From contig JAWLHY010000001.1 in the NCBI GenBank assembly GCA_041690135.1, positions 1,376,001 to 1,440,000 on the forward strand: a stretch of 64,000 bases of DNA, given 5' to 3'. The first letter of the stretch is position 1; each line of letters opens with the position of its first letter. Below the pieces are notes generated by a model, which had not been told where the DNA came from, made no database searches, and worked only from the letters and a program-made list of their open reading frames with translations. Shown here in pieces: positions 1 through 64,000 of this stretch. The DNA comes from Armatimonadota bacterium (GTDB taxonomy: Bacteria; Armatimonadota; SYMT01). Position numbers and translations under genes: made by a program.

Positions 1-99
1 CTTCACTCTGCGCCGCGACTTCCCGTTCCGCAAGCATCTCTAGCCGCCGCGCCCACCTGAACTTACGCAAATGGTAACGGGGCAAATTGGTCCGGTGGA

Positions 100-2640
100 T
101 CAGCTCCGCCGGGAACTGCGCGTCCCCACTCCCTCGCCGGCTGCACGCCGTCGACCAGCGGTCTCTCCGCGGCGGTTGAACTTGTCGCTGTACATTCGCT
201 GATCAGCCACGCCCAATAGCGACCGGACGTCGCGCCCCTCGCGCGGGAAGCAGGCGATGCCGATGCTGGCGCTGAGCCCTCCCGCGATCCACGCTTTGGA
301 TTTCTCCTCCAGCGCCTGGCGGAAACGGGTTCCGAACTGGCGCGCTTCTTCTTCGCCCGCATTGGCCAGCACCACCACGAACTCGTCGCCCGCGTACCGG
401 CAGGGGAGGTCCGTGTCGCGCGTCAGCTGCCGGAGCAAGTCGGCGATTTTCCGGAGCACCTCATCGCCGTGGAGGTGGCCGGTCGTGTCGTTGACCTGCT
501 TGAAGCCATCCAGGTCGATCATCATCACCGCGAAGCGGTCCGTGATGTCGCCGGGGTCGCAACCCTCCGAGGGGCTGCAAAGGGTTTCCACGTGGTGGAT
601 CAGGCTGCGGCTGTTCGGAAGTCCCGTAAGCGGATCGGTGAGCGACAACTCGCGGGTCTGCTCGTACCGGCGGGCGCTGGCGAGGGCGGCCGCGGTGTGT
701 TCGGCGACGATGTTGATCACCCCCAGATGGTGCTCCGCGAGGACGCTGTAACCCGTGGTGTACAGCGCAAGAACCCCGATGGTGGCGCCGCTTTGCACCA
801 GGGGCACGCAGGCCGCGGCGGAAAGCTCTATCATCTCGTTAGGGTTGAAGCGTCGTCCCACGTCCAGGGAGGCCTGGGCGTTCATCTGGGGCTGCAGCGT
901 TTCCGCGACCCAGCCGGACACGCCTTCGCCCCGGTTGATGGTCAGTCCCGCTAGCTTCTCGGAATAAAGGCCGCTGATGCCGGTGGCCTGCAGGTTTCCG
1001 GTGCCCTCATCGCAGAGATAGATGATCGCCGTGTCTGCCGGGAGCAGCAACAGCACCCGGTCCAGAACTACCTTAAGCACGTCGTGGACGGTGGACGCTT
1101 CCGCCAGGCCCTGGGCCAGGTCGCACGCGGCGGACATCTCCGCGGCGGACTGGCCGATCTGAGAGAGGGCCCAGTTGGAGTCGAGTTTCTGCGTCTCACC
1201 GGGCTCGCCGGAGCGCAAGGCCGCTTCCCGGGCTTCCATCTCGGCCACGCGCGCGCTGACTTCCGGCAGGATCTGGCTGAACAGTTCCACCAGTCTCGGG
1301 TCGAACTGCTTGCCGGAGCCGTCCCGCAGCACGGCAATGGCGCCGTCCAGGCTCATAGCAGGGCGGTAAGGCCGGTTAGAAGTGAGCGCGTCGAATACGT
1401 CGGAGATGGCCATGATCCGCCCGCCGATGGGAATGTCCTCACCCTTCAGGCCCATCGGGTAGCCCAGGCCGTCCCATCGCTCGTGGTGGGTCAGCACGAT
1501 CGGAATCACCGGCCAGGGGAACGGCACCGGCGCCAGGATCTCCGCCCCGATGGTCACGTGCGATTGGATGCGGCGGAACTCTTCCGGCGTCAGCTTGCCC
1601 GGTTTCCCCAGGATTCGCTCCGGAATGCCGATCTTGCCGATATCATGGACCAGCGCACCGGTGCGGACGGCCTCCAACTCGGAGCCGCTCAACCCCGCCG
1701 CCTCTCCCAGGGCCACCGAGTACATTTGCACCCGGTTGATGTGGGAACGGGTGTAGCGGTCCTTCGCGTCGATCGCTCGCGCCAGGGAGGTCAGGATGGC
1801 CGAGTTCATCTCCTTCAGTTCCTCGATATGGCGCCGGTCCTGTTCGACCTTGTCCGCATAGAGGTTCATCCGGTCCACGTAGACGCGGTAGAAGTGGTAG
1901 ATGAAGTAGATCGGCGCGACGAGGATGAGGGCCCAGCCCCGGATGTAGGGCGTGGAGTAGGCGGCGTAGATCACGACCGCCACGGAAGCCGACACGTAAT
2001 AGCTCAGGCCGGTCCACAGGAAGTTCTCGCGCCAGATTCGGAGCACGCTCTGCGAATTGATGAGCGCGAGGGCCAGGGAAACGCCGGCCGTGTTGATCAG
2101 GAAGTAGACGGTCTGAAACGCGAACGCCCCCGTGGCATAGGCGCCGATGCCCGAAAGGTTATCCAGATTGCTGCGCGTAGCCCCGGCGGCGACTCCGGAC
2201 GGGTCTATCCCTAGCGCCCGTAGGGACCACGCGCGAGCGGCTTCGTAGGCGAAGGCCGCGGCAACACAGGCGAGAATGCAATTGGCGGCGTTAAAGGCCG
2301 CCCTGTAGTCCTGCAACCGGATGGTCGGGGGTTTGCCGGGAGAATGCTTGACCATCGTGCCCGACATTGCGCCGAGCGCGGCGCAGAGCACGGCGGCCCA
2401 CGGTCCCTGCAGGAGCATCGCGAGGCAGACGATGGTCGAGGTGAGGGTCATCCGACCGTCCCGGACGGTCAACTCGACCTTCCAGATGCTGACGATGACG
2501 CTGAACGCCACCAGGATGCCCAGCATCCCCAGGTTATCCGGTGGACGGAGGAACGTTAGCGCGGAAAGGCTGGCGAGACCGACGCCAACCGTCGCCACGA
2601 TATAGACCTTCAGCAGAGAAGGAAGACTGCTGAATTTCAT
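100..2640 (-). CDS. Membrane-anchored c-di-GMP enzyme: multi-TM sensor + HD-GYP + GAF + GGDEF
   Basis: Hydrophobic N-terminus; AIDAKD..T..H, HDIGK and HHERWDGLGYP (HD-GYP); GAF segment; TDPLTGL, DLDGFKQVND..GH..GD and RYAGDEF with RDTD I-site. Confidence 0.92.
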   Translation of the reverse strand: MKFSSLPSLLKVYIVATVGVGLASLSALTFLRPPDNLGMLGILVAFSVIVSIWKVELTVRDGRMTLTSTIVCLAMLLQGPWAAVLCAALGAMSGTMVKHSPGKPPTIRLQDYRAAFNAANCILACVAAAFAYEAARAWSLRALGIDPSGVAAGATRSNLDNLSGIGAYATGAFAFQTVYFLINTAGVSLALALINSQSVLRIWRENFLWTGLSYYVSASVAVVIYAAYSTPYIRGWALILVAPIYFIYHFYRVYVDRMNLYADKVEQDRRHIEELKEMNSAILTSLARAIDAKDRYTRSHINRVQMYSVALGEAAGLSGSELEAVRTGALVHDIGKIGIPERILGKPGKLTPEEFRRIQSHVTIGAEILAPVPFPWPVIPIVLTHHERWDGLGYPMGLKGEDIPIGGRIMAISDVFDALTSNRPYRPAMSLDGAIAVLRDGSGKQFDPRLVELFSQILPEVSARVAEMEAREAALRSGEPGETQKLDSNWALSQIGQSAAEMSAACDLAQGLAEASTVHDVLKVVLDRVLLLLPADTAIIYLCDEGTGNLQATGISGLYSEKLAGLTINRGEGVSGWVAETLQPQMNAQASLDVGRRFNPNEMIELSAAACVPLVQSGATIGVLALYTTGYSVLAEHHLGVINIVAEHTAAALASARRYEQTRELSLTDPLTGLPNSRSLIHHVETLCSPSEGCDPGDITDRFAVMMIDLDGFKQVNDTTGHLHGDEVLRKIADLLRQLTRDTDLPCRYAGDEFVVVLANAGEEEARQFGTRFRQALEEKSKAWIAGGLSASIGIACFPREGRDVRSLLGVADQRMYSDKFNRRGETAGRRRAAGEGVGTRSSRRS

Positions 2641-2930
2641 CGGAATGTGATCCCGAGCATGACAGTGGCGTCCGGGGGCGCGTGTGGATGGATTTGCGGC
2701 GAGTGTGCCGCGTTGAACCTATATTCGGACATCTATTCGGAAATTATATGTCTGTTTAGGAGAAAGCGAGATGGGGGCAAAACGCCCGGACGGATGGGGA
2801 CGAATTACCCCCCGATCGCCTGCCGGGATCCCGGCGCCGCTCCCTTTCTCATTCGCCGACGGTCCGCCGTCCCCCTTTGGATACGGAATCGGCGCACGCG
2901 GGTGCGCCCACAGCAAGCAAAGGACCTGAA

Positions 2931-3191
2931 ATGCCCGAGGATGCCAACCCTTCCGCCTTTTTTTTGCAGATGCGGGACGAGCTGTTCCGCGAGCTGGCGG
3001 ATGCCGAACAGGAGTGCGCGCAGGTACGCGTGGCGGTGGAGCGGATGGAGAGCGATCTTCGGATCGGCAGGCCCGAGCCCGCGGAGTACGCGGAGACCAA
3101 GGGGCACCTTCTACCTCGCGCCGAGCGCCGGATCATCGAGGCCTACCAGCAGCTCCTCAAATTGGAAGACAAAATCGCCGGTCGCGCATAA
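2931..3191 (+). CDS. Small helical/coiled-coil hypothetical protein (86 aa)
   Basis: ATG 2931 with AAGGA upstream; E/L/R-rich helical composition. Confidence 0.6.
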   Translation: MPEDANPSAFFLQMRDELFRELADAEQECAQVRVAVERMESDLRIGRPEPAEYAETKGHLLPRAERRIIEAYQQLLKLEDKIAGRA

Positions 3192-3485
3192 GTAGTTGCC
3201 CACTACCCAGCTCCCGTCAGGCCAAACCAGTAAGCTCCCGGAGCCTCAGTGTGGACCCGCCGTTTGCATCGGCGCCTTGCGGCCTTGCCCTCGGCTCCCG
3301 TCCCGCACTACGGACCCTACCAGCGAAACACCGCGTCCACAGGCCCCAACCAGGTGGACCGGAATGTAGGGGCATCGGCCCTGGTTGCCCTCGTCTTGCC
3401 TCTGATCAGCGACCGCAAAAGGGTTCGCCATCGGGCATGCCGCCGCCGTTGCACTTACCCCAACTCTCGCAATGTGCAGGTACGT

Positions 3486-5549
3486 TCATCGGGATCTCCG
3501 CTCCGGCGACCCCGGTTCGGCACGATTCCGGATTGGCATCACCAACTGCCGGAGATCGAACCGCTGCCGTTCCGGAATCCAGCCGTATTCCCAGTAGGAA
3601 CGGTCGGGAAAGGCCGCCACCACCCGTGGAAGATGCGCTCCCGGATGCAGCGCATAGATCACGTCCTGTTCGTGAGGCCAGGGCGAGTTCGCCCAGAGCC
3701 CCAGGCTGATATTGCTGCTGATACCGTTGGGGTCGATCCAGGGCGGTTCAGTGCGCTGGTGTCGGCGCACCGAACCGCGAACGGCCTTCAGCAGGGCTTC
3801 CGTCAATCTCTCGGTACGGTCCGAACGCGTGGACTTGTCCCACTCCGTTAGCCGGGCATCCAACCAGCCCGGATCCAGGCGATCCACGGCCGCCTGGGCC
3901 GCTGCGAGCGTCACCCCGCGCCGCCGCAGCTCCTCGCAGCGTAGGCGGCCGTAGTCGCGGATGAAGACCACGGCTCGCCCCACCTTTCGTCGTTCCGCTT
4001 CCCGCACCAGTCGTGTGCTCGCCCCCCAGAAATCCCTACCGTACCAGTGAAGGAGCAAAGGCAGGTTCACCAGCAGGCCTGCAACGGTGAGCAGGAATAG
4101 TGCCTCTCGCAGCCGCCCTAGCCCCAGCGCCGCAGACTCCCCGCGGCGGCGGGAAAACGCAATGCCGGCAGCCATCAACCCCCGCGCCGAGAGCAGGATG
4201 AGGGCCGGCACGCCGGCGTAGAGGAACCGGGGTCCCAGGCAAAGGTCCTGGAAGAAGTAGGGAAGATAGGCAAGGCTCAGGGAGGCGAGCATCGCCAGCA
4301 GCACCCCATCAGCGCGCTTCCGTCTGGGCAGTAGGAGGCAGCACAGGAGCGGCAGCAAGCTCGGGAGCGGCCACTCAAAGAGGTACCTGGCGGCGCCGTC
4401 CCAGTTGGCGGCGAAGTGGGCGAGCCCGGCCGCCAACGTATGCGGCGACCCCCACTGGGCCTGGCCGAACCCCCATCCGCTGTTCCCCCACTGGGCCTGG
4501 TAACCGGTAACCCATGGCGAGCCGGTGGTCGCCGCGTTGAACAGCAGGAGGGGTGCTCCACCCATCAGGCTTCCCGCAGCGAGCGCAATGGCTTTGCGAC
4601 CGCGGTCACCGGTCGGTCGGGTGAGCGCGGCAACGATCAGAGGAAAGGCGACCGCCACGCCGCACAGAGGGCGCGTGCACATGGCAAACCCCAGCGCCAG
4701 CCCACCCAGGAGAAGCCTCGCCGGCCGAGGGTCGGGTGCGCTGGCCTTCAACGCCGGTGCGAGGCAACACAGCGCCGCGCAGACCCAGAACAATGTGGTG
4801 ACGTGGTTCATCCGCTCGCCGGACATGAACCAGACGAACGGAGAGAGGCAAAACAGCCAGAGTGCGAGGCGAGCGGTCCGGGGCCCGTACAGTTGCCTCG
4901 CCGTTGAGTGGAGCAGCACTGCGCTCAGGGCCGCCAGCACGGGCATGCTCAGCCACGGCACCCCCAATACCACCCCCAGGGCAAGTACGGCGGCATGCCC
5001 GGGCGGGTACTGCGCGTACCAGCGTCCCGCCTGCTGGACCATGTACTCGCTGCGTAGGACCCAACCTTCCTCCGGGACTGGCGCCCAGGCTCGACCGCGG
5101 GCGAAGATCTGGGCCTGGAACTGCTGCGCGATACTGTCCTGGATGTGGGGAATCCCCTCGAAGACCCCCAGCGAAATCGCCGTCGCGATAAGGAACAGCA
5201 GGCCGGCCGGCAGCCACGGATAGGCTTGGCGTGGGAGCGAGGGGACCCGTATTGGGCGACTGCTTTGCGCGCGAAGGAACAGACCCCAACCAAAGAGGGT
5301 CGCCGGGAGCCATTCCCAGAGTACGCCGGCCAGGGCTGCCTCCCAGGACCACTGCCCCGAAACCGTGCCGATGTGCAGCCACCCCTCCAGCTTGTTGTCC
5401 AGCAGCACCCGCGGGTCGCCCCAGGCCCCCGCCGGCAACCCCCGGGAGAGGCAGATCCCGTTGCGGAATCCCAGCAGGAGCAGGGCCGCCGCCATCCAGG
5501 CCCAGCCTCTCCCCGCACCGCCTTGCTCTTTCAAATAGGTTGCTGCCAC
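3486..5549 (-). CDS. GT-C/ArnT-PMT-like integral membrane glycosyltransferase
   Basis: Multi-TM; PHIQD, YAQYPPG, SPF..FMSG..MNH and GPRFLY motifs. Confidence 0.75.
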   Translation of the reverse strand: MAATYLKEQGGAGRGWAWMAAALLLLGFRNGICLSRGLPAGAWGDPRVLLDNKLEGWLHIGTVSGQWSWEAALAGVLWEWLPATLFGWGLFLRAQSSRPIRVPSLPRQAYPWLPAGLLFLIATAISLGVFEGIPHIQDSIAQQFQAQIFARGRAWAPVPEEGWVLRSEYMVQQAGRWYAQYPPGHAAVLALGVVLGVPWLSMPVLAALSAVLLHSTARQLYGPRTARLALWLFCLSPFVWFMSGERMNHVTTLFWVCAALCCLAPALKASAPDPRPARLLLGGLALGFAMCTRPLCGVAVAFPLIVAALTRPTGDRGRKAIALAAGSLMGGAPLLLFNAATTGSPWVTGYQAQWGNSGWGFGQAQWGSPHTLAAGLAHFAANWDGAARYLFEWPLPSLLPLLCCLLLPRRKRADGVLLAMLASLSLAYLPYFFQDLCLGPRFLYAGVPALILLSARGLMAAGIAFSRRRGESAALGLGRLREALFLLTVAGLLVNLPLLLHWYGRDFWGASTRLVREAERRKVGRAVVFIRDYGRLRCEELRRRGVTLAAAQAAVDRLDPGWLDARLTEWDKSTRSDRTERLTEALLKAVRGSVRRHQRTEPPWIDPNGISSNISLGLWANSPWPHEQDVIYALHPGAHLPRVVAAFPDRSYWEYGWIPERQRFDLRQLVMPIRNRAEPGSPERRSR

Positions 5550-5736
5550 AGGTAGGTGAAAACGTCTCCAGCCACGCGATCAAAGCAGTAACTGGTCCGG
5601 CCGCATCACGGGATGCTTCACCAAGCATAATACGGTTGGCGCTATCCGTGGAGGAATGATCGAAGCAAATTCGGATGTGGGGACGGCGGGTATTCCTTCC
5701 GGCAGTAGGCACCGGGTAGACCGGCGGAGGAGTCAA

Positions 5737-6177
5737 ATGAAGTACTTCACTCGGGAATTGTACGAGAGTATCCAGCCAGGCTCGGGGGTGCCGGAGGAAG
5801 AGGCGGACCGGCAGTGGCAGGAGCGTAGTCAGGCCTATCAACGGCACCTCGATGCGATCCGCGCGCGCCTCCCTGCGGGCATGCAGTTGCTGGCGGAAAA
5901 CTCGCTCCACGACGGGGTCGTTCTCGGCGTGAAACAACTCCCGGATGGACGGCTTCGCCTGGAAACTGACGCAACCCAGAACCCCTGGGGACCGCGCGGG
6001 GTGTTCACGTTGACGTTTTCCGGCGTTCGAGAAGTGGAAGGTCTGGAAACCATTGTCGGGGACTGGTGGCTCTACGAGGAAGCACACCTGCACCCCCGGG
6101 CGGCTTTCGATTTCCGTGTACTGTTCTCCCAATCCCAGTTCAGAGTGGTAGCCGAGGAAGTAGAGCTTGCCGGCTGA
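5737..6177 (+). CDS. DUF4085-like hypothetical protein
   Basis: MKYFTRELY start with GGAGGAG RBS; LHDG and WWLYEE motifs. Confidence 0.65.
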   Translation: MKYFTRELYESIQPGSGVPEEEADRQWQERSQAYQRHLDAIRARLPAGMQLLAENSLHDGVVLGVKQLPDGRLRLETDATQNPWGPRGVFTLTFSGVREVEGLETIVGDWWLYEEAHLHPRAAFDFRVLFSQSQFRVVAEEVELAG

Positions 6178-6490
6178 CCGGGAAGGACAATCTTCCGGAC
6201 CACCAGTTCCCTTTGGGCTTTCGCAACCATGGAAGACCTCCACAACGACGCATTCTCCATCTACCTCTGCAGTCGTCGCTTGGGTTATGTGGAGTTGCGG
6301 GTTTGATGGGCCCGCGCTCGACGTCACATGAATACGCCCATGACGACTAGCCAGAAATTCAAGGGGATGACGAAGCCGCCATACAGCTACGGATAGGGCA
6401 CCAAACCGATGTGAGGAACGCCCCAATCCAGCACATCGCGAAGACGATTAGCGAAAGTTTGAAAAGCCGCTACTCCGGACGCCCCGCGAT

Positions 6491-6850
6491 GTGCGTGAGA
6501 GCCATCTCCGCCGTCTGGTCCGGCAGGTCGCCGTGCAGCAGCAGGGTCAAGAAATAGCCCGGTTGAGCACCAGTTCCATCATGGCCGTCATCGATCGCTT
6601 GGAAAAGGCCGGCTTTGCACGGGGGGACAAAGATCCCCACGACCGCCGTAAAGTCATCGTCGTGCCGGTCGCGGAAGCGGCCAAGAGTCGCATCGCACCA
6701 CTCTTCGAGGCGATGGGATCCGCTATGGAAGAGCTGGGCTCCCGTTACAGTCCGGAGGAGCTGGCTCTCATTACGGATTTCGTACGCCGCAGCAACGACA
6801 TCACCCAGGCTGTGACCCAGGAATTGCGTACCCAAGGGGATGGCGAATGA
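6491..6850 (+). pseudogene. MarR family regulator, apparently N-terminally truncated or degraded
   Basis: C-terminal MarR wing AVIDRLEKAGF..DPHDRRKVIV is present, the N-terminal helices are not recognisable, and the start is poor. Confidence 0.55.
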
Positions 6851-6936
6851 ATGTCCGACCAACCGCCCCATCGAAAGAACGTGGCCTGTGATCCTGGCTG
6901 ATCCCCGCACGTGACGGTGGCTGGCTTCCGATCTTT

Positions 6937-8385
6937 TTATGGCTCCCGGCTGACCAGATCGAAGATTTGTCCGCGGACGGGCGAAGCCTGGAAATGGTGG
7001 TCCTGGGGTACGGCACGCGCGGGCATCCCACCCAGTGGACGCATGTGGAGCCCGGTGCGGATGTGGGAGCCCGGCCGTAGGGTGAGGCGATAGCGCGGCA
7101 GGAGCAGTGCCAGCACCAACTTGACCTCCTGCATGGCAAAGGCCCAACCGATGCACATGTGCGGTCCGGCGCCGAACGGCAGGTACTCGTAGGCAGTTCG
7201 CTCCAGTTCTGCCCAGCGCTCCGGTCGGAACCGGTTCGGCTCCGGGTATAGTTCCGGTATTCGATGGGTGATGAACTCGCTGTAGAAGATCGTCGCCCCG
7301 TCCGGTAACGCGTATCCCCCGAGTTCACAGGCAACCGCGGCGGTCCGCACGCCAATAGGTGCGGGGGGAAGGAGCCGTAGACTTTCTCGGACCACACCGT
7401 CGAGCAGGTTCAGGCTTTCGAGTTGCTCGACGCTTGGCGGTTGCCCCGCATCTAGTATCCCTTCTAGTTCGTCGAGAAGCCCGGCAGCGATCCGCGGGTG
7501 TTGGTCCAGCAGGAAAAGCGTCCAGGTCAAGGCATTCGAAGTGGTCTCGTGACCCGCTACAAACATGGTGAACGCATGGCCCACCAACTCGTCATCCGTG
7601 AGTTGGGCGTCCTCCTCGTCGCGGGCCCGCACCAGGGCGGCGAGCATGTCGCTCGCGGCCCCGTCCGGGGTAATGCCGGTCAGGGGCTCGCTGCGTTTGC
7701 GGGCGATCACCGACCGAATATAGGCTTCCAACTGACCGGACAGATGCTCGGCGCGGCGTGGAGGCATCCCCGGCGCCTTCCAGAAGGGCCCCCGCGTCGC
7801 CAGGAAGAATGGCGAGGAAGTCAGGTCGATCAGCTTCCGCAGGAGCCGTCCAACGCGGTCCAGTTCCGCCTCGTCATAGACGCCGAACAACGTCTTCACG
7901 GCGATCCGCTGTGTCAGTTGCCGCATCTCCGCATGCAGATCGAACTCTGGCTGCGAGCGCCAGCGGTCCAGCATTTGGCCGGTCAGGACCGCCATGTCGG
8001 CGCAGTACCGGCGGATCTGCGGCTTGTGGAAAGCGGGCTGCATCAGGCGGCGCTGTTGCCGATGCTGCGGGCCGTTCATCGTGGGGAGGTTGTTCTGGAA
8101 CAGGCGTCCCAGTACCGTCCCTTCCGGGAGGCGGAGCAGGTTCACCTTTCCAGACAGGAAGACCTGCGGTTCTGAGAGCAGCCGGTGATTCAGTTCCGGG
8201 CCGAAGGCAAAAACGAGTGACGGATCCCCCTCTGCCCCCGCCACCAGTGGGCCGTAAGTGGCGTACAGCCGGCGCAGCATCCCGAAGGGGTCTCCGTAGA
8301 GCTTTAGCAGTGATAGCCGGCCGCCCACGCCGGGAAGCCCGCGGGGGCCGGGAATGGCCGTGGACGGATGCGTAGCGGCGGTCAT
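6937..8385 (-). CDS. Cytochrome P450
   Basis: I-helix AGHETT, ExxR (ESLR), FRPERW, heme motif FGAGPHMCIG; AGGAG before ATG 8385. Confidence 0.95.
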   Translation of the reverse strand: MTAATHPSTAIPGPRGLPGVGGRLSLLKLYGDPFGMLRRLYATYGPLVAGAEGDPSLVFAFGPELNHRLLSEPQVFLSGKVNLLRLPEGTVLGRLFQNNLPTMNGPQHRQQRRLMQPAFHKPQIRRYCADMAVLTGQMLDRWRSQPEFDLHAEMRQLTQRIAVKTLFGVYDEAELDRVGRLLRKLIDLTSSPFFLATRGPFWKAPGMPPRRAEHLSGQLEAYIRSVIARKRSEPLTGITPDGAASDMLAALVRARDEEDAQLTDDELVGHAFTMFVAGHETTSNALTWTLFLLDQHPRIAAGLLDELEGILDAGQPPSVEQLESLNLLDGVVRESLRLLPPAPIGVRTAAVACELGGYALPDGATIFYSEFITHRIPELYPEPNRFRPERWAELERTAYEYLPFGAGPHMCIGWAFAMQEVKLVLALLLPRYRLTLRPGSHIRTGLHMRPLGGMPARAVPQDHHFQASPVRGQIFDLVSREP

Positions 8386-8679
8386 CAGCAAATCTCCTCG
8401 TAGCAACGCGGTTTCCCGCGTTGCCCGCGCCTCACGACCCCGGATCTACCCGCGGAAGTATCGTCCTCACACAGTACGGGAGCGCAGGCACTTAATTGAA
8501 TGATGAAGCTCTATGAACGGAGTTCGCCGAAGTGTGGGAGAGATCGACAATCTGGGAAAGCGCAGATCATTCGCTGCGACTGACCCAACGACCCGAACTT
8601 CGTACCCGATCGGTGGTTGAGTTGGACCCGTAATAGGCGGCGGTTAGCAGTCAGGAGTCCGCGGCACGTCTGCGTTGAT

Positions 8680-8990
8680 CTATACGGAGCCTTCACCCTG
8701 GCAGCGGCAGTGGAACTCCGGGTGCGTCGTAAAGCTGTGCGAACCCCACCCTTCCGGACATAGGCCGGACAGGTAAAGTGCTCGAACACCGTCTCCAGGT
8801 GGTGACGCGACTGCGGGTGGGCGCAAAGACCCCAGTCCGCATTGAACGGTGCGAAAAAGGAGCAGCCCCCGCACTGTGCGCCTTCTTCGTAGGCCGCCCG
8901 CACCTCCGGCTCATCCGGCCAGCGCCTCTCGTAGAGCCGGCTGGCATCCCCATTCGACCAGGTGTCGGTGATGATCTGATTCTTGTTCAT
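8680..8990 (-). CDS. Small Cys/His-rich putative metal-binding protein, probable frameshift near 8756
   Basis: CGGCSFF..WGLC..H..TVFEHFTC continues plausibly in another frame as EGWGSHSF..HCRC; start overlaps the DHH gene stop. Confidence 0.6.
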
Positions 8991-10078
8991 GGCTCAATCC
9001 AGTCTTGACTCGGCGGGGCCTCATTCGGCTCGGAACCAGGTCGCTCGAAACCGATTGCCGCCAACAAGCGCTCGAACTGCTCTCGCGAAACGATTCCGCC
9101 GGTCGCTTGCGCGTGGCCCTGTCCAAGTTCGTCGGCGCCGGTCGCATTCCGGAACGCACGGAGCCGATCCAGGAGATTCTCTCCCGGACGCCGAGTGCGG
9201 ACCGAAAAGTGGACTCTTCCCGGGGTGTATCCTTCGTTCGCGGCCATCACGATTTGCCGCGGGAGCCGACCGGTCCAGGCCGAGGCCACCAGCCCGTGTA
9301 CCTGGCACGGGGAGGCGAACCGCAGCAGTGCCCAGTCGCCTGCGAAGCGGGGCGCGGTCTTTGAGCACCGGGCACGCTCCGCTTGCACTTCCTCGCGGTA
9401 CTCCGCCAGGCACGCGGTTTGCGGGACCCCTCCCTGTGCGATATCCGCCGGCTGATCCGCCGCTCGCAGCGCGGCTAGCGAGAGATCTGTATCGTGGTTG
9501 GCGGAACGTTTGGCTGCGTTAACGAGCGCCACCACTTCCGTCAGGTTCCTGGCTCCATAACGCTTCTTCGCTTCTGTTACCTCGGGGAAGGGTGCGTTGG
9601 CGCCGAGATCGCCCATCGCCCCCACCGACGCCAGCCAGCCCCGGTCTTCCAGGTCCGCCAGTGGTGCCAGCAACCGCCACACCATGATACTGGTGGTCGG
9701 TACCGGCTCTTCCTTCAGGCCGGAGAGATAGACCTCTACCGGCACGCCTTCCGGGGGAGCGTCATGGTGGTCAACCACCAATGTCGGGATGCCAGGAAGT
9801 ACCGGGCGCGGACGGCTCCCCTGGTCCACCACCACCAGGGCCGAGGGCTCAGAGTTGCGCAGGCGCTCCGGAAAGGGTCCGGTATAAAGATCCTCCCCCT
9901 TGCCGGGCGCCAGGGCGGTGGCCGGGCGCCCGGTGCGCTCGAAGTAGGAGAGCATCAGCGCCGCGGATGCCGTACCATCCGCGTCCCCGTGGAAGGCAAC
10001 CGCTACCCGTGAACCTGCGGGCAGAGCCGTCAGGAATTCGCGCGCCTCTTCGTAGTTTGCGTCGTACTCTCGCGGCAT
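8987..10078 (-). CDS. DHH family phosphoesterase (RecJ-like, DHHA1)
   Basis: HGDADG, VVVDQG, VVDHH, GAMGD and GQGHAQATG motifs. Confidence 0.88.
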   Translation of the reverse strand: MPREYDANYEEAREFLTALPAGSRVAVAFHGDADGTASAALMLSYFERTGRPATALAPGKGEDLYTGPFPERLRNSEPSALVVVDQGSRPRPVLPGIPTLVVDHHDAPPEGVPVEVYLSGLKEEPVPTTSIMVWRLLAPLADLEDRGWLASVGAMGDLGANAPFPEVTEAKKRYGARNLTEVVALVNAAKRSANHDTDLSLAALRAADQPADIAQGGVPQTACLAEYREEVQAERARCSKTAPRFAGDWALLRFASPCQVHGLVASAWTGRLPRQIVMAANEGYTPGRVHFSVRTRRPGENLLDRLRAFRNATGADELGQGHAQATGGIVSREQFERLLAAIGFERPGSEPNEAPPSQDWIEP

Positions 10079-10269
10079 GCCGGTTCTCCACAGCCCTGCT
10101 AAGCGCGTATCCCGGCGATCCTGCGGGAGCCTCGCCGGGATACACAGCTATTTCCCGCCATGCAGACCATACACACCCAGCGGGCAGACCGGGCAAAGGG
10201 TTAGACAGGGTACGCGCCGGGAATGACGGATCAGGAACGAAGGATCGCCAGAGAGGAGTCGCTGATCCG

Positions 10270-11010
10270 GTGGAGCTAGCAACGCCACCCGAAACCCCCA
10301 CGAACCGCGAGGTATGCGCGGCCGCGCTGAAGGTTGCGCTGGGTACCGCGGCCTTTGCACTGCTCCACAGTGCCCTGGCCAGCCGGTCCGCAAAACAGGC
10401 GACGGAGCGCGTTCTGGGAGAGCGGAAGCGTAACGCTCTCTACCGCCCCATCTACAACGCACAGGCGTTCGTCACTCTCGGCGTCCTCTGGATCTATGTG
10501 CGCCCGCTTCCGGACCGCTGCTTCTATCACGTCCGGGGGCCGCTGCGCTGGCTACTGCACGTGGGCCAGGCTGCCGGTGTGGCAACGGCCCTGGCGGCGG
10601 CGCGGCAGGTGGGCTTGCTCGAGATTTCGGGTCTGCGGAGCCTCGTGGCCTGGTTGCGAGGCCAGGACGGAGTGCCGTCGGAACCCGAGGCTCAAGGCCC
10701 TGCCCCGGGAGCGGACGGCCAATTACGGATCGCCGGGCCGTTCCGGTGGAGCCGCCATCCTCTTAACCTCTCACCGCTTCCCATGCTGTGGCTCATGCCC
10801 CGGATGACGGTCAAGCTGGCGGCGTTCAACACGGTGGCCACGCTCTACTTTGTCCTCGGCTCGCGCCACGAGGAGGCCCGGCTGGAAGAGGCTTACGGCG
10901 CGGCGTACCGGGCGTACCAGCACAGCGGATGTCCCTTCTTCCTGCCTATCCCCCGGAGTGAGAACGCCACCGCTTCGCTTCCCGAGACCGAAGATGCGCC
11001 GCCATCCTGA
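10270..11010 (+). CDS. Isoprenylcysteine carboxyl methyltransferase/NnrU-like membrane protein
   Basis: HSALAS, YR..YN, GPFRWSRHP, EEARL...YG..Y..Y; GTG start after GAGGAG (start uncertain). Confidence 0.75.
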   Translation: MELATPPETPTNREVCAAALKVALGTAAFALLHSALASRSAKQATERVLGERKRNALYRPIYNAQAFVTLGVLWIYVRPLPDRCFYHVRGPLRWLLHVGQAAGVATALAAARQVGLLEISGLRSLVAWLRGQDGVPSEPEAQGPAPGADGQLRIAGPFRWSRHPLNLSPLPMLWLMPRMTVKLAAFNTVATLYFVLGSRHEEARLEEAYGAAYRAYQHSGCPFFLPIPRSENATASLPETEDAPPS

Positions 11011-11105
11011 CCGGGCGACGGCTTCACTTTGCTCTCAATATATCTCGCGGACTACGACGAACACCTGCCCAACCGAAGCGCCCTTCCCGCCTGGCCAGGC
11101 TACAT

Positions 11106-11231
11106 CGGGATGGGGATTGCGGTTTCGGTCTGGCCATCTGCCGGAGCATCGTAGAGGCGCATCGCGGGCAACTCCGGATCGAAAGTGAACTGGGACGCGG
11201 AACCACCGTGATGGTGGATTTGCCGGTTTAG
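11106..11231 (+). pseudogene. Remnant of histidine-kinase HATPase_c C-terminus
   Basis: Reads [41 protein letters not shown] (G2 box) with no intact upstream part. Confidence 0.7.
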
Positions 11232-11308
11232 GGAGTTGCCGCTTCCCTCCCGTTGTGCGAAACTTCGGGAGTAATCGTTCCGTTGATCCGTTCCAGGAAC
11301 CCGCCTTG

Positions 11309-12427
11309 ATGAAAGCCGTCGCCGTCCGACCCGGCACGCCGCATAGCGTGCACCTGCGTGAGCTGCCCGTTCCCGAGATCACCGACCAGCCCCACCCGCA
11401 CGTAACCCTCATCCCGGAAGGCCGCGCCGTACGAGTCAAGGTCCTGCAGGTCGGGGTCGACGCCACGGACCGCGAGATCAACGAGGCCCTCTACGGCAAC
11501 GCGCCTCCGGGTGGGGAGCACCTGGTGATCGGCCATGAGAGCTTCGGGCAGGTGGTGGAGGTTGGTGACCGCGTGACGGAGCTGCAGCCGGGCGACTACG
11601 TTTCCTGCACCGTGCGGCGTCCGGGAGGGTCGCTGCACGACCGGATCGGCCGCAACGACATCACCAGCGAGGAAGTCTACTACGAGCGCGGCATCAATCT
11701 CTGCCACGGCTTCCTCACCGAGTATTTCGTGGACGACGCTGAGTACGTAGTGAAGGTGCCGATAGGCCTGCGACACCTGGGCGTGCTGGCGGAGCCCGCC
11801 AGTGTCTGCGCCAAGGCGATCGAACAGGCGTTCCTCGCGCAGCAGCGTCTCCAGGTCTGGAACCCCCAGCGGGCATTCGTGCTGGGCGCGGGCCAGATCG
11901 GCTTGCTGGCCACGATGATGCTTCGCCTCCGGGGCCTGGAAGTCTACACCCTCGCCACCAGCCCGGCGCCCAACCTCAAGGCGGAAATCGCGCGGGCCTA
12001 CGGGGCCACCTACGTGAGCACGCGCGAAACCCCGCTCGCGGACCTGGCGCGCCAGGTAGGACGGCCGGACCTCATCTTCGAGGCGACGGGCAATGCCGAG
12101 TCGTGTTTCCGCGCGATGGAAGTCCTGGCGATCAATGGCGCCCTCATCTGGACCAGCGTTACGGGCGGGAGTCGCGAGGTATCCATCGACGCCGCGAAGA
12201 TCAACCTGGAGTGGGTGCTCGGCAACAAGCTGCTCGTCTCCAGCGTCAACGGCAACCGCCGGCACTTCGAGCTGGGCATCCAGGCGCTCTCCCACGGGGA
12301 GCTCACCTATCCCGGTGTTACGGGGCGGATCCTCACCCATCCTATTGCCGGATTGGAGAACTTTGGGGAGATGATGCGCCTGCTGGAAGACCGGTCCGCA
12401 CTGAAGGTCTTCTGCAACGTGGGATGA
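11309..12427 (+). CDS. Glucose 1-dehydrogenase-like zinc-dependent MDR dehydrogenase
   Basis: [37 protein letters not shown]. Confidence 0.85.
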
Positions 12428-13062
12428 GCTACCGGCTCGTCATCTTCGATTTCGACGGAACGCTGGCGGACTCGTTCCCGCTGTTCAACCGCGTGTTCAA
12501 CGAGGTAGCCGAGCGGTTCCACTTCCGTCAACTGACTCCCGAGGAGTTGGAAGCGCTCCGCACGCTGAGTTCACGCGAGGTCATCGCCCACCTGGGGGTG
12601 CCGATCTGGAAGCTGCCCCTCATCGCGCGCTACATGCGGCAGGTGATGGCCCGGGAGATCGAGACGATCTCGCTGTTCCCGGGCGTCCCGGATCTGTTAA
12701 GGGGCCTGGCGGATGCGGAAGTCACGTTGGCCGTCGTGACTTCCAACTCTCAGGAGAATGTCCGCCGGGTGCTTGGCCCCGAGAACACCCGGCTCATCCG
12801 GTATTTCGGATGCGGTGTGTCGCTGCTGGGGAAGCGGGCGGCCCTGCGCCGGGTGGTGCGACAGAGCGGCATCCTCCCGCACGAGGTGCTCTCCATCGGT
12901 GACGAACTCCGGGATCTGGAGGCGTCCCGTGCGGAGCGTCTGCCCTTCGGGGCGGTCGGGTGGGGCTATACGTCCCTGGATGCCCTGGAGAGCCGTTCGC
13001 CGGAGGAAGTCTTCCGGACTCTCGATGAGATTCGCGAACGGGTCCTGTCTCCCGGAAACTGA
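12424..13062 (+). CDS. HAD-superfamily hydrolase (phosphoglycolate phosphatase-like)
   Basis: [23 protein letters not shown]; ATGA overlap with the upstream gene. Confidence 0.9.
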
Positions 13063-13087
13063 AGCTTGTCGGAAGTTCAAGGCTCCT

Positions 13088-14215
13088 TCAGAAGAGGGTG
13101 ATGAGGGCCAACTGTTCCGCCTCCCCGGAGCCGATAAACCGACGGAGCAGTTCCCGGTCCCGCGTCGCGAAGTGCTGGTAGGTCACATCCATGTGGCACT
13201 CCCCCGCGGTGTAGAACCAGGGCGCCTCCTGGAGAATCGCATCGGTGACCGGGAAGCGGGACGGATACGCTTCCTCCAGGTAGCGGCGCAGCAACAGCCG
13301 CGCGGTTGCTTCCGAAAGCTCTCCCGGGAGCGTCTGGCTCGGAACGCCGTTCACAGGCTGGAAGCGGCGCGCTAGCCTTGTGAAAACTTCGGGACGGTTG
13401 ACGCGGTAGAGCCAGCGCGATCCTTCACTCCATGGCGGTTGCGACAGGAGTTCGCCCAATACCTCCAATTCCCCGCTGTCCGCCAGGCTTTGCGGAGTGG
13501 TTTCCCAGAAGTCCTCCGGCGACGGCTCCTCGTCCATGGCAATCTCACGGGTCCAGCCGGTTTCGAACTCCCAGTCCAACGAGCCGGTGGAAAGATAGAG
13601 CGAGCCTCCCGCCGGCACGGCGACCTCCCAGAGACGGCTACCCGGCTCAAGCTCATCTTCGACTACCGCTATCTGCGCGCAATCCGCGAGGGACCGCTGC
13701 ACGTCATGGCGGGCGATCAACTGGTTCCGCTTTGCGCTAACCAGGCGTCGCGCGGGCAGGTCCCAGAGTGGCATCTCAACCGCATTGGAAGTATCCTGGA
13801 TGACTTGCTGCATGAGCTCGGCATCCGCGGTTACGAATGCCAAGCTCTCGTCCGTCATGAACCCGCCCCACGGTATCACTGCCCACGAATGTCGTCGGGC
13901 CAGGTCCGAGAGGAAAGCGTCGAGGGAGGGGAGTTGATTGCGACCCGCCCAGTGGTACTCCCCTATTTCCGGCAGTGGCTCCTGCTGTGAACGCGGGACC
14001 ACGAGCCAGAGCCGGTCGGGATAGGGGTTTACCTGAACCGGCAAGTCTTCCGGCCCGTGGACCCCCTGACGCCGGATCTGCCGGACCACCTGGCGCCGGG
14101 ACTGGTGGCGCACCCGAACCCACTCCATGCGATCCCACTCACCCCCAACAAGGGAAGAGAGTTTCCGGCGCAGGAGCTCAGGATGGAACTCGTAGAAGGC
14201 GATTTGGTAGGCCAC
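13088..14215 (-). CDS. Hypothetical protein with possible internal duplication
   Basis: 375-aa ORF with protein-like composition; two similar F.T.D.EL segments. Confidence 0.6.
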   Translation of the reverse strand: MAYQIAFYEFHPELLRRKLSSLVGGEWDRMEWVRVRHQSRRQVVRQIRRQGVHGPEDLPVQVNPYPDRLWLVVPRSQQEPLPEIGEYHWAGRNQLPSLDAFLSDLARRHSWAVIPWGGFMTDESLAFVTADAELMQQVIQDTSNAVEMPLWDLPARRLVSAKRNQLIARHDVQRSLADCAQIAVVEDELEPGSRLWEVAVPAGGSLYLSTGSLDWEFETGWTREIAMDEEPSPEDFWETTPQSLADSGELEVLGELLSQPPWSEGSRWLYRVNRPEVFTRLARRFQPVNGVPSQTLPGELSEATARLLLRRYLEEAYPSRFPVTDAILQEAPWFYTAGECHMDVTYQHFATRDRELLRRFIGSGEAEQLALITLF

Positions 14216-14241
14216 GGTTCGGGATTCCCTTCAGCTTGATC

Positions 14242-14964
14242 TCATCCCGTGCCCCAGCGACGCTCAGGCACGAACGAACCCCGGTCTTCCAGGTGCATGG
14301 CACGGCGCACCAGTTCTCCCCGGTTCGCCAGTACTTCTTCATAAGGGGATGGGTCGCTCAGATCGGCGATCATGAAGCAGCGCGGCCGGGACAATTCCGC
14401 GAGCCACTCCGCGTTGTGCTCAGCCGCCGCCTCGTTCCACATGCTGCGGCGGACCAGGAGTTGCGTTCTCCGGCGATGCTGGCTGTAGTGGCAGATAGCT
14501 CCCACGGTCGCAAGCGCAATTACCCGGGGGTTCCGCCAGGAGAACGGGAGAAACAGCACCCGCTCCGCGCCATGCTGTCCTCCGAAGGTATTGAGCAGGA
14601 AGTCCAGGTCGAAGAAGAGCTTCCAGACGTGCGGCATGTGCGGCGGGGTGATCGCCATTGCATCGAGAGGCCCGTTCCGGGGGTGGTATCGCATTGAAAC
14701 CGCCAGCGGCCACGGGAGCCGGTCAGAGCGAACTGCGGTCAGGGGGCGCCCACAAGGGGTTGTAGCCCGCGGAAACGCCCCAGGTGCATAGGCTTCGAAG
14801 GCCTTGCCGGCAGTCTGCTCGATCCGTTCCCGCAGCGCGGCGGTCTTCCCGAACAGAAGCATGTCCGCGGGAATATCGAATGCGTCCGCCCGGTGGATCT
14901 CCAGGCGTATGCCGCTGGGATGCTTGTAGGCAGAGGTGAGCGTCGTGGTCTCCTGATAGCTCAT
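14242..14964 (-). CDS. Hypothetical protein, possibly a highly diverged macrodomain
   Basis: IRLEIHRADAFDIPADML, RLPWPLAV and RVLFLPFS resemble the order of macrodomain elements; GAGGA before ATG 14964. Confidence 0.5.
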   Translation of the reverse strand: MSYQETTTLTSAYKHPSGIRLEIHRADAFDIPADMLLFGKTAALRERIEQTAGKAFEAYAPGAFPRATTPCGRPLTAVRSDRLPWPLAVSMRYHPRNGPLDAMAITPPHMPHVWKLFFDLDFLLNTFGGQHGAERVLFLPFSWRNPRVIALATVGAICHYSQHRRRTQLLVRRSMWNEAAAEHNAEWLAELSRPRCFMIADLSDPSPYEEVLANRGELVRRAMHLEDRGSFVPERRWGTG

Positions 14965-15144
14965 TTGTCCTCGGGACTCATGTTCCATCGGTGTGGGCAA
15001 CGGTCCACGGGTAACAGACCTCACCCCTAGAGAAGGAATAGCCCAGGTAAGCAATGGGGTGTATGGATGTTTCCCAAGTTACCGGGGGGCTGCCTTTGAG
15101 TTATAAATTGTAAGCAGTCTTCTCCACTGTCCAGGAGTTGTCCG

Positions 15145-15651
15145 ATGCCGGTGCCGCCAGAGCTATACCCATTTGTCGCTCTCCGCCATGTCCAATCGCC
15201 AGAACTGATACCCCTATTTCAGGACCTCTGCTCTCGCGCCGAGGCGTTGGCTGCATTGGAAACGGACCTCTCGGAGACCATTCTCCGGAACCGTGAGGCT
15301 CGCGATGGTAAGCCCCTTCAGTACACGCGGCGCCAACGGGAGTTCCTCGAAGAGGCGGATGCGGATGCAGTGAAAGCTCGGTCCGATATGGAACGATATG
15401 CGCTGCAGATGGACGATGCCGGCTTCCTTGTTAATGCCATCATGAATGAACGGCAGATGATCCAGATGAAAGAGTACTTAAGCCGCGGTTGGAGCGATGG
15501 GGACGTCCGGGAGAAGGGCACGGCAACCGTCGAGTTCCGCAAGGAGACGCTCCGCATTCTCCTGGAATTCCTGGAAGCGTCACCCCTTCGAGACCAGGTC
15601 GTCCCATTGCTGTCCGTACTCGATCCGAAGCTGGAAGTCTCACTCCGATGA
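15145..15651 (+). CDS. Hypothetical helical protein
   Basis: 168-aa ORF, AGGAG RBS, AT-rich upstream region. Confidence 0.65.
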   Translation: MPVPPELYPFVALRHVQSPELIPLFQDLCSRAEALAALETDLSETILRNREARDGKPLQYTRRQREFLEEADADAVKARSDMERYALQMDDAGFLVNAIMNERQMIQMKEYLSRGWSDGDVREKGTATVEFRKETLRILLEFLEASPLRDQVVPLLSVLDPKLEVSLR

Positions 15652-15701
15652 ACCCGGCCGCCACCACCGGTGGCGAACAAGCGAAAGCGACACAGCCGAT
15701 T

Positions 15702-16511
15702 TCAGCTTTCCATCGCCCGTAAGTAGCGTTCGGCAGAGCGGAGGACAACGTTCCGGCCGTCTTCCGCCACGGTGAGGCCGGGAAAGGCGCCGTAGACGCG
15801 GTCGAAGGGGAGCGGCTCCAGCGCCTTCACGATCTTCCGGATCTTGGCCGGAGAGAGCGGGATCATATTCGGGTAACTCCACATGAAGCTCACCCAGCGC
15901 CGGTCCATGCAAACCTGCGGCTGATCTCCGGACATTAACACGCCCTTGTCTCCCGCCCCGTCCGGCCAATGGAGCACCTGGTAACCCTCGAAATGGCCTC
16001 CGGTGCGAACCAACCGCAGTCCTTTCCAGAGCTCGCGCTCCTCCCCTTTCCAGAACTGCACGGCGTTGTCCGTCCTCATCACCCAGGGCTGTTCGGACTC
16101 GTGGAGATAGATCGGGACATCGCCAAAGGCCCGGCTCCATTCCACCATCGCCGAGTAGTAGTGCGGGTGGGAGATGGCGATCGCCCGGATACCGCCCAGT
16201 CGCCGCACCGCTTCGCGCGTGGGATCATCCAGCAGGGTGATGCAGTCCCAGAGCAGGTTGCCCTGATCCGTCTGGATAAGAAACGCTCGTTGCCCGATCC
16301 CGAACTTGGGCTCCGTGCGGAAGGAATGGAGGTTCGGTTCTTCTTCCCGGATCTCGTTGCGATGATCCGCCGTCAACGCCGCCAGAGTGGTCCACTGTTG
16401 GCCTTCCCAGCCAACGTATTGGCGCTCGTCTTCGCAGATGGGACACTGGCGCGGCGGGGCCGCGGAAGCGGGAAACTGCGTGCCGCAAGTAACGCAGATG
16501 AAGTGCTCCAT
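15702..16511 (-). CDS. MBL-fold metallo-hydrolase with N-terminal Cys knuckle
   Basis: ICVTCGTQ..CPICEDERQYV, ISHPHYY, GGHFEG, SGD, SFMWSYPN. Confidence 0.9.
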   Translation of the reverse strand: MEHFICVTCGTQFPASAAPPRQCPICEDERQYVGWEGQQWTTLAALTADHRNEIREEEPNLHSFRTEPKFGIGQRAFLIQTDQGNLLWDCITLLDDPTREAVRRLGGIRAIAISHPHYYSAMVEWSRAFGDVPIYLHESEQPWVMRTDNAVQFWKGEERELWKGLRLVRTGGHFEGYQVLHWPDGAGDKGVLMSGDQPQVCMDRRWVSFMWSYPNMIPLSPAKIRKIVKALEPLPFDRVYGAFPGLTVAEDGRNVVLRSAERYLRAMES

Positions 16512-16607
16512 GCAGGTGCCTTTCATGGCTTTCATGTGCGGAGAGCGCCCAGCATGGGAAACTGCTGCGCGCTCTGCCGGCCCTTCTGAGATTGGAAGTC
16601 TCGGAGG

Positions 16608-16901
16608 CTAGAAGCCCATCTTGTCGGCGAACCGGTCTTCCTCGGTCAAATCATCGTCGGTGATGGGGCGCCACTTCCCGTTGCCGAGATAGCAGATCAC
16701 GGTGCCGCAGCCACTGCACTTCGCGCGGCTCTCGTAGCCGGTGCCGACCGGTGGGGCCTTGGGTTCGCCCGTGACTTTACAGCGAGGGCGGAGCGGCTTG
16801 CCGCAGACCGGGCAGCGCCCGAAAATAGGGGGCGCCTCGCTCGTCGTCTCTTCGGGGGCATCCCGCGTAATGATCTCCGGCTCAATCGTAATCGTGCTCA
16901 T
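16608..16901 (-). CDS. Small zinc-ribbon protein
   Basis: CPVCG...CSGCG pairs; GGAGAG upstream. Confidence 0.65.
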   Translation of the reverse strand: MSTITIEPEIITRDAPEETTSEAPPIFGRCPVCGKPLRPRCKVTGEPKAPPVGTGYESRAKCSGCGTVICYLGNGKWRPITDDDLTEEDRFADKMGF

Positions 16902-17022
16902 TCTGCTCTCCGTGAGGATTGGACGTCGTCGAGGTCTTCAATACGATAGCGTTTCCCGGCGGATTTCGAAAGGGGGAATGCAGGAGAGGCCCCCGGGCAG
17001 GACCTCTCCCAAGGGGAATCTT

Positions 17023-17697
17023 CTAATAGAAACGGGCGAGATCCTTCGCCTTGAAGCCGGGCGCCTTAGCCACTTCCATGATCTCCGCCTCGCGGTCGAG
17101 GATCTTCTGCGCCGCATCGGCGATGTCGTCGGCGATCTCGAACGGCACGACCACGGCGCCATGCAGGTCCATGTGGATCAGGTCGCCGGGATGGACGGTG
17201 AGGCGGCCGAGGCGGACCGGACGGCCGACTTCGTGGAACTTGACCTGCCCGTGGGAGACAATGATGCCGCTCGCCAGGTACTGGAAGTCCATCTCCTCCA
17301 CCTGTTCCAGGTCGCGTACCGCGCCGTTGGTCAGGCAGCCGACCGCGCCCAGCGCCTTCATGCAGGTCGCCATCACTTCTCCGACCAGGGCCCCCTGCAT
17401 CGGCCAGAGCGGGGAATCCTCGATCACGCAGATGGCGGGCTTTGGGCTATCCTCGATGGCCTGGCAGTAGTCCAGCCAGCCCTGACGCCAGCCCTGCTCG
17501 CCCACGTCGCGCGGGCCCATGATGGAGGTTACGGCGTAGCCCAACCGGACTCCCATGTCCGGGAAGAGGCAACTGATCTCCGGGCCGGTGTAGCCCCAGG
17601 TGTCCGGGCGGACCCCGAACTTCTCGATGGCGTTGGCGACCGTGCAACTGTCGATCGCCTTCAACTTCTCGAACGTTTCGTCGGATATCGTCTTCAT
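17023..17697 (-). CDS. RraA family protein (HMG/CHA aldolase-like)
   Basis: GYAVT, ALVGEVM, TNGAVRD, VHPGDLIH.D..G; overlaps the HIT gene stop. Confidence 0.85.
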   Translation of the reverse strand: MKTISDETFEKLKAIDSCTVANAIEKFGVRPDTWGYTGPEISCLFPDMGVRLGYAVTSIMGPRDVGEQGWRQGWLDYCQAIEDSPKPAICVIEDSPLWPMQGALVGEVMATCMKALGAVGCLTNGAVRDLEQVEEMDFQYLASGIIVSHGQVKFHEVGRPVRLGRLTVHPGDLIHMDLHGAVVVPFEIADDIADAAQKILDREAEIMEVAKAPGFKAKDLARFY

Positions 17698-18299
17698 TGA
17701 GTGTGTGACCAGCGCTGCCAGAGTTGCGCGGTGCGGGCCACCACATCGGGCCCGCCTCGCACCATCTTGCCCGTCTCGGGATCGAGGCGCGCCTCGGTCT
17801 GGCCGACCAGTTGATCGCGCACCCGCTTCAGGACGAACTTGTACCGCCGGACCAGGTAGCGCACTTCCCCGGTCTCCAGGTAGAAGTAGTACCCCACCTG
17901 CTCGGACTCCTGCCGGGCCGCGTCCCAATCCGGAATTTGGACGAGATACTTCTCCGCCAGCCATTTCTCCGGCACGCGCGGCGCGAAGGGCAGGCCGTGC
18001 AGGTGCGCGTGGGGGACTTCTTGACGAGCGCCCCCATTCTCATAGAAGGCGGCGTGCCCGAAGGAGTCCCGGAGGAAGCGGCGCATGCGCTCCTGGGCCT
18101 CGTGGAACTCGGGCATCCACTCCCGGGGCGCGGACATGTGGCTGGGAAGATGGGCACGGGTCACGAGGAGGACGTGACCCGTGCACCGGGGGTATTCGTC
18201 GGCCAGGACGCGATAGTGCTCGCTCTCCCAGAGTGCCTGCCGCTCGATACTGGGGCGGCAGAAGGCACAGTCCAGGAGAGCATTCGCTTCGGACGGCAC
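17694..18299 (-). CDS. HIT family nucleotide hydrolase
   Basis: CAFC, GHVLLV, QEVPHAHLH histidine triad. Confidence 0.85.
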   Translation of the reverse strand: MPSEANALLDCAFCRPSIERQALWESEHYRVLADEYPRCTGHVLLVTRAHLPSHMSAPREWMPEFHEAQERMRRFLRDSFGHAAFYENGGARQEVPHAHLHGLPFAPRVPEKWLAEKYLVQIPDWDAARQESEQVGYYFYLETGEVRYLVRRYKFVLKRVRDQLVGQTEARLDPETGKMVRGGPDVVARTAQLWQRWSHTQ

Positions 18300-18304
18300 G
18301 AGAC

Positions 18305-19660
18305 CTACTTGTCGGCGCAGGTGATCGGGGAGATGATGTTGCCGTCCGCGTCGAACTCGATCGGCCGGGCGTTGGAGCTGATCTCCACGTAGCCACGCTG
18401 CCGCACCTCGTCCAGGAGGGCCGGGCTCACCCAGAGTTCACTGATTTCAAGCGTGCTGTGGATGATCGCCAGGCGGATGGTATCCGGCGTCCAGCGGGTG
18501 GCCGTCTTGATGGCCGCCGCAATGGTGGCGCGGTCGTTCTCCATCACCACCGGCAGCATCGCGCCGGCCAGGTGCGAGGCCGTCATGCAGTTGGCGTAAG
18601 TGGAGGGCAGATCGATCTTCTGGAGCACCCGCAGCGACATCAATTCGCCCAGGCCGATCCCCGCGGCATTTCCGTGCGTCTCGGGGGTGAGGTCGAGGAC
18701 TGCGATGTGCTGGATGACCGGGTGGTCCGTGTAGGCGGGGCCGTTGCTGCGGACGAAGCGCCCACAGATGTTGGGGTCCATCCCGCTGCCGCTGATGTTT
18801 TTACCGATCTGCTGGATCACCAGCACGTGGGCCATGTCGAACGGCAGGCTCGGCATCAGCGACTTCGCCTCCTCCAGCAGCTCGATCTCGCGCTCTTCCA
18901 GACCCTCGGCCAGCACCGCTTCGATACGGGCCGGCTCGTCGAAGGCGTTCTCCACAATCGCGAGACCGAAGACCACCGGCTGGGTCGCCAGGATGATGCG
19001 GGCCGCGGCGGGGATCAACTCCCCAAAATGCTCCATCCCATGGGCATGCAGCGTATCCGCGCCGTGCTGCTTGCCGAGGCCGATGGTGAGCATCTTCATC
19101 AGGCCGCTCTCGATCGGGCCCCGGAAACCGGTATGCGGCTTTACCCGGCCGATGGGGATGATGGCGTCCGCCGCCGAGGCGTCCTTCGAGCAGTAGACCG
19201 GCACCTCCCCGAGGGCCAGGCCAATCTGGTTCGTCTCCAGGGAGGAGATGATCGGCACCCCCATCGTCTCCGGGGTGATGTTGTAGTCCGCCAGCACGCG
19301 GAGCTGTCCCTCCGGCGTGGCGCCGCCGTGGCTGCCCATTGCGGGAATGATGAACGGCTCGGCCCCCAGCGCCTGGACCTCCCGCACGACGGCCCGCACG
19401 ATCTTCGCAATCTGAGCGATGCCGCGGCTGCCGACGGCAAGGCACACCCGCTTGCCCGGCTGTATGGTCGCCCGGACTTCCGACCGCTGGAACTCCGCCG
19501 CCACCGCCGCCTCGACATCTTCGATGAGAGGGCGCGGGAAATTCTGCCGCACGTGGTGCAGCGGCGGGATCGGCACGCCGGCAACTTCGCGGGAGAGCCC
19601 CGGTCCCAGGCGGGTGGAGAGGTCGGTCAGTTGGTCGATCCAAGGAAGAATAGAACTCAT
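18305..19660 (-). CDS. LarA/lactate-racemase-domain (DUF2088-like) protein
   Basis: AVGSRGI, PAMGSHGGAT, GRVKPHT.F, ESGLMKM..IGLGKQ.GA, GKNISGSGMD. Confidence 0.8.
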   Translation of the reverse strand: MSSILPWIDQLTDLSTRLGPGLSREVAGVPIPPLHHVRQNFPRPLIEDVEAAVAAEFQRSEVRATIQPGKRVCLAVGSRGIAQIAKIVRAVVREVQALGAEPFIIPAMGSHGGATPEGQLRVLADYNITPETMGVPIISSLETNQIGLALGEVPVYCSKDASAADAIIPIGRVKPHTGFRGPIESGLMKMLTIGLGKQHGADTLHAHGMEHFGELIPAAARIILATQPVVFGLAIVENAFDEPARIEAVLAEGLEEREIELLEEAKSLMPSLPFDMAHVLVIQQIGKNISGSGMDPNICGRFVRSNGPAYTDHPVIQHIAVLDLTPETHGNAAGIGLGELMSLRVLQKIDLPSTYANCMTASHLAGAMLPVVMENDRATIAAAIKTATRWTPDTIRLAIIHSTLEISELWVSPALLDEVRQRGYVEISSNARPIEFDADGNIISPITCADK

Positions 19661-19705
19661 GCGGGGCTCCCAGCGCGTCAAGATGTTACTACCGCTTATT
19701 ATCGG

Positions 19706-20059
19706 CTAAGGCAGGGCCTCATGTGCCTCACTGCACCCAGGTCCTTCCTCATCCCAGCGGTAAGTACCGAGGTCGATCGCCCCCTCCGGCGCGAACCGAA
19801 CCCCTTCCTCCTGGAGTAGCTCCTTCTGTAACTCCGCCCCGCCGGGCCGCCAGGAGATACGCCCCTCGCGGTTGATCACACGCCACCAGGGCACGTCGGA
19901 GCCATCCGGGAGAGTGGCAAGCGCCCAGCCCACCTGCCGGGATGCGCGGGGAGACCCGGCCATCCGGGCCACGTCGCCGTAGGTGGCGACTCGTCCGTGG
20001 GGGATGGCTTTCACCACCGCGTAGACTCGTTCCCGAAGGGTCCCTGAAGGAACACTCAT
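19706..20059 (-). CDS. Alkyltransferase-like protein (ATL, MGMT family)
   Basis: IPHGRVATYGDVA, RQVG; VPWWRV has Trp in place of the catalytic PCHR Cys. Confidence 0.88.
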   Translation of the reverse strand: MSVPSGTLRERVYAVVKAIPHGRVATYGDVARMAGSPRASRQVGWALATLPDGSDVPWWRVINREGRISWRPGGAELQKELLQEEGVRFAPEGAIDLGTYRWDEEGPGCSEAHEALP

Positions 20060-20065
20060 CGCTGT

Positions 20066-21217
20066 CTAGGTGGGGGTGGAGGGGTCGAAGAGGCGGCGGT
20101 GTTCTTCCAGGGCTTCCCGGTCCGTCAGGCCCGCCAGGTAGTCGGCGATGCAGCGGTGCAGCCCTTCCCCTTCGCGGTGGACGCCAGGCGGAAGCTGCCG
20201 CGGGTACTCCTCGTAGGAGTTGAACAGGGCTTCCAGGATGCGGCGCGCCTTGATCGACATCCGGTAGACCCGGTAATTGCGATAGACGTTCTCCCGCAGG
20301 AAGACGCGCAGCTCTTCGTTCTGCTCCGCCATGTCCGCACTGAGGCTGGCGGTGCAGTCGGGCGCCTGCCGGACGTCCTCTACTGTGTGAAGGCCCCACC
20401 CCCCGATGCGCTGCTCGACGGTGCGGGCCACGTCCTGGATCTGCTCGTTAATCAACGCGCGGACCCCCAGGAATTTGGCCTGGGCCGAAGTGAGGCCGGT
20501 GTAGTTGTCGAGCGCCGCGAGGCGCTTCCAGACCGCCACACCCTGAAGTTGCTCCAGGGTGATCAAACCGGCTGTCAAACCATCATCCAGGTCGTGGGCG
20601 TTGTAGGCGATCTGGTCGCAGGCGTCGGCGAGCTGCGCCTCCAGGGAAGGCCACCGGGATCCGGCAAACTCCGCGAATTCCGGTCCGGGAGCGTCGGGAT
20701 CGAACGACTTGCTGTGCTTCGCTATGCCCTCGCGCACTTCCCAGGTAAGGTTGAGGCCGCGGTACTGTGGGTAGCGCGACTCCAGATGGTCCACCACCCG
20801 CAGCCCCTGCCGGTTATGCTCGAAGCCGCCGTGCCCCGCGAGTAGCTTCTGCAGGGCCTCTTCGCCGGCGTGACCGAAAGGGGGATGTCCCACGTCGTGC
20901 ACGAGGGCGACGGATTCCGCGAGGTCCTCGTTGAGGCGCAGGAACCGGGCGAGCGAGCGCGTGATCTGGGTGGCTTCCAGGGTGTGCGTCAGGCGGGTGC
21001 GGTAGTAGTCGCCCTCGTGGTTGACGAAGACCTGGGTCTTATACTCCAGCTTCCGGAACGCGCTGCTGTGGATGATGCGGTCCCGGTCGCGCTCGAAGGG
21101 CGACCGCAGCGGGTGCTCCGGCTCCGGGTGTTGCCGGCCCCGTGTTTCCGCGGCCTTCACCGCCACGGGGCTCAGCTGCGCTTTCTCGCGCTCCAGGTAC
21201 TCGTCGCGCGTTCGCAT
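20066..21217 (-). CDS. dgt: dGTP triphosphohydrolase
   Basis: RDRDRIIHS.AFR.L..KTQV, RTRLTHTLE, HDVGHPPFGHAGE, IAY..HDLDD. Confidence 0.95.
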   Translation of the reverse strand: MRTRDEYLEREKAQLSPVAVKAAETRGRQHPEPEHPLRSPFERDRDRIIHSSAFRKLEYKTQVFVNHEGDYYRTRLTHTLEATQITRSLARFLRLNEDLAESVALVHDVGHPPFGHAGEEALQKLLAGHGGFEHNRQGLRVVDHLESRYPQYRGLNLTWEVREGIAKHSKSFDPDAPGPEFAEFAGSRWPSLEAQLADACDQIAYNAHDLDDGLTAGLITLEQLQGVAVWKRLAALDNYTGLTSAQAKFLGVRALINEQIQDVARTVEQRIGGWGLHTVEDVRQAPDCTASLSADMAEQNEELRVFLRENVYRNYRVYRMSIKARRILEALFNSYEEYPRQLPPGVHREGEGLHRCIADYLAGLTDREALEEHRRLFDPSTPT

Positions 21218-21222
21218 CGACC

Positions 21223-21954
21223 TTAACAGGAGTGGGCGGCGGCGATCTCGGCGGCGATGCCTTCCGCGGCGAGGCGCGGATCCGCCACGCCGGTGATGGC
21301 CCGGCCGACCACCAGGTAGTCGGCGCCCGCACGGGTGGCGGCGGCGGGAGTGGCTACCCGGGCCTGGTCGTGCGTATCCCCGCCGGCAGGGCGCACTCCG
21401 GGCGTGACGATCAGGAATTCCCGACCACAGGCAGCCCGGATCGCCTCGATCTCGTGGGGGGATGCCACCACGCCATCCAGCCCGCTCTCACGTGCGAGTA
21501 AGGCGAGCCGGACAACCTGGTCTTCCACCGCCCCACCAATTCCGATGGCGCCAAGGGCAGACTGGTCCAGGCTCGTCAGCACGGTGACCGCAATCACCAG
21601 GGGGCGTGGGACTCCGGCGTCGGAGGCGTAGGCGACGGCCGCATCCCGTGCCGCGCGCATGGCGGCGGCCCCGGCCATGGCGTGGACGTTCAGCAGCCAG
21701 GGGTTGAGGGCACAGGTCGAGCGGACGGCCCCCGCTACCGTGTTCGGAATATCCGAGAACTTGCCGTCGATGAAGAGCCGGTCCGCGCCGGCCGCCTGCA
21801 CCGCGCGAACGCCTTCCGGCCCCGCCGCATGCAGGAACTCCAATCCGAGCTTGAATGCCCCGACCGAACCCCGGAGCGCTTCAACCCACTGCGTGGCCTT
21901 TGCGACGTCGGGAGTGTCCAGGGCGACGATGATCCGTTCAGTTGCTGTATTCAC
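21223..21954 (-). CDS. pyrF: Orotidine-5'-phosphate decarboxylase
   Basis: IVALD, DGKFSDIPNTV, AVTVLTS, VTPGVRP, VVGR. Confidence 0.96.
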   Translation of the reverse strand: MNTATERIIVALDTPDVAKATQWVEALRGSVGAFKLGLEFLHAAGPEGVRAVQAAGADRLFIDGKFSDIPNTVAGAVRSTCALNPWLLNVHAMAGAAAMRAARDAAVAYASDAGVPRPLVIAVTVLTSLDQSALGAIGIGGAVEDQVVRLALLARESGLDGVVASPHEIEAIRAACGREFLIVTPGVRPAGGDTHDQARVATPAAATRAGADYLVVGRAITGVADPRLAAEGIAAEIAAAHSC

Positions 21955-21963
21955 ACGTATGTT

Positions 21964-22881
21964 TTAGAGCGTCGGGACGAGTTTGGCCCCTCTTTCGTGG
22001 GGTTTGAAGCCATCGGGCCAGCGTGTGGCACTGTCGTAGACGGCACCTGCCAGGCTCGCTTCCTGAATGATCAGGACTTCCGACAGGTCGGCGCCACACA
22101 GATCGGCCCCGCGCAGGTCGGTTCGCTGCAGGTTCGTTCCCTTCAGCACGGCACGCGACAGGTCCGTCCGCCCGAATCGGGCCCCCGCCAGGTTGGCATC
22201 GATCAGGACGGCGCCACAAAGCCGCGCCCCCGTGAGTTCCGCCCGGACCAGGTTGCACTCCGTGAGGTCGGCCCCGGTGAGTTCCGCATCGGTCAGGTCG
22301 ACGTTTTTCAAGTTGGCGCCGTTCAGGTTCGCCTCGGCCAGGTTCGCCTCGAAGAAGTTTCCGTACTGCAGATTCGCGTCGGTGAGGTCCGCTCCGGTCA
22401 GCTTGATTCCGCGCGCGCTGACGTTCAGCATCCGCACGCAATCCATGAGGGCCCGGCTGAAGTCCGCCTTGCGCAGTGTTGCTTCATCCAGGCAGGCCTG
22501 GCTCAGGCGCGCTCCCCGCAAGCTGGCGCGAGATAAGCGCGCCCCCAGAAGTGTCGCCTGCGTGAGGTCGGCGCCGTCGAGGTGGGTTTCCTCCAGGTTG
22601 GCGTCGATCAGCCGCGCCACCACCAGGGTCGCCTGGGAGAGGTTGGCGGCGTTCAGGTTCGCCCCTTCGAGGTTGGCGCGCGTGAGGTCCGCTCCGCGCA
22701 TGTTGACGCCGGCGAGCCGGGACGAGAGCAGGTTGGAGTGGGCCAGCCGTGCCCCGGCAAGGTTGAAGCTTTCGAGATCCGCACCGACGAGTCCGGTCGA
22801 TCTCAGGTCCGCTCCTTCCAGGCTGGGGAGATTGAGTTGGAGGAGGAGGCTGCGGGTCGCGCGATGACGGATCTCAACCAT
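21964..22881 (-). CDS. Pentapeptide repeat protein
   Basis: Long A(D/N)Lxx array, ending in YD..T.WP.GF. Confidence 0.93.
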   Translation of the reverse strand: MVEIRHRATRSLLLQLNLPSLEGADLRSTGLVGADLESFNLAGARLAHSNLLSSRLAGVNMRGADLTRANLEGANLNAANLSQATLVVARLIDANLEETHLDGADLTQATLLGARLSRASLRGARLSQACLDEATLRKADFSRALMDCVRMLNVSARGIKLTGADLTDANLQYGNFFEANLAEANLNGANLKNVDLTDAELTGADLTECNLVRAELTGARLCGAVLIDANLAGARFGRTDLSRAVLKGTNLQRTDLRGADLCGADLSEVLIIQEASLAGAVYDSATRWPDGFKPHERGAKLVPTL

Positions 22882-22958
22882 GGGTCGCTCCGGAGGGTAG
22901 GACGTGTGAGTGCGTCGAGCTGCATGGGTCGCCGTAGTCTCTGCGTGGATCTGTTTTT

Positions 22959-23402
22959 TTAGCTGCCGGAGTAGGGCTGGCCCGTGATGGCGGCACGGAC
23001 GGCCAACTCGTCGGCTCGTTCATTTGCAGGGACGCCCGCATGGCCTGCGACCTTGCGCATCTGGAACTCTCCACACTCGGTCACCAGGCGCCGCACGTCG
23101 TCCACCAGTTCTTTGTTTTCTTTAACCTTCCATCCCTTCGTCAGGCAGCCTATGGCATAAGCGCTGTCTGTATGGATGCGGACGGAAGCCGTTCCACGGT
23201 CTCGAATCTTGAGCAGTGCTTCCTTGATCGCGAGGAGCTCGGCCTTCTGATTGGTGCCTCTGCCGAGCGGGACCGCCCACTCGCGGTGGAAATCGCCGGA
23301 ATCAGCCACGATGCCGGCTCCCATCTGCCCTCCGCCCGGCTTTCCGTTCCCCGGGCAGGCACCGTCGGTATAAAAGTCAATACGTGTGAGACCGGGTTTC
23401 AT
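22959..23402 (-). CDS. rnhA: Ribonuclease HI
   Basis: YTDGAC.GN, TNQKAEL, TDSAY, VAGHAG...NERADELA. Confidence 0.93.
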   Translation of the reverse strand: MKPGLTRIDFYTDGACPGNGKPGGGQMGAGIVADSGDFHREWAVPLGRGTNQKAELLAIKEALLKIRDRGTASVRIHTDSAYAIGCLTKGWKVKENKELVDDVRRLVTECGEFQMRKVAGHAGVPANERADELAVRAAITGQPYSGS

Positions 23403-24289
23403 CAGGACCAGATTACGTCGGCCAGGGTGAACAGGAAGAGCCCAATGCTCACGAACCCGTTCACGGTAAAGAACGCGGCATTCACACGCGACAGGTCGTT
23501 CGGTTTGACCATCGCGTGCTCGCACACCAGAAGCGCGGCGACCACCGCGACTCCCGCGCAGTAGGCTGCCCCCAGGGTGACCAGGGCAGGCAGGCAAAGG
23601 AGCAGAGCCACGGCGACGGCGTGCATAAAACGGCTTACCAGCAGTGCCCGGGCCGCGCCAAGCCGTGCCGGGATGCTGCGCAGCCCCTGCTTCCGGTCGA
23701 AGTCGATATCCTGCAGGGCGTAAATGATGTCGAACCCCCCCACCCAGAGCATCACGGCGGCGGTGAGCAACACGGGGGCCCAGTCCAGCCGCCCCGTCAC
23801 TGCGATCCACGCCGCGGAAGGAGCGATGCCGATGGCAAGACCCAGTACGAGGTGGCAGTACGGAGTGAAGCGCTTGGTGTAGGAATAGCCCCAGATCACG
23901 GCCAGCGCCACCGGAGACAGTATGAGCGTTAGCGGGTTCAACTGCCAGGCCGCCAACAGGAACAGCAGCGTCGTGACGACAACGAAGAGCCACACCTGCG
24001 CGGGAGTGAGCTGCCCGGCAGGGAGCGCCCGGACCTGGGTGCGGGGGTTCCGGCGGTCGAACTCCACGTCCACGAGCCGGTTGAACGCCATGGCGCTGCT
24101 CCGCGCGCCCACCATCGCCAGCAGGATCCAACCCAGGACCGGCAGCGAGGGGATCCGGTGTTCGGCAAGCACGGCGGCCATCAGCGCGAACGGCAACGCG
24201 AACACCGTATGTTCGAACTTGATCATCTCGAGGATGACCTTGAGTTGTCTCCCCGCTTTAGTAATGGGGTTCACCGATTCGGCTGTCAT
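23402..24289 (-). CDS. mqnP: UbiA-family prenyltransferase (futalosine pathway MqnP-like)
   Basis: KFEHTVFALPF, FNRLVD...D..NPRT, YSYTKRF, DIIYALQD; follows the UbiD-like gene. Confidence 0.85.
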   Translation of the reverse strand: MTAESVNPITKAGRQLKVILEMIKFEHTVFALPFALMAAVLAEHRIPSLPVLGWILLAMVGARSSAMAFNRLVDVEFDRRNPRTQVRALPAGQLTPAQVWLFVVVTTLLFLLAAWQLNPLTLILSPVALAVIWGYSYTKRFTPYCHLVLGLAIGIAPSAAWIAVTGRLDWAPVLLTAAVMLWVGGFDIIYALQDIDFDRKQGLRSIPARLGAARALLVSRFMHAVAVALLLCLPALVTLGAAYCAGVAVVAALLVCEHAMVKPNDLSRVNAAFFTVNGFVSIGLFLFTLADVIWS

Positions 24290-24326
24290 TCAGGTTCCAA
24301 CCCTACTGCTGCTAGATGGCGGCGCC

Positions 24327-25775
24327 CTAACGGTCCAATCCCAGTTGGCCCCAAATCTTATCGACGTTCTTGCGCACCTGCTCGTCCATCTCAATATCAG
24401 GCGGCCACTCCCGGTTGTACCCTTCGGTGGCCCACTTGGTGGTGGCGTCGATCCCCATCTTGCTGCCGAAGAACTGCTGCGGGCTGGCATGGTCGAGGTG
24501 ATCGATCGGTCCGCGGGTGAAGAGGATATCCCGCTGGGCGTCGATGTTGTTGCTCACACGCCACAGCACCTCGACCGGGTCGTGCACGTTCACGTTCGCG
24601 TCCACCACCACGATGCACTTGCAGAACATCATCTGCCCTAGGCCCCACAGCGCGTTCATCACCTTGTATGCATGACCGGGGTACCGCTTGTTGATCGATA
24701 CGATTACCAGGTTGTGGAAACAGGCCTCAACCGGCAGGTTCATATCCACGATCTCGGGGACCACCAGCCGGAGAAGCGGCAGGAACAGGCGCTCCGTCGC
24801 TTTGCCCAGCCACGCGTCCTCCATGGGTGGGCGCCCGACGATGGTGCTGGGGTAGATCGGCCGCTTCCGACGGGTGACGCACGTGAGGTGGAAAACCGGG
24901 AAAGGCTCCGGCAGGGTGTAATAGCCGGTGTGATCGCCGAAAGGCCCCTCCATCCGGCGTTCCGTCGGATCGACGTACCCCTCCAGAACCACATCACAGC
25001 AGGCAGGGACTTCCAGGTCACTCGTTTCGCATTGGACCAGATCGATCGGCTTCTGGCGCAGCCAACCCGCAAACAGCAGCTCATCGATCTCCGGCGGGAG
25101 CGGCGCCGTGGCGGCGTAGGTGAGCACCGGATCTCCACCCAGGCACACGGCCACGGGGAACGGCTCGCGCGCCAGGCGCTCGTGCTCCGCCCCGACCTTG
25201 TGGAGCTGCCAGTGCATTCCGGTGGTGCGGCTGTCGTACTTCTGCATCCGGTACATCCCCATGTTCCGCTTGCCGGAGACGGGATGCCGGGTGATGACCA
25301 GCGGGAACGTGATGAAAGGTCCGCCGTCCTGCGGCCAGCACGTCTGGATGGGTAGGAAGTCGAGGGACGGGTTCTCTCGGATCAAGACTTCCTTGCAGGG
25401 ACCGTCCTTCACCCGCCGTGGTGGCGCCGTGGTCGCCGTACTCAGAAGCGCTCCGCCCAGGCCCAGCTTGTCCCCCAGGGTTTTGGGCATGCGCATGAGC
25501 TGGCCCATGAGGCCTTCGATGCGCCGCGCGCCCTCGTCGAGCTCCTTCAGGCCTAGCGCCGCCGCCATCCGGTTTTTAGAGCCGAAAGCGTTGATCAGCA
25601 GCGGCACGTCGTAGCCCCTGGGCTTCTCGAACAGGAGCGCCGGACCGCCGGCCTTCACCACCCGGTCGGTGATCTCGGTGATCTCCAGGTAGGGGTCCGC
25701 GGGGTACTGGATGCGCTTGAGCTCGCCCATCCGCTCGAGGCGAGCCACAAAATCGTCAAGTGTTGAATAGGCCAT
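24327..25775 (-). CDS. mqnL: UbiD-family menaquinone biosynthesis decarboxylase (MqnL-like)
   Basis: GGPALLFE, RN.GMYRMQ, EGPFGDHTGYY, GSKMGIDAT. Confidence 0.9.
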   Translation of the reverse strand: MAYSTLDDFVARLERMGELKRIQYPADPYLEITEITDRVVKAGGPALLFEKPRGYDVPLLINAFGSKNRMAAALGLKELDEGARRIEGLMGQLMRMPKTLGDKLGLGGALLSTATTAPPRRVKDGPCKEVLIRENPSLDFLPIQTCWPQDGGPFITFPLVITRHPVSGKRNMGMYRMQKYDSRTTGMHWQLHKVGAEHERLAREPFPVAVCLGGDPVLTYAATAPLPPEIDELLFAGWLRQKPIDLVQCETSDLEVPACCDVVLEGYVDPTERRMEGPFGDHTGYYTLPEPFPVFHLTCVTRRKRPIYPSTIVGRPPMEDAWLGKATERLFLPLLRLVVPEIVDMNLPVEACFHNLVIVSINKRYPGHAYKVMNALWGLGQMMFCKCIVVVDANVNVHDPVEVLWRVSNNIDAQRDILFTRGPIDHLDHASPQQFFGSKMGIDATTKWATEGYNREWPPDIEMDEQVRKNVDKIWGQLGLDR

Positions 25776-25780
25776 CCGGG

Positions 25781-25844
25781 TCAGGTGTACAGGCAGTCAG
25801 GTGTACAGGCGGTCAGGTGTTCAGGCGGTCAGGTGTTCAGGCGT
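25781..25844. repeat. Tandem 8-mer array (T/A)CAGG(T/C)NN x8 (16-bp unit x4), 5 nt upstream of the mqnL start
   Basis: tcaggtgt acaggcag tcaggtgt acaggcgg tcaggtgt tcaggcgg tcaggtgt tcaggcgt. Confidence 0.85.
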
Positions 25845-25849
25845 TGGGC

Positions 25850-25869
25850 CCCCCCTGTGGGGGGTAAAC
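25850..25869 (+). mobile_element. Hairpin micro-element copy 1 (CCCCCCTGTGGGGGGTAAAC)
   Basis: Removal restores the heptamer run cgttggg-cgttggg-cattggg. Confidence 0.5.
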
Positions 25870-26253
25870 GTTGGGCATTGGGAATTCAAGCGGTCAAGTG
25901 GTCGGTTCATCAACCGAGTGAATGAGCTGGCTACCGTGGCCGCATGCTGGGTGCAATTCGTAGGGCGGGCGAGGGGAGCGGTGGAGTTGAGCATTGGGGC
26001 AGCCTGCCACGAAGGGTTCGAACACTGAAAGAAGCTCCCTTGCATGCCGGGTCATTGTATCACCGGGCCCTCGAGACGATACGCGCCATAGCGCAGTGGG
26101 CGGGGTTGGGCGGCATGGGGAATCCGAACTGGAATTCAAATCAAGAGAAGTTGATGAACCGTGCAGACCCACCGCCGTTCAGTGGGAGAGGAATCAACAT
26201 GGCGGTTGTCTGACCCTAAGGGCAGACGCAAGAAGGTCCGATAGGAGATCGAC

Positions 26254-27651
26254 GTGCTTATCCCCTGCCCGGCATGTGAGAACCAGGTATCGGTACAGGC
26301 GCCCATCTGTCCCCGGTGCGGCCATCCGATAGCCTCCGGTGTTGAGGGGGGGAGACTGGAAGCCGCGCACCCCCCGGACCTGGCCTCTTACGCGGCTCCA
26401 CCGGGAGTTCACCAGGAGGGGGCACCGTTTCCGCCCAATAACATCGGCATCTCCGGCGTGGATGCTTCGCGCTCCGCGGCAGAGGAGAGTGTGCCCGGGG
26501 AGGCGACGCCAGGGCAGGTGCAGGAAGCGTCTGCGAATCTTGTGGAGGCACCCGCATCCGGACCCGATGCAGCGGTTCCTTGCGGAACAGAGGCAGTTCC
26601 CGCCCCTGCTTCCGAAGCGCGGCAGCCCGATCCCCCAGTTTCAGCGCCATCGCCAGCCGCGGGGATCCCCCAGCGGGCACGCGAGATTCCTGGAAGCGTG
26701 CCCGCCGCCGTGACCATCCTCTTGTTGATGGTGGTCGACGTGGCAGCCTATCTGATGGTGGAAGAAGCGCGCCAGGGGCCGCGCGCCTCCATTTGCGGCG
26801 CACTGATTGTCGCGTTGGGTCTTCTCTTCGGAGGACCCGGATTTCGGACCTGGGGCGTCTTCGCCTTCTCGGCAGGGCTGCTTCTCTGGCCGCTAATCCT
26901 GGCCTCCGGATTGCGGGGACAGGCCGTACCTTCCGATTATGTGAGCATCCTGCCCAACATCGGGATCATTATGCTGCTTTCGGGCATTCCAAGCCGCCGG
27001 CGCATCCGGGCCGGCGTGGGCGTGGTAGTAGCGGCAATGGCCCTTTCGTTTGGCGTAGGGGTGCTGGAGGGATTACACCCGGAGTGGGGACGCTCACTTC
27101 CAACGACGTTACCGGATGCCGAGGCCCCGCCACTCGAGGGCGCGACCACGCACTTTGTGCTTCCTGACCAGTTCGGCGGGCTTGCGCTCGACGTGCCCGC
27201 GGAGTATCCGCAGTTCTATGAGGATCCGTCACAGGCGACCACGGAAAAGTCCAAATACCTGGAAGCTTCCGCACTCTACACCATGGACCCAGAGCGGGTG
27301 TTCATTGTCGCGTACGCCCTCACCCCCGACGGCGATTACGACATCAACAAAGGCGCCGACGGCGTAGAGGAGAATGCCAGGAGCGAGCACCCGGAGTTCA
27401 AGCTGCTTTCGCGTAAGCGTGCGAAAGTAGCGGGCCTCGACTCGGTGCGGCTCATCACCCGGATCGCCTCCGACCCGCCCGACTACCTGCGCTACGAGCT
27501 TCTCCGCGATGGGCGCTATGTTTACATCTTTGGCGCTCATGCATCGGAGGCTTCCGATTTGACCACGGGTCAAGTCCAGAAGATGTTCGCCTCGATCCGG
27601 TTAGGCGACCTGCCGGAACCGACAGCCTGGGAAGCGAAAGGCGGCGAATAG
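26254..27651 (+). CDS. Zinc-ribbon + Pro/Ala linker + multi-TM + C-terminal soluble domain protein
   Basis: CPAC..CPRCG at the N-terminus; AGGAG before GTG; about 5 hydrophobic segments. Confidence 0.8.
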   Translation: MLIPCPACENQVSVQAPICPRCGHPIASGVEGGRLEAAHPPDLASYAAPPGVHQEGAPFPPNNIGISGVDASRSAAEESVPGEATPGQVQEASANLVEAPASGPDAAVPCGTEAVPAPASEARQPDPPVSAPSPAAGIPQRAREIPGSVPAAVTILLLMVVDVAAYLMVEEARQGPRASICGALIVALGLLFGGPGFRTWGVFAFSAGLLLWPLILASGLRGQAVPSDYVSILPNIGIIMLLSGIPSRRRIRAGVGVVVAAMALSFGVGVLEGLHPEWGRSLPTTLPDAEAPPLEGATTHFVLPDQFGGLALDVPAEYPQFYEDPSQATTEKSKYLEASALYTMDPERVFIVAYALTPDGDYDINKGADGVEENARSEHPEFKLLSRKRAKVAGLDSVRLITRIASDPPDYLRYELLRDGRYVYIFGAHASEASDLTTGQVQKMFASIRLGDLPEPTAWEAKGGE

Positions 27652-27654
27652 ATT

Positions 27655-27837
27655 GTGGAATTCGCAAATCGCGCGTTCCCGAATACACGCAGCATCGAAG
27701 TCAGGGACCTCGCTCCTGTCGGGAAGGAGACGACCCACGAGATCATCCTGAGTGACGGGCGCCGCGGCAAATTCGAGGTCCTGTGGGAGACCGGCAAGAG
27801 TCGGCCCAAGCCGCGAATCCTATCGATCACACGGTGA
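27655..27837 (+). CDS. 60-aa hypothetical ORF in frame with the upstream gene
   Basis: Protein-like sequence, followed directly by a terminator-like hairpin. Confidence 0.4.
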   Translation: MEFANRAFPNTRSIEVRDLAPVGKETTHEIILSDGRRGKFEVLWETGKSRPKPRILSITR

Positions 27838-27843
27838 GCCATT

Positions 27844-27870
27844 CAGGACCCGGAGCTCGGCCGGGTCCTG
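27844..27870. terminator. Hairpin between convergent genes
   Basis: CAGGACCCGG-N7-CCGGGTCCTG perfect 10-bp stem. Confidence 0.6.
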
Positions 27871-27932
27871 TAATCATCCCTGCTGCCGAGCGGGCCGCGT
27901 TCTGGGAGTCTTCAGGCTGCGGGTCGAAGCAG

Positions 27933-29648
27933 TCAGAGCAGCCGGCCGGCTGGGCCGGCGGGGTGCCAGGCTTCGATGTCCGGCTCCTTGTCGAGCGGCA
28001 TATAGTACTCGCGGGTCAGGGTCTCCCGGAGCTGCGGCAGGACGTCTTTCCGGGCGAGGATGAGCACGTATCCCCCACCCCCGGCACCCATCAGGCCCGC
28101 GCCCAGCACGCCGGGAACGCGCTGGGAAAGATCCACCAGGCGGTCGAGCTCCCAAATACTGGCACCGTAGAACCCCGGCTCGTGCCGGAGGGCGCGCTCT
28201 TCGCCGGAAATAACGGCCTGGAGGGACTCTGAAAGGAAGCCGTCCGCGAGGCGTTCGCGACTGGTCCGATACTCTTCATCCCCGGTAAAGAGGCGGTCGC
28301 CGTCGTGCGTGATCGACATCAGGCGCCCGAACTCCGCCATGGCATTGGGATCGGCCGCATCCAGCAGGTCCGGCATCTCGCGACCGCGGTCGACGCGTCC
28401 CAGGCCGTAGACGGCTGCTCCGCGCAGCGGGATATCCTGGGGCACCTGCGCGGGGTCCTCGGTGCCGAAGCAGCCGCGCGCGGCGGCACCGAACACTTCG
28501 GGGAAGCGCTGGGCCAGTTCCACGCCCGATACGGACTCCGGCAGCCGCAGAAGGAGGCGGTAGAGGTCCGCGGGAGCGATCCGCCCGGTGTGCAGGTCGC
28601 CCAGGCTGTACGTCTCCGCGATGACTTCCGGCGGCAATCCCAGGGCTGCCATCTCCTCTTTGAGGGCCAGGAAGGCGAAGCGGTAGGCGAAGATACCCCG
28701 GTTGAAGAGAAGGCGCTCCTCGGCGCTCTTCTCGCTGCGGGTCTGTGAGTTGGCGACGATCAACTGGTAGTCGGCCGGGAAGCGCGAGTATTTCACGCCG
28801 CGCACGCCGAACGGTGCCCGGAAGCAGAGGTGGGTCAACCCTTCCGGGTTGCCGAGCAGCATCGACGCGTGATCGCCGGAGCCGCCCCGCGTCCCCACAT
28901 ACCACTCCGCCTCTCCGCAGCGCTCGGCGAGTTGGCGCCGGTCGGCCGCGACCTGGCCCAACTGCGCCAGCGCCAGGATCGACGTAACGACCAGGGCCGA
29001 TGAAGAGCTCTGGCCGCCGCCCTGCGTGATGTTACCGTTCAGGGTGAGGCGCAGGCCGGGAAGCGGCGCTTTGCCATGGGCGTGGTGCATCCGCATCACG
29101 CCGGCCTTCACATAGTTGATGGTCCCGCGACGATCCCGTTCCTGGGCCTTCGCGTCGAGGTTGCGGCGGACCTCCGCCACCACGGCGGGGGTCTCCAGGT
29201 AACTGAACCAATCCGCCATCCATGCGGCGCGGTCCCGAGCGATCTCTTCTTCGACGGAAAAAGCCAGCCTTGTGTGGAAACGCGGGTCGCAATTGGTAAT
29301 CTCAACCCGGTCGTCTTCCGCCGGCGCCACCACGGTCAGCAACTCGCGGACGTGCAATCCGTAAGGCACCCATGCCCCCTGGTGGTCCGAGTGGGGGTTG
29401 AGGGAGATCCGGGAAGGCGACCGGTAAAGCGCACAGGGGCGATCACCGTAACTTTCCAGGAAACGGTCCAGCACCTGGAGGGCCGCCGCCCTTCGCTCCT
29501 GGACCACCTCGGGATCGCGCCCGTAGATCTGCGCGAACCGGTCCTGGACCGTGGCCGTGTCTAGGGCTATGGCGGAGTGGAGTTCCGCGGCCGGCGTCAG
29601 CGACGCGGGCTCATTTGGCAACGCTGAAGGGAATATCGAATCGGGCAT
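27933..29648 (-). CDS. Divergent galactokinase-like GHMP kinase
   Basis: SPSRISL..HSDH, GGGQSSSSAL, EAEWYVGTRGG..DH, GAGLMGAGGGG. Confidence 0.8.
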   Translation of the reverse strand: MPDSIFPSALPNEPASLTPAAELHSAIALDTATVQDRFAQIYGRDPEVVQERRAAALQVLDRFLESYGDRPCALYRSPSRISLNPHSDHQGAWVPYGLHVRELLTVVAPAEDDRVEITNCDPRFHTRLAFSVEEEIARDRAAWMADWFSYLETPAVVAEVRRNLDAKAQERDRRGTINYVKAGVMRMHHAHGKAPLPGLRLTLNGNITQGGGQSSSSALVVTSILALAQLGQVAADRRQLAERCGEAEWYVGTRGGSGDHASMLLGNPEGLTHLCFRAPFGVRGVKYSRFPADYQLIVANSQTRSEKSAEERLLFNRGIFAYRFAFLALKEEMAALGLPPEVIAETYSLGDLHTGRIAPADLYRLLLRLPESVSGVELAQRFPEVFGAAARGCFGTEDPAQVPQDIPLRGAAVYGLGRVDRGREMPDLLDAADPNAMAEFGRLMSITHDGDRLFTGDEEYRTSRERLADGFLSESLQAVISGEERALRHEPGFYGASIWELDRLVDLSQRVPGVLGAGLMGAGGGGYVLILARKDVLPQLRETLTREYYMPLDKEPDIEAWHPAGPAGRLL

Positions 29649-30009
29649 CGGGTTGGCTCTGGCGGGATACGGTAACCGCGGCCTCCCACTTGCCGTTCAT
29701 CCCGGTCGAAAGCTCGTTGGCTTCATAGCGACCGGGCGCCGTTTCCGTGCAACTGGCGGTGGGGCCGGGCTGGTTCATCGACTTGTAGAACAGCGCCAGG
29801 TTCACCCGGGCGCCCGTGATGGGAGCGTTGTTCTCAGTCAAGATGACGGCAAAACCGCTGTCATGCCCTACACGCGGAGGGTCCGGATTTGTCTCCAGCC
29901 TCGCCTGCAGAACCCCCACCGAACGGACCCGCTCGTCCGTTCCCTTTTCTTTGCCGCCGCATCCGGCCGTGAGTACCACAGCCAACAACCCTGGAAACAC
30001 GCCACGCAT
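29611..30009 (-). CDS. YtkA/FixH-like Ig-fold lipoprotein
   Basis: Lipobox LTAGC; PITGARV, PGRYEA...M.GKW; GGAGGG RBS. Confidence 0.75.
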   Translation of the reverse strand: MRGVFPGLLAVVLTAGCGGKEKGTDERVRSVGVLQARLETNPDPPRVGHDSGFAVILTENNAPITGARVNLALFYKSMNQPGPTASCTETAPGRYEANELSTGMNGKWEAAVTVSRQSQPDARFDIPFSVAK

Positions 30010-30173
30010 AACCCCTCCCTGTGTCGCATGCGACACTCTGGCTGAGTTCGGCGCGCGGCGTCTCATTCCCTGGAGAGATCCGGCAATCGCCTGGATGCGG
30101 ACCGGGCAACAACGCTCCCGATGCTCAACATCCACGGTGCCGATCTGCGCCACCTGCGTGCATGGCGATCCGA

Positions 30174-30620
30174 TTACGATGCGGTTACCGGTGCCTCGCC
30201 GGCCCCTTCGATCCAGACCTCCCCACCCTCCCAGACTTCGCGCTTCCAGATCGGGACGCGCTCCTTCAGGGTGTCGATGGCGTACCGGCAGGCCTCGAAC
30301 GCTTCGCCGCGGTGGCCGCACGCCGCCGCGATCAGGACACTGGGTTCTCCGATCTCCAGGCGCCCCACCCGGTGCAGGATCGCGATCCGCCCTTCCCAGC
30401 GGGCGACCACCTCTTCGGCGATCCCGAACATCTCCTTCTCCGCCATGGGACGGTAGGCATCGTACTCGAGGTATTCCACCTGCCGGCCCCGGTTGTTGTT
30501 GCGGACGTTCCCGCTGAAGGTCACCACCGCGCCCATGTCGGGAGCCTCGACAAAGGCCACCAACGGCGCGGGATCGAGAGGCGCCTCTGAAATTTCCACC
30601 CAGATCCGTTCGTTCTTCAT
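30174..30620 (-). CDS. moaE: Molybdopterin synthase catalytic subunit
   Basis: GAVVTFSGNVR, LEYDAY..MA, HRVGRL, HR.EAF, LK..VPIWKRE. Confidence 0.95.
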   Translation of the reverse strand: MKNERIWVEISEAPLDPAPLVAFVEAPDMGAVVTFSGNVRNNNRGRQVEYLEYDAYRPMAEKEMFGIAEEVVARWEGRIAILHRVGRLEIGEPSVLIAAACGHRGEAFEACRYAIDTLKERVPIWKREVWEGGEVWIEGAGEAPVTAS

Positions 30621-30665
30621 CTAAACCCCCACCGTTGGAACCTCAACCGCCGCGTCTCTCGGAAG

Positions 30666-30733
30666 GCGACTGAAGTCGCAAGCTGAAAAGGCACTAAGTC
30701 GGCACCCCCTCGGGGCATAAACCTGCGCCGACT
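30666..30733. repeat. REP-like palindromes GCGACTGAAGTCGC and AGTCGGC..GCCGACT, the latter interrupted by micro-element copy 2 (30704-30722)
   Basis: Inverted repeats read directly; removing the 19 nt gives AGTCGGC-CTGC-GCCGACT. Confidence 0.65.
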
Positions 30734-30792
30734 CACAAGCGCGGACACATGGCGATGTCTTGCTCTGGGACATGCACAATGTGGACCTGGTA

Positions 30793-31038
30793 TCAGCCGC
30801 CGCTTACCGGAGGGATAAAACTGACCTCATCACCTTCGGACACCGGGTCCGCCCAGCGACCGTACTCCAGGTTGCGTGCGGGGCGGCAGATTTCGGGGAT
30901 CCAGTCCAGCACGGGAAACTGCTCCACGAGAGCCAGCGCCACATCCCGGAGGGTCGCTCCCGTGGGGACCTCCACCTGCACATCGCGGACCCCGCTTTGC
31001 GTGGCCGCGCGCCCGAATAGCTCCACTCTCACGTTCAC
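30793..31038 (-). CDS. moaD: MoaD/ThiS sulfur carrier
   Basis: 81 aa, GDEVSFIPPVSGG C-terminus; GTG start; upstream of moaE. Confidence 0.88.
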   Translation of the reverse strand: MNVRVELFGRAATQSGVRDVQVEVPTGATLRDVALALVEQFPVLDWIPEICRPARNLEYGRWADPVSEGDEVSFIPPVSGG

Positions 31039-31164
31039 GGTCGCCGCTATCCTTCCTCGGCCGGACACCAGGGAGCGGTGCCGGTCGGCCGCGAAGGAAG
31101 TATAGCACCGACCCGCGCCGAATGTTTGCCCGGCCGCGGGTGAGGCCGTGCGCGAGGTGACAGG

Positions 31165-31626
31165 TGTAAGGGGGGCGTTTCCGCACCCCTGTAGGTTCAG
31201 GCGGTGTTGGTCGGCCGACCAGTGCCACATCTGTTGGGCATTTGCCTTTGGGTTAGCTCGGTTCCGGAGTGTTGCCTCGGCTGGCGAGACCGGTACCGTG
31301 TCCATCACCAGGCCGGGACGGAGATCCGGCCCTACATGCCGCGCGACCCTGGCATGTGTGATGGCATGCTGGCGAGCACGCACCTGGGTTAGGGGACCTT
31401 GCCGTCTCGTTGTTCCCGGCACGATGTAGGGCAGGCTTTCCGATGCCTGCCCCGACATGGGCTTTTCCTCCGTAATGCCGGACGGTAACGACTGCAGGGT
31501 CGCGTGGCCAGAGGCGTGTGCCTCTGGAACAGAACCATTGGCGTTGGATCGGTTCCACGATGCTGTCCCGGCCGGCCAGACTGGCGGAGTGTCCATAGCC
31601 AGGCCGGGACAGAGATACGGCCCTAC
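31165..31626. repeat. REP doublets (REPIN-like) upstream of RAYT
   Basis: GTAG-GGCAGGC..GCCTGCC at 31426-31452; inverted GGCCGGGAC.GAGAT.CGGCCCTAC at 31311-31335 and 31602-31626 with homologous flanks; degenerate hairpin at about 31165-31190. Confidence 0.8.
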
Positions 31627-31782
31627 ATTTCACGGACCCTTGGACAACTGGGGGCACGTCGTTGGCTGCACGCACTTGCGCGGTAGACCTCCCGGTGAAG
31701 GTGCCGACTGCTGCCCTGACTAATCGTTATGCGGTATACAGCCTGGCCAGCATGCCAGGCCCCGAGTCCCGTGGATTCGCGA

Positions 31783-32370
31783 ATGCCACGCTATGACGAT
31801 TTCGATGAAGTCACCGACTTTCTGAACGCTCGGGACCTGCGCCGCAGCCGGAGGCGGAAGAACCATCACCTGGATGCTCCTGCCTACAGGCAGGTCGAGC
31901 CCTGCTACTGCCTCACGCTCTGTGCTCGCTCCCACGGCAAGCCGTTTCTGTTGAACTCGGTTGCCGCGGAGGTAGTCCAGGCCATCCGGCACCCTCGCGA
32001 CCGCGGCCAGTGTGCGGTCTATGCCTACTGCCTGATGCCGGACCATCTCCACATCATCCTTCGGCTGGTGCCCGCCGGGGCGACTTCTGCCGGAGAATTC
32101 GATTCTGTGGAAGATGAGCCTGCACAGGGCTTGAAGGCCATCGTGGCCAACTTCAAGCGCTACACCACCACGCAGGTGGCCTGGCGTCATGGTCTTACTG
32201 GCAGGCTGTGGCAAAGAGACTTCTACGACCACGTCGGCCGCAAATCCGATGACATCGAGGCGCAGTGCCGGTATGTCCTCAATAATCCCGTCCGCGCAGG
32301 CCTAACGGAGGATTGGCAAGATTATCCCTGGTGCGGAATTCTCGATGAGTGGCGTTGGGAGCAGAGTTGA
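31783..32370 (+). mobile_element. REP-associated tyrosine transposase (RAYT, Y1 HUH family)
   Basis: YCLMPDHLH (HUH), FKRYT, LWQRDFYDH, YVLNNPVRAGL...WQDYPW. Confidence 0.92.
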
Positions 32371-32469
32371 TCCGGCGGGGGCGGTGTCCCGGAGCGGGCG
32401 CAATTGTCGGCGCGCCGCTGTTCACGGACCTCTTGCAACTGAACGGTTTTGTGTTGGTCACGGAACGGT

Positions 32470-32669
32470 GTAGGGCAGGCTTTCCTATGCCTGCCCTGGA
32501 TTGGGCTTTGTCTTCGTACTGCCAGGCGGCACAAGCCTCAACGCGTGATGCCCAATGGCGGGTGCCCCTGGATCAGAACCCTAGCGTTGGAGCGGTTCCA
32601 GCGTGTTGGCCCGGCCGGCGAGACAGGTACCGTGCACATCACCAGGCCGGGACTGAGATCCGGCCCTAC
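32470..32669. repeat. REP doublet downstream of RAYT
   Basis: GTAGGGCAGGCTTTCCTATGCCTGCCC 32470-32496 and GGCCGGGACTGAGATCCGGCCCTAC 32645-32669. Confidence 0.85.
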
Positions 32670-32795
32670 ATTGCACGCGGCCCAGGCACGCGACCCCCTG
32701 GCACGCGCGTAGGCACGCCGCAGTACGCGCACATGAACGTGCAATGCCGAATGCCCGGCATTGATCCCTACTGTGGGGCCTCGACGCCAAATACC

Positions 32796-33566
32796 TCAGG
32801 CCGTGATTAACGGCACGCGGGTGGCGCGTTGGGTGGCGGCGAGGAGACCGCGGAAGTAGCCGACGGCCTTAGCATAGGCCAGGGGTCCGGAAAGACCATC
32901 GATGAGAAGAGGTCCCTCGAAGCCGCTCTTCACCAACAGCCGCATCACCGCCGGCCAGTCGATGTCGCGGCTCTCTTCCGGCTTGCCGTTGAGGAGGGTG
33001 TCGAAGGTGAGGATGCGACCCGCCGCCGTGCCGAGACTCGCGCGGTTGCCGCGGAAGTGGTCCGCCCCGGCGCCGATCCCCAGCCAGGGTGAGCCCATGG
33101 ACTGCGTGATGGTTGCCAGTTCCGAGAGGGGCATCGTCCCCTGGAAGGCGATGTGGACCCCGGACGTCTCCGCTTCCGGGAGGAGGCCTTCGAGGAACGG
33201 TTCGATCACCTCGCGCCCTACCCGTGGCAGCCAGGTGACGTCCAGGGGCTCCACCCCCGCCTCACCCAGCGCCGTGAGAAGGGCCCGGGTCTCGAAGAGC
33301 CACTGGGCACGCCAGGACTCGTCCTCCACGGGCGCATCCGGCGGCACTCGCAGCCGTTCCGGTACCACACCGATCCCCTCCGCCTCCAGGCGCACCTTCA
33401 TCGCGAGTAGCGCCGGTCCGTTGGGCTGATCGTCGGCGCCCAGTGGAGGCATCAGGCGCACCGCGTCGGGACGGCATTCGTGAAGGTAGTCGAATAGCGG
33501 CTCCAGGTCGAGGATGGAGTCCGCGATTTCGCGGCCGTGGGCGGTGGCGGGGATGGTGATGAGCAT
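32796..33566 (-). CDS. Xylose-isomerase-like TIM-barrel protein (degenerate UxuA-like)
   Basis: LLPEAETSGVHIA, DIDWPAVMRLL...GFEG, AVGYFRGLL. Confidence 0.6.
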   Translation of the reverse strand: MLITIPATAHGREIADSILDLEPLFDYLHECRPDAVRLMPPLGADDQPNGPALLAMKVRLEAEGIGVVPERLRVPPDAPVEDESWRAQWLFETRALLTALGEAGVEPLDVTWLPRVGREVIEPFLEGLLPEAETSGVHIAFQGTMPLSELATITQSMGSPWLGIGAGADHFRGNRASLGTAAGRILTFDTLLNGKPEESRDIDWPAVMRLLVKSGFEGPLLIDGLSGPLAYAKAVGYFRGLLAATQRATRVPLITA

Positions 33567-33680
33567 AGAAGATTCTGTGTCGATCGGTTGCAATTGCGAA
33601 ATCGGCCCGGTCGCGGGCTTCTCCGCATGCACTTACCACCGGTCGAACGGGCGCCAAACGCGGCCCCGCTCTTCTCCGGT

Positions 33681-34739
33681 TCAACCGCCGATCTGACTCA
33701 TGTTCCGCTCCGGCTTCTCAAAGCCGGATTGATTGATGAGATGCCCGGTCCACTTGTCCTGCACGCAGTCGACGAAGAGCCATGCCAGCTCCTCGTCCGT
33801 GGCGCCCGCGCGCAGCGGGGTCTTGAGGTCGGTTTCCGCGACGGCGAAAAGGCAGTGCCGCAGCTTTCCGTCGGCGGTCAGGCGGATCCGGTTACAGGTG
33901 CCGCAGAACGGTTCCGTCACGGTGGGGATGATCCCGATCTCCCCCCGCCCGTCGCTGAAGCGATAGAGGGTGGCCGGATCGGAAGAACCGGCGGGGCTCG
34001 CGCGCTCCAGGGGATACACGGCGGAGATGGTGTCCAGGATCTCCTGTGCCGTTAAGACCTGGGAGCGGTCCCAACCGCCGTCGCCGTCTAGCGGCATGAA
34101 CTCGATGAACCGCACCTGATACGCCTTTTCCCGGGCCAACTCCGCGAAGCGCAGCAACTCCGGCTCGGTGAAGTCCTTCATCGCGACGGCATTCACCTTG
34201 ATGGGCGAGAAACCCACGCGGGCCGCCGCCTCCAGGCCGCGCATCACCGCGTCGAACAGGGGACGGCGGGTGACCTCAGCAAACTTGGCCGGGTCGAGGC
34301 TGTCGAGGCTGACGTTCAAGCGCCGGAGGCCGCCATCCCACAACTCCTGGGCCATCGCCTCCAGGCGCACGCCGTTGGTGGTGAGGCTCAGATCGCGCAG
34401 TCCCTCCAGACCGGTCAAGCCGCGTACCAGGATCGGGAGGTCGCGCCGGACCAGGGGTTCCCCGCCTGTCAGCCGGATCTTGTCCACGCCCAGCGCGGTC
34501 GCGATACGGGCCAGGCGCATGATCTCCTCATAGGTGAGGATTACCTCTTTCGGGTAGAACTCCATCTCCTCCGGCATGCAGTAGACGCACCGGAAATTGC
34601 AGCGGTCGGTGATGGAAATCCGGAGGTTGGTATGCACTCTGCCGAACCGGTCCACCAGCCGCGACGGCAAGGGCTCCCGTCGTTCGGCCGGGGGCCGGTG
34701 GGCCGCCTGAAGTTGGTTGAGCGGGATGAGGCCGGACAT
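33681..34739 (-). CDS. moaA: GTP 3',8-cyclase (radical SAM)
   Basis: LRISITDRCNFRCVYCMP, RLTGGEP, FCGTCNRIRLTADGK..CL, MSQIGG end. Confidence 0.96.
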   Translation of the reverse strand: MSGLIPLNQLQAAHRPPAERREPLPSRLVDRFGRVHTNLRISITDRCNFRCVYCMPEEMEFYPKEVILTYEEIMRLARIATALGVDKIRLTGGEPLVRRDLPILVRGLTGLEGLRDLSLTTNGVRLEAMAQELWDGGLRRLNVSLDSLDPAKFAEVTRRPLFDAVMRGLEAAARVGFSPIKVNAVAMKDFTEPELLRFAELAREKAYQVRFIEFMPLDGDGGWDRSQVLTAQEILDTISAVYPLERASPAGSSDPATLYRFSDGRGEIGIIPTVTEPFCGTCNRIRLTADGKLRHCLFAVAETDLKTPLRAGATDEELAWLFVDCVQDKWTGHLINQSGFEKPERNMSQIGG

Positions 34740-34741
34740 AT

Positions 34742-34855
34742 TGCGTGATGCGTAATGCGTAATGCGTAATGCGTAATGTTTCGTGCAGTTGGAGCTTGGG
34801 GGCGTGACGGGCGCCTCCGACGCTGGTTGCGTATTGCGTATTTCGTATTGCGTAA
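34742..34855. repeat. Heptamer tandem arrays TGCGTA(A/T): x5 at 34742-34776 and x4 at 34828-34855
   Basis: Read directly; the first array ends 2 nt before the moaA ATG. Confidence 0.85.
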
Positions 34856-34950
34856 GGGAGCGTAAACAGAGTATAGCCCGAGTTTCGCCAGAGGTGAATG
34901 TCGGCTCGATTGCCGACCCGTCATGCTCATATCCCAGGCAGGACCTTCCG

Positions 34951-35130
34951 TCAGTCCCGGTAACGCGTGTGGCGGAGGAGCAGTGCCGCCACGATCGCCA
35001 CCGCGACCAGGATGAGCGGCACTCCCACTCCTTCTCCCAGGCTGGTGATGCCACGCACCGCCAGGGCCACGGCGGCGATGACCCCGGCCACGGTCCAAAC
35101 GGTGCGGTAGGTACTACTCTGACGAGGCAT
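34951..35130 (-). CDS. 59-aa two-TM small membrane protein (absent from the ORF track)
   Basis: MPRQSSTYRTVWTVAGVIAAVALAVRGITSLGEGVGVPLILVAVAIVAALLLRHTRYRD*; overlaps the end of the upstream gene. Confidence 0.65.
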   Translation of the reverse strand: MPRQSSTYRTVWTVAGVIAAVALAVRGITSLGEGVGVPLILVAVAIVAALLLRHTRYRD

Positions 35131-35485
35131 GGGATTCAGGCGTTTCCTCTTCCAACGCTCGCACCGGATCCGGGAAGTCCCGGTAGAGCGCGAAGCGGAG
35201 ATCCTTTACCGCAGAGTATACCGCCGCGTGGAGCGGCTCGACCTCCCCATCGCGGGTGGCGGCGCGGTTGAAAGCGCGGTCTAACTGCGTGAGATCCCGG
35301 ACCTCGATGATGAGGTGAAACTCCCCGAGGTCGTTCGGCGCCAGCCCCAGCTTTTTGCGGGTGATCCGGTAGCCGGCGATCAGGTCCCGTTCCTGGAGAT
35401 AGTTCATCCACTCGCGGAACGCGCGCACGAACTCCAGGTCGCTCTTCTGCCCGTTCAGGTTGCACCAGATGTGGTAGTAGTTCAT
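35114..35485 (-). CDS. Conserved hypothetical protein (DUF6614-like)
   Basis: YHIWCNL, RITR.KLG, EFH..IE, ALYRDFPD. Confidence 0.75.
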   Translation of the reverse strand: MNYYHIWCNLNGQKSDLEFVRAFREWMNYLQERDLIAGYRITRKKLGLAPNDLGEFHLIIEVRDLTQLDRAFNRAATRDGEVEPLHAAVYSAVKDLRFALYRDFPDPVRALEEETPESHASSE

Positions 35486-35943
35486 CAGTTGACTGACCAG
35501 ACGTAAACCGTTCGCATCCCGACCCCTTCGGGCTCCACCAGCACCCCTACCCCGGGCGCTTCAGTGAAGGCCCCTCCCGCCACCTTCTGACCGTCCTTCG
35601 GTTGGAGACTCCATCTCGCCTGGAGATGCCGCGGCAGGCTGCGGATGAACCGGCACACCACCTCGGGGCGCTCATTTTGGGTCCCCCGGAGCATCGATTG
35701 ACCGAGGAAGCGCCGCAGACCGGGATTGGTCATCTGCATACGGGCCACGAGGTATCTTCCCGATTGGAGCGTGATGTAGAGCTCGCCGCCATCCAGCTTC
35801 GCGTCATCGGGTAATTCGAGGTTGGTGTAGTCTTCTACCGTCGCCAGGTCCCTCACGTGAAGAGTCCGCTCGCTGCCGAACATCAGGAACGCGAGAGGTA
35901 GTATTACTGCCACACCCAGCGCCAGTTTCCACGCAAGTTTCAT
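35485..35943 (-). CDS. Hypothetical exported or membrane-anchored protein
   Basis: N-terminal hydrophobic helix; GAGGTGG RBS; TGATG coupling to the next gene. Confidence 0.65.
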   Translation of the reverse strand: MKLAWKLALGVAVILPLAFLMFGSERTLHVRDLATVEDYTNLELPDDAKLDGGELYITLQSGRYLVARMQMTNPGLRRFLGQSMLRGTQNERPEVVCRFIRSLPRHLQARWSLQPKDGQKVAGGAFTEAPGVGVLVEPEGVGMRTVYVWSVN

Positions 35944-36382
35944 GGCAGTTCCACCTCGCGCGCTTCCGTCACGGGGTGGGCCGCGGCCCAGTCCCCTTGT
36001 GGATCATCTTATCCGGAGTTCAATCCATCCAGAGTAGATGTCACAGGAACGGGACGAGGCAGCAGTGGCGCGAATACGAAGTTTATACTCGCTCGTCAGC
36101 ACCAGGACAGGGCAAACACAGCGTCAGTTCTACAGTGCCTCCGATTGGCAAGAACAAGGAGCAGCCGAGTCCGCCCAGCGAGTTCTTCCGTGCCGATCCG
36201 TCCGCTCCGTGTCATCCGTGTCCAGAATTCGGAAACTCCAAAGCTAAGAAACCAAACTGGGGCAAGGCATTCAGGCCGGCGATAACCAATATAGGAAATG
36301 GAGGGCGCAGGGCGCCTCCGGGCGGCGGCTCTCCCCGGCAGAGGTGGGAAGCGGCGGGACCGAGTCGACACGAGGAGTGAGC

Positions 36383-37906
36383 ATGCGACGAGAAGTATGG
36401 ATCGCCGGCGGTGTGATGGGAGCCTTGCTCGGGGTGGTGTTTCCGGCGGCCAGCCAGGGTCCGGCGGCCCCCGCTCCGATCGTCCAGGTGGGCGGGGATC
36501 CGGGCGGGGAGCGGGCGCTCACCTTCCACGTGGATCAGATCGATGTCAATGCCGGTCGCTATCTCCTGAAGAAGCTTGCTCCCCTGGGTAAGGCGATCTT
36601 TGAGGCGGCGTTCACCGATGAGGACGGGCGTGGTCGCCCGAACCACACCGGCGAGTTGCCGCCGCGGACCCGCACGCCCCGGTTCGGGCTGGACGGCTTC
36701 AACCGGGTGAGCGGTCCGGAAGCCGATTCCTGTGCCGGGTGTCACAATCGCCCGCGGGTGGGCGGCGGTGGGGACAACGCCACCAACGTCTTCTCGCTGG
36801 CGGAGCGGTTCGCCTTTTTCGACGATCCGAGCCAGCCGGATGAAAACAACGAGGCGCCGGTCTATACGTTGCAGGCGGCGGGGAACGAACGGAATGCCCC
36901 CAGTCTTTTCGGTGCGGGCCTGATCGAAATGCTGGCAAGGGAGATGACCGACGAGCTCCATGCCGCTCGCGCCCTGGCGTCGCAGCTTGCGGCCCAGCGC
37001 GGCAGCAATGTCCGCCACCCGCTCGTGGCCAAAGGCGTGAGCTTCGGGTTCATCACGGCCAAGCCGGACAACACCTTCCTCACCCACGAAGTGGAAGGCG
37101 TGGACCCCGATCTCGTTATCCGCCCCTTCGGCGCCAAGGGGACCGTCGTCTCCATTCGCGAGTTCGCCGACCGGGAGCTCTTCCAGCGCCACGGTATGCA
37201 GACCGTGGAGCGCTTTGGGCAGAACACGGACAGCGATGGCGATGGAGTCGCTAACGAGATCACTCCCGGAGACCTCACGGCCCTGGTTTCCTACATCGCC
37301 CAGCTCGGAACGCCGGGCCACATCATCCCACGCAACCCGCGCTACTCCCTTCCCGCGCGCCGGGGCGAGCAGTTGTTCCGCCAGGTAGGGTGCAACAGCT
37401 GCCACGTGCCAGAGATGACAATCAACAGCCCCTATTACACGGAGCCGAACCCGCACAACCCGGATGGACTGCTCAAGCTCAGCCAGGTGTCGCGACCGTT
37501 CCGGTTCGACCTGCGCCGGGAGAGTGAGGCCCCCCGCACCGATACCCGTGCGGGCCTGTTGATCGTGCAGCCGTTCACCGATCTCAAGCGCCACAACATG
37601 GGCAACCATCCGCTGATGAACAGCGAGCCGTACACGGAGCGCGGGTTGCCGACCAATGTCTTCATCACCCGCAAGTTGTGGGGCTTCTACAGCGAGCCGC
37701 ACTTTCTGCACAACGGCCGGGCGACGCGGGTCACCGATGCCATACTGGCGCATGGTGGTGAGGGCCAGGACGCCCGCGACCGTTTTGCCGCGCTCAATGA
37801 CCTGGACAAGGGCGCCGTCATCGAGTACTTGAAGACGTTCCGGGTACTCCCCGAGGGTAGCCGTTTCCGGGTCATCAACGACCTGGGACGCGCGACCTCC
37901 TTTTGA
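36383..37906 (+). CDS. Secreted di-heme oxidoreductase (DUF1111/peroxidase-like)
   Basis: Signal peptide; CAGCH and CNSCH; RNAPSLFGAGL, FTDLKRH.MG, LWG...FLH.GRA...AILAHGGE. Confidence 0.88.
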   Translation: MRREVWIAGGVMGALLGVVFPAASQGPAAPAPIVQVGGDPGGERALTFHVDQIDVNAGRYLLKKLAPLGKAIFEAAFTDEDGRGRPNHTGELPPRTRTPRFGLDGFNRVSGPEADSCAGCHNRPRVGGGGDNATNVFSLAERFAFFDDPSQPDENNEAPVYTLQAAGNERNAPSLFGAGLIEMLAREMTDELHAARALASQLAAQRGSNVRHPLVAKGVSFGFITAKPDNTFLTHEVEGVDPDLVIRPFGAKGTVVSIREFADRELFQRHGMQTVERFGQNTDSDGDGVANEITPGDLTALVSYIAQLGTPGHIIPRNPRYSLPARRGEQLFRQVGCNSCHVPEMTINSPYYTEPNPHNPDGLLKLSQVSRPFRFDLRRESEAPRTDTRAGLLIVQPFTDLKRHNMGNHPLMNSEPYTERGLPTNVFITRKLWGFYSEPHFLHNGRATRVTDAILAHGGEGQDARDRFAALNDLDKGAVIEYLKTFRVLPEGSRFRVINDLGRATSF

Positions 37907-37937
37907 CTCGGTATCTGAATTCCGGTAAGGTGGTGCC

Positions 37938-38387
37938 GTGAGAGCCGTAGTCCAGCGTGTCCGGCAGGGTCGAGTCCGTGTCGGTGAAGAGACGGTCGGG
38001 GAGATTGGCCCCGGCCTGATGGTCCTGGTGGGCGTCCGGCAGACGGATACCGCCGTCGATGTCCAGTACATCGCCGACAAGATCGCCAACCTCCGGATCC
38101 TGGACGACGAGCAGGGTCGCATGGACCGCAGCGCCCTCGACCGCGGCGCGGAGGTACTGGTGGTCAGCCAGTTCACCCTGTTCGGCGATGTCCGGAAGGG
38201 ACGCCGGCCCTCCTATTCCGAGGCAGCCCGCGGCGAGCAGGCCGAAGCTCTTTACGAGGCGGTGTGCGACCGTTTACGCGATGCCGGTCTGCGGGTAGCA
38301 ACCGGGCGGTTCGGTGCGGAAATGCTGATCGACATGATCGGCGACGGTCCCGTCACCATTCTGCTGGATAGCGAGCGAGTGTTTTAG
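37938..38387 (+). CDS. dtd: D-aminoacyl-tRNA deacylase
   Basis: MRAVVQRV, SQFTL, GRRPS, GRFGA.M, DGPVT. Confidence 0.96.
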   Translation: MRAVVQRVRQGRVRVGEETVGEIGPGLMVLVGVRQTDTAVDVQYIADKIANLRILDDEQGRMDRSALDRGAEVLVVSQFTLFGDVRKGRRPSYSEAARGEQAEALYEAVCDRLRDAGLRVATGRFGAEMLIDMIGDGPVTILLDSERVF

Positions 38388-38400
38388 AACCGGAAACCAG

Positions 38401-39285
38401 ATGTCCGACCGCGAATATCAACGGCGAACCCCCGTTCCCGGCCCGGCCGGCAATCCGGGGGAAGAACTGCCCCCCACGGCCGACGCCTTCACCACGTTAG
38501 GCGACAACCTGGCCGCGCAGGGGCGCCTGGAAGAGGCGATCGACAACTACAAGCAGGCCCTCCGGCTCGAAGGGGACAACCCCGACCGTCATACCCGGCT
38601 GGGGGATGCCTACGTTTTTGCCGAGAACAGCAGTCAGGCGCTGTACCACTACCGCCGGGCGCTGAAGGCGAACCCCCAGCACGCGGACACCCACTTTTCG
38701 CTCGCGGAAGTCTATCGGCGGTTCGGGAAGCTGAAGGGCGCGATCACGCTGTACCGGAAGGCGATTGACCTCGAGCCGACCAACCCCTACTACCACTACC
38801 GGCTGGGCACGGCCTTCCACCAGGCGGGAAACGTGGATGCCGCCGTCCGGGAGCTCTCCGAAGCGATCCGCCTGGCCCCGCGAGACGGCTTCTATCACTT
38901 CTGGTTGGGAGACCTCTTCCTCCAACTTCAGCGCGTGAAGGAGGCTTTGGCCGAGTTGGAAGCGGCCGTCAAACACGCGCCATTCGACGACTACTATTGC
39001 GTGCGCCTCGGCATGGCGTATGCGGTAATGAGCCGAGAGGAAGACGCCGTGGCGATGTTCCAGCGGGCGATCCGCCTGCGGCCCGGCAATGCCTCCTACC
39101 ACTACCTGATGGCGGACTCTTTCGCCCGGATGGGCTATGCCCTGCGCGCCGCCATGCACTACGAGATCGCCGGTGACCTGGATCCCTACGACCGCGAGTA
39201 CGTAGACCGGATGCGCAACCGCTTCACGCAGGCGGGCGGCGGACTCCGCCCCGAGGACTTCGGCCTCTCACCGTTCGAGAGTTGA
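38401..39285 (+). CDS. TPR repeat protein
   Basis: About 7 regular 34-aa repeats (LG..Y...G....A...Y..A...P). Confidence 0.9.
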   Translation: MSDREYQRRTPVPGPAGNPGEELPPTADAFTTLGDNLAAQGRLEEAIDNYKQALRLEGDNPDRHTRLGDAYVFAENSSQALYHYRRALKANPQHADTHFSLAEVYRRFGKLKGAITLYRKAIDLEPTNPYYHYRLGTAFHQAGNVDAAVRELSEAIRLAPRDGFYHFWLGDLFLQLQRVKEALAELEAAVKHAPFDDYYCVRLGMAYAVMSREEDAVAMFQRAIRLRPGNASYHYLMADSFARMGYALRAAMHYEIAGDLDPYDREYVDRMRNRFTQAGGGLRPEDFGLSPFES

Positions 39286-39743
39286 TCCCCAGATCAGCGC
39301 TTTTCACAGGGCGAATGGAAGAAGTGAAGAAGTAGGGAATGGGAGTGTGGGAGAGGTCTTAATCAGGATCTCTCCCACTACTTAGTTTCTGGTGCTCCGA
39401 CACTTACTCCGGAGCCAGGTGGTGCGTCCGGGAAGTCCATTACGGCTTTCTGTCGACATCCGGTGAAGTGGTTCGGGCTCGCGCAGCGTCACGTATGCTC
39501 TGGATGGTAGGGAATGTGACGCCGTTCCATTCCGCAGGCACTGTTATTGATCCCGTTCGGCCAAACGGGACCGATCCTGACACGGGACGGCTACGGGTGG
39601 GCAGGACGGGATCAGCCCCAGGACGGCGGAACGCTGCGGCGAGACGTTCCCTACCGCTGCCGTTTGCCAAAGTTTGCCGATCGGAATCCATTCCGCGCCG
39701 TCGCGCGTTGCGTTCCATTTTTCTACTTGCCAGATGTACCGCC

Positions 39744-41453
39744 TTACGGCGTGCTGCTCACCGAAGTCGCGGGCATCGGCTCCGTGTCGGGCATCTCCGG
39801 CATCATGGCGGGCTGGCTCATGTCGATGACCGGCTCCGAAGAGGTAATCGGCGCCAGGCTCTCGGTGGCCACCTGCGTCTCCGACTCTGAGGGAACGAAG
39901 TCCGGATCGCCGGGCACCAGCGATCGCTCCTCCGTACTCCGGACGATCCGGACTCTCGGCTCCGGCGCGCGGGCCGGGACGAAGGACTCTGCTATCCGGC
40001 GCACGTCCGCTTCCGGCATGTCCGCCGCCGAGAGGGTCAGCCGGGTGCCCCCCTGCTTCCAGGTGAGGAACACCTGGGGGTAGGGCTCCTTCAAGCGCAC
40101 CAGGCGTCCTTCGACGGTCCCTTGCGGCGTTTCCAAGTTGATCACCTGGCCGTTGGCCAGGTCGCCTGGTGGCTCGTTGGCCGCATCCTGCTGAACCAGC
40201 TTCAGCACCTGGCTGGCCTTCTCCCCTTCCCGCAGCCAGTGGATGTCCAGCCAAGCGCCGCGCCGCGCCCGCACCCGCATCAAGCGGTAGTCCGCGGGCA
40301 GCCATTCCGGAGCCAGCACTGGGAAAGAGACCCGATCCGACCGGTTCCAGGCCAGCTCGTGCGCCGTGGTAACGGGTTTCCGATCGAATTCCTCGGTCCG
40401 CTTCGGAACGTAAGGCAGGGCCAGCGTGTGGGGATCCACATCCCCGTGCACCACGAAGGCGCCATCCGGGATCTGGAAGTCGAACGTGCCGGCGGGCAAC
40501 ACGTCGTAATTCACCTGCAGGTCCGCGGCCTCGGTCACGATGTGGTTCTGTTCATCGCGGTACCAGTGGATCCGGCGCGGGATGTAGGTCTCCTTGTCGA
40601 TCCACACCTGGTACTGGTCCTGCCGGGTGCCTCCGGGAGGCGTGGCGGCGAACTTGAGCCGGTAGCACTCGCGTGGGCCGACCCACTCCGAGCCGGTCAT
40701 CTCCACGTCCGGGCTCTGGGTCAACTGCCGGACCATCTGCTCCAGGCTCACGTTCCCGCCGTTCTGCCAGGTAACGCCGAACGGGAACGGCAGCGCCTCT
40801 TGACCCTCTCGGCGCGGCCGGACGATGACCACCGGGCCCCGGTCGTTCCATCGTGCGCCAGGGATGTAGTGGATGACGCGGTCCTGGTAGACGTAGGTCT
40901 GCAGGCGGTAGTCCTTCGCCGTGTCCAGGCGAAACTCGCCCGGGCGCCGGAAGAACTGCCGCTGTTTGAAGGTGCGCGGCTGCCCCTGGTAGGTGCCGGT
41001 GCTTACGAAGACACAGCCGTAGTTGTGGATGTTGCGCCAGGAGACGCTGGCCCGCCGGGCCACTTCCGCGGCGTTGATACTCCGCGTGGAGGCGAAAGCA
41101 CAGAGCCCGACGGCCACCACGGCGGTGGTAAGACCGCTTGCCAGGCGCAGGCGCGGTGGTGCCGGCAGCAGCCGTGCCAGGAACTCCCCGAGGCGCGCCG
41201 GGGACAGCGGGTGCCGGCGGCGCTCACGGCGATGCCGGGCCAGACGCACCTGCAGGCTGGCGCTGAAGTGAGCCGGCACGTCCTCCAACTCTTCTTCGTG
41301 GAGCATGCCGACCACGGCCTGCATCCGGGCATATTCCGCGCGGCAGCCGGAGCATTCTTCCAGATGCGCGAGGACCTTGCGGCTCTCGCGGGACTCGAGC
41401 TCTCCGTCGAGGAGGGCGCGGATCCGGGATTCGACAAAGTTACAGCCAGTCAT
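39744..41453 (-). CDS. Anti-sigma factor: zf-HC2 + TM + LolA/RseB-like extracytoplasmic domain
   Basis: HLEECSGC (HxxxCxxC); TM; VWIDKETY.P.R..WY and FDFQIP.GA. Confidence 0.82.
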   Translation of the reverse strand: MTGCNFVESRIRALLDGELESRESRKVLAHLEECSGCRAEYARMQAVVGMLHEEELEDVPAHFSASLQVRLARHRRERRRHPLSPARLGEFLARLLPAPPRLRLASGLTTAVVAVGLCAFASTRSINAAEVARRASVSWRNIHNYGCVFVSTGTYQGQPRTFKQRQFFRRPGEFRLDTAKDYRLQTYVYQDRVIHYIPGARWNDRGPVVIVRPRREGQEALPFPFGVTWQNGGNVSLEQMVRQLTQSPDVEMTGSEWVGPRECYRLKFAATPPGGTRQDQYQVWIDKETYIPRRIHWYRDEQNHIVTEAADLQVNYDVLPAGTFDFQIPDGAFVVHGDVDPHTLALPYVPKRTEEFDRKPVTTAHELAWNRSDRVSFPVLAPEWLPADYRLMRVRARRGAWLDIHWLREGEKASQVLKLVQQDAANEPPGDLANGQVINLETPQGTVEGRLVRLKEPYPQVFLTWKQGGTRLTLSAADMPEADVRRIAESFVPARAPEPRVRIVRSTEERSLVPGDPDFVPSESETQVATESLAPITSSEPVIDMSQPAMMPEMPDTEPMPATSVSSTP

Positions 41454-41455
41454 TC

Positions 41456-41998
41456 TCACGATCCGACCTCCACGTAGGGCCGCAGTACCGTCGCCAGGCG
41501 CTGGGTGGCATAATGCAGGCGGCTGCGCACCGTACCGATCGGACACCCCACGATCTGGGCGATCTCTTCGTAGCTCAACCCGTGCAGGTCGCGCAATACC
41601 ACGACGAGCCGCAGCTTGTAGGGAAGCTGCTCGATCGCGGAGCGGACCCGTTCCTGCAGTTCGCCGGAAATGGCGAGGTGCTCCGGGTTATGACCCTGAT
41701 ACTGATCAGGCTCCTGCTCGTCCAGGTCGGTGGTGTCCAGCCGGCGCTTGCGCAGGTGATGCGAGCAAACGTGGACGGCGATCCGGTAGATCCAGGTGCT
41801 GAAGGTGGAGTCGCCGCGGAAGTTCGGCAGCGCCTTGTAGGCCGCAATAAACACATCTTGCGCCAGGTCGTCCGCTTCCGCGGGTGATACCAGCCGGCAG
41901 ACCAGGCTGTACACGCGCTTCCGGTGCCGTTCGACCAGAGCGTCGAAGGCATCCTCATCTCCGCGCTGGAACTGAGCTACGAGCCGATGATCATCCAT
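41456..41998 (-). CDS. ECF RNA polymerase sigma factor (RpoE/SigW-like)
   Basis: DLAQDVF, FSTWIYRIA, GLSYEEIA..VGCPIGTVRSRL. Confidence 0.95.
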   Translation of the reverse strand: MDDHRLVAQFQRGDEDAFDALVERHRKRVYSLVCRLVSPAEADDLAQDVFIAAYKALPNFRGDSTFSTWIYRIAVHVCSHHLRKRRLDTTDLDEQEPDQYQGHNPEHLAISGELQERVRSAIEQLPYKLRLVVVLRDLHGLSYEEIAQIVGCPIGTVRSRLHYATQRLATVLRPYVEVGS

Positions 41999-42124
41999 TG
42001 GGCCTCTGCACCTATTTCGTCTTAGATGATTACGGGATTACCCGGACAGATGGTGGCCCCTTGCCCGCAAAGAGTTCGGTTTTCCCACAGCCGTTTTTCG
42101 TTGGCTTCAGATCGTCTCGCTCCC

Positions 42125-43501
42125 CTATCCGCCGGGGGAACCCAGGTGTACCTGCCACTGCTCCACATCCAGCGTCGGTAGCCGGGATCGGTCGAAGCGC
42201 CACTCACGCCGGGGTATCTGGTTCTCCAGGTCCCTTTCCAGCGCGCGCAGCAACCGCTCCGGGTCGCGGAGACCTTCCCGCTCCACCCAGGCGTCGAACG
42301 CTTCCGGAGTGGTAATGCCCAGGCCTTCCGCACACGCCCGCAATGCCCCGGTGCCGCTCCCGCGCCGCTTCCATTGGGCCGACGCCTCGCCGCTCAATTC
42401 TTCAACGAGTGCGGAATAGGCCGCCAACCGGTAGGAGATCGGCCCCTCAAGCTGCAGGTATGCGGCCGGCCAGAGGGCCACCTGCGCATTCCGCTCCGCC
42501 GGTGTCGCCACCCGCATTCCCAGCCACAGGGCCTGAAGCACTACTTGCGAGGGAGAAGCGGGTGCACTGGCGGCCAGGTTGGTGAGCACCCGATAGAGGT
42601 CCGGCCACGCTTCCGCTGCCGCGAGCCTGTCCACCGCGGCCAGGAGGAACTCGGTCTTCCGTAACGCATCCACTTCCCGACCGGCCCACCGCCCAAAGAG
42701 CAGCCCCATCTCCCGGAGAGTCACGGCCTTTCCGGCCGTGTTCCCCGACTGCTCCGTTAGAGCCAGGGCTGCCTCGAAGTGTCCCAGCGCCTCGGTCATT
42801 CGCAGTTGCGCGGCCGCCGCCATCCCGCGATGATGCACGATCGTGCCACGCTCCCACAGAATATCCTGTTCGGTGGAAGCCGGACACAACTCCAGGGCAC
42901 GTTCTAACGCCTGGTCCGCGGAACTCCACTTCTCCGCGTGATACAGGGCGAGGCCGAGCTGGTGCCATAGCCGGTAGTCTTCCACTATCCGTAGCGTGCG
43001 ACGGCAAAAGCTCACCGCGACGCCCGGCCGTCCCGCGTTGTTGGCCTGCTGGGCCAGAACGAGCCCCAGGTTGAGCGCAACCTCCACCTGGTTGCCCAGT
43101 TCGGCCAGCCGGAAGTACTCCTGGGCCTCTTCCGCGCCACAAGTCTCCACGGTGAGCCAGTATCTTTCGAACCAGCACAATGCCCCGCGGGCCGCCGCTT
43201 CCCGACGCTCATTCATTTCCAGCCTGTCGGCCAACTCCGTCCGGAGCTCCGGCGCCAACCGGAACCGCTCGCCGCCGGAGGGCGAGTGGACCTCCACCTG
43301 GATCAGCCCCAGAGCGGCGGCCCTCCGCAGGCAGACCTCGAAGGGTGCCCCTCCGGCAACCGCGGATAGGACTGCCCAATCCGCGGGCAATCCCAGTACC
43401 GTGAGGCACGTCAGCACCTCTTTCGCGGCAGATCCCAGTTCGCTGCTGAATTCCTCCAGGCGCCGTGTTATGCCGTCATCTGGGCTTTCTTTTCCGAACA
43501 T
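42125..43501 (-). CDS. TPR protein with N-terminal winged-helix-like segment (STAND C-terminal half)
   Basis: L...L.P.....L..V....L......GLI.....RFRL.P.LR followed by long TPR/MalT-like helices; no Walker A. Confidence 0.65.
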   Translation of the reverse strand: MFGKESPDDGITRRLEEFSSELGSAAKEVLTCLTVLGLPADWAVLSAVAGGAPFEVCLRRAAALGLIQVEVHSPSGGERFRLAPELRTELADRLEMNERREAAARGALCWFERYWLTVETCGAEEAQEYFRLAELGNQVEVALNLGLVLAQQANNAGRPGVAVSFCRRTLRIVEDYRLWHQLGLALYHAEKWSSADQALERALELCPASTEQDILWERGTIVHHRGMAAAAQLRMTEALGHFEAALALTEQSGNTAGKAVTLREMGLLFGRWAGREVDALRKTEFLLAAVDRLAAAEAWPDLYRVLTNLAASAPASPSQVVLQALWLGMRVATPAERNAQVALWPAAYLQLEGPISYRLAAYSALVEELSGEASAQWKRRGSGTGALRACAEGLGITTPEAFDAWVEREGLRDPERLLRALERDLENQIPRREWRFDRSRLPTLDVEQWQVHLGSPGG

Positions 43502-43687
43502 GGCCTGCAGTTTTCTGGAGCTTGTCGCCTTGCCTGTCCAGTCCCTTCCACTGGGGTACCTATTCGCCGGACAGACGTATTCACCTTTGCGCCCGTCGCC
43601 GAACCGGAGCGGGCCCAAGGGGTGCTCGCCTTCCGGCCTGCTTTCGCTGTGGGGTGGAACCGGTTTGCGCGCGCGGCTATCCCACAG

Positions 43688-43734
43688 TTGACAGGCCGGC
43701 AAGGGTATGCAACACTATATCCGGATGGACGGAT
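43688..43734 (+). promoter_or_regulatory. Putative sigma70 promoter of metH with adjacent palindromic operator
   Basis: TTGACA (43688)-17 nt-AACACT preceded by TGc; ATCCG-N6-CGGAT at 43719-43734. Confidence 0.5.
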
Positions 43735-43808
43735 GAATGCCCTCCGCAGGCCGATCAGAATGGCCGTGCCCGTAGCGGCCTTCACGGCACGCACCTGGGC
43801 CACCCGTC

Positions 43809-43864
43809 TCACGCATCACGTATTACGCATCACGTAATATGCATCACGAATTACGCGTCACGCT
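43809..43864. repeat. Heptamer tandem array T(C/T)ACG(C/T)A x8 (degenerate)
   Basis: tcacgca tcacgta ttacgca tcacgta atatgca tcacgaa ttacgcg tcacgct; reverse complement of the moaA array unit. Confidence 0.8.
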
Positions 43865-43880
43865 CCCCCTTACAACCGCC

Positions 43881-47576
<3,696 letters not shown>

Positions 47577-47724
47577 GGCATCTCACCGCAAAGGGCCGCA
47601 ATGGGCCGCAAAGAGAGGGAAAGGAGGGGGCTGGTGCTGAAACCGGTCCCCTCTCTGGCTCACCTGTCCGTTCGAGAGATGTCTCGCCTTCACGAAAGGC
47701 TTGGTATCGAGTTCTTCCTTTTCC

Positions 47725-47767
47725 CTTTGCGTCATTGCGCACCCCTGTGGGGCGTAAACCTTTGCGA
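47725..47767. repeat. Octamer C(T/A)TTGCGN run interrupted by micro-element copy 3 (47741-47759, ACCCCTGTGGGGCGTAAAC)
   Basis: Removal gives ctttgcgt-cattgcgc-ctttgcga. Confidence 0.6.
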
Positions 47768-47957
47768 GAGCTAATTTCCTTCCGTGTCTTTCCGCGTGTT
47801 CCGCGGGCAATCGCACGGGTAATCCGTCCCTCTCCTGCTTTGCGGATGCGCGTCTTTGCGCGAGACCCTCCTCTTCAGGTTCGGTGGATGGGAGTTTCCC
47901 GGCACAGGCATTCGGGAAAGTAGGGGTGCCAATCGACTGCGGACACGGAGGACCCAA

Positions 47958-48215
47958 ATGCCGGAAGTGAAGTGCACCGTGAGCAACTGCGAGTACTGGG
48001 GCGTCAGCAACGTCTGCACTGCCGACCAGATCCTGATCACCGCCGGGCCGACGGCCGGCAAGGACAAGCACGGCTCCGGAGCGGAGCGCATGAACGATAC
48101 GCCGGTCGCCATTTCGGAACACACCTACTGCTGGACCATGACGCCAAGCGAGTTGGCGGAGCTCGAGGAAGAGGATTATGTAGGAGACACGACCTACACC
48201 GCCGGCTCGGCGTAG
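47958..48215 (+). CDS. DUF1540 small Cys-rich protein
   Basis: VKCTVSNCEYW...CTADQI...T.C.T; GGAGG RBS. Confidence 0.8.
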   Translation: MPEVKCTVSNCEYWGVSNVCTADQILITAGPTAGKDKHGSGAERMNDTPVAISEHTYCWTMTPSELAELEEEDYVGDTTYTAGSA

Positions 48216-48225
48216 CCCTCACACG

Positions 48226-48774
48226 CTATCGGGTGATGACACTGATGCGGCCATCGCCCTCCATAAATGCTTCCTTCACCTGGCCCAGCTCTTCGATGCC
48301 CTTTTCGCGGAGTTGGGTCATCAGTTCTTCTTCAGTGATCAACTCCCGGCTCATGTTCCGGCGCAGCATGCGTCCGTCTTTCACGAGCAGCAATGCTTCG
48401 GGGTGGACGAACCGGCGGATGGGTGGGAAACGGTAGCCCAGCCACTCGAGCGCGTAGCACCAGAACACGATCGTGCCGACGAGCACCAGCCCATCGCCCA
48501 CGGAACGGTACTGTCCAGCCATGGCGTTCTGGGCGGCGTCCGCGATCAGCACTACTACCAGCAGGTCGGTGATCCCAATTCCGCCAGACTCACGCTTCAA
48601 GACCAGGCGCAACAAAGCAAAAAGCGCCAGGTAAACCACGGTCCCCCGGAGCGCCAGTTCGGGCACCGCGGCGGTCGGAGCGAAGGTCTCCATCCACTCG
48701 ATCTGCGGCAGTTGCGGAGTTTGCAGCCCGCCCATCCCACGCTCCTTCAGGGGTGAGGGGAGTTCTTCCGCCAC
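48226..48774 (-). CDS. DUF421/YetF family membrane protein (start uncertain)
   Basis: LR...KRE, DLLV..LIA, LREKGI, A.ME.DGRISV. Confidence 0.85.
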   Translation of the reverse strand: MAEELPSPLKERGMGGLQTPQLPQIEWMETFAPTAAVPELALRGTVVYLALFALLRLVLKRESGGIGITDLLVVVLIADAAQNAMAGQYRSVGDGLVLVGTIVFWCYALEWLGYRFPPIRRFVHPEALLLVKDGRMLRRNMSRELITEEELMTQLREKGIEELGQVKEAFMEGDGRISVITR

Positions 48775-49003
48775 TGTACCCGGCGGGTTGGAGAGGCAAA
48801 ACCAACGGGGATGTTACGGGCTACCTACTTCCTGCGGATTGTTAAGTGTCGCCTCGTGCAAAGGGGTATGTTCACGAGTCGGCGAATCTTCCTGGGACTC
48901 CCCTAGCGGGTGGGAGGGTCTCAAGGCGTAGACGGGGTAGGGTGTTGTTCACCGGCCGTCGGGGTTACGCATCGAGCTGACCATCGCCCAAGGAGTAAGG
49001 TTT

Positions 49004-50311
49004 ATGAGCAATGATAGGGATGCGCGTTTGCACCTGGTCTGCATTTCCGGACCGGACCAGGGCAAGCGGATCGCCCTGGGCGATCAGGAGACGGTCATCG
49101 GCAGTGCCTCGGACGCGGGGCTCCTCAGCGGCGATCCGGATGTCGCGGAACGGCACGCGGGCGTTTGCCTGTTGAACGGTGTGGTGCACTACCGTTCACT
49201 GGCCGGCACTCCCCTTTTCCAGGACGGGGTCGGCCGGTCGGACGGAACCCTCGGGCCGGGCGCGCAGCTTCGGATTGGGCGCTCTTTCTGGCAGATGCAG
49301 GCGCCGGGCCGGGTGGTGGGATCTCCGGCCGGAGGGCTCTTCGACGCGGTGGGCCGGCACGTCCGCAGCATCACCGGCACCGAGGAGTTGGAAGGCTTCA
49401 GCGTCGAGGAGTTTTTCTCGGACGTCTCCAAGCGCCGGACGGATGAGGACATCGAGGAGTTCTTCATCGTCGGCACCCGCCTGACGACACCTTCGCTCCG
49501 GGACGTGAACACCAAGTGGCCCAAGCCCTGGCTGTTCTTCAAGGCGTTGACGCTCTCGCTGCTGATCTATCTCGGCTTCGCGTTCGCGTTCAACACCTTC
49601 CACAACCCGAACCTGATCCCCGGCCTGATCATGATGGGTTCGTTCGCGGTGCCGCTCAGCGTGGTGTTCTTCTTCTTCGAGATGAACGTGCTGCGAAACA
49701 TTTCCGTGTACCACGTCTTCAAGTCGCTGCTGGCGGGAGGCGTGCTCTCCCTGATCACCTCGCTTTACGGGTTCCAGATCCTGCAGTTGAGCTGGCTGGG
49801 AGCCTCTTCGGCCGGAATCATCGAGGAGACCGGTAAGCTGCTGGCCCTGCTGATCCTGTACCGCCAGACGGAGCGGCGCTGGACCTTGAACGGCCTGCTA
49901 CTCGGTGGGGCCGTGGGCGCCGGGTTCGCGGTGTTCGAATCGGCCGGTTATGCGCTGCGGATCCTGATCCTCGGCGGGCCCGAGGCGATGTTCGACAATA
50001 TCTGGATCCGGGGGCTCCTCTCGCCGGGAGCGCACGTGGCATGGACCGCTCTCGTCGGTGCGGCCTTGTGGCGCGTGCGGGGCAACCAGCCGACCACGGG
50101 GGTGGTCCTCCAGGACCTCCGCTTCCTGCGGGTCTTCGGCCTGGCGATCGGTCTGCACATGATTTGGAATGCGCCCATCGACCTGCCGTTCTACGCCAAG
50201 CACATCGCTCTGACGGTGATCGCCTGGATGGGCATTCTCGGGTTCGTCCAGGAGGGCCTGAAGCAGGTCCGCGCGGAGCAGGCCGAACTCTCGCCGGTTT
50301 CCGGGAACTGA
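49004..50311 (+). CDS. PrsW-family intramembrane metalloprotease with N-terminal FHA-like domain
   Basis: ISGPDQG..IG...VAERHA; IEETGK, FAVFES, HVAW, HMIWN; AAGGAG RBS. Confidence 0.88.
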   Translation: MSNDRDARLHLVCISGPDQGKRIALGDQETVIGSASDAGLLSGDPDVAERHAGVCLLNGVVHYRSLAGTPLFQDGVGRSDGTLGPGAQLRIGRSFWQMQAPGRVVGSPAGGLFDAVGRHVRSITGTEELEGFSVEEFFSDVSKRRTDEDIEEFFIVGTRLTTPSLRDVNTKWPKPWLFFKALTLSLLIYLGFAFAFNTFHNPNLIPGLIMMGSFAVPLSVVFFFFEMNVLRNISVYHVFKSLLAGGVLSLITSLYGFQILQLSWLGASSAGIIEETGKLLALLILYRQTERRWTLNGLLLGGAVGAGFAVFESAGYALRILILGGPEAMFDNIWIRGLLSPGAHVAWTALVGAALWRVRGNQPTTGVVLQDLRFLRVFGLAIGLHMIWNAPIDLPFYAKHIALTVIAWMGILGFVQEGLKQVRAEQAELSPVSGN

Positions 50312-50410
50312 TTCGCGCGCTGCTGATCTCGAAGTGGGGAGCCTCCTGTTCCGGCGTGAGAGGGTGCGGGAGTTTGAGGACTGTGCTCGAGACGTCGTGA
50401 GCGAGGAGTT

Positions 50411-50450
50411 CCCCTCTCCCGCAGCGTGGGAGAGGGGCAGGGGTGAGGGT
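50411..50450. repeat. REP-like palindrome CCCCTCTCCC..GGGAGAGGGG-CAGGGGTGAGGG
   Basis: 10-bp stem read directly; a second hairpin GTGGGGTCCCA..TGGGACCCCAC lies at about 50489-50528. Confidence 0.6.
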
Positions 50451-50622
50451 ACTCCTGGTATGAGTGGTGCAAGTGGGCTACTTGCCTGGTGGGGTCCCAT
50501 GCCCACTTGCCGGGCGTTGGGACCCCACTCCACACGGCACGACGGGTGCAAAGCCACAGCCCGGCGGGTACGGAGACTCCGCCCTACTTCTGCGGGTGCA
50601 AGTACTGAGGCCATACCATTCC

Positions 50623-51639
50623 TCAGTCGCCTTGGTGGGACAGGATGTGCCGGCACAGGCCCAGCAGCCGGTGGGTGTAGCCCATCTCATTGTCATACCA
50701 GGCTACTACCCGCGCCAGGTTGCCCCGCACCTCCAGGCTCGGTTCCACCACGATGCTGGCTCGCGGATCTCCGACGAATGCCCGCGACGGCAGGTGAGCG
50801 TCCGTCGTCAGTCCGTAGGCCTCCTCGCGGCCCGCGGCGTAGGTCCGTAGCGCGGCGCGGAGTTCCTCGCGCGAGATGCTCTGCTCTAATTGGAAATGCG
50901 CTTCGAGTAGGGAGCCGGTCAACGTAGGCACGCGGGCGGCCTGGCCGGTGATCTTCCCCTCCAGGTCCGGGAAGATCATGGCGATCGCCTTCGCGGCTCC
51001 CGTCTCGGAGATGATGATGTTCTGGAAAGCGCTCCACGAGTCCGGCAGATCCTCCGCGGGGGCATCCACCAGTCGCTGGCTGTTGGTGACCGCATGGATC
51101 GCCACGAAGAAGCCGGCGGCGATTCGCATTCCCGCCTCGCGCAGCGCCATCACGGGATGCACCAGGCAGTTGGTGGTGCAGGAGGCGGCGGAGAGAATGC
51201 GGTGACGCCGGGGATCGAAGTCCGTGTGGTTCACGTGGTGCAGGAGTACCGCGTCCGCATCCTCGCGCGTCTTCGGCGGCATTGTCACCAGCACCTGGCG
51301 CGCCCCCAACTGCAGGTGCGCTTCGGCGGGCTCTCGTCGGCTGGCTCGCCCGGTGGCCTCGACCACCAGTGTGGCGCCGATCTCCTCGTAGTTCGCCTCC
51401 TCGGGGCGGAAGAACGGCACCCGTAAGCCCTCCCCCAGGTCGAAGGCGCCATCCACATAACGCACCGGCCGGAGCGAGCGTCCGTAGCTGGTATCGAACT
51501 CCGTTAGGGCGGCCAGCTTTCGCGGGTCGGCGGTGTCCACTACCCCCGCCAGACGAAACTGCCGCGGATTTCGCTGCCACTCTCGCAGGAACACTCGCCC
51601 GATCCGGCCCGCTCCCACCAATACCACTCCTGGTTGCAT
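50623..51639 (-). CDS. Divergent type I glyceraldehyde-3-phosphate/erythrose-4-phosphate dehydrogenase family protein
   Basis: GAGRIGR, EATG, SAASCTTNCL, TGAAKAI, RVPT, AWYDNEMGY; GGAGG RBS. Confidence 0.9.
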   Translation of the reverse strand: MQPGVVLVGAGRIGRVFLREWQRNPRQFRLAGVVDTADPRKLAALTEFDTSYGRSLRPVRYVDGAFDLGEGLRVPFFRPEEANYEEIGATLVVEATGRASRREPAEAHLQLGARQVLVTMPPKTREDADAVLLHHVNHTDFDPRRHRILSAASCTTNCLVHPVMALREAGMRIAAGFFVAIHAVTNSQRLVDAPAEDLPDSWSAFQNIIISETGAAKAIAMIFPDLEGKITGQAARVPTLTGSLLEAHFQLEQSISREELRAALRTYAAGREEAYGLTTDAHLPSRAFVGDPRASIVVEPSLEVRGNLARVVAWYDNEMGYTHRLLGLCRHILSHQGD

Positions 51640-51826
51640 TCGTTACCTCCGTGGATCTACTCCGGGAACCGCCTTTCCATCGTCCTCGATGGGCGCGGCT
51701 CCCTACCTCAGCGTATCGAGGCGCGAGAGGCGTGATCCACGCCGAAGACGACTTTCGTACGGTGCAGCGGTACAATTAACGGCAATGCAATACGCATCGT
51801 GGGTTAAATGGGGACAGAAAGCTGAC

Positions 51827-52261
51827 ATGACGGAAACACGACGTGGGAAGAATGGTATAAGCAACAATCTTCGGCGCGAGCGAGAGGCCCGCCGGCTGTC
51901 CCTGGAGCAGTTGGCGCGGAAAGCGGGGATCCGCCGGGGATCGCTCTGGCAGATGGAAAATGGGGAGATCGGCCCCAGCCTGGAGACGGCGCTGCGCTTG
52001 AGCCGCGCGCTACGCGTGCCGGTCGAGCACCTGTTCTGGTTGGAAGGTGAAGACGAAGAGGCCGAAACCCGCACGGCCCGGCCGGAGCCCGACGTGATGG
52101 TCCGCGCCGTGCTCGGGGCGCTTGCGGAGAGCCTGCAGGATGAACTGTTTGTACGCCAAACCCTGTTCCGGCTGCGGCGGAGTCTGCTGGTGGAGGCGCA
52201 GCGGGTGCTGGAAGAAGAGGAACGGCAGGCGCGGGAGGCCTACGCCAAGAGTTTCATTTAA
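51827..52261 (+). CDS. XRE-family HTH transcriptional regulator
   Basis: LRRER...LS.EQLA..AGI....L..MENG...PSL.TA.RL...L.V.VE.LF. Confidence 0.88.
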   Translation: MTETRRGKNGISNNLRREREARRLSLEQLARKAGIRRGSLWQMENGEIGPSLETALRLSRALRVPVEHLFWLEGEDEEAETRTARPEPDVMVRAVLGALAESLQDELFVRQTLFRLRRSLLVEAQRVLEEEERQAREAYAKSFI

Positions 52262-52344
52262 TCGGCAGTGGGTGAAGGATTGCCTACAGTGCCGTGTGGA
52301 AGTTATCCGTGTTGGTGATGCCCTCCAGGAAAGGAGACGCTCCG

Positions 52345-52707
52345 ATGTTAGTTCCTCTGCTTCTTACGGCGCTTAAGGGAAATCTGAAGTCGGTGGTTAG
52401 CGGCACCCTGAGTGACCTGGGGCAACGGGGTGTGGACGAGAAGATGACCGCCGCCATTCCGGTAATCGTGGCGGAGATGGAGTCGGACGGCGCCACGCCG
52501 GCCGACCTGGAACTCCGGCAGGTGGTCCGAGGCGCCATGTTCCGCTTGTGGAAGGTGGTGGTCAACAATGGCCACGCGGCCGATGCCTTCCGGGACGCGC
52601 AGGACGACAAGGTGGTCGCCGCGGTCCTGGTAGCGATCAACCGTGAGACACCGCTTGCCGAGATCGTAACGAAGACCAAGGACGAGATCATCTCCCTGAC
52701 CTTCTGA
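52345..52707 (+). CDS. Hypothetical helical protein (120 aa)
   Basis: AAGGAG RBS before ATG 52345; followed by a hairpin. Confidence 0.7.
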   Translation: MLVPLLLTALKGNLKSVVSGTLSDLGQRGVDEKMTAAIPVIVAEMESDGATPADLELRQVVRGAMFRLWKVVVNNGHAADAFRDAQDDKVVAAVLVAINRETPLAEIVTKTKDEIISLTF

Positions 52708-52737
52708 GGTCCGCGAGAGGGTCGGAAATAGCGCGGC

Positions 52738-52769
52738 AGCCCGCAGCCAGAACGTCCCGGCTGCGGGCT
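52738..52769 (+). terminator. Putative terminator hairpin
   Basis: AGCCCGCAGCC-N10-GGCTGCGGGCT, weak T tail. Confidence 0.5.
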
Positions 52770-52874
52770 ATGTCCGTTTAGGTAGCGTTCCGCGGCGGCC
52801 ATTCCACCGGGGCTTTGTCGGAATGCGGTACAATTCTTGTGTCGCGATCTCGCACCCGCGGTAGGATCACGCCC

Positions 52875-54065
52875 ATGCCGTCCGCAGCCTCCCATCCAGA
52901 CCTGCGCCAAAATCATGCATGCCCGCGTTCTATCCGAACGCCGGCCCGGTTGCTCGGGCCGGTGGCGGTGCTGCTCGCTATGGCCTTGCCTGGGGCGGCC
53001 GACCCGATCCCCTCTTACGTCAAGCTCCCCGAAGACGTGCGCGCGGAGGTACGGGCCCTGGATCAGGCTCGGGGACGAGCGACAGGGCCGCTCACCGCAG
53101 CCCAACTCCGGCGCTTCGCGGGGTCACTGCCTCGGCCCCCCACGCAAAAGGGACAACTCTACTTCGCGGTCGCCTCCGCGGACCTGTCGCTCTTTGACGC
53201 GTTGGCGGGCGGTTCCCGATCCGAGGGCGCGCAAGACCCGGAGACCGGGATGACAGCCCTGATGATCGCGGCGGAGATCGGCCAGTGGGACGCGGCCACC
53301 CGGCTGGTGCGGCTCGTGCGGGGCGACGACGGCGAGTTTGTGTTCCGCTGTGAATACGGGGACGCCTACTACAAGCACCGTTGCGATCGATACGGCTACA
53401 CCGCGCTGATGCACGCGGCTTCCGCCGGGCAGACGGAAATCGTCAACTATCTCCTCAACGCCGGGGCGCCGCCGGACAAGCGGTGCTACGTGGCCCGCTT
53501 CGATGCCCTGCAACTCGCGCAGAATAACCGGCACGATCTCGCCGCGGCCGCCCTCCAGCGCCGGTTGTCCGAACAGGAGGCGCGGCGCCGTGAGGAGCAG
53601 CGCCTTCAGGAAGAGCAGGACCACCAGTTTCTCCATTCCGGCTGGTGGCGTGACATGCTGATGAACAATGGAGACCTGTTCGCCTCCCTGCTGGTGACGG
53701 CGCTCCTCTCGCTGGGCGGTTTCCTGTTCGTGCACGTCACGGTCCGGGGGATGATCGGTCGCGACCGCCGTGAATTATTGGTGGGGCTGCTCACGCGCGC
53801 GTTCGTCGAAGAGGCCGAGCGCGATCCTGGAGCCACGCGCTGGACCTATACCGAGGTCGAGCGCCTGGTGCGCACTTTTGTGGGCGAGCTGCGGTGGCGT
53901 CGTGACTTCATGACGCGCTGGCACCCCGCCCACTGGCCCCCCTCGTTCGATCAGGTGGTTGGAATTGCCCGGGACTATCAGTCGGAAACCGCGGAGTATG
54001 TGTGGAAGACCCTCCGCCCCACCGGTGCGGTTTCGGCGGGCTCCCCTTCAGGGAGTTCCAAATGA
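52875..54065 (+). CDS. Ankyrin-repeat protein with signal-like segment, coiled coil, single TM and C-terminal domain
   Basis: GMTALMIAA..G and GYTALMHAASAGQ.EIV.YLL.AGA; TM LFASLLVTALLSLGGFLFVHVTV; start uncertain. Confidence 0.8.
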   Translation: MPSAASHPDLRQNHACPRSIRTPARLLGPVAVLLAMALPGAADPIPSYVKLPEDVRAEVRALDQARGRATGPLTAAQLRRFAGSLPRPPTQKGQLYFAVASADLSLFDALAGGSRSEGAQDPETGMTALMIAAEIGQWDAATRLVRLVRGDDGEFVFRCEYGDAYYKHRCDRYGYTALMHAASAGQTEIVNYLLNAGAPPDKRCYVARFDALQLAQNNRHDLAAAALQRRLSEQEARRREEQRLQEEQDHQFLHSGWWRDMLMNNGDLFASLLVTALLSLGGFLFVHVTVRGMIGRDRRELLVGLLTRAFVEEAERDPGATRWTYTEVERLVRTFVGELRWRRDFMTRWHPAHWPPSFDQVVGIARDYQSETAEYVWKTLRPTGAVSAGSPSGSSK

Positions 54066-57007
54066 CCCTGGAGGGTACGAGCACGGGGGGAGACGCACTT
54101 TATGTGCGTGGCTGGTGGGGTCGGACCGTCGAGTACCTTGCCGGGCTGTTCGGCGCTTCCGGGGAAACGGAAGCTTCCCCAGCAGAGGGCGCCGCCGTGG
54201 CGGGAATCGTCCCGGCTGGCACGGCGAAATCGCCGCCTCTCGTGGCCAGCCTCGCCTGGGAACGTGAAGGCCCGCCTCTCTTCGGGCACGATTGGCCCCC
54301 CACCCCCGCCACTTACCAGGCGCCTCAAGGCGAGCGTGCCGCCGCGGCCACCCTCCTCCGGCAGGTCCTGGCGGATGCGACCCAGCCGGTGGTGTGCCTC
54401 CATGGACTTACGGGCATCGGCAAGTCCACGCTGGTCGTGGAAACACTGGAAGACGGTGAGCAGCTCTTCGGCCAGGAGTTCTGCGTTTGGATCAACTGCG
54501 AGCAATACCGCGGCCGGGAGCGGAAGGCGCTGGGAACATTCGTCAGCCAGTACCTGCTGGAGGCGATGCCGGGTCTTCAGCCTGCCGGTAGGACCGGAGC
54601 AGAAGCCGCCGATGTTCTTCCGCTGGAAACGGCGGCCCGCTGTCCCGCCCTGCTGGTGATGGACAACTTCGAGGCGATGCTCGATGCGCAGGACTGTTAC
54701 CAGGGCGACCCCTGGGTCTGGGACCTCCTGCGCCTGCGCACCCGCCAGGCCGCCCGGCGTGGGGGCCCGGGTCTCAAGGTTCTCCTCATCAGTTGGCGCG
54801 CGCCGCGGGACATGGATGCGCAGGGCAACGCGGTGGTGCGTCCCCTGGCGCTGGATGAGGGCCTGAGTGACGCGCAAATGCACGACCTCCTGGATGCGGT
54901 CTGGGCGGGCACGATCCAGGGTAAAGCATTGCGGCGGGCCAGCGGCGAGCAGAAGGCGGAGCTGGTACGCCTCTGTGGCGGCAACCCGGCGGCGCTCAAT
55001 GCAGCTTTGACGGCGCTCCGGTTGCAGGAGGGGATCCGCTCGCTGGAAGATCTGCTGGCGCTACCTTTTCTTCAACTCGTAACAGATAACCAGGGACGGG
55101 AGATCAACCTGCGCCGGTACGTCCGCGAGGTCATGCGCCAGGCACGCCAGAACCCGGAGCGGAGGGCCGTTTTGTACGCCCTGGCCCTCCTGCGTCTCCC
55201 TACCCCCGCGGATGATGCCGAGGACGGTGTGCCGAGCCTGGCCAACCGGGTTCACGCACTGGATGGTCGTGTGGAAGCGGCTGCCGATGATGGACCGGCG
55301 GTAGGCGAAGGGGGAGAGCGCGAGCCGGTTACGGGTGAGAATCGAAAGCGAAGAGCGTTGACGCCTCGCCAGGTGAGACAGCACCTGGAGCGCCTGGCGC
55401 CCGGTTTCGTGCGGGTTCACGACAGCGAGGGAGCGGGGCCGATCACCTACAGCCTGAGTCCCCTTTTCGCCAGTGCCGTCTACGAAGAGCTGCGCGAGGA
55501 ATCGGCTCCCGTCCTGGCGCGGCTGATGGAGGCCACGGCCCAGCACTATCAATCGCTGCTGGAAAACCTTCCCGACGCGCTGCGGCCTGAAGAAACGGGC
55601 GAGCCCGCCGGACCCTCGTCGATGGGCGCGCGCTATCGCCTGGAGACACCCGAATACCGCAAGTACATCGCGGAGTGGCTCCGGGCCATGTTGGGCAATC
55701 CCGAACGGGACCCACAGGAGAACCGCGCCAGCCTCGCGGCGGTCGTGCTGAAATTGCACTGGTGGTGGGCGACGTTCGTGCCGTGGGAAGTGTTCGACCA
55801 CGTGCTATCTACCATCGAGCTCGGTCTGCGCCTGGCCGGGCATCTGCAGACCGACGCGGACTTCGGCGAAGAGCGTCGCTTGGTGGAGAAGTTGCGGGAG
55901 TTCGATGTGCACTGGCCAAAGGAAAGCCGCTGGACGGTTGACCCCGATCCGGTGGAATGTCGCCGGGCGCGGGAAGCGCTCCTGGCGGTGCGTCGTGTTC
56001 TTGACTGTGATTATCCCGTCAACGAAGAAGGTGTCTCCCGCCCCACTCTTACCGGCGATCTGCGGGCGGTGGCGGCGATCACGGATATGTATCTGGGCGA
56101 TCTGTGGCTGTTCGAGTTTCGGTTCGGATCTCGGCAGGCAGCCGTGGTGGACCAGGCGGCCCTCTGGATGCAGAGTGCCCGCCGCCGTTACGCGGGGTCG
56201 GCGCACGACGCTGCCGAGAAGGTCCAGGATGAAGACCTCAGTTGGTCCGAGATCTACGTGATTGCCAGCCAGGGCTACCTGGAATGGGAGCGTGGTGACC
56301 GGCTCGCAGCGCTTCGGTTTGCGCGGGAAGGACTGGAGCGCTGCCTGGCAGCGGACCGCTCCGCGCAGGATGAGGCGGATGATGCGGATGCGGATGACGG
56401 CGGGTACGAGGAGCGGGATGCCCGGGCGAAGGTTTATGTAACGTTGGGTGAGGGCCTTCTGAAAGAAAATCCTCAGCTTGCGTTGGACTGTTTTCGGTTG
56501 GCCCACTGGGAAGCGTTCGCCTATCTGTGGGATCCGCCCACGGATCCGCCGAACGACGACTACACGCTGACGCATTACCGGATCACCTGCGAGCGATTCA
56601 TCCATGCACTGCGATGCGTATTTGCGGAAAGCGAAAGGCCCGAGATGGCGCTCGCGGTGGCACGCCAGACACGCGAGTTCTGGCTGGAATGGAGCCGCGG
56701 TGACTGCCATCCCTGCCCAGCTCCGAGGTTGGATCGGGAAGGGGAAGTGTGGGAGAATCTCCTCCGGGAGTGGTCTCCGCAAGAGCGAGGGTGGCTCACG
56801 CCGGATATCACTCCATCTGACCGCGCCCGTGCGCTGACGCAACAGTACCAGGCATGCGCGGCGGCATTATTTCCTGAACTACCGAACGCAGAGGATCGTG
56901 CGTACCGGGACGCGGCGCGGGCCTTTACCCGGACTCATTTTGCGGAACCGTTTCGGCTCCGAGATAAACTCCTGGATTACGTCCGTTGTCAGTTGGCCGA
57001 AGAATAG
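54062..57007 (+). CDS. STAND (NB-ARC-like) P-loop NTPase with helical/TPR-like C-terminus
   Basis: Walker A GLTGIGKS, Walker B LLVMDNFE, sensor KVLLISWR, GxP motif LCGGNPAAL; ATGA overlap with the ankyrin gene. Confidence 0.85.
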   Translation: MTLEGTSTGGDALYVRGWWGRTVEYLAGLFGASGETEASPAEGAAVAGIVPAGTAKSPPLVASLAWEREGPPLFGHDWPPTPATYQAPQGERAAAATLLRQVLADATQPVVCLHGLTGIGKSTLVVETLEDGEQLFGQEFCVWINCEQYRGRERKALGTFVSQYLLEAMPGLQPAGRTGAEAADVLPLETAARCPALLVMDNFEAMLDAQDCYQGDPWVWDLLRLRTRQAARRGGPGLKVLLISWRAPRDMDAQGNAVVRPLALDEGLSDAQMHDLLDAVWAGTIQGKALRRASGEQKAELVRLCGGNPAALNAALTALRLQEGIRSLEDLLALPFLQLVTDNQGREINLRRYVREVMRQARQNPERRAVLYALALLRLPTPADDAEDGVPSLANRVHALDGRVEAAADDGPAVGEGGEREPVTGENRKRRALTPRQVRQHLERLAPGFVRVHDSEGAGPITYSLSPLFASAVYEELREESAPVLARLMEATAQHYQSLLENLPDALRPEETGEPAGPSSMGARYRLETPEYRKYIAEWLRAMLGNPERDPQENRASLAAVVLKLHWWWATFVPWEVFDHVLSTIELGLRLAGHLQTDADFGEERRLVEKLREFDVHWPKESRWTVDPDPVECRRAREALLAVRRVLDCDYPVNEEGVSRPTLTGDLRAVAAITDMYLGDLWLFEFRFGSRQAAVVDQAALWMQSARRRYAGSAHDAAEKVQDEDLSWSEIYVIASQGYLEWERGDRLAALRFAREGLERCLAADRSAQDEADDADADDGGYEERDARAKVYVTLGEGLLKENPQLALDCFRLAHWEAFAYLWDPPTDPPNDDYTLTHYRITCERFIHALRCVFAESERPEMALAVARQTREFWLEWSRGDCHPCPAPRLDREGEVWENLLREWSPQERGWLTPDITPSDRARALTQQYQACAAALFPELPNAEDRAYRDAARAFTRTHFAEPFRLRDKLLDYVRCQLAEE

Positions 57008-57015
57008 GTGGGAGC

Positions 57016-57759
57016 GTGCTGGAACTTCACGAGATTGAGGGCGTCCTGGATTCGGAGCTGGTGCCGTTTGCCCGACTCATCCAAACGCTCTTCCCGCCCG
57101 AGGAGCAGGTTCTCTTCTCGGAGGTGATCGAGCTGGCGCAGGCGAAATCTCGCGGCGAAGCGAAGGAACACCACTTTCTTACAGCGCGGGATCCCGAGAG
57201 TCGTGAAACAGTCGCCATGGCCTGGTACTGGTTGACTTCCCCTGATCCGGGATCGGATCGGGGTGAGGATCCCACGGATGGAAAGGAGAAGCTGTCGTCT
57301 CCCGGCGTGCCGGACCTGCGTGTGGCGTGGCTGTGGTACATTGCGGTCGATCCCCGGCACCAGTCGCAAGGATGCGGAGGGTGGCTCTACCGCGAAATCT
57401 GCCGCCGAGTCTTCCATGAGCACGGCTGCGGGTTGATGGTCCTGGAAGTCGAGCGGGTCGATGTAGCCGCCCGCCACTCGGAAGCACGGGCGGCGGACGC
57501 GAGACGTCGCCTCCGGTTTTACCAGGACCGGTGCGGAGCGCAGCGATTGGAAGGCATCGAATACATCCAGGAGACGGGTTGGCAACCCGGACTGCCGATG
57601 CACCTGCTGATCCAGTGGCCCGATCCTGCCCGCCCAGGATTATCCGCGGAAGCGTCGTTCCATCTCCTTAAGGGACTGTTCGGAGATCAACTGCGAGGCG
57701 TGGAAGGCGTCTCTCCGTGGCTGGCTGGATCAACAGCGGCTGGATCGACAGTGGAGTAG
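57016..57759 (+). CDS. GNAT family N-acetyltransferase
   Basis: FPPEE, LWYIAVDP.HQSQG.G (motif A), MVLEVE, RRLRFY; starts 8 nt after the STAND stop. Confidence 0.88.
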   Translation: MLELHEIEGVLDSELVPFARLIQTLFPPEEQVLFSEVIELAQAKSRGEAKEHHFLTARDPESRETVAMAWYWLTSPDPGSDRGEDPTDGKEKLSSPGVPDLRVAWLWYIAVDPRHQSQGCGGWLYREICRRVFHEHGCGLMVLEVERVDVAARHSEARAADARRRLRFYQDRCGAQRLEGIEYIQETGWQPGLPMHLLIQWPDPARPGLSAEASFHLLKGLFGDQLRGVEGVSPWLAGSTAAGSTVE

Positions 57760-58460
57760 CTTCCGGGCGGCGGAGGCGGAGGAGCGGCGATCGGACGCGG
57801 CGGAGGCTGGTTCTTCAGCAGGTGATCTACCGTGCGAGAAACGGTGGCGAATTGCGCCGGCCCCACGTTCACGAAGCTCCGATGGACTCTATGATCCTGG
57901 ATGATCAGAACCGTGCTGTCCACCATCGGGTTCAGCGACAACCAGGGCGGCACCGAAGTTGGTTGAAGGTAAAGCAGCGGAATTCTGGTGTGACGCTCGT
58001 CTGCCACCTTCTTGATGTGGCCGACGAGTTCGGTCCCGCCCATAAAGGCGACGCATCCTTCCAGCTTTTCACCTCGCGCCTGGTAGCGGGCCACGAGCGC
58101 ATCGATGTGCGCAGCCAGCCTGGCCGCATGCTCCAGTTCCGGTTTCACGAAGGCGGCGATTACCGGTCCGGAGCGCCAGTCTCACGTGTAGCAGTGTGTT
58201 TTCCCGCGATAGGGCCCCGTAACATCCACCATGGGGCTCGGCCCGATCCCCCATCCTACCGTGGGGCCTGAACGACCGGAGAGGAAATAGGCCCACCTGG
58301 CAACCGGCCGAAAATAGCCCTGCTGACCCAGGATGCCGATCCAGGCACTTGCCGCCAGTCCCACGAGAACTCCGGCCAATCGCTTGCGCCGCATACGCTT
58401 TCTTCTTCCTGCCTTCTTGCGGGCGGAGCGGTCCCGGAAACCTTTCCGGCGCCACGGCAT
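57687..58460 (-). CDS. Putative membrane-anchored thioredoxin-like selenoprotein (CxxU), 257 aa, Sec at codon 93 (TGA 58182-58184)
   Basis: Track ORFs 58182-58460 and 57687-58148 share a frame and are separated only by TGA: DVTGPYRGKTHCYT-U-DWRSGPVIAAFVKP; AAGGAGG before ATG 58460; hairpin directly 3' of the TGA. Confidence 0.78.
58130..58174 (-). promoter_or_regulatory. Candidate bacterial SECIS element
   Basis: GCUCCGG-A-CCGGU-AA-UCGC[CGCCUUC]GUGA-AA-ACCGG-AA-CUGGAGC; stem starts 7 nt after UGA, apical loop 26 nt after UGA with G at loop position 2. Confidence 0.62.
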
Positions 58461-58765
58461 TCGGCCTCCTTAGTCAGGCACTTAGACGATGTGCCTAGGG
58501 TGTCGTTAATCCGCTCTCTCCTCCAGCCGTTGGTCGCATGCGGCTTTTGGGCTCCGCCCGGCTGGAAGCGCGGGCGCACCACGATGCCGTGCCGCCCGCC
58601 GGCTAGTCACCCCTTCGGACCTACTGGGGGAAGAGATTCGGTCACAGGCCCTCATCGGTCAGGTCCGGGTGCTCGCGGGTCCGTTGAAAACGTAGAACAA
58701 GAGGGGCGCTTCCGGTCGGATAACGGCGGTCCCGATGGTGTGCGGATCGAATAACAGGTGGGCGT

Positions 58766-59482
58766 GTGGTGCAGGCAGGGAACACAGGGGCGGAAGTATC
58801 GCCCATCATCGAAGTGCGCGATCTGAAGGTGAAGCTCGCCCACGGCACCGCAGCCTCCTGGGTCCTGGATATCCCCCACTGGAATGTGCATCCCGGCGAG
58901 CAGGCGGCTCTATTTGGCCGGTCGGGTTGCGGGAAGTCGACTCTCCTCCACGTGCTCTCCGGGGTTCTGATGCCCACCTCCGGCAGCGTCCGGGTCTGCG
59001 GCACGGACCTGACCACGCTCGACGAGGCGAAACGGGATGCTTTTCGCGCGCACAAGATCGGCTATGTCTTCCAGAACCTGAACCTGCTCCCCGGTTACAC
59101 GGCTCTGGAGAACGTGCTCCTGGGTGCGTCCTTCTCCGGTCGCGTGGATCGGGCGAAGGCGGTAAGCCTGCTCAAAGCGATGGATCTTGCCGATCGCCTG
59201 AATCAGCCGCCGAACGCGCTTTCCCTGGGAGAACAACAGCGGGTGGCCGTCGCCCGCGCCCTGGTCAAGGAGCCGGAACTGGTGCTGGCGGACGAGCCGA
59301 CCGCATCGCTCGACCCCCGGAACTCCGCGCGGGTGATCGACCTGTTGCAGGCTGCATGCCGTGGCTGCGGCAGTACCCTGGTGCTGGTGACCCACGAACC
59401 GGAGGTGCTGACGCGTTTCGAGCGACAAGTGCCGTTCCGGGATCTGAACCGTCCGGGCGAAGAAGTGGAGCGCCGGCGGTGA
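58766..59482 (+). CDS. ABC transporter ATP-binding protein (LolD/MacB type)
   Basis: GRSGCGKS, IGYVFQ, LSLGEQQRVAVARA, LADEPT, VTH. Confidence 0.93.
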   Translation: MVQAGNTGAEVSPIIEVRDLKVKLAHGTAASWVLDIPHWNVHPGEQAALFGRSGCGKSTLLHVLSGVLMPTSGSVRVCGTDLTTLDEAKRDAFRAHKIGYVFQNLNLLPGYTALENVLLGASFSGRVDRAKAVSLLKAMDLADRLNQPPNALSLGEQQRVAVARALVKEPELVLADEPTASLDPRNSARVIDLLQAACRGCGSTLVLVTHEPEVLTRFERQVPFRDLNRPGEEVERRR

Positions 59483-60723
59483 GTTTCTTGCAGATCCTGC
59501 TGCGCAGTCTCCGGCGGCATCGCCTCTCCGGCGCGCTCGCCCTGCTCAGCACCGCGCTCGGGGTGGCCCTGATTGTGGCGGTCGTCTCCTTCCGCGAACA
59601 GTCGCACCGGCAGTTCGAAACGGAGGGCATGGGCGTCGACGCGATCCTTGCCCCCCGGGGATCGGCGCTGCAGGTGGTGCTCAACAGCCTCTACCACCTG
59701 GATGAAATGCCGGGAACGCTTCCGTGGCGCGAGTACGAGCGCGTCCGGCAGGACGAGTTGGTGGTGGAAGCCTTCCCTTTTGCCACCGGGCACTCCTATT
59801 CCGGATTCCGTGTGAACGCGGTCGAGCCGCGGTTTTTTGCCCGGTTCGAGCACCGTCCCGGGCGGGGCCTTTCGTTCGCGCCCGAAGACGGCGGGCAAGG
59901 CCGTCCGTTCGACGCACGGGGAGAGGCGGTAGCCGGCTGGGCCGCGGCGCGGACGCTAGGTCTGACCGTGGGCCAGACCTTCCATCCCGTGCACGGGGTC
60001 CGCGCGGGAGATCCGCCCCATGCGGAGGACGCGCTGCGCATCGTCGGCATTATGGCGCCCACCGGCACCCCGCACGACCGGGTCCTGTATATCCCGCTGG
60101 CGTCGTTCTACACTCTGGGCGGACACGGTGAGACGGTGGCGCGTATGGCGGATCATCCGGGTGAGCGGGAGATCAGCGGCGTCTACTTGCGCCTTCGGCA
60201 CATCCGGGGCGGCGCCCTACACCCAGGAATCCAGCAGTTAAAATATGAGGTGAACCGCCGCCCCGCGGTCCAACTGGTGGTGCCGAACGAGGTCCTGCCC
60301 CAACTGCTGGATATCATTGGTTGGGCTGACCGGGTCCTCTTCCTGCTGGGAACACTGGTAATTGGACTGGGCGGAGCGTTTCTGTTCGTGGTACTGGTGA
60401 CCGCGCTACGGGAACAACGCCGCGACCTGGCGCTGCTGCGGATGCTCGGAGCGGGTCGAAAAACGGTGTTCGGATTGATCCTGGCCCAGGCTCTACTCCT
60501 CAGCCTGGGCAGCGCTATACTGGGCCTTGCGGCGGGGCATGCCGTGATAGCTTGGGGTAGCCAGGCGGTGGCCCAGGAAACCGGGCTGCGGTTTTCGGAG
60601 GGGTTCCTTTCGACAGCCGATGTCTGGACTATTCCGGCGATGCTGGTGCTGGGCGCGGTGGCCGGTTTGTTTCCGGCAGTCCAGGCCTACCGGATGGACG
60701 TACTAGAAGGGCTGCGAGCATAG
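59479..60723 (+). CDS. ABC transporter permease (MacB/FtsX type)
   Basis: GS.LQ.VL.SLYH, His-rich HPVHG...H, GTPHDR, RDLALLR.LGA; GTGA overlap. Confidence 0.88.
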   Translation: MSFLQILLRSLRRHRLSGALALLSTALGVALIVAVVSFREQSHRQFETEGMGVDAILAPRGSALQVVLNSLYHLDEMPGTLPWREYERVRQDELVVEAFPFATGHSYSGFRVNAVEPRFFARFEHRPGRGLSFAPEDGGQGRPFDARGEAVAGWAAARTLGLTVGQTFHPVHGVRAGDPPHAEDALRIVGIMAPTGTPHDRVLYIPLASFYTLGGHGETVARMADHPGEREISGVYLRLRHIRGGALHPGIQQLKYEVNRRPAVQLVVPNEVLPQLLDIIGWADRVLFLLGTLVIGLGGAFLFVVLVTALREQRRDLALLRMLGAGRKTVFGLILAQALLLSLGSAILGLAAGHAVIAWGSQAVAQETGLRFSEGFLSTADVWTIPAMLVLGAVAGLFPAVQAYRMDVLEGLRA

Positions 60724-60729
60724 GGCGTT

Positions 60730-61848
60730 ATGTTGTACATTCGCAATCGCCGCTGGTTGAGTGTGGGGTTGGTGCTTTGTCTCGCACTGGTAGCAGCCAA
60801 CCGGGCGGAGGCTTTCCTGCGCGGCCGAGCCGCCCGGGAGAGCCGGGCGCGGGCGATCGGTCGCAGCGTGCGCCTGGAAACAAACTCGCAGGGACATAAC
60901 TCCATCGGCATCGATGAAGCGGCCCTGGCACAGGCGGAAGCGGAGCGTTTTCTCTATTTCGGCACCCTGGCGCAGTGGGAGTACTCCCGGGAATTACCCA
61001 TTGAGTGCCCGCCCGCGGTGAAGCAGCTCAGCGGCCGGCGGTTCACCAGCGTCGGGTTCATGTATCCGCTGGAAGCCGGGGAGAAGATCCGCACCTTCTG
61101 CCTGCTCCGCAGTACGCAAACCTGCTGCTACGGGCCCCGGCCCCAGTACAACCAGTACCTGCTCGTGGAGACCCCCACTCCCGTCTCCTTCGAGCGGTTC
61201 GCCCCGGTGGCCGTTTCCGGCAAGCTCGTGGTGGAGGCAAACCCGGACGAGGGCTACATTTACCGGATGGAGGCGGACGCAGTCTGGAGCGCGGAAGGCG
61301 AGATCCCGGAAGTCGATCCCGTTTCGGCCGCTGCCCGGGCACGGCTGCCGCTGTTCAATTTCGCACCACTGGAAACAATGGGTGCTTCCGTTGGTAAGAC
61401 TTCGAAGGCTCCCGCGGAACTCCAGGCGCTCGACGGTCGCAAAGTGGTTATTTCCGGCTTCTGCGTGGACCGCACCCCAGGCGGTCAGCCGCAGATCACC
61501 GTGGGAAAGCGGTGGTGGGATGGCGTAAGCCAGGGCGAGCCCCCTACCATCCACAATGCGGTCATTGTAGAGCCGGCGGATGCGGACCAAGTCCCCCCCG
61601 TCTGGCAGCCGGAGCAGACGTTCACCGGAACCCTGCACATTACCGAGGACCCGGACCGCTGGCGTGATGAGGGCATCCTCCAGATCCGCGAAGCGGTGCT
61701 GGGCGTGCCGGGTGTGACCCCGCCCGCGGGAGCGCGGCGCGGGCGGCCCCGGATACCGTGGCCGGGAGAGGCGTTAGCGCTGTGCCTGGCGGTCCTGCCT
61801 GCGCTCGGAATACACCGTAAGTCCTCGCCGGAAGGGATCCATCCATGA
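60730..61848 (+). CDS. DUF3299-like protein with two related domains
   Basis: L.G......GFMYPL...F.L....TCCYG..P..NQ; second unit LDGRKV.ISGF...PP...N. Confidence 0.75.
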   Translation: MLYIRNRRWLSVGLVLCLALVAANRAEAFLRGRAARESRARAIGRSVRLETNSQGHNSIGIDEAALAQAEAERFLYFGTLAQWEYSRELPIECPPAVKQLSGRRFTSVGFMYPLEAGEKIRTFCLLRSTQTCCYGPRPQYNQYLLVETPTPVSFERFAPVAVSGKLVVEANPDEGYIYRMEADAVWSAEGEIPEVDPVSAAARARLPLFNFAPLETMGASVGKTSKAPAELQALDGRKVVISGFCVDRTPGGQPQITVGKRWWDGVSQGEPPTIHNAVIVEPADADQVPPVWQPEQTFTGTLHITEDPDRWRDEGILQIREAVLGVPGVTPPAGARRGRPRIPWPGEALALCLAVLPALGIHRKSSPEGIHP

Positions 61849-62855
61849 GCCGACATGTTTCTTTCCCACGCATGCGCCGGGCCCGGGGTCCCCTGAGGAG
61901 CGTCTCTACCCGCCGCGGCCTCGTGCTGCTCCTGGTGGGTGCCACGTCCCTTGCCGGACTTGGCGCAGAAGCGTTTGCCCAGTCAACCTCCGCACCGGTG
62001 GAGATCGCCGCGCGCGTCAACGGCGAGAGCATCACGAGGCAGCAGGTGGATGCGGGCGTGCCCGCCGATGCGTTCTCCCGCCGGGCCGCCGTGATCCGAC
62101 GGAACCGTCTCGAGCGCCTGGTGGATCAGGCCCTGGTCCGCCAGTTCCTCCAGTCGCAGAAGATCGCGGTGTCGGCCAAAGCCGTGGATGTCGGGGTGGC
62201 CGCCCTGCGGAAACTGCCGCCCGCGCAGCAGTGCCCCTGCTGCCGTTTTGCCACGCTGGACGAGTACCTGAAAGTGGAATCGATGACCCTGCCGGAACTG
62301 CGGGAGCAGGTCCGCAATGACCTGGGCCTGGAGCGGTACCTCTTCGGACTGTGGGAGAAGGCTTATCCCACCCGGCAGGCCCGGCTGTCCCGTGCCGCTG
62401 CCGAAAGCAGCCGCATCCGCGAGGAGTACGCTCGCGCGTGGCAGATCTTCTTCAACACCCTGCAGGTACCGGACGGGGAGAAAGACCCCACCGTGCTGCT
62501 GGCCCGAGCGCGCGCGAACTCCGCGAAGGCGTGGGACCGCCTTCAACGCGGCGAGCCTTTCGATCAAGTGGCGCGGGAGGTCTCCGAGGACCGGATGAGC
62601 CGCGGCCTGGGCGGCAAGCTCGGCTTCTTCCGCAAGCAGGTGTACGGTGGGGAGTTCGCGGCCCAGTTGGAGAAGATGAAGCCCGGCGAATTGAGCGAGC
62701 CGTTCCGCACCGTGTTCGGTTACCACATCGTGCGGCGGGAAGCGCTCACCGTGGCCGATGAGGTCTCCATTTGCAAGCGCGAGTTCATGGATGGGAAGCG
62801 CGCGGAGTTGATGGAGCGCCTCCGGAAGCAGGCGACCATCGAGCGCCGGCCATGA
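61845..62855 (+). CDS. PpiC/parvulin peptidyl-prolyl isomerase (SurA/PrsA-like)
   Basis: [19 protein letters not shown]...GG.LG, GE.SEP.RT.FGYHI; unusual CPCC. Confidence 0.85.
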
Positions 62856-63454
62856 ACCCACCCATGATGAACCGAGCCGAACCGGAGCCCCTCCCGCGGG
62901 AGTTTTACCTTCAGCCCACCCTGGACGTGGCGTCACAGCTCCTCGGGTGTCTGCTGGTACACGAGTCGCCCGAAGGGATCACGGTGGGGAGAGTCGTGGA
63001 AACGGAAGCCTACCTCGTCGGCGATCCGGCCTGCCACGCCTACCGCGGACAAACGCCGCGCAATGCCGTAATGTTCGGACCTCCGGGCCGGGCCTACATC
63101 TACTTCACCTACGGGATGCACTGGTGCTTCAACGCGGTGACGGCTCCGGAGGGCATGGCCGAAGCGGTCCTGATTCGCGCCGTGGAACCCCTGGAAGGAC
63201 TGGAGTTGATGCGGAGTCGGCGGGGCGAGGTGGCCGACCGGCTCCTCTGCGCGGGACCCGCCCGCCTTTGTAGCGCGTTCGGCCTTTCGGGAGAGCAGAA
63301 CGGTTGGGACCTGGCCAGCCATCGGTTGCGGATCGGGGGAGAGCCGGGTACAGTGAGGGAGTGGGTGCAAACCACCCGCATCGGCATCTCGCAGGGTGCG
63401 GAACTGCCCTGGCGCTTCTATGAGAAGGACAGCCGCTTCATCTCCCGTAAATAA
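62852..63454 (+). CDS. mpg: DNA-3-methyladenine glycosylase (AAG/Mpg family)
   Basis: [46 protein letters not shown]. Confidence 0.93.
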
Positions 63455-63460
63455 CTTTCC

Positions 63461-64000
63461 ATGAGCGAAGTTGCCCTGCCGTTCGGGGATCGGGTGGGAG
63501 ATTACCACTTGCTGCGGGAGTTGGGCCGCGGCGCCATGGGCGTCGTGTTCGAAGCTCGCGCGCCCGGTGAGGCGATTGTCGCTCTGAAGCTGCTCGTGCC
63601 CCCGCCACTTCTTCCGGACGCGGAACGGGAAGGTCTTCAGCGCCGGTTCACCCGGGAAGCCCGCGCCCTGAGTGCCATCGACCATCCGAACGTGGTGCGC
63701 GTCCACGAGTTCGGTGAGGCCGGCGGCAATTTCTACCTTGCGATGGAGCTGCTGGACGGCGCCAACCTGCGGGAGCTCCTTTCCGGCCGCGGTCCCCTTC
63801 CCCCCGCGGAAGCTGTGTCCATTGCCGTGCAACTGTGTCGGGCTCTCGAGGCGGTTCACCACGCGGGGATCATTCATCGGGATGTTAAGCCGGAGAATGT
63901 AATCGTTCTGCGGGATGGAACGGTGAAGCTCACCGACTTCGGGGTCGCATGGATGGAGAACGAAGCGACGCTCACTCGCACGGGAGGCATCCTGGGATCT
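63461..64000 (+). CDS. Hanks-type Ser/Thr protein kinase (runs off the window end)
   Basis: Manual translation: LGRGAMGVV, VALK, RF.REA, HRDVKPEN, KLTDFGVA. Confidence 0.92.
   Translation, partial: MSEVALPFGDRVGDYHLLRELGRGAMGVVFEARAPGEAIVALKLLVPPPLLPDAEREGLQRRFTREARALSAIDHPNVVRVHEFGEAGGNFYLAMELLDGANLRELLSGRGPLPPAEAVSIAVQLCRALEAVHHAGIIHRDVKPENVIVLRDGTVKLTDFGVAWMENEATLTRTGGILGS

Follow-up and report, generated by a model that had tools for sequence, protein, structure and literature searches.

A 19-nt hairpin inserted into unrelated repeats of a bacterial genome is likely a non-autonomous mobile micro-element

Three related hairpins of 19-20 nt lie in the window studied here (the whole 64,000-nt stretch of DNA, C1:1376001-1440000 of a 9.1-Mb assembly in 25 contigs), each within a different host repeat, and they raise the question of whether so small a unit moves and, if so, what moves it. 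All three are present where the initial annotation had placed them, and they belong to a family of 19-nt inserts that we call alpha, a name used here for each of the three. The copy at 30703..30721 (minus strand) comprises a TTTA head, a stem of six positions and a GAG loop in the minus-strand reading; it is placed one base from the loop of a REP-like host hairpin of family A (CTGC/GCAG loop, 30697..30733), which is part of a longer repeat unit beginning near 30665. The copy at 25849..25868 (minus strand) is a 20-nt form with seven C and an ACA loop on the minus strand. Its host, at 25780..25885 on the plus strand and upstream of the gene of a UbiD-family (menaquinone) decarboxylase, had been described as a heptamer run: an array it is, but one of mixed 8-nt and 7-nt units. 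The third copy, of 19 nt and also with an ACA loop on the minus strand (47740..47758, minus strand), sits in an octamer run of the CTTTGCG family downstream of metH (47724..47770, plus strand). The earlier remark that the copies share one strand holds for these three and is uninformative at the scale of the genome, where 62 forward and 82 reverse copies were counted.

The motif is well above chance. The pattern (A/C)CCCC-N3-4-GGGG-N1-2-TAAAC was found at 104 distinct loci and at none in either of two order-5 Markov genomes matched in length to the 9.1-Mb genome. When the tail of the hairpin was exchanged for 15 others, there were 37 matches for TAAAT, 33 for TCAAC and 17 for TAAAG, all three of them tail classes that are variants of the alpha family, and 0-4 for the others. 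A looser pattern (TAAA, CAAG or CAGG tails) identified 245 loci as compared to 20 in the control, and scoring with a weight matrix (score >16) gave 186 alpha copies, the reversed genome giving 4. In the minus-strand reading, alpha is laid out as a 4-nt head, a 6-position stem and a 3-nt loop. Among the 186 copies, the head is TTTA in 162 and CTTG in 15, the loop is GAG in 78, ACA in 56 and GCG in 22, and 110 are identical to one of eight variants. The full stem is formed only on the head-first (minus) strand, with pair 6:18 being G-T in 35 and A-C in 2 of 77 variants. Stem pairs co-vary across these variants (5:19, 63 vs 54.6 in shuffles; 6:18, 62 vs 40.7), at p-values that are overstated in as much as the 77 are related to one another. 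Triloops of the purine-N-purine type are stable in DNA, and their occurrence in alpha hence fits a folded DNA strand.

Precise borders are critical for interpreting the insertion. Those given earlier delimited real copies and are corrected by one base to the left. The last C/T of TAAAC/TAAAT tracks the phase of the host array, and the first alpha base pairs, and co-varies, with base 15. Upon deletion of 19 nt at 25 different registers, an exact empty 16-mer junction (8+8) was obtained for 90 of 173 loci at register (0,0), for 76 of 173 at (+1,+1) and for 23 or fewer at every other register; at 25849..25868, deletion of 20 nt yields 8+8-nt junctions present eight times in the genome. The suggestion that one base (C) is duplicated at the target did not survive this analysis: the first alpha base differs from the first host base in 50 of 173 copies, so there is no target duplication, and the apparent duplication of C is a one-base microhomology. 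The base before alpha is G (67%), A (24%), C (9%) or T (1%). The target motif is a loose N-N-A-S-R: position -3 is A in 93% of copies, and position -1 is a purine (G or A) in 91%. Sequence by itself does not account for the choice of target, since the REP-type target motif alone is found 3602 times in non-repeat intergenic DNA (as delimited by a crude gene model). Folding energies average -5.0 kcal/mol for empty targets and -4.5 kcal/mol for random intergenic DNA, only a slight advantage. Bias of alpha is absent both for the replication strand (46 vs 45, lagging strand; weak skew signal) and for the sense strand (47 vs 46; crude gene model).

The idea of a minimal mobile unit targeting repeats is supported by the coexistence of filled and empty states at 58 of 143 distinct junctions, together with a host REP that is only empty in relatives. 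An exact empty junction exists for 94 of 186 alpha copies, compared to 15 of 744 shifted controls, and the flank is repeated at 125 of the 186, as opposed to 15.5% of random intergenic positions. Alpha also comes out first when repeat DNA is scanned without bias for inserts that recur in filled and empty form. Considering the window copies, the 30703 site has an exact 42-nt empty paralogue at another place in the genome; for 47740, no exact empty junction was found at 7 or more flanking bases, and the empty state is seen in family form only (5 empty, 3 filled). The corresponding empty/filled counts are 20/10 for the host family of the 30703 site, 35/8, 10/9 and 14/11 for families B, C and D, 36/4 for the GTAG REP and 672/45 for the 7/8-nt arrays, in which matches overlap. 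In total, alpha resides in more than ten host families that include REP hairpins, 7/8-nt arrays, Rhs fragments and tRNA copies; its length and ends are fixed across them and its orientation is fixed within each. Five copies with a variant T..A stem lie in Rhs-repeat fragments (C11 1-9000; C12 277000-285427), at corresponding positions of the repeats or close to them. Two tRNA-Leu copies carry alpha beside an intact tRNA-Leu, with three neighbouring bases differing as well. At this locus (C3 888590-889500), the intact tRNA-Leu(GAG) is followed by two identical 454-nt units, each composed of a 96-aa GIY-YIG gene and an alpha-carrying tRNA copy. Rfam returned no match in the window, and among 18 host loci the tRNA alone passed the gathering score.

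Expansion of alpha appears as a property of this one genome. Its pattern has 144 matches there, and none of the 400 others examined in the phylum has more than 3; at least one match is present in 54 of these 400, which is near the control level, and no expansion was found among them. Six genomes of the same family contain 0 alpha. Empty host repeats in relatives, as sought on the basis of the initial annotation, are found in three of these six, where the host REP is empty at 73, 15 and 6 sites; given that these three carry it empty only, the empty form is likely the ancestral state. Exact scans for alpha retrieved 21 GTDB, 60 metagenome and 2 viral loci, with one copy each. We take 8 of the 21 GTDB matches to be helix 16 of the 16S rRNA in Rhodothermales-type genomes. 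The 16S rRNA gene is absent from the assembly studied and from those of 5 relatives, and the likeness of alpha to helix 16 is probably coincidence. Among the listed pieces of public reads, drawn from two low-share runs on two stretches, none spans an alpha site, a finding that carries no weight either way.

Host sites of alpha also accommodate longer inserts (34-64 nt) that represent related hairpins with a CACCC/GGGYR base stem. The siblings comprise beta (77 copies, control 0), delta (16, control 0) and gamma (8, control 1), in addition to a G-type alpha with CAGG/CAAG tail (38 copies, control 0). Nesting extends to three levels, beta within alpha and delta within beta. Beta, a hairpin of 21-23 nt, replaces 2-7 host bases, its right end being constant and its left end variable, and loop bases are replaced with 1-2 nt microhomology. 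In one host family of 42 units, a 6-nt loop segment is present in 21 and beta-type inserts are found instead in 19; in three other genomes, beta replaces 5-6 nt. A dispersed repeat of ~65 nt (C1 825380 and about 40 other places; no Rfam match) has a 6-nt loop segment replaced by beta in roughly half of its copies. Beta is distributed more widely: it was found in 14 of the 400 phylum genomes (11 multi-copy; none in the family of the genome studied) and, in a second phylum (that of a Chloroflexi record), in 12 of 109 genomes (5 multi-copy, control 0). Controls for beta gave 1 match in 510 genomes, and the same 21-mer is kept across both phyla. In these other genomes beta again occurs in REP-like repeats and beside or in IS3-type, integrase and IS605 TnpB regions. 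Individual sites immediately follow a slippery run of IS3 type, fall within integrase-core frames or occupy hairpins that lie upstream of TnpB; one among the IS-associated sites listed is on a viral contig (L175). Some of the beta-bearing hairpins are presumably of IS605 type, and some beta sites are, we assume, IS110 and Rhs-core coding sequence. IS elements could carry beta between phyla. In one further genome (G183:C1 1207001 and 1211672), the gene of a 606-aa RT with a split RVT_1 match lies between two beta-filled repeats that point the same way.

Based on the collective evidence, we consider alpha to be very probably mobile. It likely represents an SDR-like, non-autonomous mobile micro-element and appears to parasitise its own genome's REPs and mobile modules. 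In families C, D, E and H, the CTTG subfamily, two substitutions off, and the TTTA form share one insertion point; such sharing in at least four host families implies repeated independent insertions. In all three tandem doubles it is the TTTA copy that adjoins the intact 5' target. Host subtypes differing in paired stem changes and in the loop letter are each seen filled and empty. Part of the copy number was likely inherited along with the hosts, for variants segregate by host family: GNG loops are found in REP hosts, ANA loops in 7/8-nt arrays and GC..GC stems in the GGTTGAA array. Periodic alpha duplications are seen inside arrays.

Concerning the mover, we tentatively favour a hairpin-binding Y1 HUH enzyme of the IS200/RAYT family acting in trans as the single most likely one, with somewhat under half of the weight that we place on mobility being assigned to the Y1 class. 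It is ranked first on account of the head-plus-hairpin anatomy of alpha and of hosts that flank Y1 genes (families A, C, D and H in this genome). The folded minus strand would serve as the substrate, and its 5' end would become joined to the target 3'-OH just after N-N-A-S-R and its 3' end to the downstream flank. The target would be exposed single-stranded DNA, the candidate enzyme would be encoded elsewhere in the genome, and copying of the hosts would afterwards spread the filled copies. The constancy of the alpha ends in unrelated hosts suggests that these ends are recognised by the enzyme, presumably in a single-strand transfer for which polarity matters.

The RAYT located about 1 kb away (31729..32370, plus strand; NF047646, 94 bits at a cut-off of 80), proposed earlier as the mover, is not supported in that role by the data: it is flanked by its own empty GTAG-type REPs, on the left at 31600..31628 and on the right at 32643..32672 (both minus strand), the left one from a family that hosts alpha at other sites of the genome, and the alpha junctions do not fit. 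They are mostly G|T or A|T, unlike the C|T or C|A of characterised RAYTs, whose cutting at CT or CA is chosen by the tetranucleotide according to the pertinent section of PMC8266576. The RAYT guide rule predicts T|A for TTTA and C|A for CTTG, and the preceding bases observed disagree. IS200-like Y1 proteins are encoded at C11:209602, C2:54494 and C1:627750. Of 23 Y1-like loci (some of them weak matches), only 2 have an alpha copy no more than 600 nt away, in each case inserted in another REP, and no Y1 gene flanked by an alpha array was found in this genome, the assembly of which may be incomplete. Alpha having no second carrier genome, beta was the proxy in all profile tests of movers. The NF047646 RAYT class was rejected with 7 of 16 multi-copy and 2 of 9 single-copy beta carriers positive, compared to 32 of 54 non-carriers. 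PF01797 was present in 4 of 4 beta carriers examined and also in a non-carrier (G005), and no well-supported Y1 clade specific to beta carriers was found (rough support). Besides the junction dinucleotides being off the guide rule and the missing lagging- or sense-strand bias, there are further points that weigh against a Y1 enzyme: two different heads (TTTA, CTTG) use the same target, one hairpin cannot provide two ends of the IS200 type, array, Rhs and tRNA hosts are not REPs, and beta involves the loss of 2-7 host bases. No characterised Y1 enzyme is known to remove host bases at its target.

Three other explanations are live and not mutually exclusive. The first, unlikely though it is as a full account, is hitchhiking, in which a few seed insertions per host family are spread as filled copies by host mobility, slippage or gene conversion and alpha itself is rarely mobile. 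It accounts for variants sorting by host, for the periodic duplications internal to arrays and for 110 of 186 copies falling into eight variants. However, at least a dozen precise seeds would still be needed, and 58 junction types in both states, host subtypes likewise in both states, two head subfamilies at one point, tandem doubles and three-level nesting speak against it.

The second, ranked lower and hence also unlikely, dispenses with a dedicated mover: a structure-specific nuclease (small GIY-YIG or SbcCD-like) nicks hairpins, and repair switches template to a stalled hairpin that bears alpha. Consistent with this proposal, the targets belong to accessory DNA that is structured or repeated, namely REPs, IS3/IS605-type regions, Rhs and tRNA copies; the replacement of loop bases by beta with 1-2 nt microhomology and the two filled tRNA copies flanking small GIY-YIG genes fit as well. 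Template switching predicts variable ends, whereas the length and ends of alpha are fixed in unrelated hosts and the beta 21-mer is the same across two phyla; nor does the tRNA-linked GIY-YIG track carriers. As a candidate it was rejected: a single-protein query gave one weak match among 11 carriers and 3 matches among 36 non-carriers.

The third and least probable of the three is RNA- or RT-templated writing, akin to target-primed reverse transcription: an RT, primed by a nick in structured DNA, copies a short hairpin template, and the newly made strand is rejoined to the DNA a few nucleotides downstream. An RNA intermediate has reportedly been proposed for SDRs. The fixed orientation, the lack of duplication, the constant right and variable left end of beta and the loss of 2-7 nt would be explained. 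There are two RTs in the genome, of a type XIII retron and of the UG37 class. The former occurs in 11 of 14 beta carriers and 44 of 386 non-carriers of the phylum (55 of 400 overall). Its partner protein has an IS256-like, hence transposase-like, DEDE motif (as reported in a portion of PMC7736814), and a related RT exists in Nostoc punctiforme, where a retron RT groups with Mx162/Ne144 (PMC6868368, in part); both have been counted in favour of RT writing. Yet, once family is taken into account, the association with the retron becomes weaker (CMH p=0.05; with permutation by family and size, p=0.056), and it is not significant in genomes >4.5 Mb. It fails in the second phylum, where the RT is present in 0 of 12 beta carriers and the sole RT-positive genome of 109 is without beta; the type XIII retron was rejected as a candidate. 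Two beta carriers (G241 and G383) lack the type XIII retron system. The genome's own retron ncRNA is single-copy and without alpha, and its msd shares only an 8-nt palindrome with beta. UG37, another rejected candidate, is found in 1 of 151 genomes, namely the one studied, and the missing sense-strand bias also disfavours RT writing. An RT of any type is present in 10 of 11 carriers but also in 24 of 36 non-carriers.

Both RT systems are worth describing in their own right. The UG37 RT (C4 300016-302397, 794 aa), absent from 150 other genomes of the phylum, has an alpha-filled REP ~160 nt upstream. The type XIII retron ncRNA lies upstream of a WGR gene (C2 about 301300-301480 in this genome, and loci L201-L211). 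It involves a conserved scaffold around a stem of ~27-29 bp whose sequence is almost wholly variable while complementarity is kept; three genomes (G260, G085, G400) have two ncRNAs in tandem with different stems. The ncRNA has no Rfam match, and from its sequence it looks like a diversified or programmable module.

It is very improbable that alpha is a footprint, with the hairpin arising where the ends of an excised larger IS were joined. Inserts of 34-64 nt bounded by the two halves do exist, and a multi-copy IS may be missing from a 25-contig assembly, but the inserts are nested sibling hairpins and not genes, and half-elements outside full copies look, among the matches listed, like chance or decay. 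The excision scar considered in the initial annotation is not supported, with no long element between two halves among the matches listed and no IS110 or TnpB found in the assembly; searches for IscB and IS91 were blank, as were their positive controls. A chance motif or assembly artefact can practically be dismissed, even if no read or second strain independently confirms a filled site, given 104 loci compared to 0 and 0, 77 variants with decay and co-variation, and beta in 26 other assemblies.

A broader reading goes beyond the Y1 enzyme favoured above. It is possible, albeit somewhat unlikely, that alpha and beta constitute a cross-phylum class of selfish hairpins of 19-23 nt in structured, horizontally mobile DNA (REPs, IS ends and frameshift regions, Rhs cores, tRNA copies), written by an undescribed enzyme. 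As part of the same reading, that enzyme would be a short-patch DNA writer performing clean insertion, or the swap of a few target bases, unlike the reactions of RAYT, IS200 and retrons described so far. The way in which repeats of ~20 nt move has been a question ever since the description of SDRs, and that of REP dissemination is likewise unsettled (PMC8266576). Alpha likely spreads as one of the smallest mobile DNAs; both junctions are readable at dozens of filled/empty pairs, and the substrate is a single synthetic 19-mer. With beta, 26 carrier genomes from two phyla and non-carriers matched to them are available for profiling genes. New here are the cross-phylum range of beta and the profiling of four candidate movers (RAYT class, UG37, GIY-YIG, type XIII retron), none of which tracks beta. 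If a dedicated enzyme exists, it would paste or swap short oligonucleotides at hairpins without duplication. No description of the alpha or beta motifs was found among the papers listed in the literature search, and the full text of Elhai 2008, which lay outside the search, may bear on motifs and target loss.

Lastly, alpha can be placed among known systems. A MITE has terminal inverted repeats and a target duplication, whereas alpha has a 4-nt unpaired head and no duplication. Unlike an msDNA-derived (retron) repeat, alpha is absent from the own msd, and 0 of 12 second-phylum carriers have the RT. Transposition of IS200/IS605 makes no target duplication. Alpha resembles the non-autonomous derivatives of that family, as outlined in part of PMC8266576, in strand specificity, absence of duplication and a target kept 5', and it differs from them (two hairpin ends, fixed 4-5 nt target) in having one hairpin and only A at -3 conserved. 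Substrates of the REP and IS200/IS605 kinds carry a tetranucleotide on the 5' side of a short hairpin and transpose as single strands in a strand-specific manner (PMC8266576), and 5-bp stems are possible in group 3 REPs (sections of PMC8266576 and PMC3116915). Alpha is similar to REP/REPIN of RAYT groups 2 and 3 in its tetranucleotide 5' of the hairpin, its one functional strand and its ~190 copies, compared to hundreds of intergenic copies of REPs. In contrast to REPs, its head is TTTA/CTTG/CCTG and not GTAG (or CGTC), it occurs as single units and not as inverted doublets, it lacks a cognate RAYT flanked by it, its junctions are mostly not CT/CA and it sits inside REPs. REPs within small palindromes are exemplified by GTAG-23 of T. 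roseum and GTAG-15 of A. variabilis (a passage of PMC3733652). Like GTAG-23, alpha is a tagged short hairpin in another palindrome, with empty targets in the same genome; unlike GTAG-23 and GTAG-15, it has more than ten target families rather than one, and the tag in those is GTAG.

The likeness to SDRs is drawn from descriptions of these repeats. Elhai et al. 2008 (Genome Res 18:1484) reportedly described SDRs as units of 21-27 nt that form hairpins with compensatory changes; they are said to be embedded in heptamer arrays and minitransposons and to be self-nested, with the mover unknown. SDR5 is inserted precisely between bases 3 and 4 of HIP1 (PMC4390886, in part), and SDRs have been reported only in Nostocaceae, at least as stated in a passage of PMC5861425; those of Nostocaceae are also treated in a section of PMC3116915. 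Alpha differs from SDRs in its 19-nt length, in its phylum, in having a REP-like head plus hairpin and in invading REP loops, Rhs fragments and tRNA copies, and its sibling beta crosses phyla. Like them, it is a dispersed unit of ~20 nt (186 copies in more than ten unrelated host families), its hairpin exhibits compensatory changes (pairs 5:19 and 6:18 co-vary), it is inserted precisely in short tandem repeats or motifs for which empty sites exist, and it nests in itself and its siblings (3 tandem doubles). By this analogy alpha would represent a kind already known and appears to work like the SDRs of the Nostocaceae.

Follow-up and report, generated by a model that had tools for sequence, protein, structure and literature searches.

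Organisation of the cassette

The window analysed here is a 64,000-nucleotide stretch of contig JAWLHY010000001.1 from an Armatimonadota bacterium, and towards its end three adjacent genes encode a membrane ankyrin protein, a STAND NTPase and a GNAT acetyltransferase. Most bacterial STAND or NLR-like proteins that are known consist of one polypeptide, in which the effector is fused and the sensor is cytoplasmic. The locus raises the question of whether an effector-less STAND and its two neighbours form one system and, if so, where the output of that system would lie. The initial annotation, made from the DNA alone, described the genes as tightly coupled by an ATGA overlap and an 8-nt gap, and both junctions can be read in the sequence. 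The features are as follows:

52875..54065, + strand: gene 1, ankyrin protein of 396 aa, predicted to be an exported single-pass membrane protein
53670..53759, + strand: TM helix of gene 1, residues 266–295, from hydropathy
54062..57007, + strand: gene 2, effector-less STAND NTPase of 981 aa
54311..55501, + strand: NBD-HD-WHD module of the STAND, residues about 84–480, from the AF2 model
55505..57004, + strand: C-terminal TPR-like helical domain of the STAND, residues about 482–981, from the model and motif alignment
57016..57759, + strand: gene 3, GNAT acetyltransferase of 247 aa with a GTG start

Gene 1 begins with an ATG preceded by AGGA. Its TGA stop (54063–54065) is overlapped by the ATG of gene 2 (54062), with AGGGAG upstream, and the TAG stop of gene 2 (57005–57007) is followed after 8 nt by the GTG of gene 3 (57016). 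Three homologues of gene 3 begin at exactly the same position, with the pattern M-L-x-L-H-E-I. An Rfam scan of positions 50000–60000 returned zero matches, and a promoter and terminator scan around the cassette gave no useful mark of operon limits. A search of sequence runs listed no RNA run and one soil-metagenome DNA run, with 0.06 of words.

Further candidate members were rejected. An ORF at 57717–58271 (184 aa) overlaps the end of gene 3, is Arg-rich and non-coding-like, and is without a Pfam match, while the HTH_3 gene and 137-aa ORF upstream are not kept with the cassette in two other genomes that carry it (G248 and G388, below). Between the STAND and GNAT genes there is no small gene, and none overlaps the GNAT end convincingly.

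Properties of the three proteins

Gene 1 was described as having a signal-like segment, ankyrin repeats and one TM helix, and all were found. Kyte-Doolittle hydropathy gives hydrophobic segments at residues 24–45 and 266–295, and Pfam detects Ank_2 at residues 95–202 (E 5.5e-12, 46.5 bits against a cut-off of 27.3) and Ank (42.4 bits against 21.1). The predicted layout runs from the signal-like segment through the ankyrin repeats and a charged helix to the membrane span and a cytoplasmic tail (residues 296–396); a charged stretch, RRLSEQEARRREEQRLQEEQ, precedes the TM helix. An Arg-rich juxtamembrane helix after the TM aligns in all four family members. Together with the two hydrophobic segments it supports a predicted position of the ankyrin domain outside the cytoplasm, in agreement with the earlier proposal. 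Within that domain C159, C170 and C204 are invariant; the homologues are P0029 (75% identity), P0030 (43%), P0022 in G248 (38%) and an ORF in G388. The Trp-rich tail noted initially is present here (5 Trp in the 91 aa of residues 306–396) but is not a family trait, the tail in G248 being short and without the W-rich part.

The motifs first picked out in gene 2 all lie at the kinds of site claimed for them: Walker A GLTGIGKS at residues 115–122, Walker B LLVMDNFE at 197–204 and GGNP at 306–309, then YRLETPEY at 525–532 and HWWW at 566–569 in the C-terminal domain, whose full motif set is YRxExxEY, EWL, HWWW, REFxxxxP, PxDxYT and LFPxxP. Both Walker motifs align in all relatives covering the region. 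Hydropathy (Kyte-Doolittle) found no TM segment in this protein. Pfam matches were confined to sub-threshold AAA_16, NB-ARC (19.0 bits against a gathering cut-off of 23.5), NACHT (16.1 against 26.7) and nSTAND6 (16.1 against 27.7), and searching PDB sequences with the STAND profile gave nothing meaningful (best E 0.031).

In the AF2 model (pLDDT 73) residues 482–981 are all-helical, and Foldseek matches include 6mfv, CED-4, Apaf-1, Avs3, NRC1 and MalT (E 4e-8 to 5e-5). The VIA comparison with NRC2 gave Z 14.9 and rmsd 5.8 for 317 residues aligned over 80–593. Residues 485–928 match the TPR proteins Rap, PlcR and NprR at Z 12–13, which is the generic range for repeats, and Atlas feature matches to TPR clusters reach 0.92–0.93. 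Walker motifs, a modelled NBD/helical/winged-helix core and predicted C-terminal repeats confirm gene 2 as a member of the STAND class. Of the initial description as NB-ARC-like, the STAND fold stands and the label itself is too specific, neither the NB-ARC nor the NACHT cut-off being reached. Residues 1–83 have no Pfam match, no effector domain and a pLDDT below 50, as expected from the original remark that no N-terminal effector could be recognised.

Gene 3 is a GNAT, as first annotated. Acetyltransf_1 scores 31.1 bits against a cut-off of 20.7, and the model (pLDDT 87) matches at least 500 GNAT chains at E ≤ 0.001. The consensus of GNAT motif A is Q/RxxGxG/A; gene 3 has QSQGCG at residues 116–121, with G119 and G121 invariant and E144, E146 and Y169 conserved. 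The top structural neighbours are generic GNATs and many protein N-terminal acetyltransferases, with a chain labelled as a bacterial toxin (7byy) at rank 39. From the modelled fold and the cofactor motifs, the enzyme is predicted to be catalytically intact.

Recurrence of the three genes in other genomes

Co-occurrence of homologues elsewhere was one of the points on which the initial annotation had made its proposal depend, and ankyrin, STAND and GNAT genes were read directly in the same order in three genomes of the phylum: the present one (G000), G248 and G388. The G248 cassette shows 35–50% identity and has 4-nt overlaps at both junctions (GTGA and ATGA), and ORF coordinates give an ATGA at the ankyrin/STAND junction of G388. 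In two more genomes the STAND is a more distant relative that likewise lacks an effector, has the C-terminal domain in common and adjoins a member of the GNAT family. In G189 the STAND follows a different, 2-TM membrane protein and is separated from the GNAT by 11 nt (ORF coordinates); in G002 the order is reversed, the GNAT coming first and 310 nt or more separating it from the STAND.

Across 401 genomes of the phylum, all five effector-less STANDs found with a profile of the C-terminal domain (G000, G248, G388, G189 and G002) adjoin a GNAT of this family. Profile matches are patchy, occurring in 6 of the 401 genomes and not in G255, which belongs to the genus of G248. A membrane protein lies directly upstream of the STAND in each of the four loci whose upstream side was read (ankyrin-TM in G000, G248 and G388, 2-TM in G189). 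Metagenome homologues P0029, P0010 and P0006 are each recorded on one contig of 19647 bp, where the STAND is only a 536-aa C-terminal piece, and P0030, P0011 and P0008 each on one of 20777 bp; judged from equal contig sizes alone, both contigs probably carry the cassette. Ankyrin, STAND and GNAT identities rank in parallel (75/67/69%, 43/43/51% and 38/35/50%), and because the families recur together with parallel ranks, their linkage goes beyond chance.

Housekeeping genes flank the cassette in every genome whose surroundings were read. Here these are GAPDH/HTH and an ABC transporter; in G248 DedA and an FAD oxidoreductase lie beside it, and in G388 FlhB and a cyclase-like gene. The flanks differ in each case, hence the set moves as a unit. 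Same-family genomes share only an ABC-MacB-DUF3299-SurA block (G003) and an FHA-PrsW gene (G001), and are too divergent for insertion of the cassette to be visible from synteny. A word-index search with gene 2 gave no match beyond gene 2 itself. Among sixty relatives gene 2 had no match, and gene 1 had only ankyrin-repeat-level matches in four genomes (E about 2e-4). Scans of metagenome and genome contig collections with the GNAT alignment returned only GNATs of about 30% identity (3 and 8 loci, respectively), the 69%, 52% and 51% relatives being absent.

These observations support a conserved, translationally coupled three-gene unit. It seems to be a signalling or defence module not described so far, and it recurs in several distantly related soil bacteria.

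Relatives of the sensor domain and of the GNAT

Homologues of the C-terminal domain carry fused N-terminal heads: TIR (P0013, P0014, P0015 and P0021), PNP_UDP_1 (P0019) and a cyclase (G323). The TIR and PNP heads match PADLOC defence-effector models (among them ThsB-like TIR and PN-superfamily effector). No GNAT occurs within the 12.6 kb read around a TIR-fused gene of G248 (C218), nor at the cyclase-fused locus G323:C993, the only locus read among the fused STANDs compared with gene 2 below and one cut downstream by the contig end. A YRxE...HWWW domain shared with headed kin fits a putative output in trans for the headless STAND.

The GNAT family is wider than its STAND link. Ten loci with readable neighbours have no STAND beside the GNAT (L002, L006, L007, L008, L010, L012, L069, L070, L071 and L074). 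Mapped onto the GNAT tree, STAND linkage takes 7 changes where shuffled labels average 7.6, which means that it is not clustered. The STANDs to which the family is linked belong to no fewer than two distinct families. At L009 a GNAT follows a divergent STAND whose N-terminal part weakly matches the PNP-type model PDC-M60C (E 5.9e-6); the GNAT is therefore not a strict substitute for a fused effector.

Candidate function and alternative explanations

The initial annotation knew of no described system of this composition, and both the literature and PADLOC bear this out. No ankyrin/STAND/GNAT system was found in the literature, although one may be listed in supplementary tables of comparative-genomics papers. 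PADLOC 2.0, the check for a known system, returned zero families at E ≤ 0.1 for genes 2 and 3 and no match for the STAND or GNAT of the relatives tested (P0011, P0012, G388, G189 and G002); on P0011 only PDC-S01 appeared (E 0.0097), where no stretch passed on its own, and the sole STAND match was the weak PDC-M60C at L009. The set is a real, conserved STAND cassette that has apparently gone undescribed, for which we propose a candidate function only.

Our preferred reading, to which we assign a probability of roughly 45%, is a self-contained three-gene STAND (NLR-like) switch in which the GNAT, and not a fused effector, would supply the output. The gene 1 protein would be exported by Sec and held by its one TM anchor, with the Cys-bearing ankyrin domain in the periplasm and a short helix and tail in the cytoplasm. 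The gene 2 protein would be the cytoplasmic switch, with some 85 presumably disordered residues where its kin have a TIR, PNP or cyclase head. In this scheme the ankyrin protein at the membrane may anchor the STAND or pass an envelope signal to it; nucleotide-dependent activation and oligomerisation would then recruit or release the GNAT, and acetylation, probably of a protein amino group, would be the output. We infer which proteins touch, which way the signal runs, what the GNAT acetylates and whether the role lies in defence or in envelope signalling. Complex prediction (STAND residues 1–480, ankyrin tail 296–396, GNAT as partner) gave a score of 0.00 and a mark of 0.32 without control runs, and is not evidence either way.

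Several observations weigh against the three-gene switch: the 10 GNAT loci without a STAND and the unclustered label, the reversed order and wide gap in G002, the missing W-rich tail in G248, the L009 GNAT beside a STAND with a possible effector match, and the STAND piece on the 19647-bp contig.

A defence role in the narrower sense, anti-phage activity or abortive infection, would have the STAND sense the invader and the GNAT act as a toxin, for instance by acetylating a translation component, while the ankyrin protein may sense envelope attack. The defence-type TIR and PNP heads on the same sensor domain, the patchy distribution (including its absence from G255) and the genome-to-genome change of context are all consistent with this, and a preprint (bioRxiv 10.64898/2026.10.19.760177) predicts an effector role for GNAT domains in other immune systems. 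We nevertheless regard it as fairly unlikely: apart from L009 the PADLOC models miss the cassette and its tested relatives, the neighbouring housekeeping genes are accompanied by neither mobile-element genes nor further defence genes in the regions viewed, GC content is unremarkable, GNATs standing alone at 10 loci speak against a constitutive toxin, and the cyclase-fused relative suits signalling equally.

A further reading is a new kind of outside-in NLR-type immune or surveillance system, in which a periplasmic ankyrin receptor would signal an envelope event through the membrane to the effector-less STAND, and the STAND would switch on a separate acetyltransferase as executioner or signal. 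This reading is unlikely; if true, prokaryotic STAND systems would gain two novelties, a GNAT output acting in trans and an input from outside the cytoplasm.

The roles could also be exchanged, with the GNAT as regulator and not effector. The membrane ankyrin protein would then be the output, clustered by STAND oligomers to perturb the membrane, and the GNAT would hold or reset the switch through acetylation of the STAND or of the tail. The ankyrin/STAND junction is a 4-nt overlap in all three loci read, the other membrane protein type at the same position in G189 recalls variable effectors, and both the GNAT beside a possibly PNP-fused STAND at L009 and the N-terminal acetyltransferases among the structural neighbours suit a regulator. 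However, those neighbours are generic for the fold, gene 1 has a single TM only, and its large, conserved, Cys-bearing periplasmic domain exceeds the needs of a pore-former, which makes this exchange quite unlikely. It is very improbable that the genes are neighbours without joint function, with an ordinary lineage-specific acetyltransferase falling after STAND genes by chance: the GNAT is often without a STAND and its linkage is scattered on the tree, but order, strand and start/stop overlaps persist across genomes at 35–50% identity, identity ranks run parallel, flanks are not conserved and at least two STAND families are linked.

With its adjoining GNAT and preceding membrane ankyrin protein, the conserved, headless STAND is therefore a testable case of separate-enzyme signalling. 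The cassette is also a case of a possible NLR-like switch coupling to events beyond the cytoplasm, and the YRxE...HWWW region, a previously unmodelled and putative C-terminal sensor domain also seen joined to TIR, PNP and cyclase heads, offers a way to search for new members.

Comparison with known systems

Avs proteins are bacterial NLR-like antiviral STAND proteins. Gene 2 resembles Avs3 (PDB 8dgc; Foldseek E 2e-6) in its NBD-HD-WHD core followed by a helical-repeat C-terminus, and no PADLOC Avs model matches it. Avs is a single polypeptide with a fused N-terminal effector, whereas gene 2 lacks an effector and has two conserved partners. The best structural matches are STAND-TPR ATPases (6mfv, E 4e-8; MalT, Z 13.8), which are likewise effector-poor with TPR-like sensors; the output of MalT is DNA binding, in contrast to gene 2, which lacks an HTH and is accompanied by a membrane protein and a GNAT.

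GNAT toxins of toxin-antitoxin pairs are of the TacT/AtaT type. Gene 3 shares their fold, and the toxin chain 7byy is among its Foldseek matches at rank 39, but no small antitoxin gene adjoins it and its top neighbours are generic GNATs and protein N-terminal acetyltransferases. The fused STANDs P0013–P0016, P0019, P0021 and G323:C993 share LLVxDNFE, YRxE, FWWW, REFxxxYP, PxDxYT and LFP with gene 2, and differ from it in carrying an N-terminal head.

Layout and products of the cassette

Three ORFs, all in the same direction, occupy positions 52875–57759 of the window, and the tight coupling proposed for them in the initial annotation (an ATGA overlap, then an 8-nt gap) was confirmed at both junctions.

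Genes of the cassette
52875–54065, forward strand: gene 1, predicted membrane ankyrin protein, 396 aa; ATG start with AGGA upstream
54062–57007, forward strand: gene 2, effector-less STAND NTPase, 981 aa; the TG of its ATG start is also part of the TGA that ends gene 1, AGGGAG upstream
57016–57759, forward strand: gene 3, GNAT, 247 aa; GTG start 8 nt past the TAG of gene 2

The gene 1 protein contains hydrophobic segments at residues 24–45 and 266–295 and ankyrin repeats at residues 95–202 (Pfam Ank_2, 46.5 bits, cut-off 27.3). A strongly charged stretch lies N-terminal to the second hydrophobic segment, Arg-rich sequence follows directly after it, and the tail beyond residue 305 is Arg-rich with 5 Trp in 91 residues. 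This agrees with the signal-like segment, ankyrin repeats, single transmembrane helix and Trp-rich tail of the initial annotation. In the window's genome and two others of the phylum (G248 and G388), proteins of this type begin with an Arg n-region, a hydrophobic core, and small residues followed by D/Q, and three Cys within the ankyrin domain (C159, C170 and C204) are invariant. Several features, namely the n-region, the invariant Cys and the Arg-rich flank, place the ankyrin domain in a predicted extracytoplasmic position and the tail in a predicted cytoplasmic one. A juxtamembrane helix (R..LL.GLLTRAF.EEA in gene 1) aligned in all four members of the ankyrin family, three of which have a longer W/R-rich tail, absent from the G248 member. 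PADLOC matches of the ankyrin proteins (PDC-M72A and a generic ‘Ankyrin’ model) were confined to the repeats.

Gene 2 possesses the motifs GLTGIGKS (115–122), LLVMDNFE (197–204), GGNP (306–309), YRLETPEY (525–532) and HWWW (566–569), and no hydrophobic segment was found along its 981 aa. In an AlphaFold2 model from 13 input sequences (pLDDT 73, pTM 0.63), an alpha/beta NTPase leads into helical and winged-helix parts (approximately 84–480), the C-terminal half is all-helical, and residues 1–83 have pLDDT <50. The top Foldseek match in the PDB was 6mfv, a STAND with TPR (E 4e-8), followed by CED-4, Apaf-1, Avs3, SAMD9, the NRC1 NB-ARC and MalT; VIA-align gave NRC2 (Z 14.9, over 80–593) and MalT (Z 13.8), and for the C-terminal half (approximately 485–928) the TPR receptors Rap, PlcR and NprR at Z 12–13, a range possibly generic for helical repeats. 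Fold and motifs therefore identify a STAND NTPase, which by score falls outside the Pfam NB-ARC and NACHT families, as all P-loop matches were sub-threshold (AAA_16, nSTAND6, NB-ARC 19.0 versus 23.5, NACHT 16.1 versus 26.7). The motifs and helical C-terminus noted initially were confirmed by sequence and model; the label ‘NB-ARC-like ATPase’ holds for STAND motifs and fold, but not for the Pfam NB-ARC cut-off.

Gene 3, initially called a GNAT, is one (Pfam Acetyltransf_1, 31.1 bits, cut-off 20.7; confident model, pLDDT 87), and its start residue is the exact start of three homologues. Its structural neighbours are generic GNATs including many protein N-terminal acetyltransferases (Naa60, Ard1, NatD, Naa30, RimI). 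The QSQGCG motif, which fits the GNAT motif A consensus, is invariant throughout the family alignment, as are E144, E146 and Y169. NCBIfam returned nothing for the cassette proteins beyond repeat-level or weak rimI matches.

Conservation and mobility

The ankyrin-STAND-GNAT grouping is genuine and conserved, and it moves as a unit. Gene 2 is rare: a word-index search matched only gene 2 itself, one of 61 genomes (the window's own and sixty relatives) carried it, namely the window's own, and an exhaustive phmmer search across 1.84 billion representatives yielded just 12 proteins with E ≤ 0.001. Only three of these reached E ≤ 1e-30: P0010 (67%, a 536-aa C-terminal piece), P0011 (43%, 931 aa) and P0012 (37%, 917 aa). 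Gene 3 has three close relatives (69, 52 and 51%), and the search with gene 1 gave two (75 and 43%). The ankyrin protein P0029, P0010 and the GNAT P0006 each lie on a single contig of 19647 bp, and P0030 (ankyrin), P0011 and P0008 (GNAT) each on one of 20777 bp; judged from the matching sizes, these two metagenome contigs probably carry all three genes.

Gene-neighbourhood conservation, a check suggested in the initial annotation, was found: the three genes were read in the same order in G248 and G388. On contig C46 of G248 (same phylum, other family), an ankyrin protein of 284 aa (38%), P0012 (35%) and a GNAT (50%) follow on one strand, joined by a GTGA and then an ATGA overlap. The flanks there (GH35, DedA/VTT, FAD oxidoreductase, GH52) have none in common with those of the window (MetH, FHA-PrsW, GAPDH and HTH_3 upstream; an ABC/MacB operon, DUF3299 and SurA downstream). 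The window's genome is 9.1 Mb in 25 contigs (97% complete). The cassette is accessory: the C-terminal-domain profile matched nothing in G255, a 91% complete genome from the genus of G248.

Other features of the window
38401–39285, forward strand: TPR/BTAD-like protein
39744–41546, reverse strand: zf-HC2 (anti-sigma-like) protein with a LolA-like domain
43839–47576: MetH
49004–50311, forward strand: FHA-like domain (Yop-YscD_cpl, sub-threshold) fused to a PrsW-family intramembrane protease; conserved at 66% in G001, a genome of the same family
51533–52707, forward strand: XRE-type HTH_3 protein, then a 137-aa ORF without family
57760–58765, about 1 kb separating the GNAT from the ABC-transporter operon: neither an Rfam match nor a convincing ORF; the listed ORFs are Arg/Pro-rich and non-coding-like

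The first three are ordinary housekeeping or regulatory surroundings. The HTH_3 ORF start overlaps the 5′ end of GAPDH, hence the true start is probably later; neither this gene nor the 137-aa ORF lies beside the cassette in G248 or G388.

The wider STAND family

A profile of the C-terminal ‘YRxE...HWWW’ domain alone (A6, seven sequences) was run on 401 genomes sampled from the phylum and matched six. Matched loci were scanned with HMMs of all three families and Pfam.

Loci with the C-terminal domain
G388: ankyrin protein (signal-like segment, Ank_2, TM, tail), effector-less STAND (ATGA overlap), GNAT about 130 nt on; FlhB upstream
G189: 241-aa protein (at least one strong hydrophobic segment, no ankyrin repeats), effector-less STAND, GNAT after an 11-nt gap
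L065 (G189, contig C72), 10126–10848, reverse strand: this 241-aa membrane protein, matched by neither Pfam nor PADLOC, in the ankyrin gene's place
G002 (same family as the window's genome): GNAT preceding STAND, same strand, at least 310 nt apart; contig end 300 nt past the GNAT
L067 (G323, contig C993), 7778–12364: a single protein, truncated where the contig ends, that combines an adenylate/guanylate cyclase with NB-ARC and the ‘HWWW’ C-terminal domain
L068 (G248, contig C218), 8192–10927, reverse strand: TIR-STAND-TPR, 911 aa, weak A6 match, between Omp85/POTRA and sulfatase genes

From the loci read, a GNAT of this family is therefore adjacent in all five effector-less members found. The cyclase fusion, which adjoins and diverges from an LRR protein, is a signalling-type relative of the gene 2 STAND. 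The TIR protein matches PADLOC TIR models and is therefore a classical single-gene NLR-like candidate in a cassette-bearing genome, with no GNAT or ankyrin gene in the 12.6 kb read. Distant metagenomic homologues possess N-terminal TIR (P0013, P0014, P0015, P0021), PNP_UDP_1 (P0019) or a faint HEPN match (P0016), and the C-terminal motifs of these head-fused proteins agree with gene 2 column by column.

The GNAT family is wider than the cassette

Full-length HMM matches to the gene 3 family occur at many Armatimonadota and Chloroflexota loci, and no STAND adjoins the GNAT at 10 loci with readable neighbours, which include a sigma-70/zf-HC2 protein, GH97, CBM30 and a GDSL-like protein (L011 and L073 were ambiguous, and several further loci were cut by contig ends). 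At two further loci a STAND-like or TPR ORF ends at the GNAT start: in L009 (2–4721, forward strand) the ORF is STAND-like, encodes at least 1360 aa with a P-loop (461–577) and TPR, and overlaps the start of a same-family GNAT, and in L005 the TPR ORF is cut at the contig start. Neither ORF matched the C-terminal-domain HMM, and L009 represents a STAND-GNAT pair of a second type. Because the L009 ORF weakly matches PDC-M60C (E 5.9e-6; PNP-like, 286–370), which had also hit the PNP portion of P0019, the GNAT does not strictly take the place of a fused head.

In a maximum-likelihood tree of GNATs (n = 26; seven duplicate loci and the 62-residue fragment L004 omitted), the five cassette GNATs form one clade (support 100/100). 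Non-cassette STAND-linked GNATs are scattered across an unresolved base, and the STAND-linked label required 7 changes versus a shuffled mean of 7.6.

Possible function and comparison with known systems

The most economical reading, to which we tentatively assign a probability of 0.45, is an NLR-like switch with its output in trans, in which the GNAT would be the output of the STAND and the membrane ankyrin protein its anchor or input. That such a trans output would serve defence is rather unlikely. PADLOC, which the initial annotation had proposed running, gave zero matches for gene 2 and gene 3 at E ≤ 0.1; for P0011 and P0012 the sole match was a marginal PDC-S01 to P0011 (E 0.0097), and the divergent STAND and GNAT proteins from G388, G189 and G002 had no match. 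Less probable still is the opposite arrangement, in which the membrane protein would be the output and the GNAT a regulator, and mere adjacency of the three genes, set beside their shared order in other genomes, is very hard to credit.

A full-text literature search, covering main texts, found no description of an ankyrin/STAND/GNAT set. STAND switches and ankyrin sensors are described in general terms by Kaur et al. 2021 (PMC8195603), and a 2026 preprint (bioRxiv 10.64898/2026.10.19.760177) predicts GNAT domains as effectors of other immune systems.

Follow-up and report, generated by a model that had tools for sequence, protein, structure and literature searches.

A probable selenoprotein gene whose Cys-x-x-Sec pair lies outside the classical site of a TlpA-like thioredoxin fold

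Does the in-frame TGA of a gene from an Armatimonadota bacterium end its translation, or does it specify selenocysteine (Sec) within a longer protein? The question is raised by a locus in a 64,000 nt stretch of assembly GCA_041690135.1 (JAWLHY010000001.1:1376001-1440000), hereafter the window, whose first nucleotide is position 1. A single minus-strand frame runs from an ATG (58460-58458) to a TGA stop (57689-57687), and its sole interruption is a second TGA (58184-58182), at codon 93. Mechanical ORF calling yields two ORFs from this frame, 58182..58460 (92 aa) and 57687..58148 (153 aa, GTG start). Translation with TGA read as U joins them into one product of 257 aa (...DVTGPYRGKTH-C-Y-T-U-DWRSGPVIAAFVKPE...; the sequence around the motif is ...VDVTGPYRGKTH-C-Y-T-U-DWRSGPVIAAFVKPE...), which bears out an earlier, sequence-only reading of the locus in which the two ORFs share a frame and are parted only by this triplet. 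As a selenoprotein gene, it would occupy 57687..58460 of the minus strand, with 257 codons, the 93rd of them for Sec, followed by the TGA stop; the match to the family HMM is not interrupted at the internal TGA. The strong ribosome-binding site proposed for the upstream ORF is a Shine-Dalgarno-like AAGGAGG (58465..58471, minus strand) with a 4-nt spacer to the ATG; inspection of the sequence upstream of GTG 58148 found no Shine-Dalgarno, again as proposed. It had also been predicted that standard pipelines would split such a gene, and they do, because the 92-aa N-terminal piece is stored as a stand-alone protein in the public protein database (P0005, 100% identity over residues 1-92).

An exhaustive search of representative proteins retrieved 92 proteins at E <= 1e-3, and 91 of them were aligned with the query after dropping P0062, a 3356-aa repeat protein. 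Column 93 is covered by 77 of the 92 resulting rows, 70 of which have Cys, counting the stand-in C of the query; with the query left out, Cys occupies the site in 69 of the 76 database relatives that cover it. The other seven covering relatives have E, A, I, R or T and, therefore, some members of the family work without the second Cys. The closest full-length relative, P0004 (46% identity), which was also the sole match in a word-index protein search, reads GKTHCYTCDW at the site, i.e. CYTC. Homologs do, then, continue through the stop in the alignment and carry Cys where Sec is presumed, as the sequence-only reading had anticipated. Four database proteins terminate exactly at ...CYT, these being the window's own 92-aa piece and three from other sources, and several database relatives start a few residues past the site.

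The TGA itself also recurs. Twelve distinct genes in genomes of the same phylum have TGA at this codon (CYV*, CYR*, CIV*, CYI*, CPV* and this gene's CYT*), one of them being a second copy in the window's own genome, and further family genes of the phylum have TGC or TGT at the site; a family match was found in 146 of the 401 genomes of the phylum that were sampled. Scanning 185,579 species genomes with the DNA pattern T-G-P-x-x-G-K-x-x-C-Y-x-TGA gave 102 loci, of which 97 are family genes with TGA at the same codon. In none of the 12 verified TGA genes or these 97 loci does the frame or the family HMM match break off before the domain ends. The remaining five pattern loci (two from Brocadia and one each from Tatumella, Lentibacillus and Lutibacter) have no family HMM match and were rejected as chance matches, of which a rough estimate predicted about nine; one of the Brocadia loci was translated and its frame is full of stops. 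Record titles were available for 75 confirmed TGA loci: 67 are labelled Planctomycetota or its lineages (hand count), two Armatimonadota, one Acidobacteriota, one an uncultured Clostridia MAG and four simply 'bacterium'. Searches of genome contigs and metagenome contigs with the query alone, as well as with a two-sequence alignment, returned pattern matches and no confirmed relative. A FastTree phylogeny of 131 domain sequences (102 Sec and 29 Cys, a sample biased towards Sec by the TGA scan) requires at least nine changes between Sec and Cys. The coincidence of TGA with Cys at this codon is far beyond chance.

The genome that contains the window (9.1 Mb in 25 contigs) encodes the complete Sec machinery, whose presence had been put forward as a check on the selenoprotein reading. 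A genome search found selA (567 bits), selB (384 bits), selD (370 bits, with its own single in-frame TGA) and tRNA-Sec (67 bits, anticodon tca according to ARAGORN), all four exceeding the curated cut-offs; the tRNA-Sec gene directly adjoins selA and selD, and selB lies elsewhere in the genome. The base rate of selA above its cut-off is 212 of the 401 sampled genomes of the phylum. It is present in all nine other genomes with a verified TGA form, and the five selA-negative genomes with verified loci (G015, G021, G034, G055 and G059) all carry Cys forms; among the genomes checked, TGA forms were seen solely in those bearing selA, a co-occurrence that is supportive rather than a formal test because the genomes are mutually related.

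Downstream of the UGA, the centroid fold contains a SECIS-like hairpin (58130..58174, minus strand) with a stem of 7 + 5 + 4 = 16 bp in three segments that begins 7 nt past the UGA; its 7-nt loop, CGCCUUC (58155-58149), lies 26 nt from the UGA and has G at position 2. The bacterial SECIS model summarized in the Fig. 2 legend of a recent review requires 3-9 nt in the loop, with a G as the first or second of these, a spacing of 16-37 nt and an MFE <= -7.5 kcal/mol (PMC13188914), and the hairpin satisfies all four of these published constraints. The interrupted stem, its distance from the UGA and the loop G were all described in the sequence-only reading, and they are confirmed here. The 81-nt stretch has an MFE of -34.5 kcal/mol (z -2.43), and 4 of 200 dinucleotide shuffles fold equally well; by itself, the hairpin is only moderately beyond chance. 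According to the BSepDB paper, around 13% of bacterial selenoprotein genes are without a canonical SECIS (PMC13326102).

For the relatives, we folded the 63 nt of each gene that begin at the UGA or at the corresponding Cys codon. Compared with their own dinucleotide shuffles, Sec forms have a mean z of -1.53 (n = 108) versus -0.44 for Cys forms (n = 29; Mann-Whitney p ~1e-6), and a hairpin with 8 bp or more and a loop beginning 25-34 nt past the UGA occurs in 93 of the 102 distinct Sec sequences versus 18 of the 29 Cys forms, statistics that overstate the case because the relatives are not independent. The loop positions of the Cys forms are scattered. RNAalifold found no consensus structure for all 102 Sec-form sequences or for the CYR*, CYV* and CYRC groups, and a consensus hairpin was obtained only for a subgroup of 49 sequences, with ribosum scoring. 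Within this subgroup, 80.6% of cells are paired versus 27.6-46.6% with the partners slid, and there are 34 double-sided changes versus 16.5 ± 2.9 in shuffles, none of 500 reaching 34; the count of pairs changed on both sides did not beat the shuffles (357/500). The rule that the first or second loop nucleotide is G fits this gene but holds for the minimum-energy loops of only 15 of the 102 relatives. Overall, TGA forms keep the hairpin more often than Cys forms do, with some covariation.

Two readings would leave the locus without Sec. The gene could be dead or mis-sequenced, in which case TGA-93 would reflect either nonsense mutation or faulty assembly and the product would end at residue 92; TGA does serve as an ordinary stop in this genome, at the end of this gene as well. 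Against this stand the recurrence of TGA at the same codon in the 12 verified genes and the 97 loci, with frame and HMM match continuing beyond it, the three database proteins from other sources that end at ...CYT, and the coexistence of a complete Sec machinery with a fitting hairpin, and we consider a dead or erroneous gene very improbable. The other reading, adopted by mechanical ORF calling and by the public database, is that of two separate genes, one for a membrane peptide of 92 aa and one for a 153-aa protein from GTG 58148. However, the predicted thioredoxin-fold domain (residues 66-217, see below) spans the TGA and, therefore, each piece alone would be an incomplete fold; besides, the Cys-form relatives are single proteins and GTG 58148 is without a ribosome-binding site, so that two genes are scarcely credible. 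The pseudogene, sequencing-error and two-gene readings remain highly improbable even when taken jointly, and from the sequence comparisons this is, very probably indeed, a real selenoprotein gene.

The earlier proposal of a thioredoxin-like protein agrees with the predicted fold. An AlphaFold2 model built from a 66-row alignment has a mean pLDDT of 82.8, with core residues 61-220 above 90. Foldseek matched the model to TlpA/DsbE/ResA and to PrxQ/Bcp structures, with E down to 5e-8, and VIA-align superposed it on 3gl3_B (Z 17.7, rmsd 2.1, 140/141 residues), ResA (Z 16.0) and Bcp4 (Z 16.3). Using hhalign against a profile of five TlpA/Prx proteins from the same genome, we obtained a probability of 95% (E 3.7e-8); the comparison with a single PrxQ sequence gave a probability of 20.7% only, with the register unchanged, and a PDB profile search returned weak matches alone (e.g., StoA, E 0.08). 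The TlpA/ResA/PrxQ-like domain comprises residues 66-217 (57810..58265, minus strand), on both sides of the UGA, and VIA-align and hhalign both recover the thioredoxin fold with its N-terminal beta-hairpin and central insertion.

The classical active site of the thioredoxin fold consists of a CxxC after strand β3 and a cis-Pro loop. The query has neither a CxxC at the end of β3 and start of helix α1 nor the cis-Pro loop: in the hhalign alignment, residues 107-111 (PELEH), where helix 110-128 starts, are aligned with the classical ...F-A-T-W-C-G-P-C... and include no Cys, and the cis-Pro column falls on Asp181; these columns are unconserved in the family. The nearly invariant residues are instead G82, G86, C90, P99, F104 and T183. 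In the gene, C90-Y-T-U93 (58182..58193, minus strand) is the family's conserved CxxC/CxxU pair, with the Sec codon UGA at 58182..58184 aligned with Cys or TGA in relatives; according to model and alignment, it lies at the start of a short helix (91-94), ahead of strand β3 (100-105) and about 15 residues before the classical position. The conserved centre has moved, because the classical columns are unconserved while the C-Y-x-C/U pair sits before β3, and from the known geometry of the fold we infer that the new site is at the opposite end of this strand from the classical one. The description of the product as a thiol oxidoreductase-like selenoprotein with a CxxU redox motif on a thioredoxin fold is thus upheld for Sec and for the fold, but the motif lies before β3, away from the classical active site. 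Sec usually marks the catalytic residue of a protein, and here it points to a reactive centre other than the classical one.

Preceding this domain is a hydrophobic segment (residues 28-45; 58326..58379, minus strand), predicted to be a signal anchor or a signal peptide, which follows the very basic residues 1-27; residues 14-44 are helical in the model. Export of the protein, in an anchored or a cleaved form, is likely because the N-termini of its relatives look like ordinary signal peptides and this gene has the basic stretch and hydrophobic helix. The N-terminal features cited for a membrane-anchored protein are present, but they could equally be those of a cleaved signal peptide.

The sequence-only reading did not recognise a named family, and neither did our searches, since the protein gave zero matches to Pfam and NCBIfam at E up to 1; a scan of 66 family members produced two weak matches to AhpC-TSA (PF00578) and one to ResA. 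The query shares with TlpA/ResA/CcmG (DsbE) and PrxQ/Bcp proteins (PF08534, PF00578) a common fold with an N-terminal beta-hairpin, a putative N-terminal export signal and a Cys-x-x-Cys-type pair. However, in the columns of the classical W-C-x-x-C and the cis-Pro, the query has PELEH and Asp181, and its pair lies some 15 residues earlier; the peroxidatic motif PxxxTxxC of peroxiredoxins is likewise absent from the classical site of the query, which has no Cys. Rdx (SelW-like) and other CxxU selenoproteins resemble the query in having Sec second in a CxxU motif on a thioredoxin-like fold. In Rdx, the CxxU motif follows strand β1. Compared with Rdx, the query has a larger, TlpA-type fold, a predicted export signal and a motif that precedes the central strand instead of following it, and the Pfam scan found no match to the SelW-like/Rdx family PF10262.

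Known TlpA- and Prx-like selenoproteins are, as the query, thioredoxin-fold proteins with Cys homologs, but in the entries of Table 1 of a May 2026 review Sec comes first in the motif (UxxC or UGC), whereas in the query it comes last (CxxU) and at another site (PMC13188914). These entries include a thiol-disulfide isomerase-like family (cd02966, UxxC), a UGC-containing TlpA family, a Prx-like thiol:disulfide oxidoreductase (UxxC) and a Redoxin family (UxxC). The 119 families of prokaryotic selenoproteins in the table all bear an identifier from Pfam, NCBIfam, CDD or PANTHER; none is a CxxU entry with a TlpA-like domain, and the TlpA/Prx-like entries, those under cd02966 and cd02970 included, have UxxC, UGC or UxxS. 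Our protein matches none of the Pfam or NCBIfam identifiers of the table (PMC13188914). The BSepDB paper states a count of 111 families (PMC13326102). Full-text literature searching brought up no account of a family like this one. Table S9 of a 2016 planctomycete genome paper does include, without giving its sequence, a 'hypothetical' selenoprotein candidate that has a Cys homolog in Rhodopirellula and might belong to the same family (PMC4807772). Querying ESM Atlas with the Cys homolog P0004 yielded clusters of 'hypothetical protein' only, mostly from Planctomycetota. The nearest cluster bearing a Pfam assignment, as judged from language-model features, was YtfJ_HI0045 (PF09695; 0.88, under the trust level of the tool), which is a lead only, and this Pfam family was matched in no scan of the query or of the 66 members.

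We read these data as a widespread, unnamed thioredoxin-fold family that would be a new selenoprotein family with a relocated redox pair. The more specific proposition, that in a so far undescribed family, frequent among Planctomycetota and including a few members labelled Armatimonadota or Acidobacteriota, a TlpA-type fold swapped its CxxC/cis-Pro site for a second-site Cys-x-x-Cys/Sec before β3, is one that we hold to be evenly balanced.

Gene neighbourhoods gave no hint of function, and no neighbour is general across the 97 TGA loci. The commonest, a gene for a beta-propeller plus esterase protein about 90 nt downstream, occurs at 16 of the 97, and a Redoxin gene is nearby at nine. In the window, the divergent neighbours encode an ABC ATPase, a MacB/FtsX permease and a DUF3299 protein, a pairing for which we found no sign of conservation.

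What might the pair do? In the mechanism that we propose, SelB carrying Sec-tRNA(Sec) would bind the hairpin 7 nt after UGA-93 and insert Sec, giving the 257-residue protein; the basic N-terminus and hydrophobic helix would direct the remainder across the cytoplasmic membrane, and the exported part would be a thioredoxin fold of the TlpA/ResA/PrxQ type with a decayed classical site. There, C90 and U93 would most likely cycle between selenol/thiol and selenenylsulfide, so that the protein would act as an extracytoplasmic thiol-disulfide or peroxide oxidoreductase and reduce disulfides or peroxides outside the cytoplasm. Taken as a whole, this explanation (Sec insertion, export, a decayed classical site and a redox-cycling pair) appears to us quite probable; for the redox function of the C90/U93 pair on its own, which is drawn by analogy from motif and fold and concerns a pair outside the classical site, the balance tips only slightly in favour.

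The pair could instead bind a metal or metalloid (e.g., Cu, Zn, Hg or As) and belong to an extracytoplasmic metal-handling or sensing module, possibly with two CxxU loops per dimer. Its location is a loop plus short helix away from the classical redox centre, the closest subgroup has His89 ahead of the motif, and CxxU and related motifs are listed for metal-binding selenoproteins in the review cited above (PMC13188914). On the other hand, His89 is unconserved family-wide, each chain would contribute just two thiol/selenol ligands, the neighbourhoods of the 97 loci show no conserved gene for a metal transporter or chaperone, and a CxxC at the start of a helix is also the classical redox geometry. 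We hold metal binding to be unlikely, though it is the main functional rival of a redox role. If the classical centre was indeed given up for the second site, a fold that is among the most thoroughly studied would have a new position for catalysis or ligand binding, at which Sec and Cys were repeatedly exchanged. With its repeated Sec/Cys switches, which go with the presence of selA, the family is a clean natural experiment on the conditions that favour Sec. The reactive centre to which Sec points also provides a direct handle on a 'hypothetical' exported family of planctomycetes, organisms whose many TlpA-like proteins are poorly understood. For annotation, the same erroneous splitting occurs in some hundred species-level genomes or more; a Sec-aware family model would put these right and enlarge the prokaryotic selenoproteome by one family.

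Small shares of the sequence are contained in two soil-metagenome sequencing runs, with no RNA run among those listed, and a 151-nt contig matches with five differences, its TGA lying just 5-7 nt from the contig end, too near for reading the codon. The genome of the window also encodes a TlpA/Prx-type selenoprotein gene of the classical-site kind, with W-U-G-P-C, at G000:C6:280985-281374. Lastly, the product ends in a proline-rich tail of low confidence in the model (residues 218-257; 57690..57809, minus strand), and the last 73 nt of this tail overlap a convergent GNAT gene.

The genome that holds the window (G000) contains a second Sec-form copy of this probably exported thioredoxin-fold family, located outside the window at C1:180305–180871 (locus L056/L039) and with C-Y-V-TGA at the site, as well as two Cys-type copies, matched at C1:31960–32562 and C2:264619–264810. 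The selA, selD and tRNA-Sec genes adjoin at C1:1149453–1152359, also outside the window, and are then followed by a tRNA-Ala gene; selB is on a separate contig (C8:51343–53220), and selD itself has an in-frame TGA. With in-frame TGA codons within 6 of its 33 matches to Redoxin (PF08534), G000 looks rich in thioredoxin-fold selenoproteins; the one examined among these six, locus L074 (C6:280985–281374, outside the window), encodes a TlpA-like selenoprotein of the classical type, whose W-U-G-P-C motif occupies the canonical site. Elsewhere in the phylum, two to three Cys-form copies of the family (CVTC/CLTC) adjoin in tandem at loci L033 (G059:C127) and L035 (G034:C104), and selA was not found in either of these two genomes.

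Within the window, the selenoprotein gene is transcribed divergently from a set on the plus strand (58766–61848) comprising an ABC ATPase, a MacB_PCD/FtsX permease and a DUF3299 protein, the last with a CC-Y-G motif; this set is absent from the commonest neighbors of the family among the 97 loci with the TGA form. On its other side, the gene is convergent with an ORF for a GNAT acetyltransferase (56986–57759, plus strand). The two share 73 nt at the 3′ end of the selenoprotein gene, which is proline-rich, and one of these overlapping ends may have been called too long. Further along, a 1001-aa ORF (54002–57007, plus strand) shows weak matches to AAA_16 and NB-ARC, below the Pfam cut-offs, and may encode a STAND-type NTPase. 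At 16 of the 97 loci, among them L089 (positions 189–2495), the Sec-form gene is followed on the same strand, after a gap of around 90 nt, by a gene for a large protein with beta-propeller and esterase (PF00756) domains.
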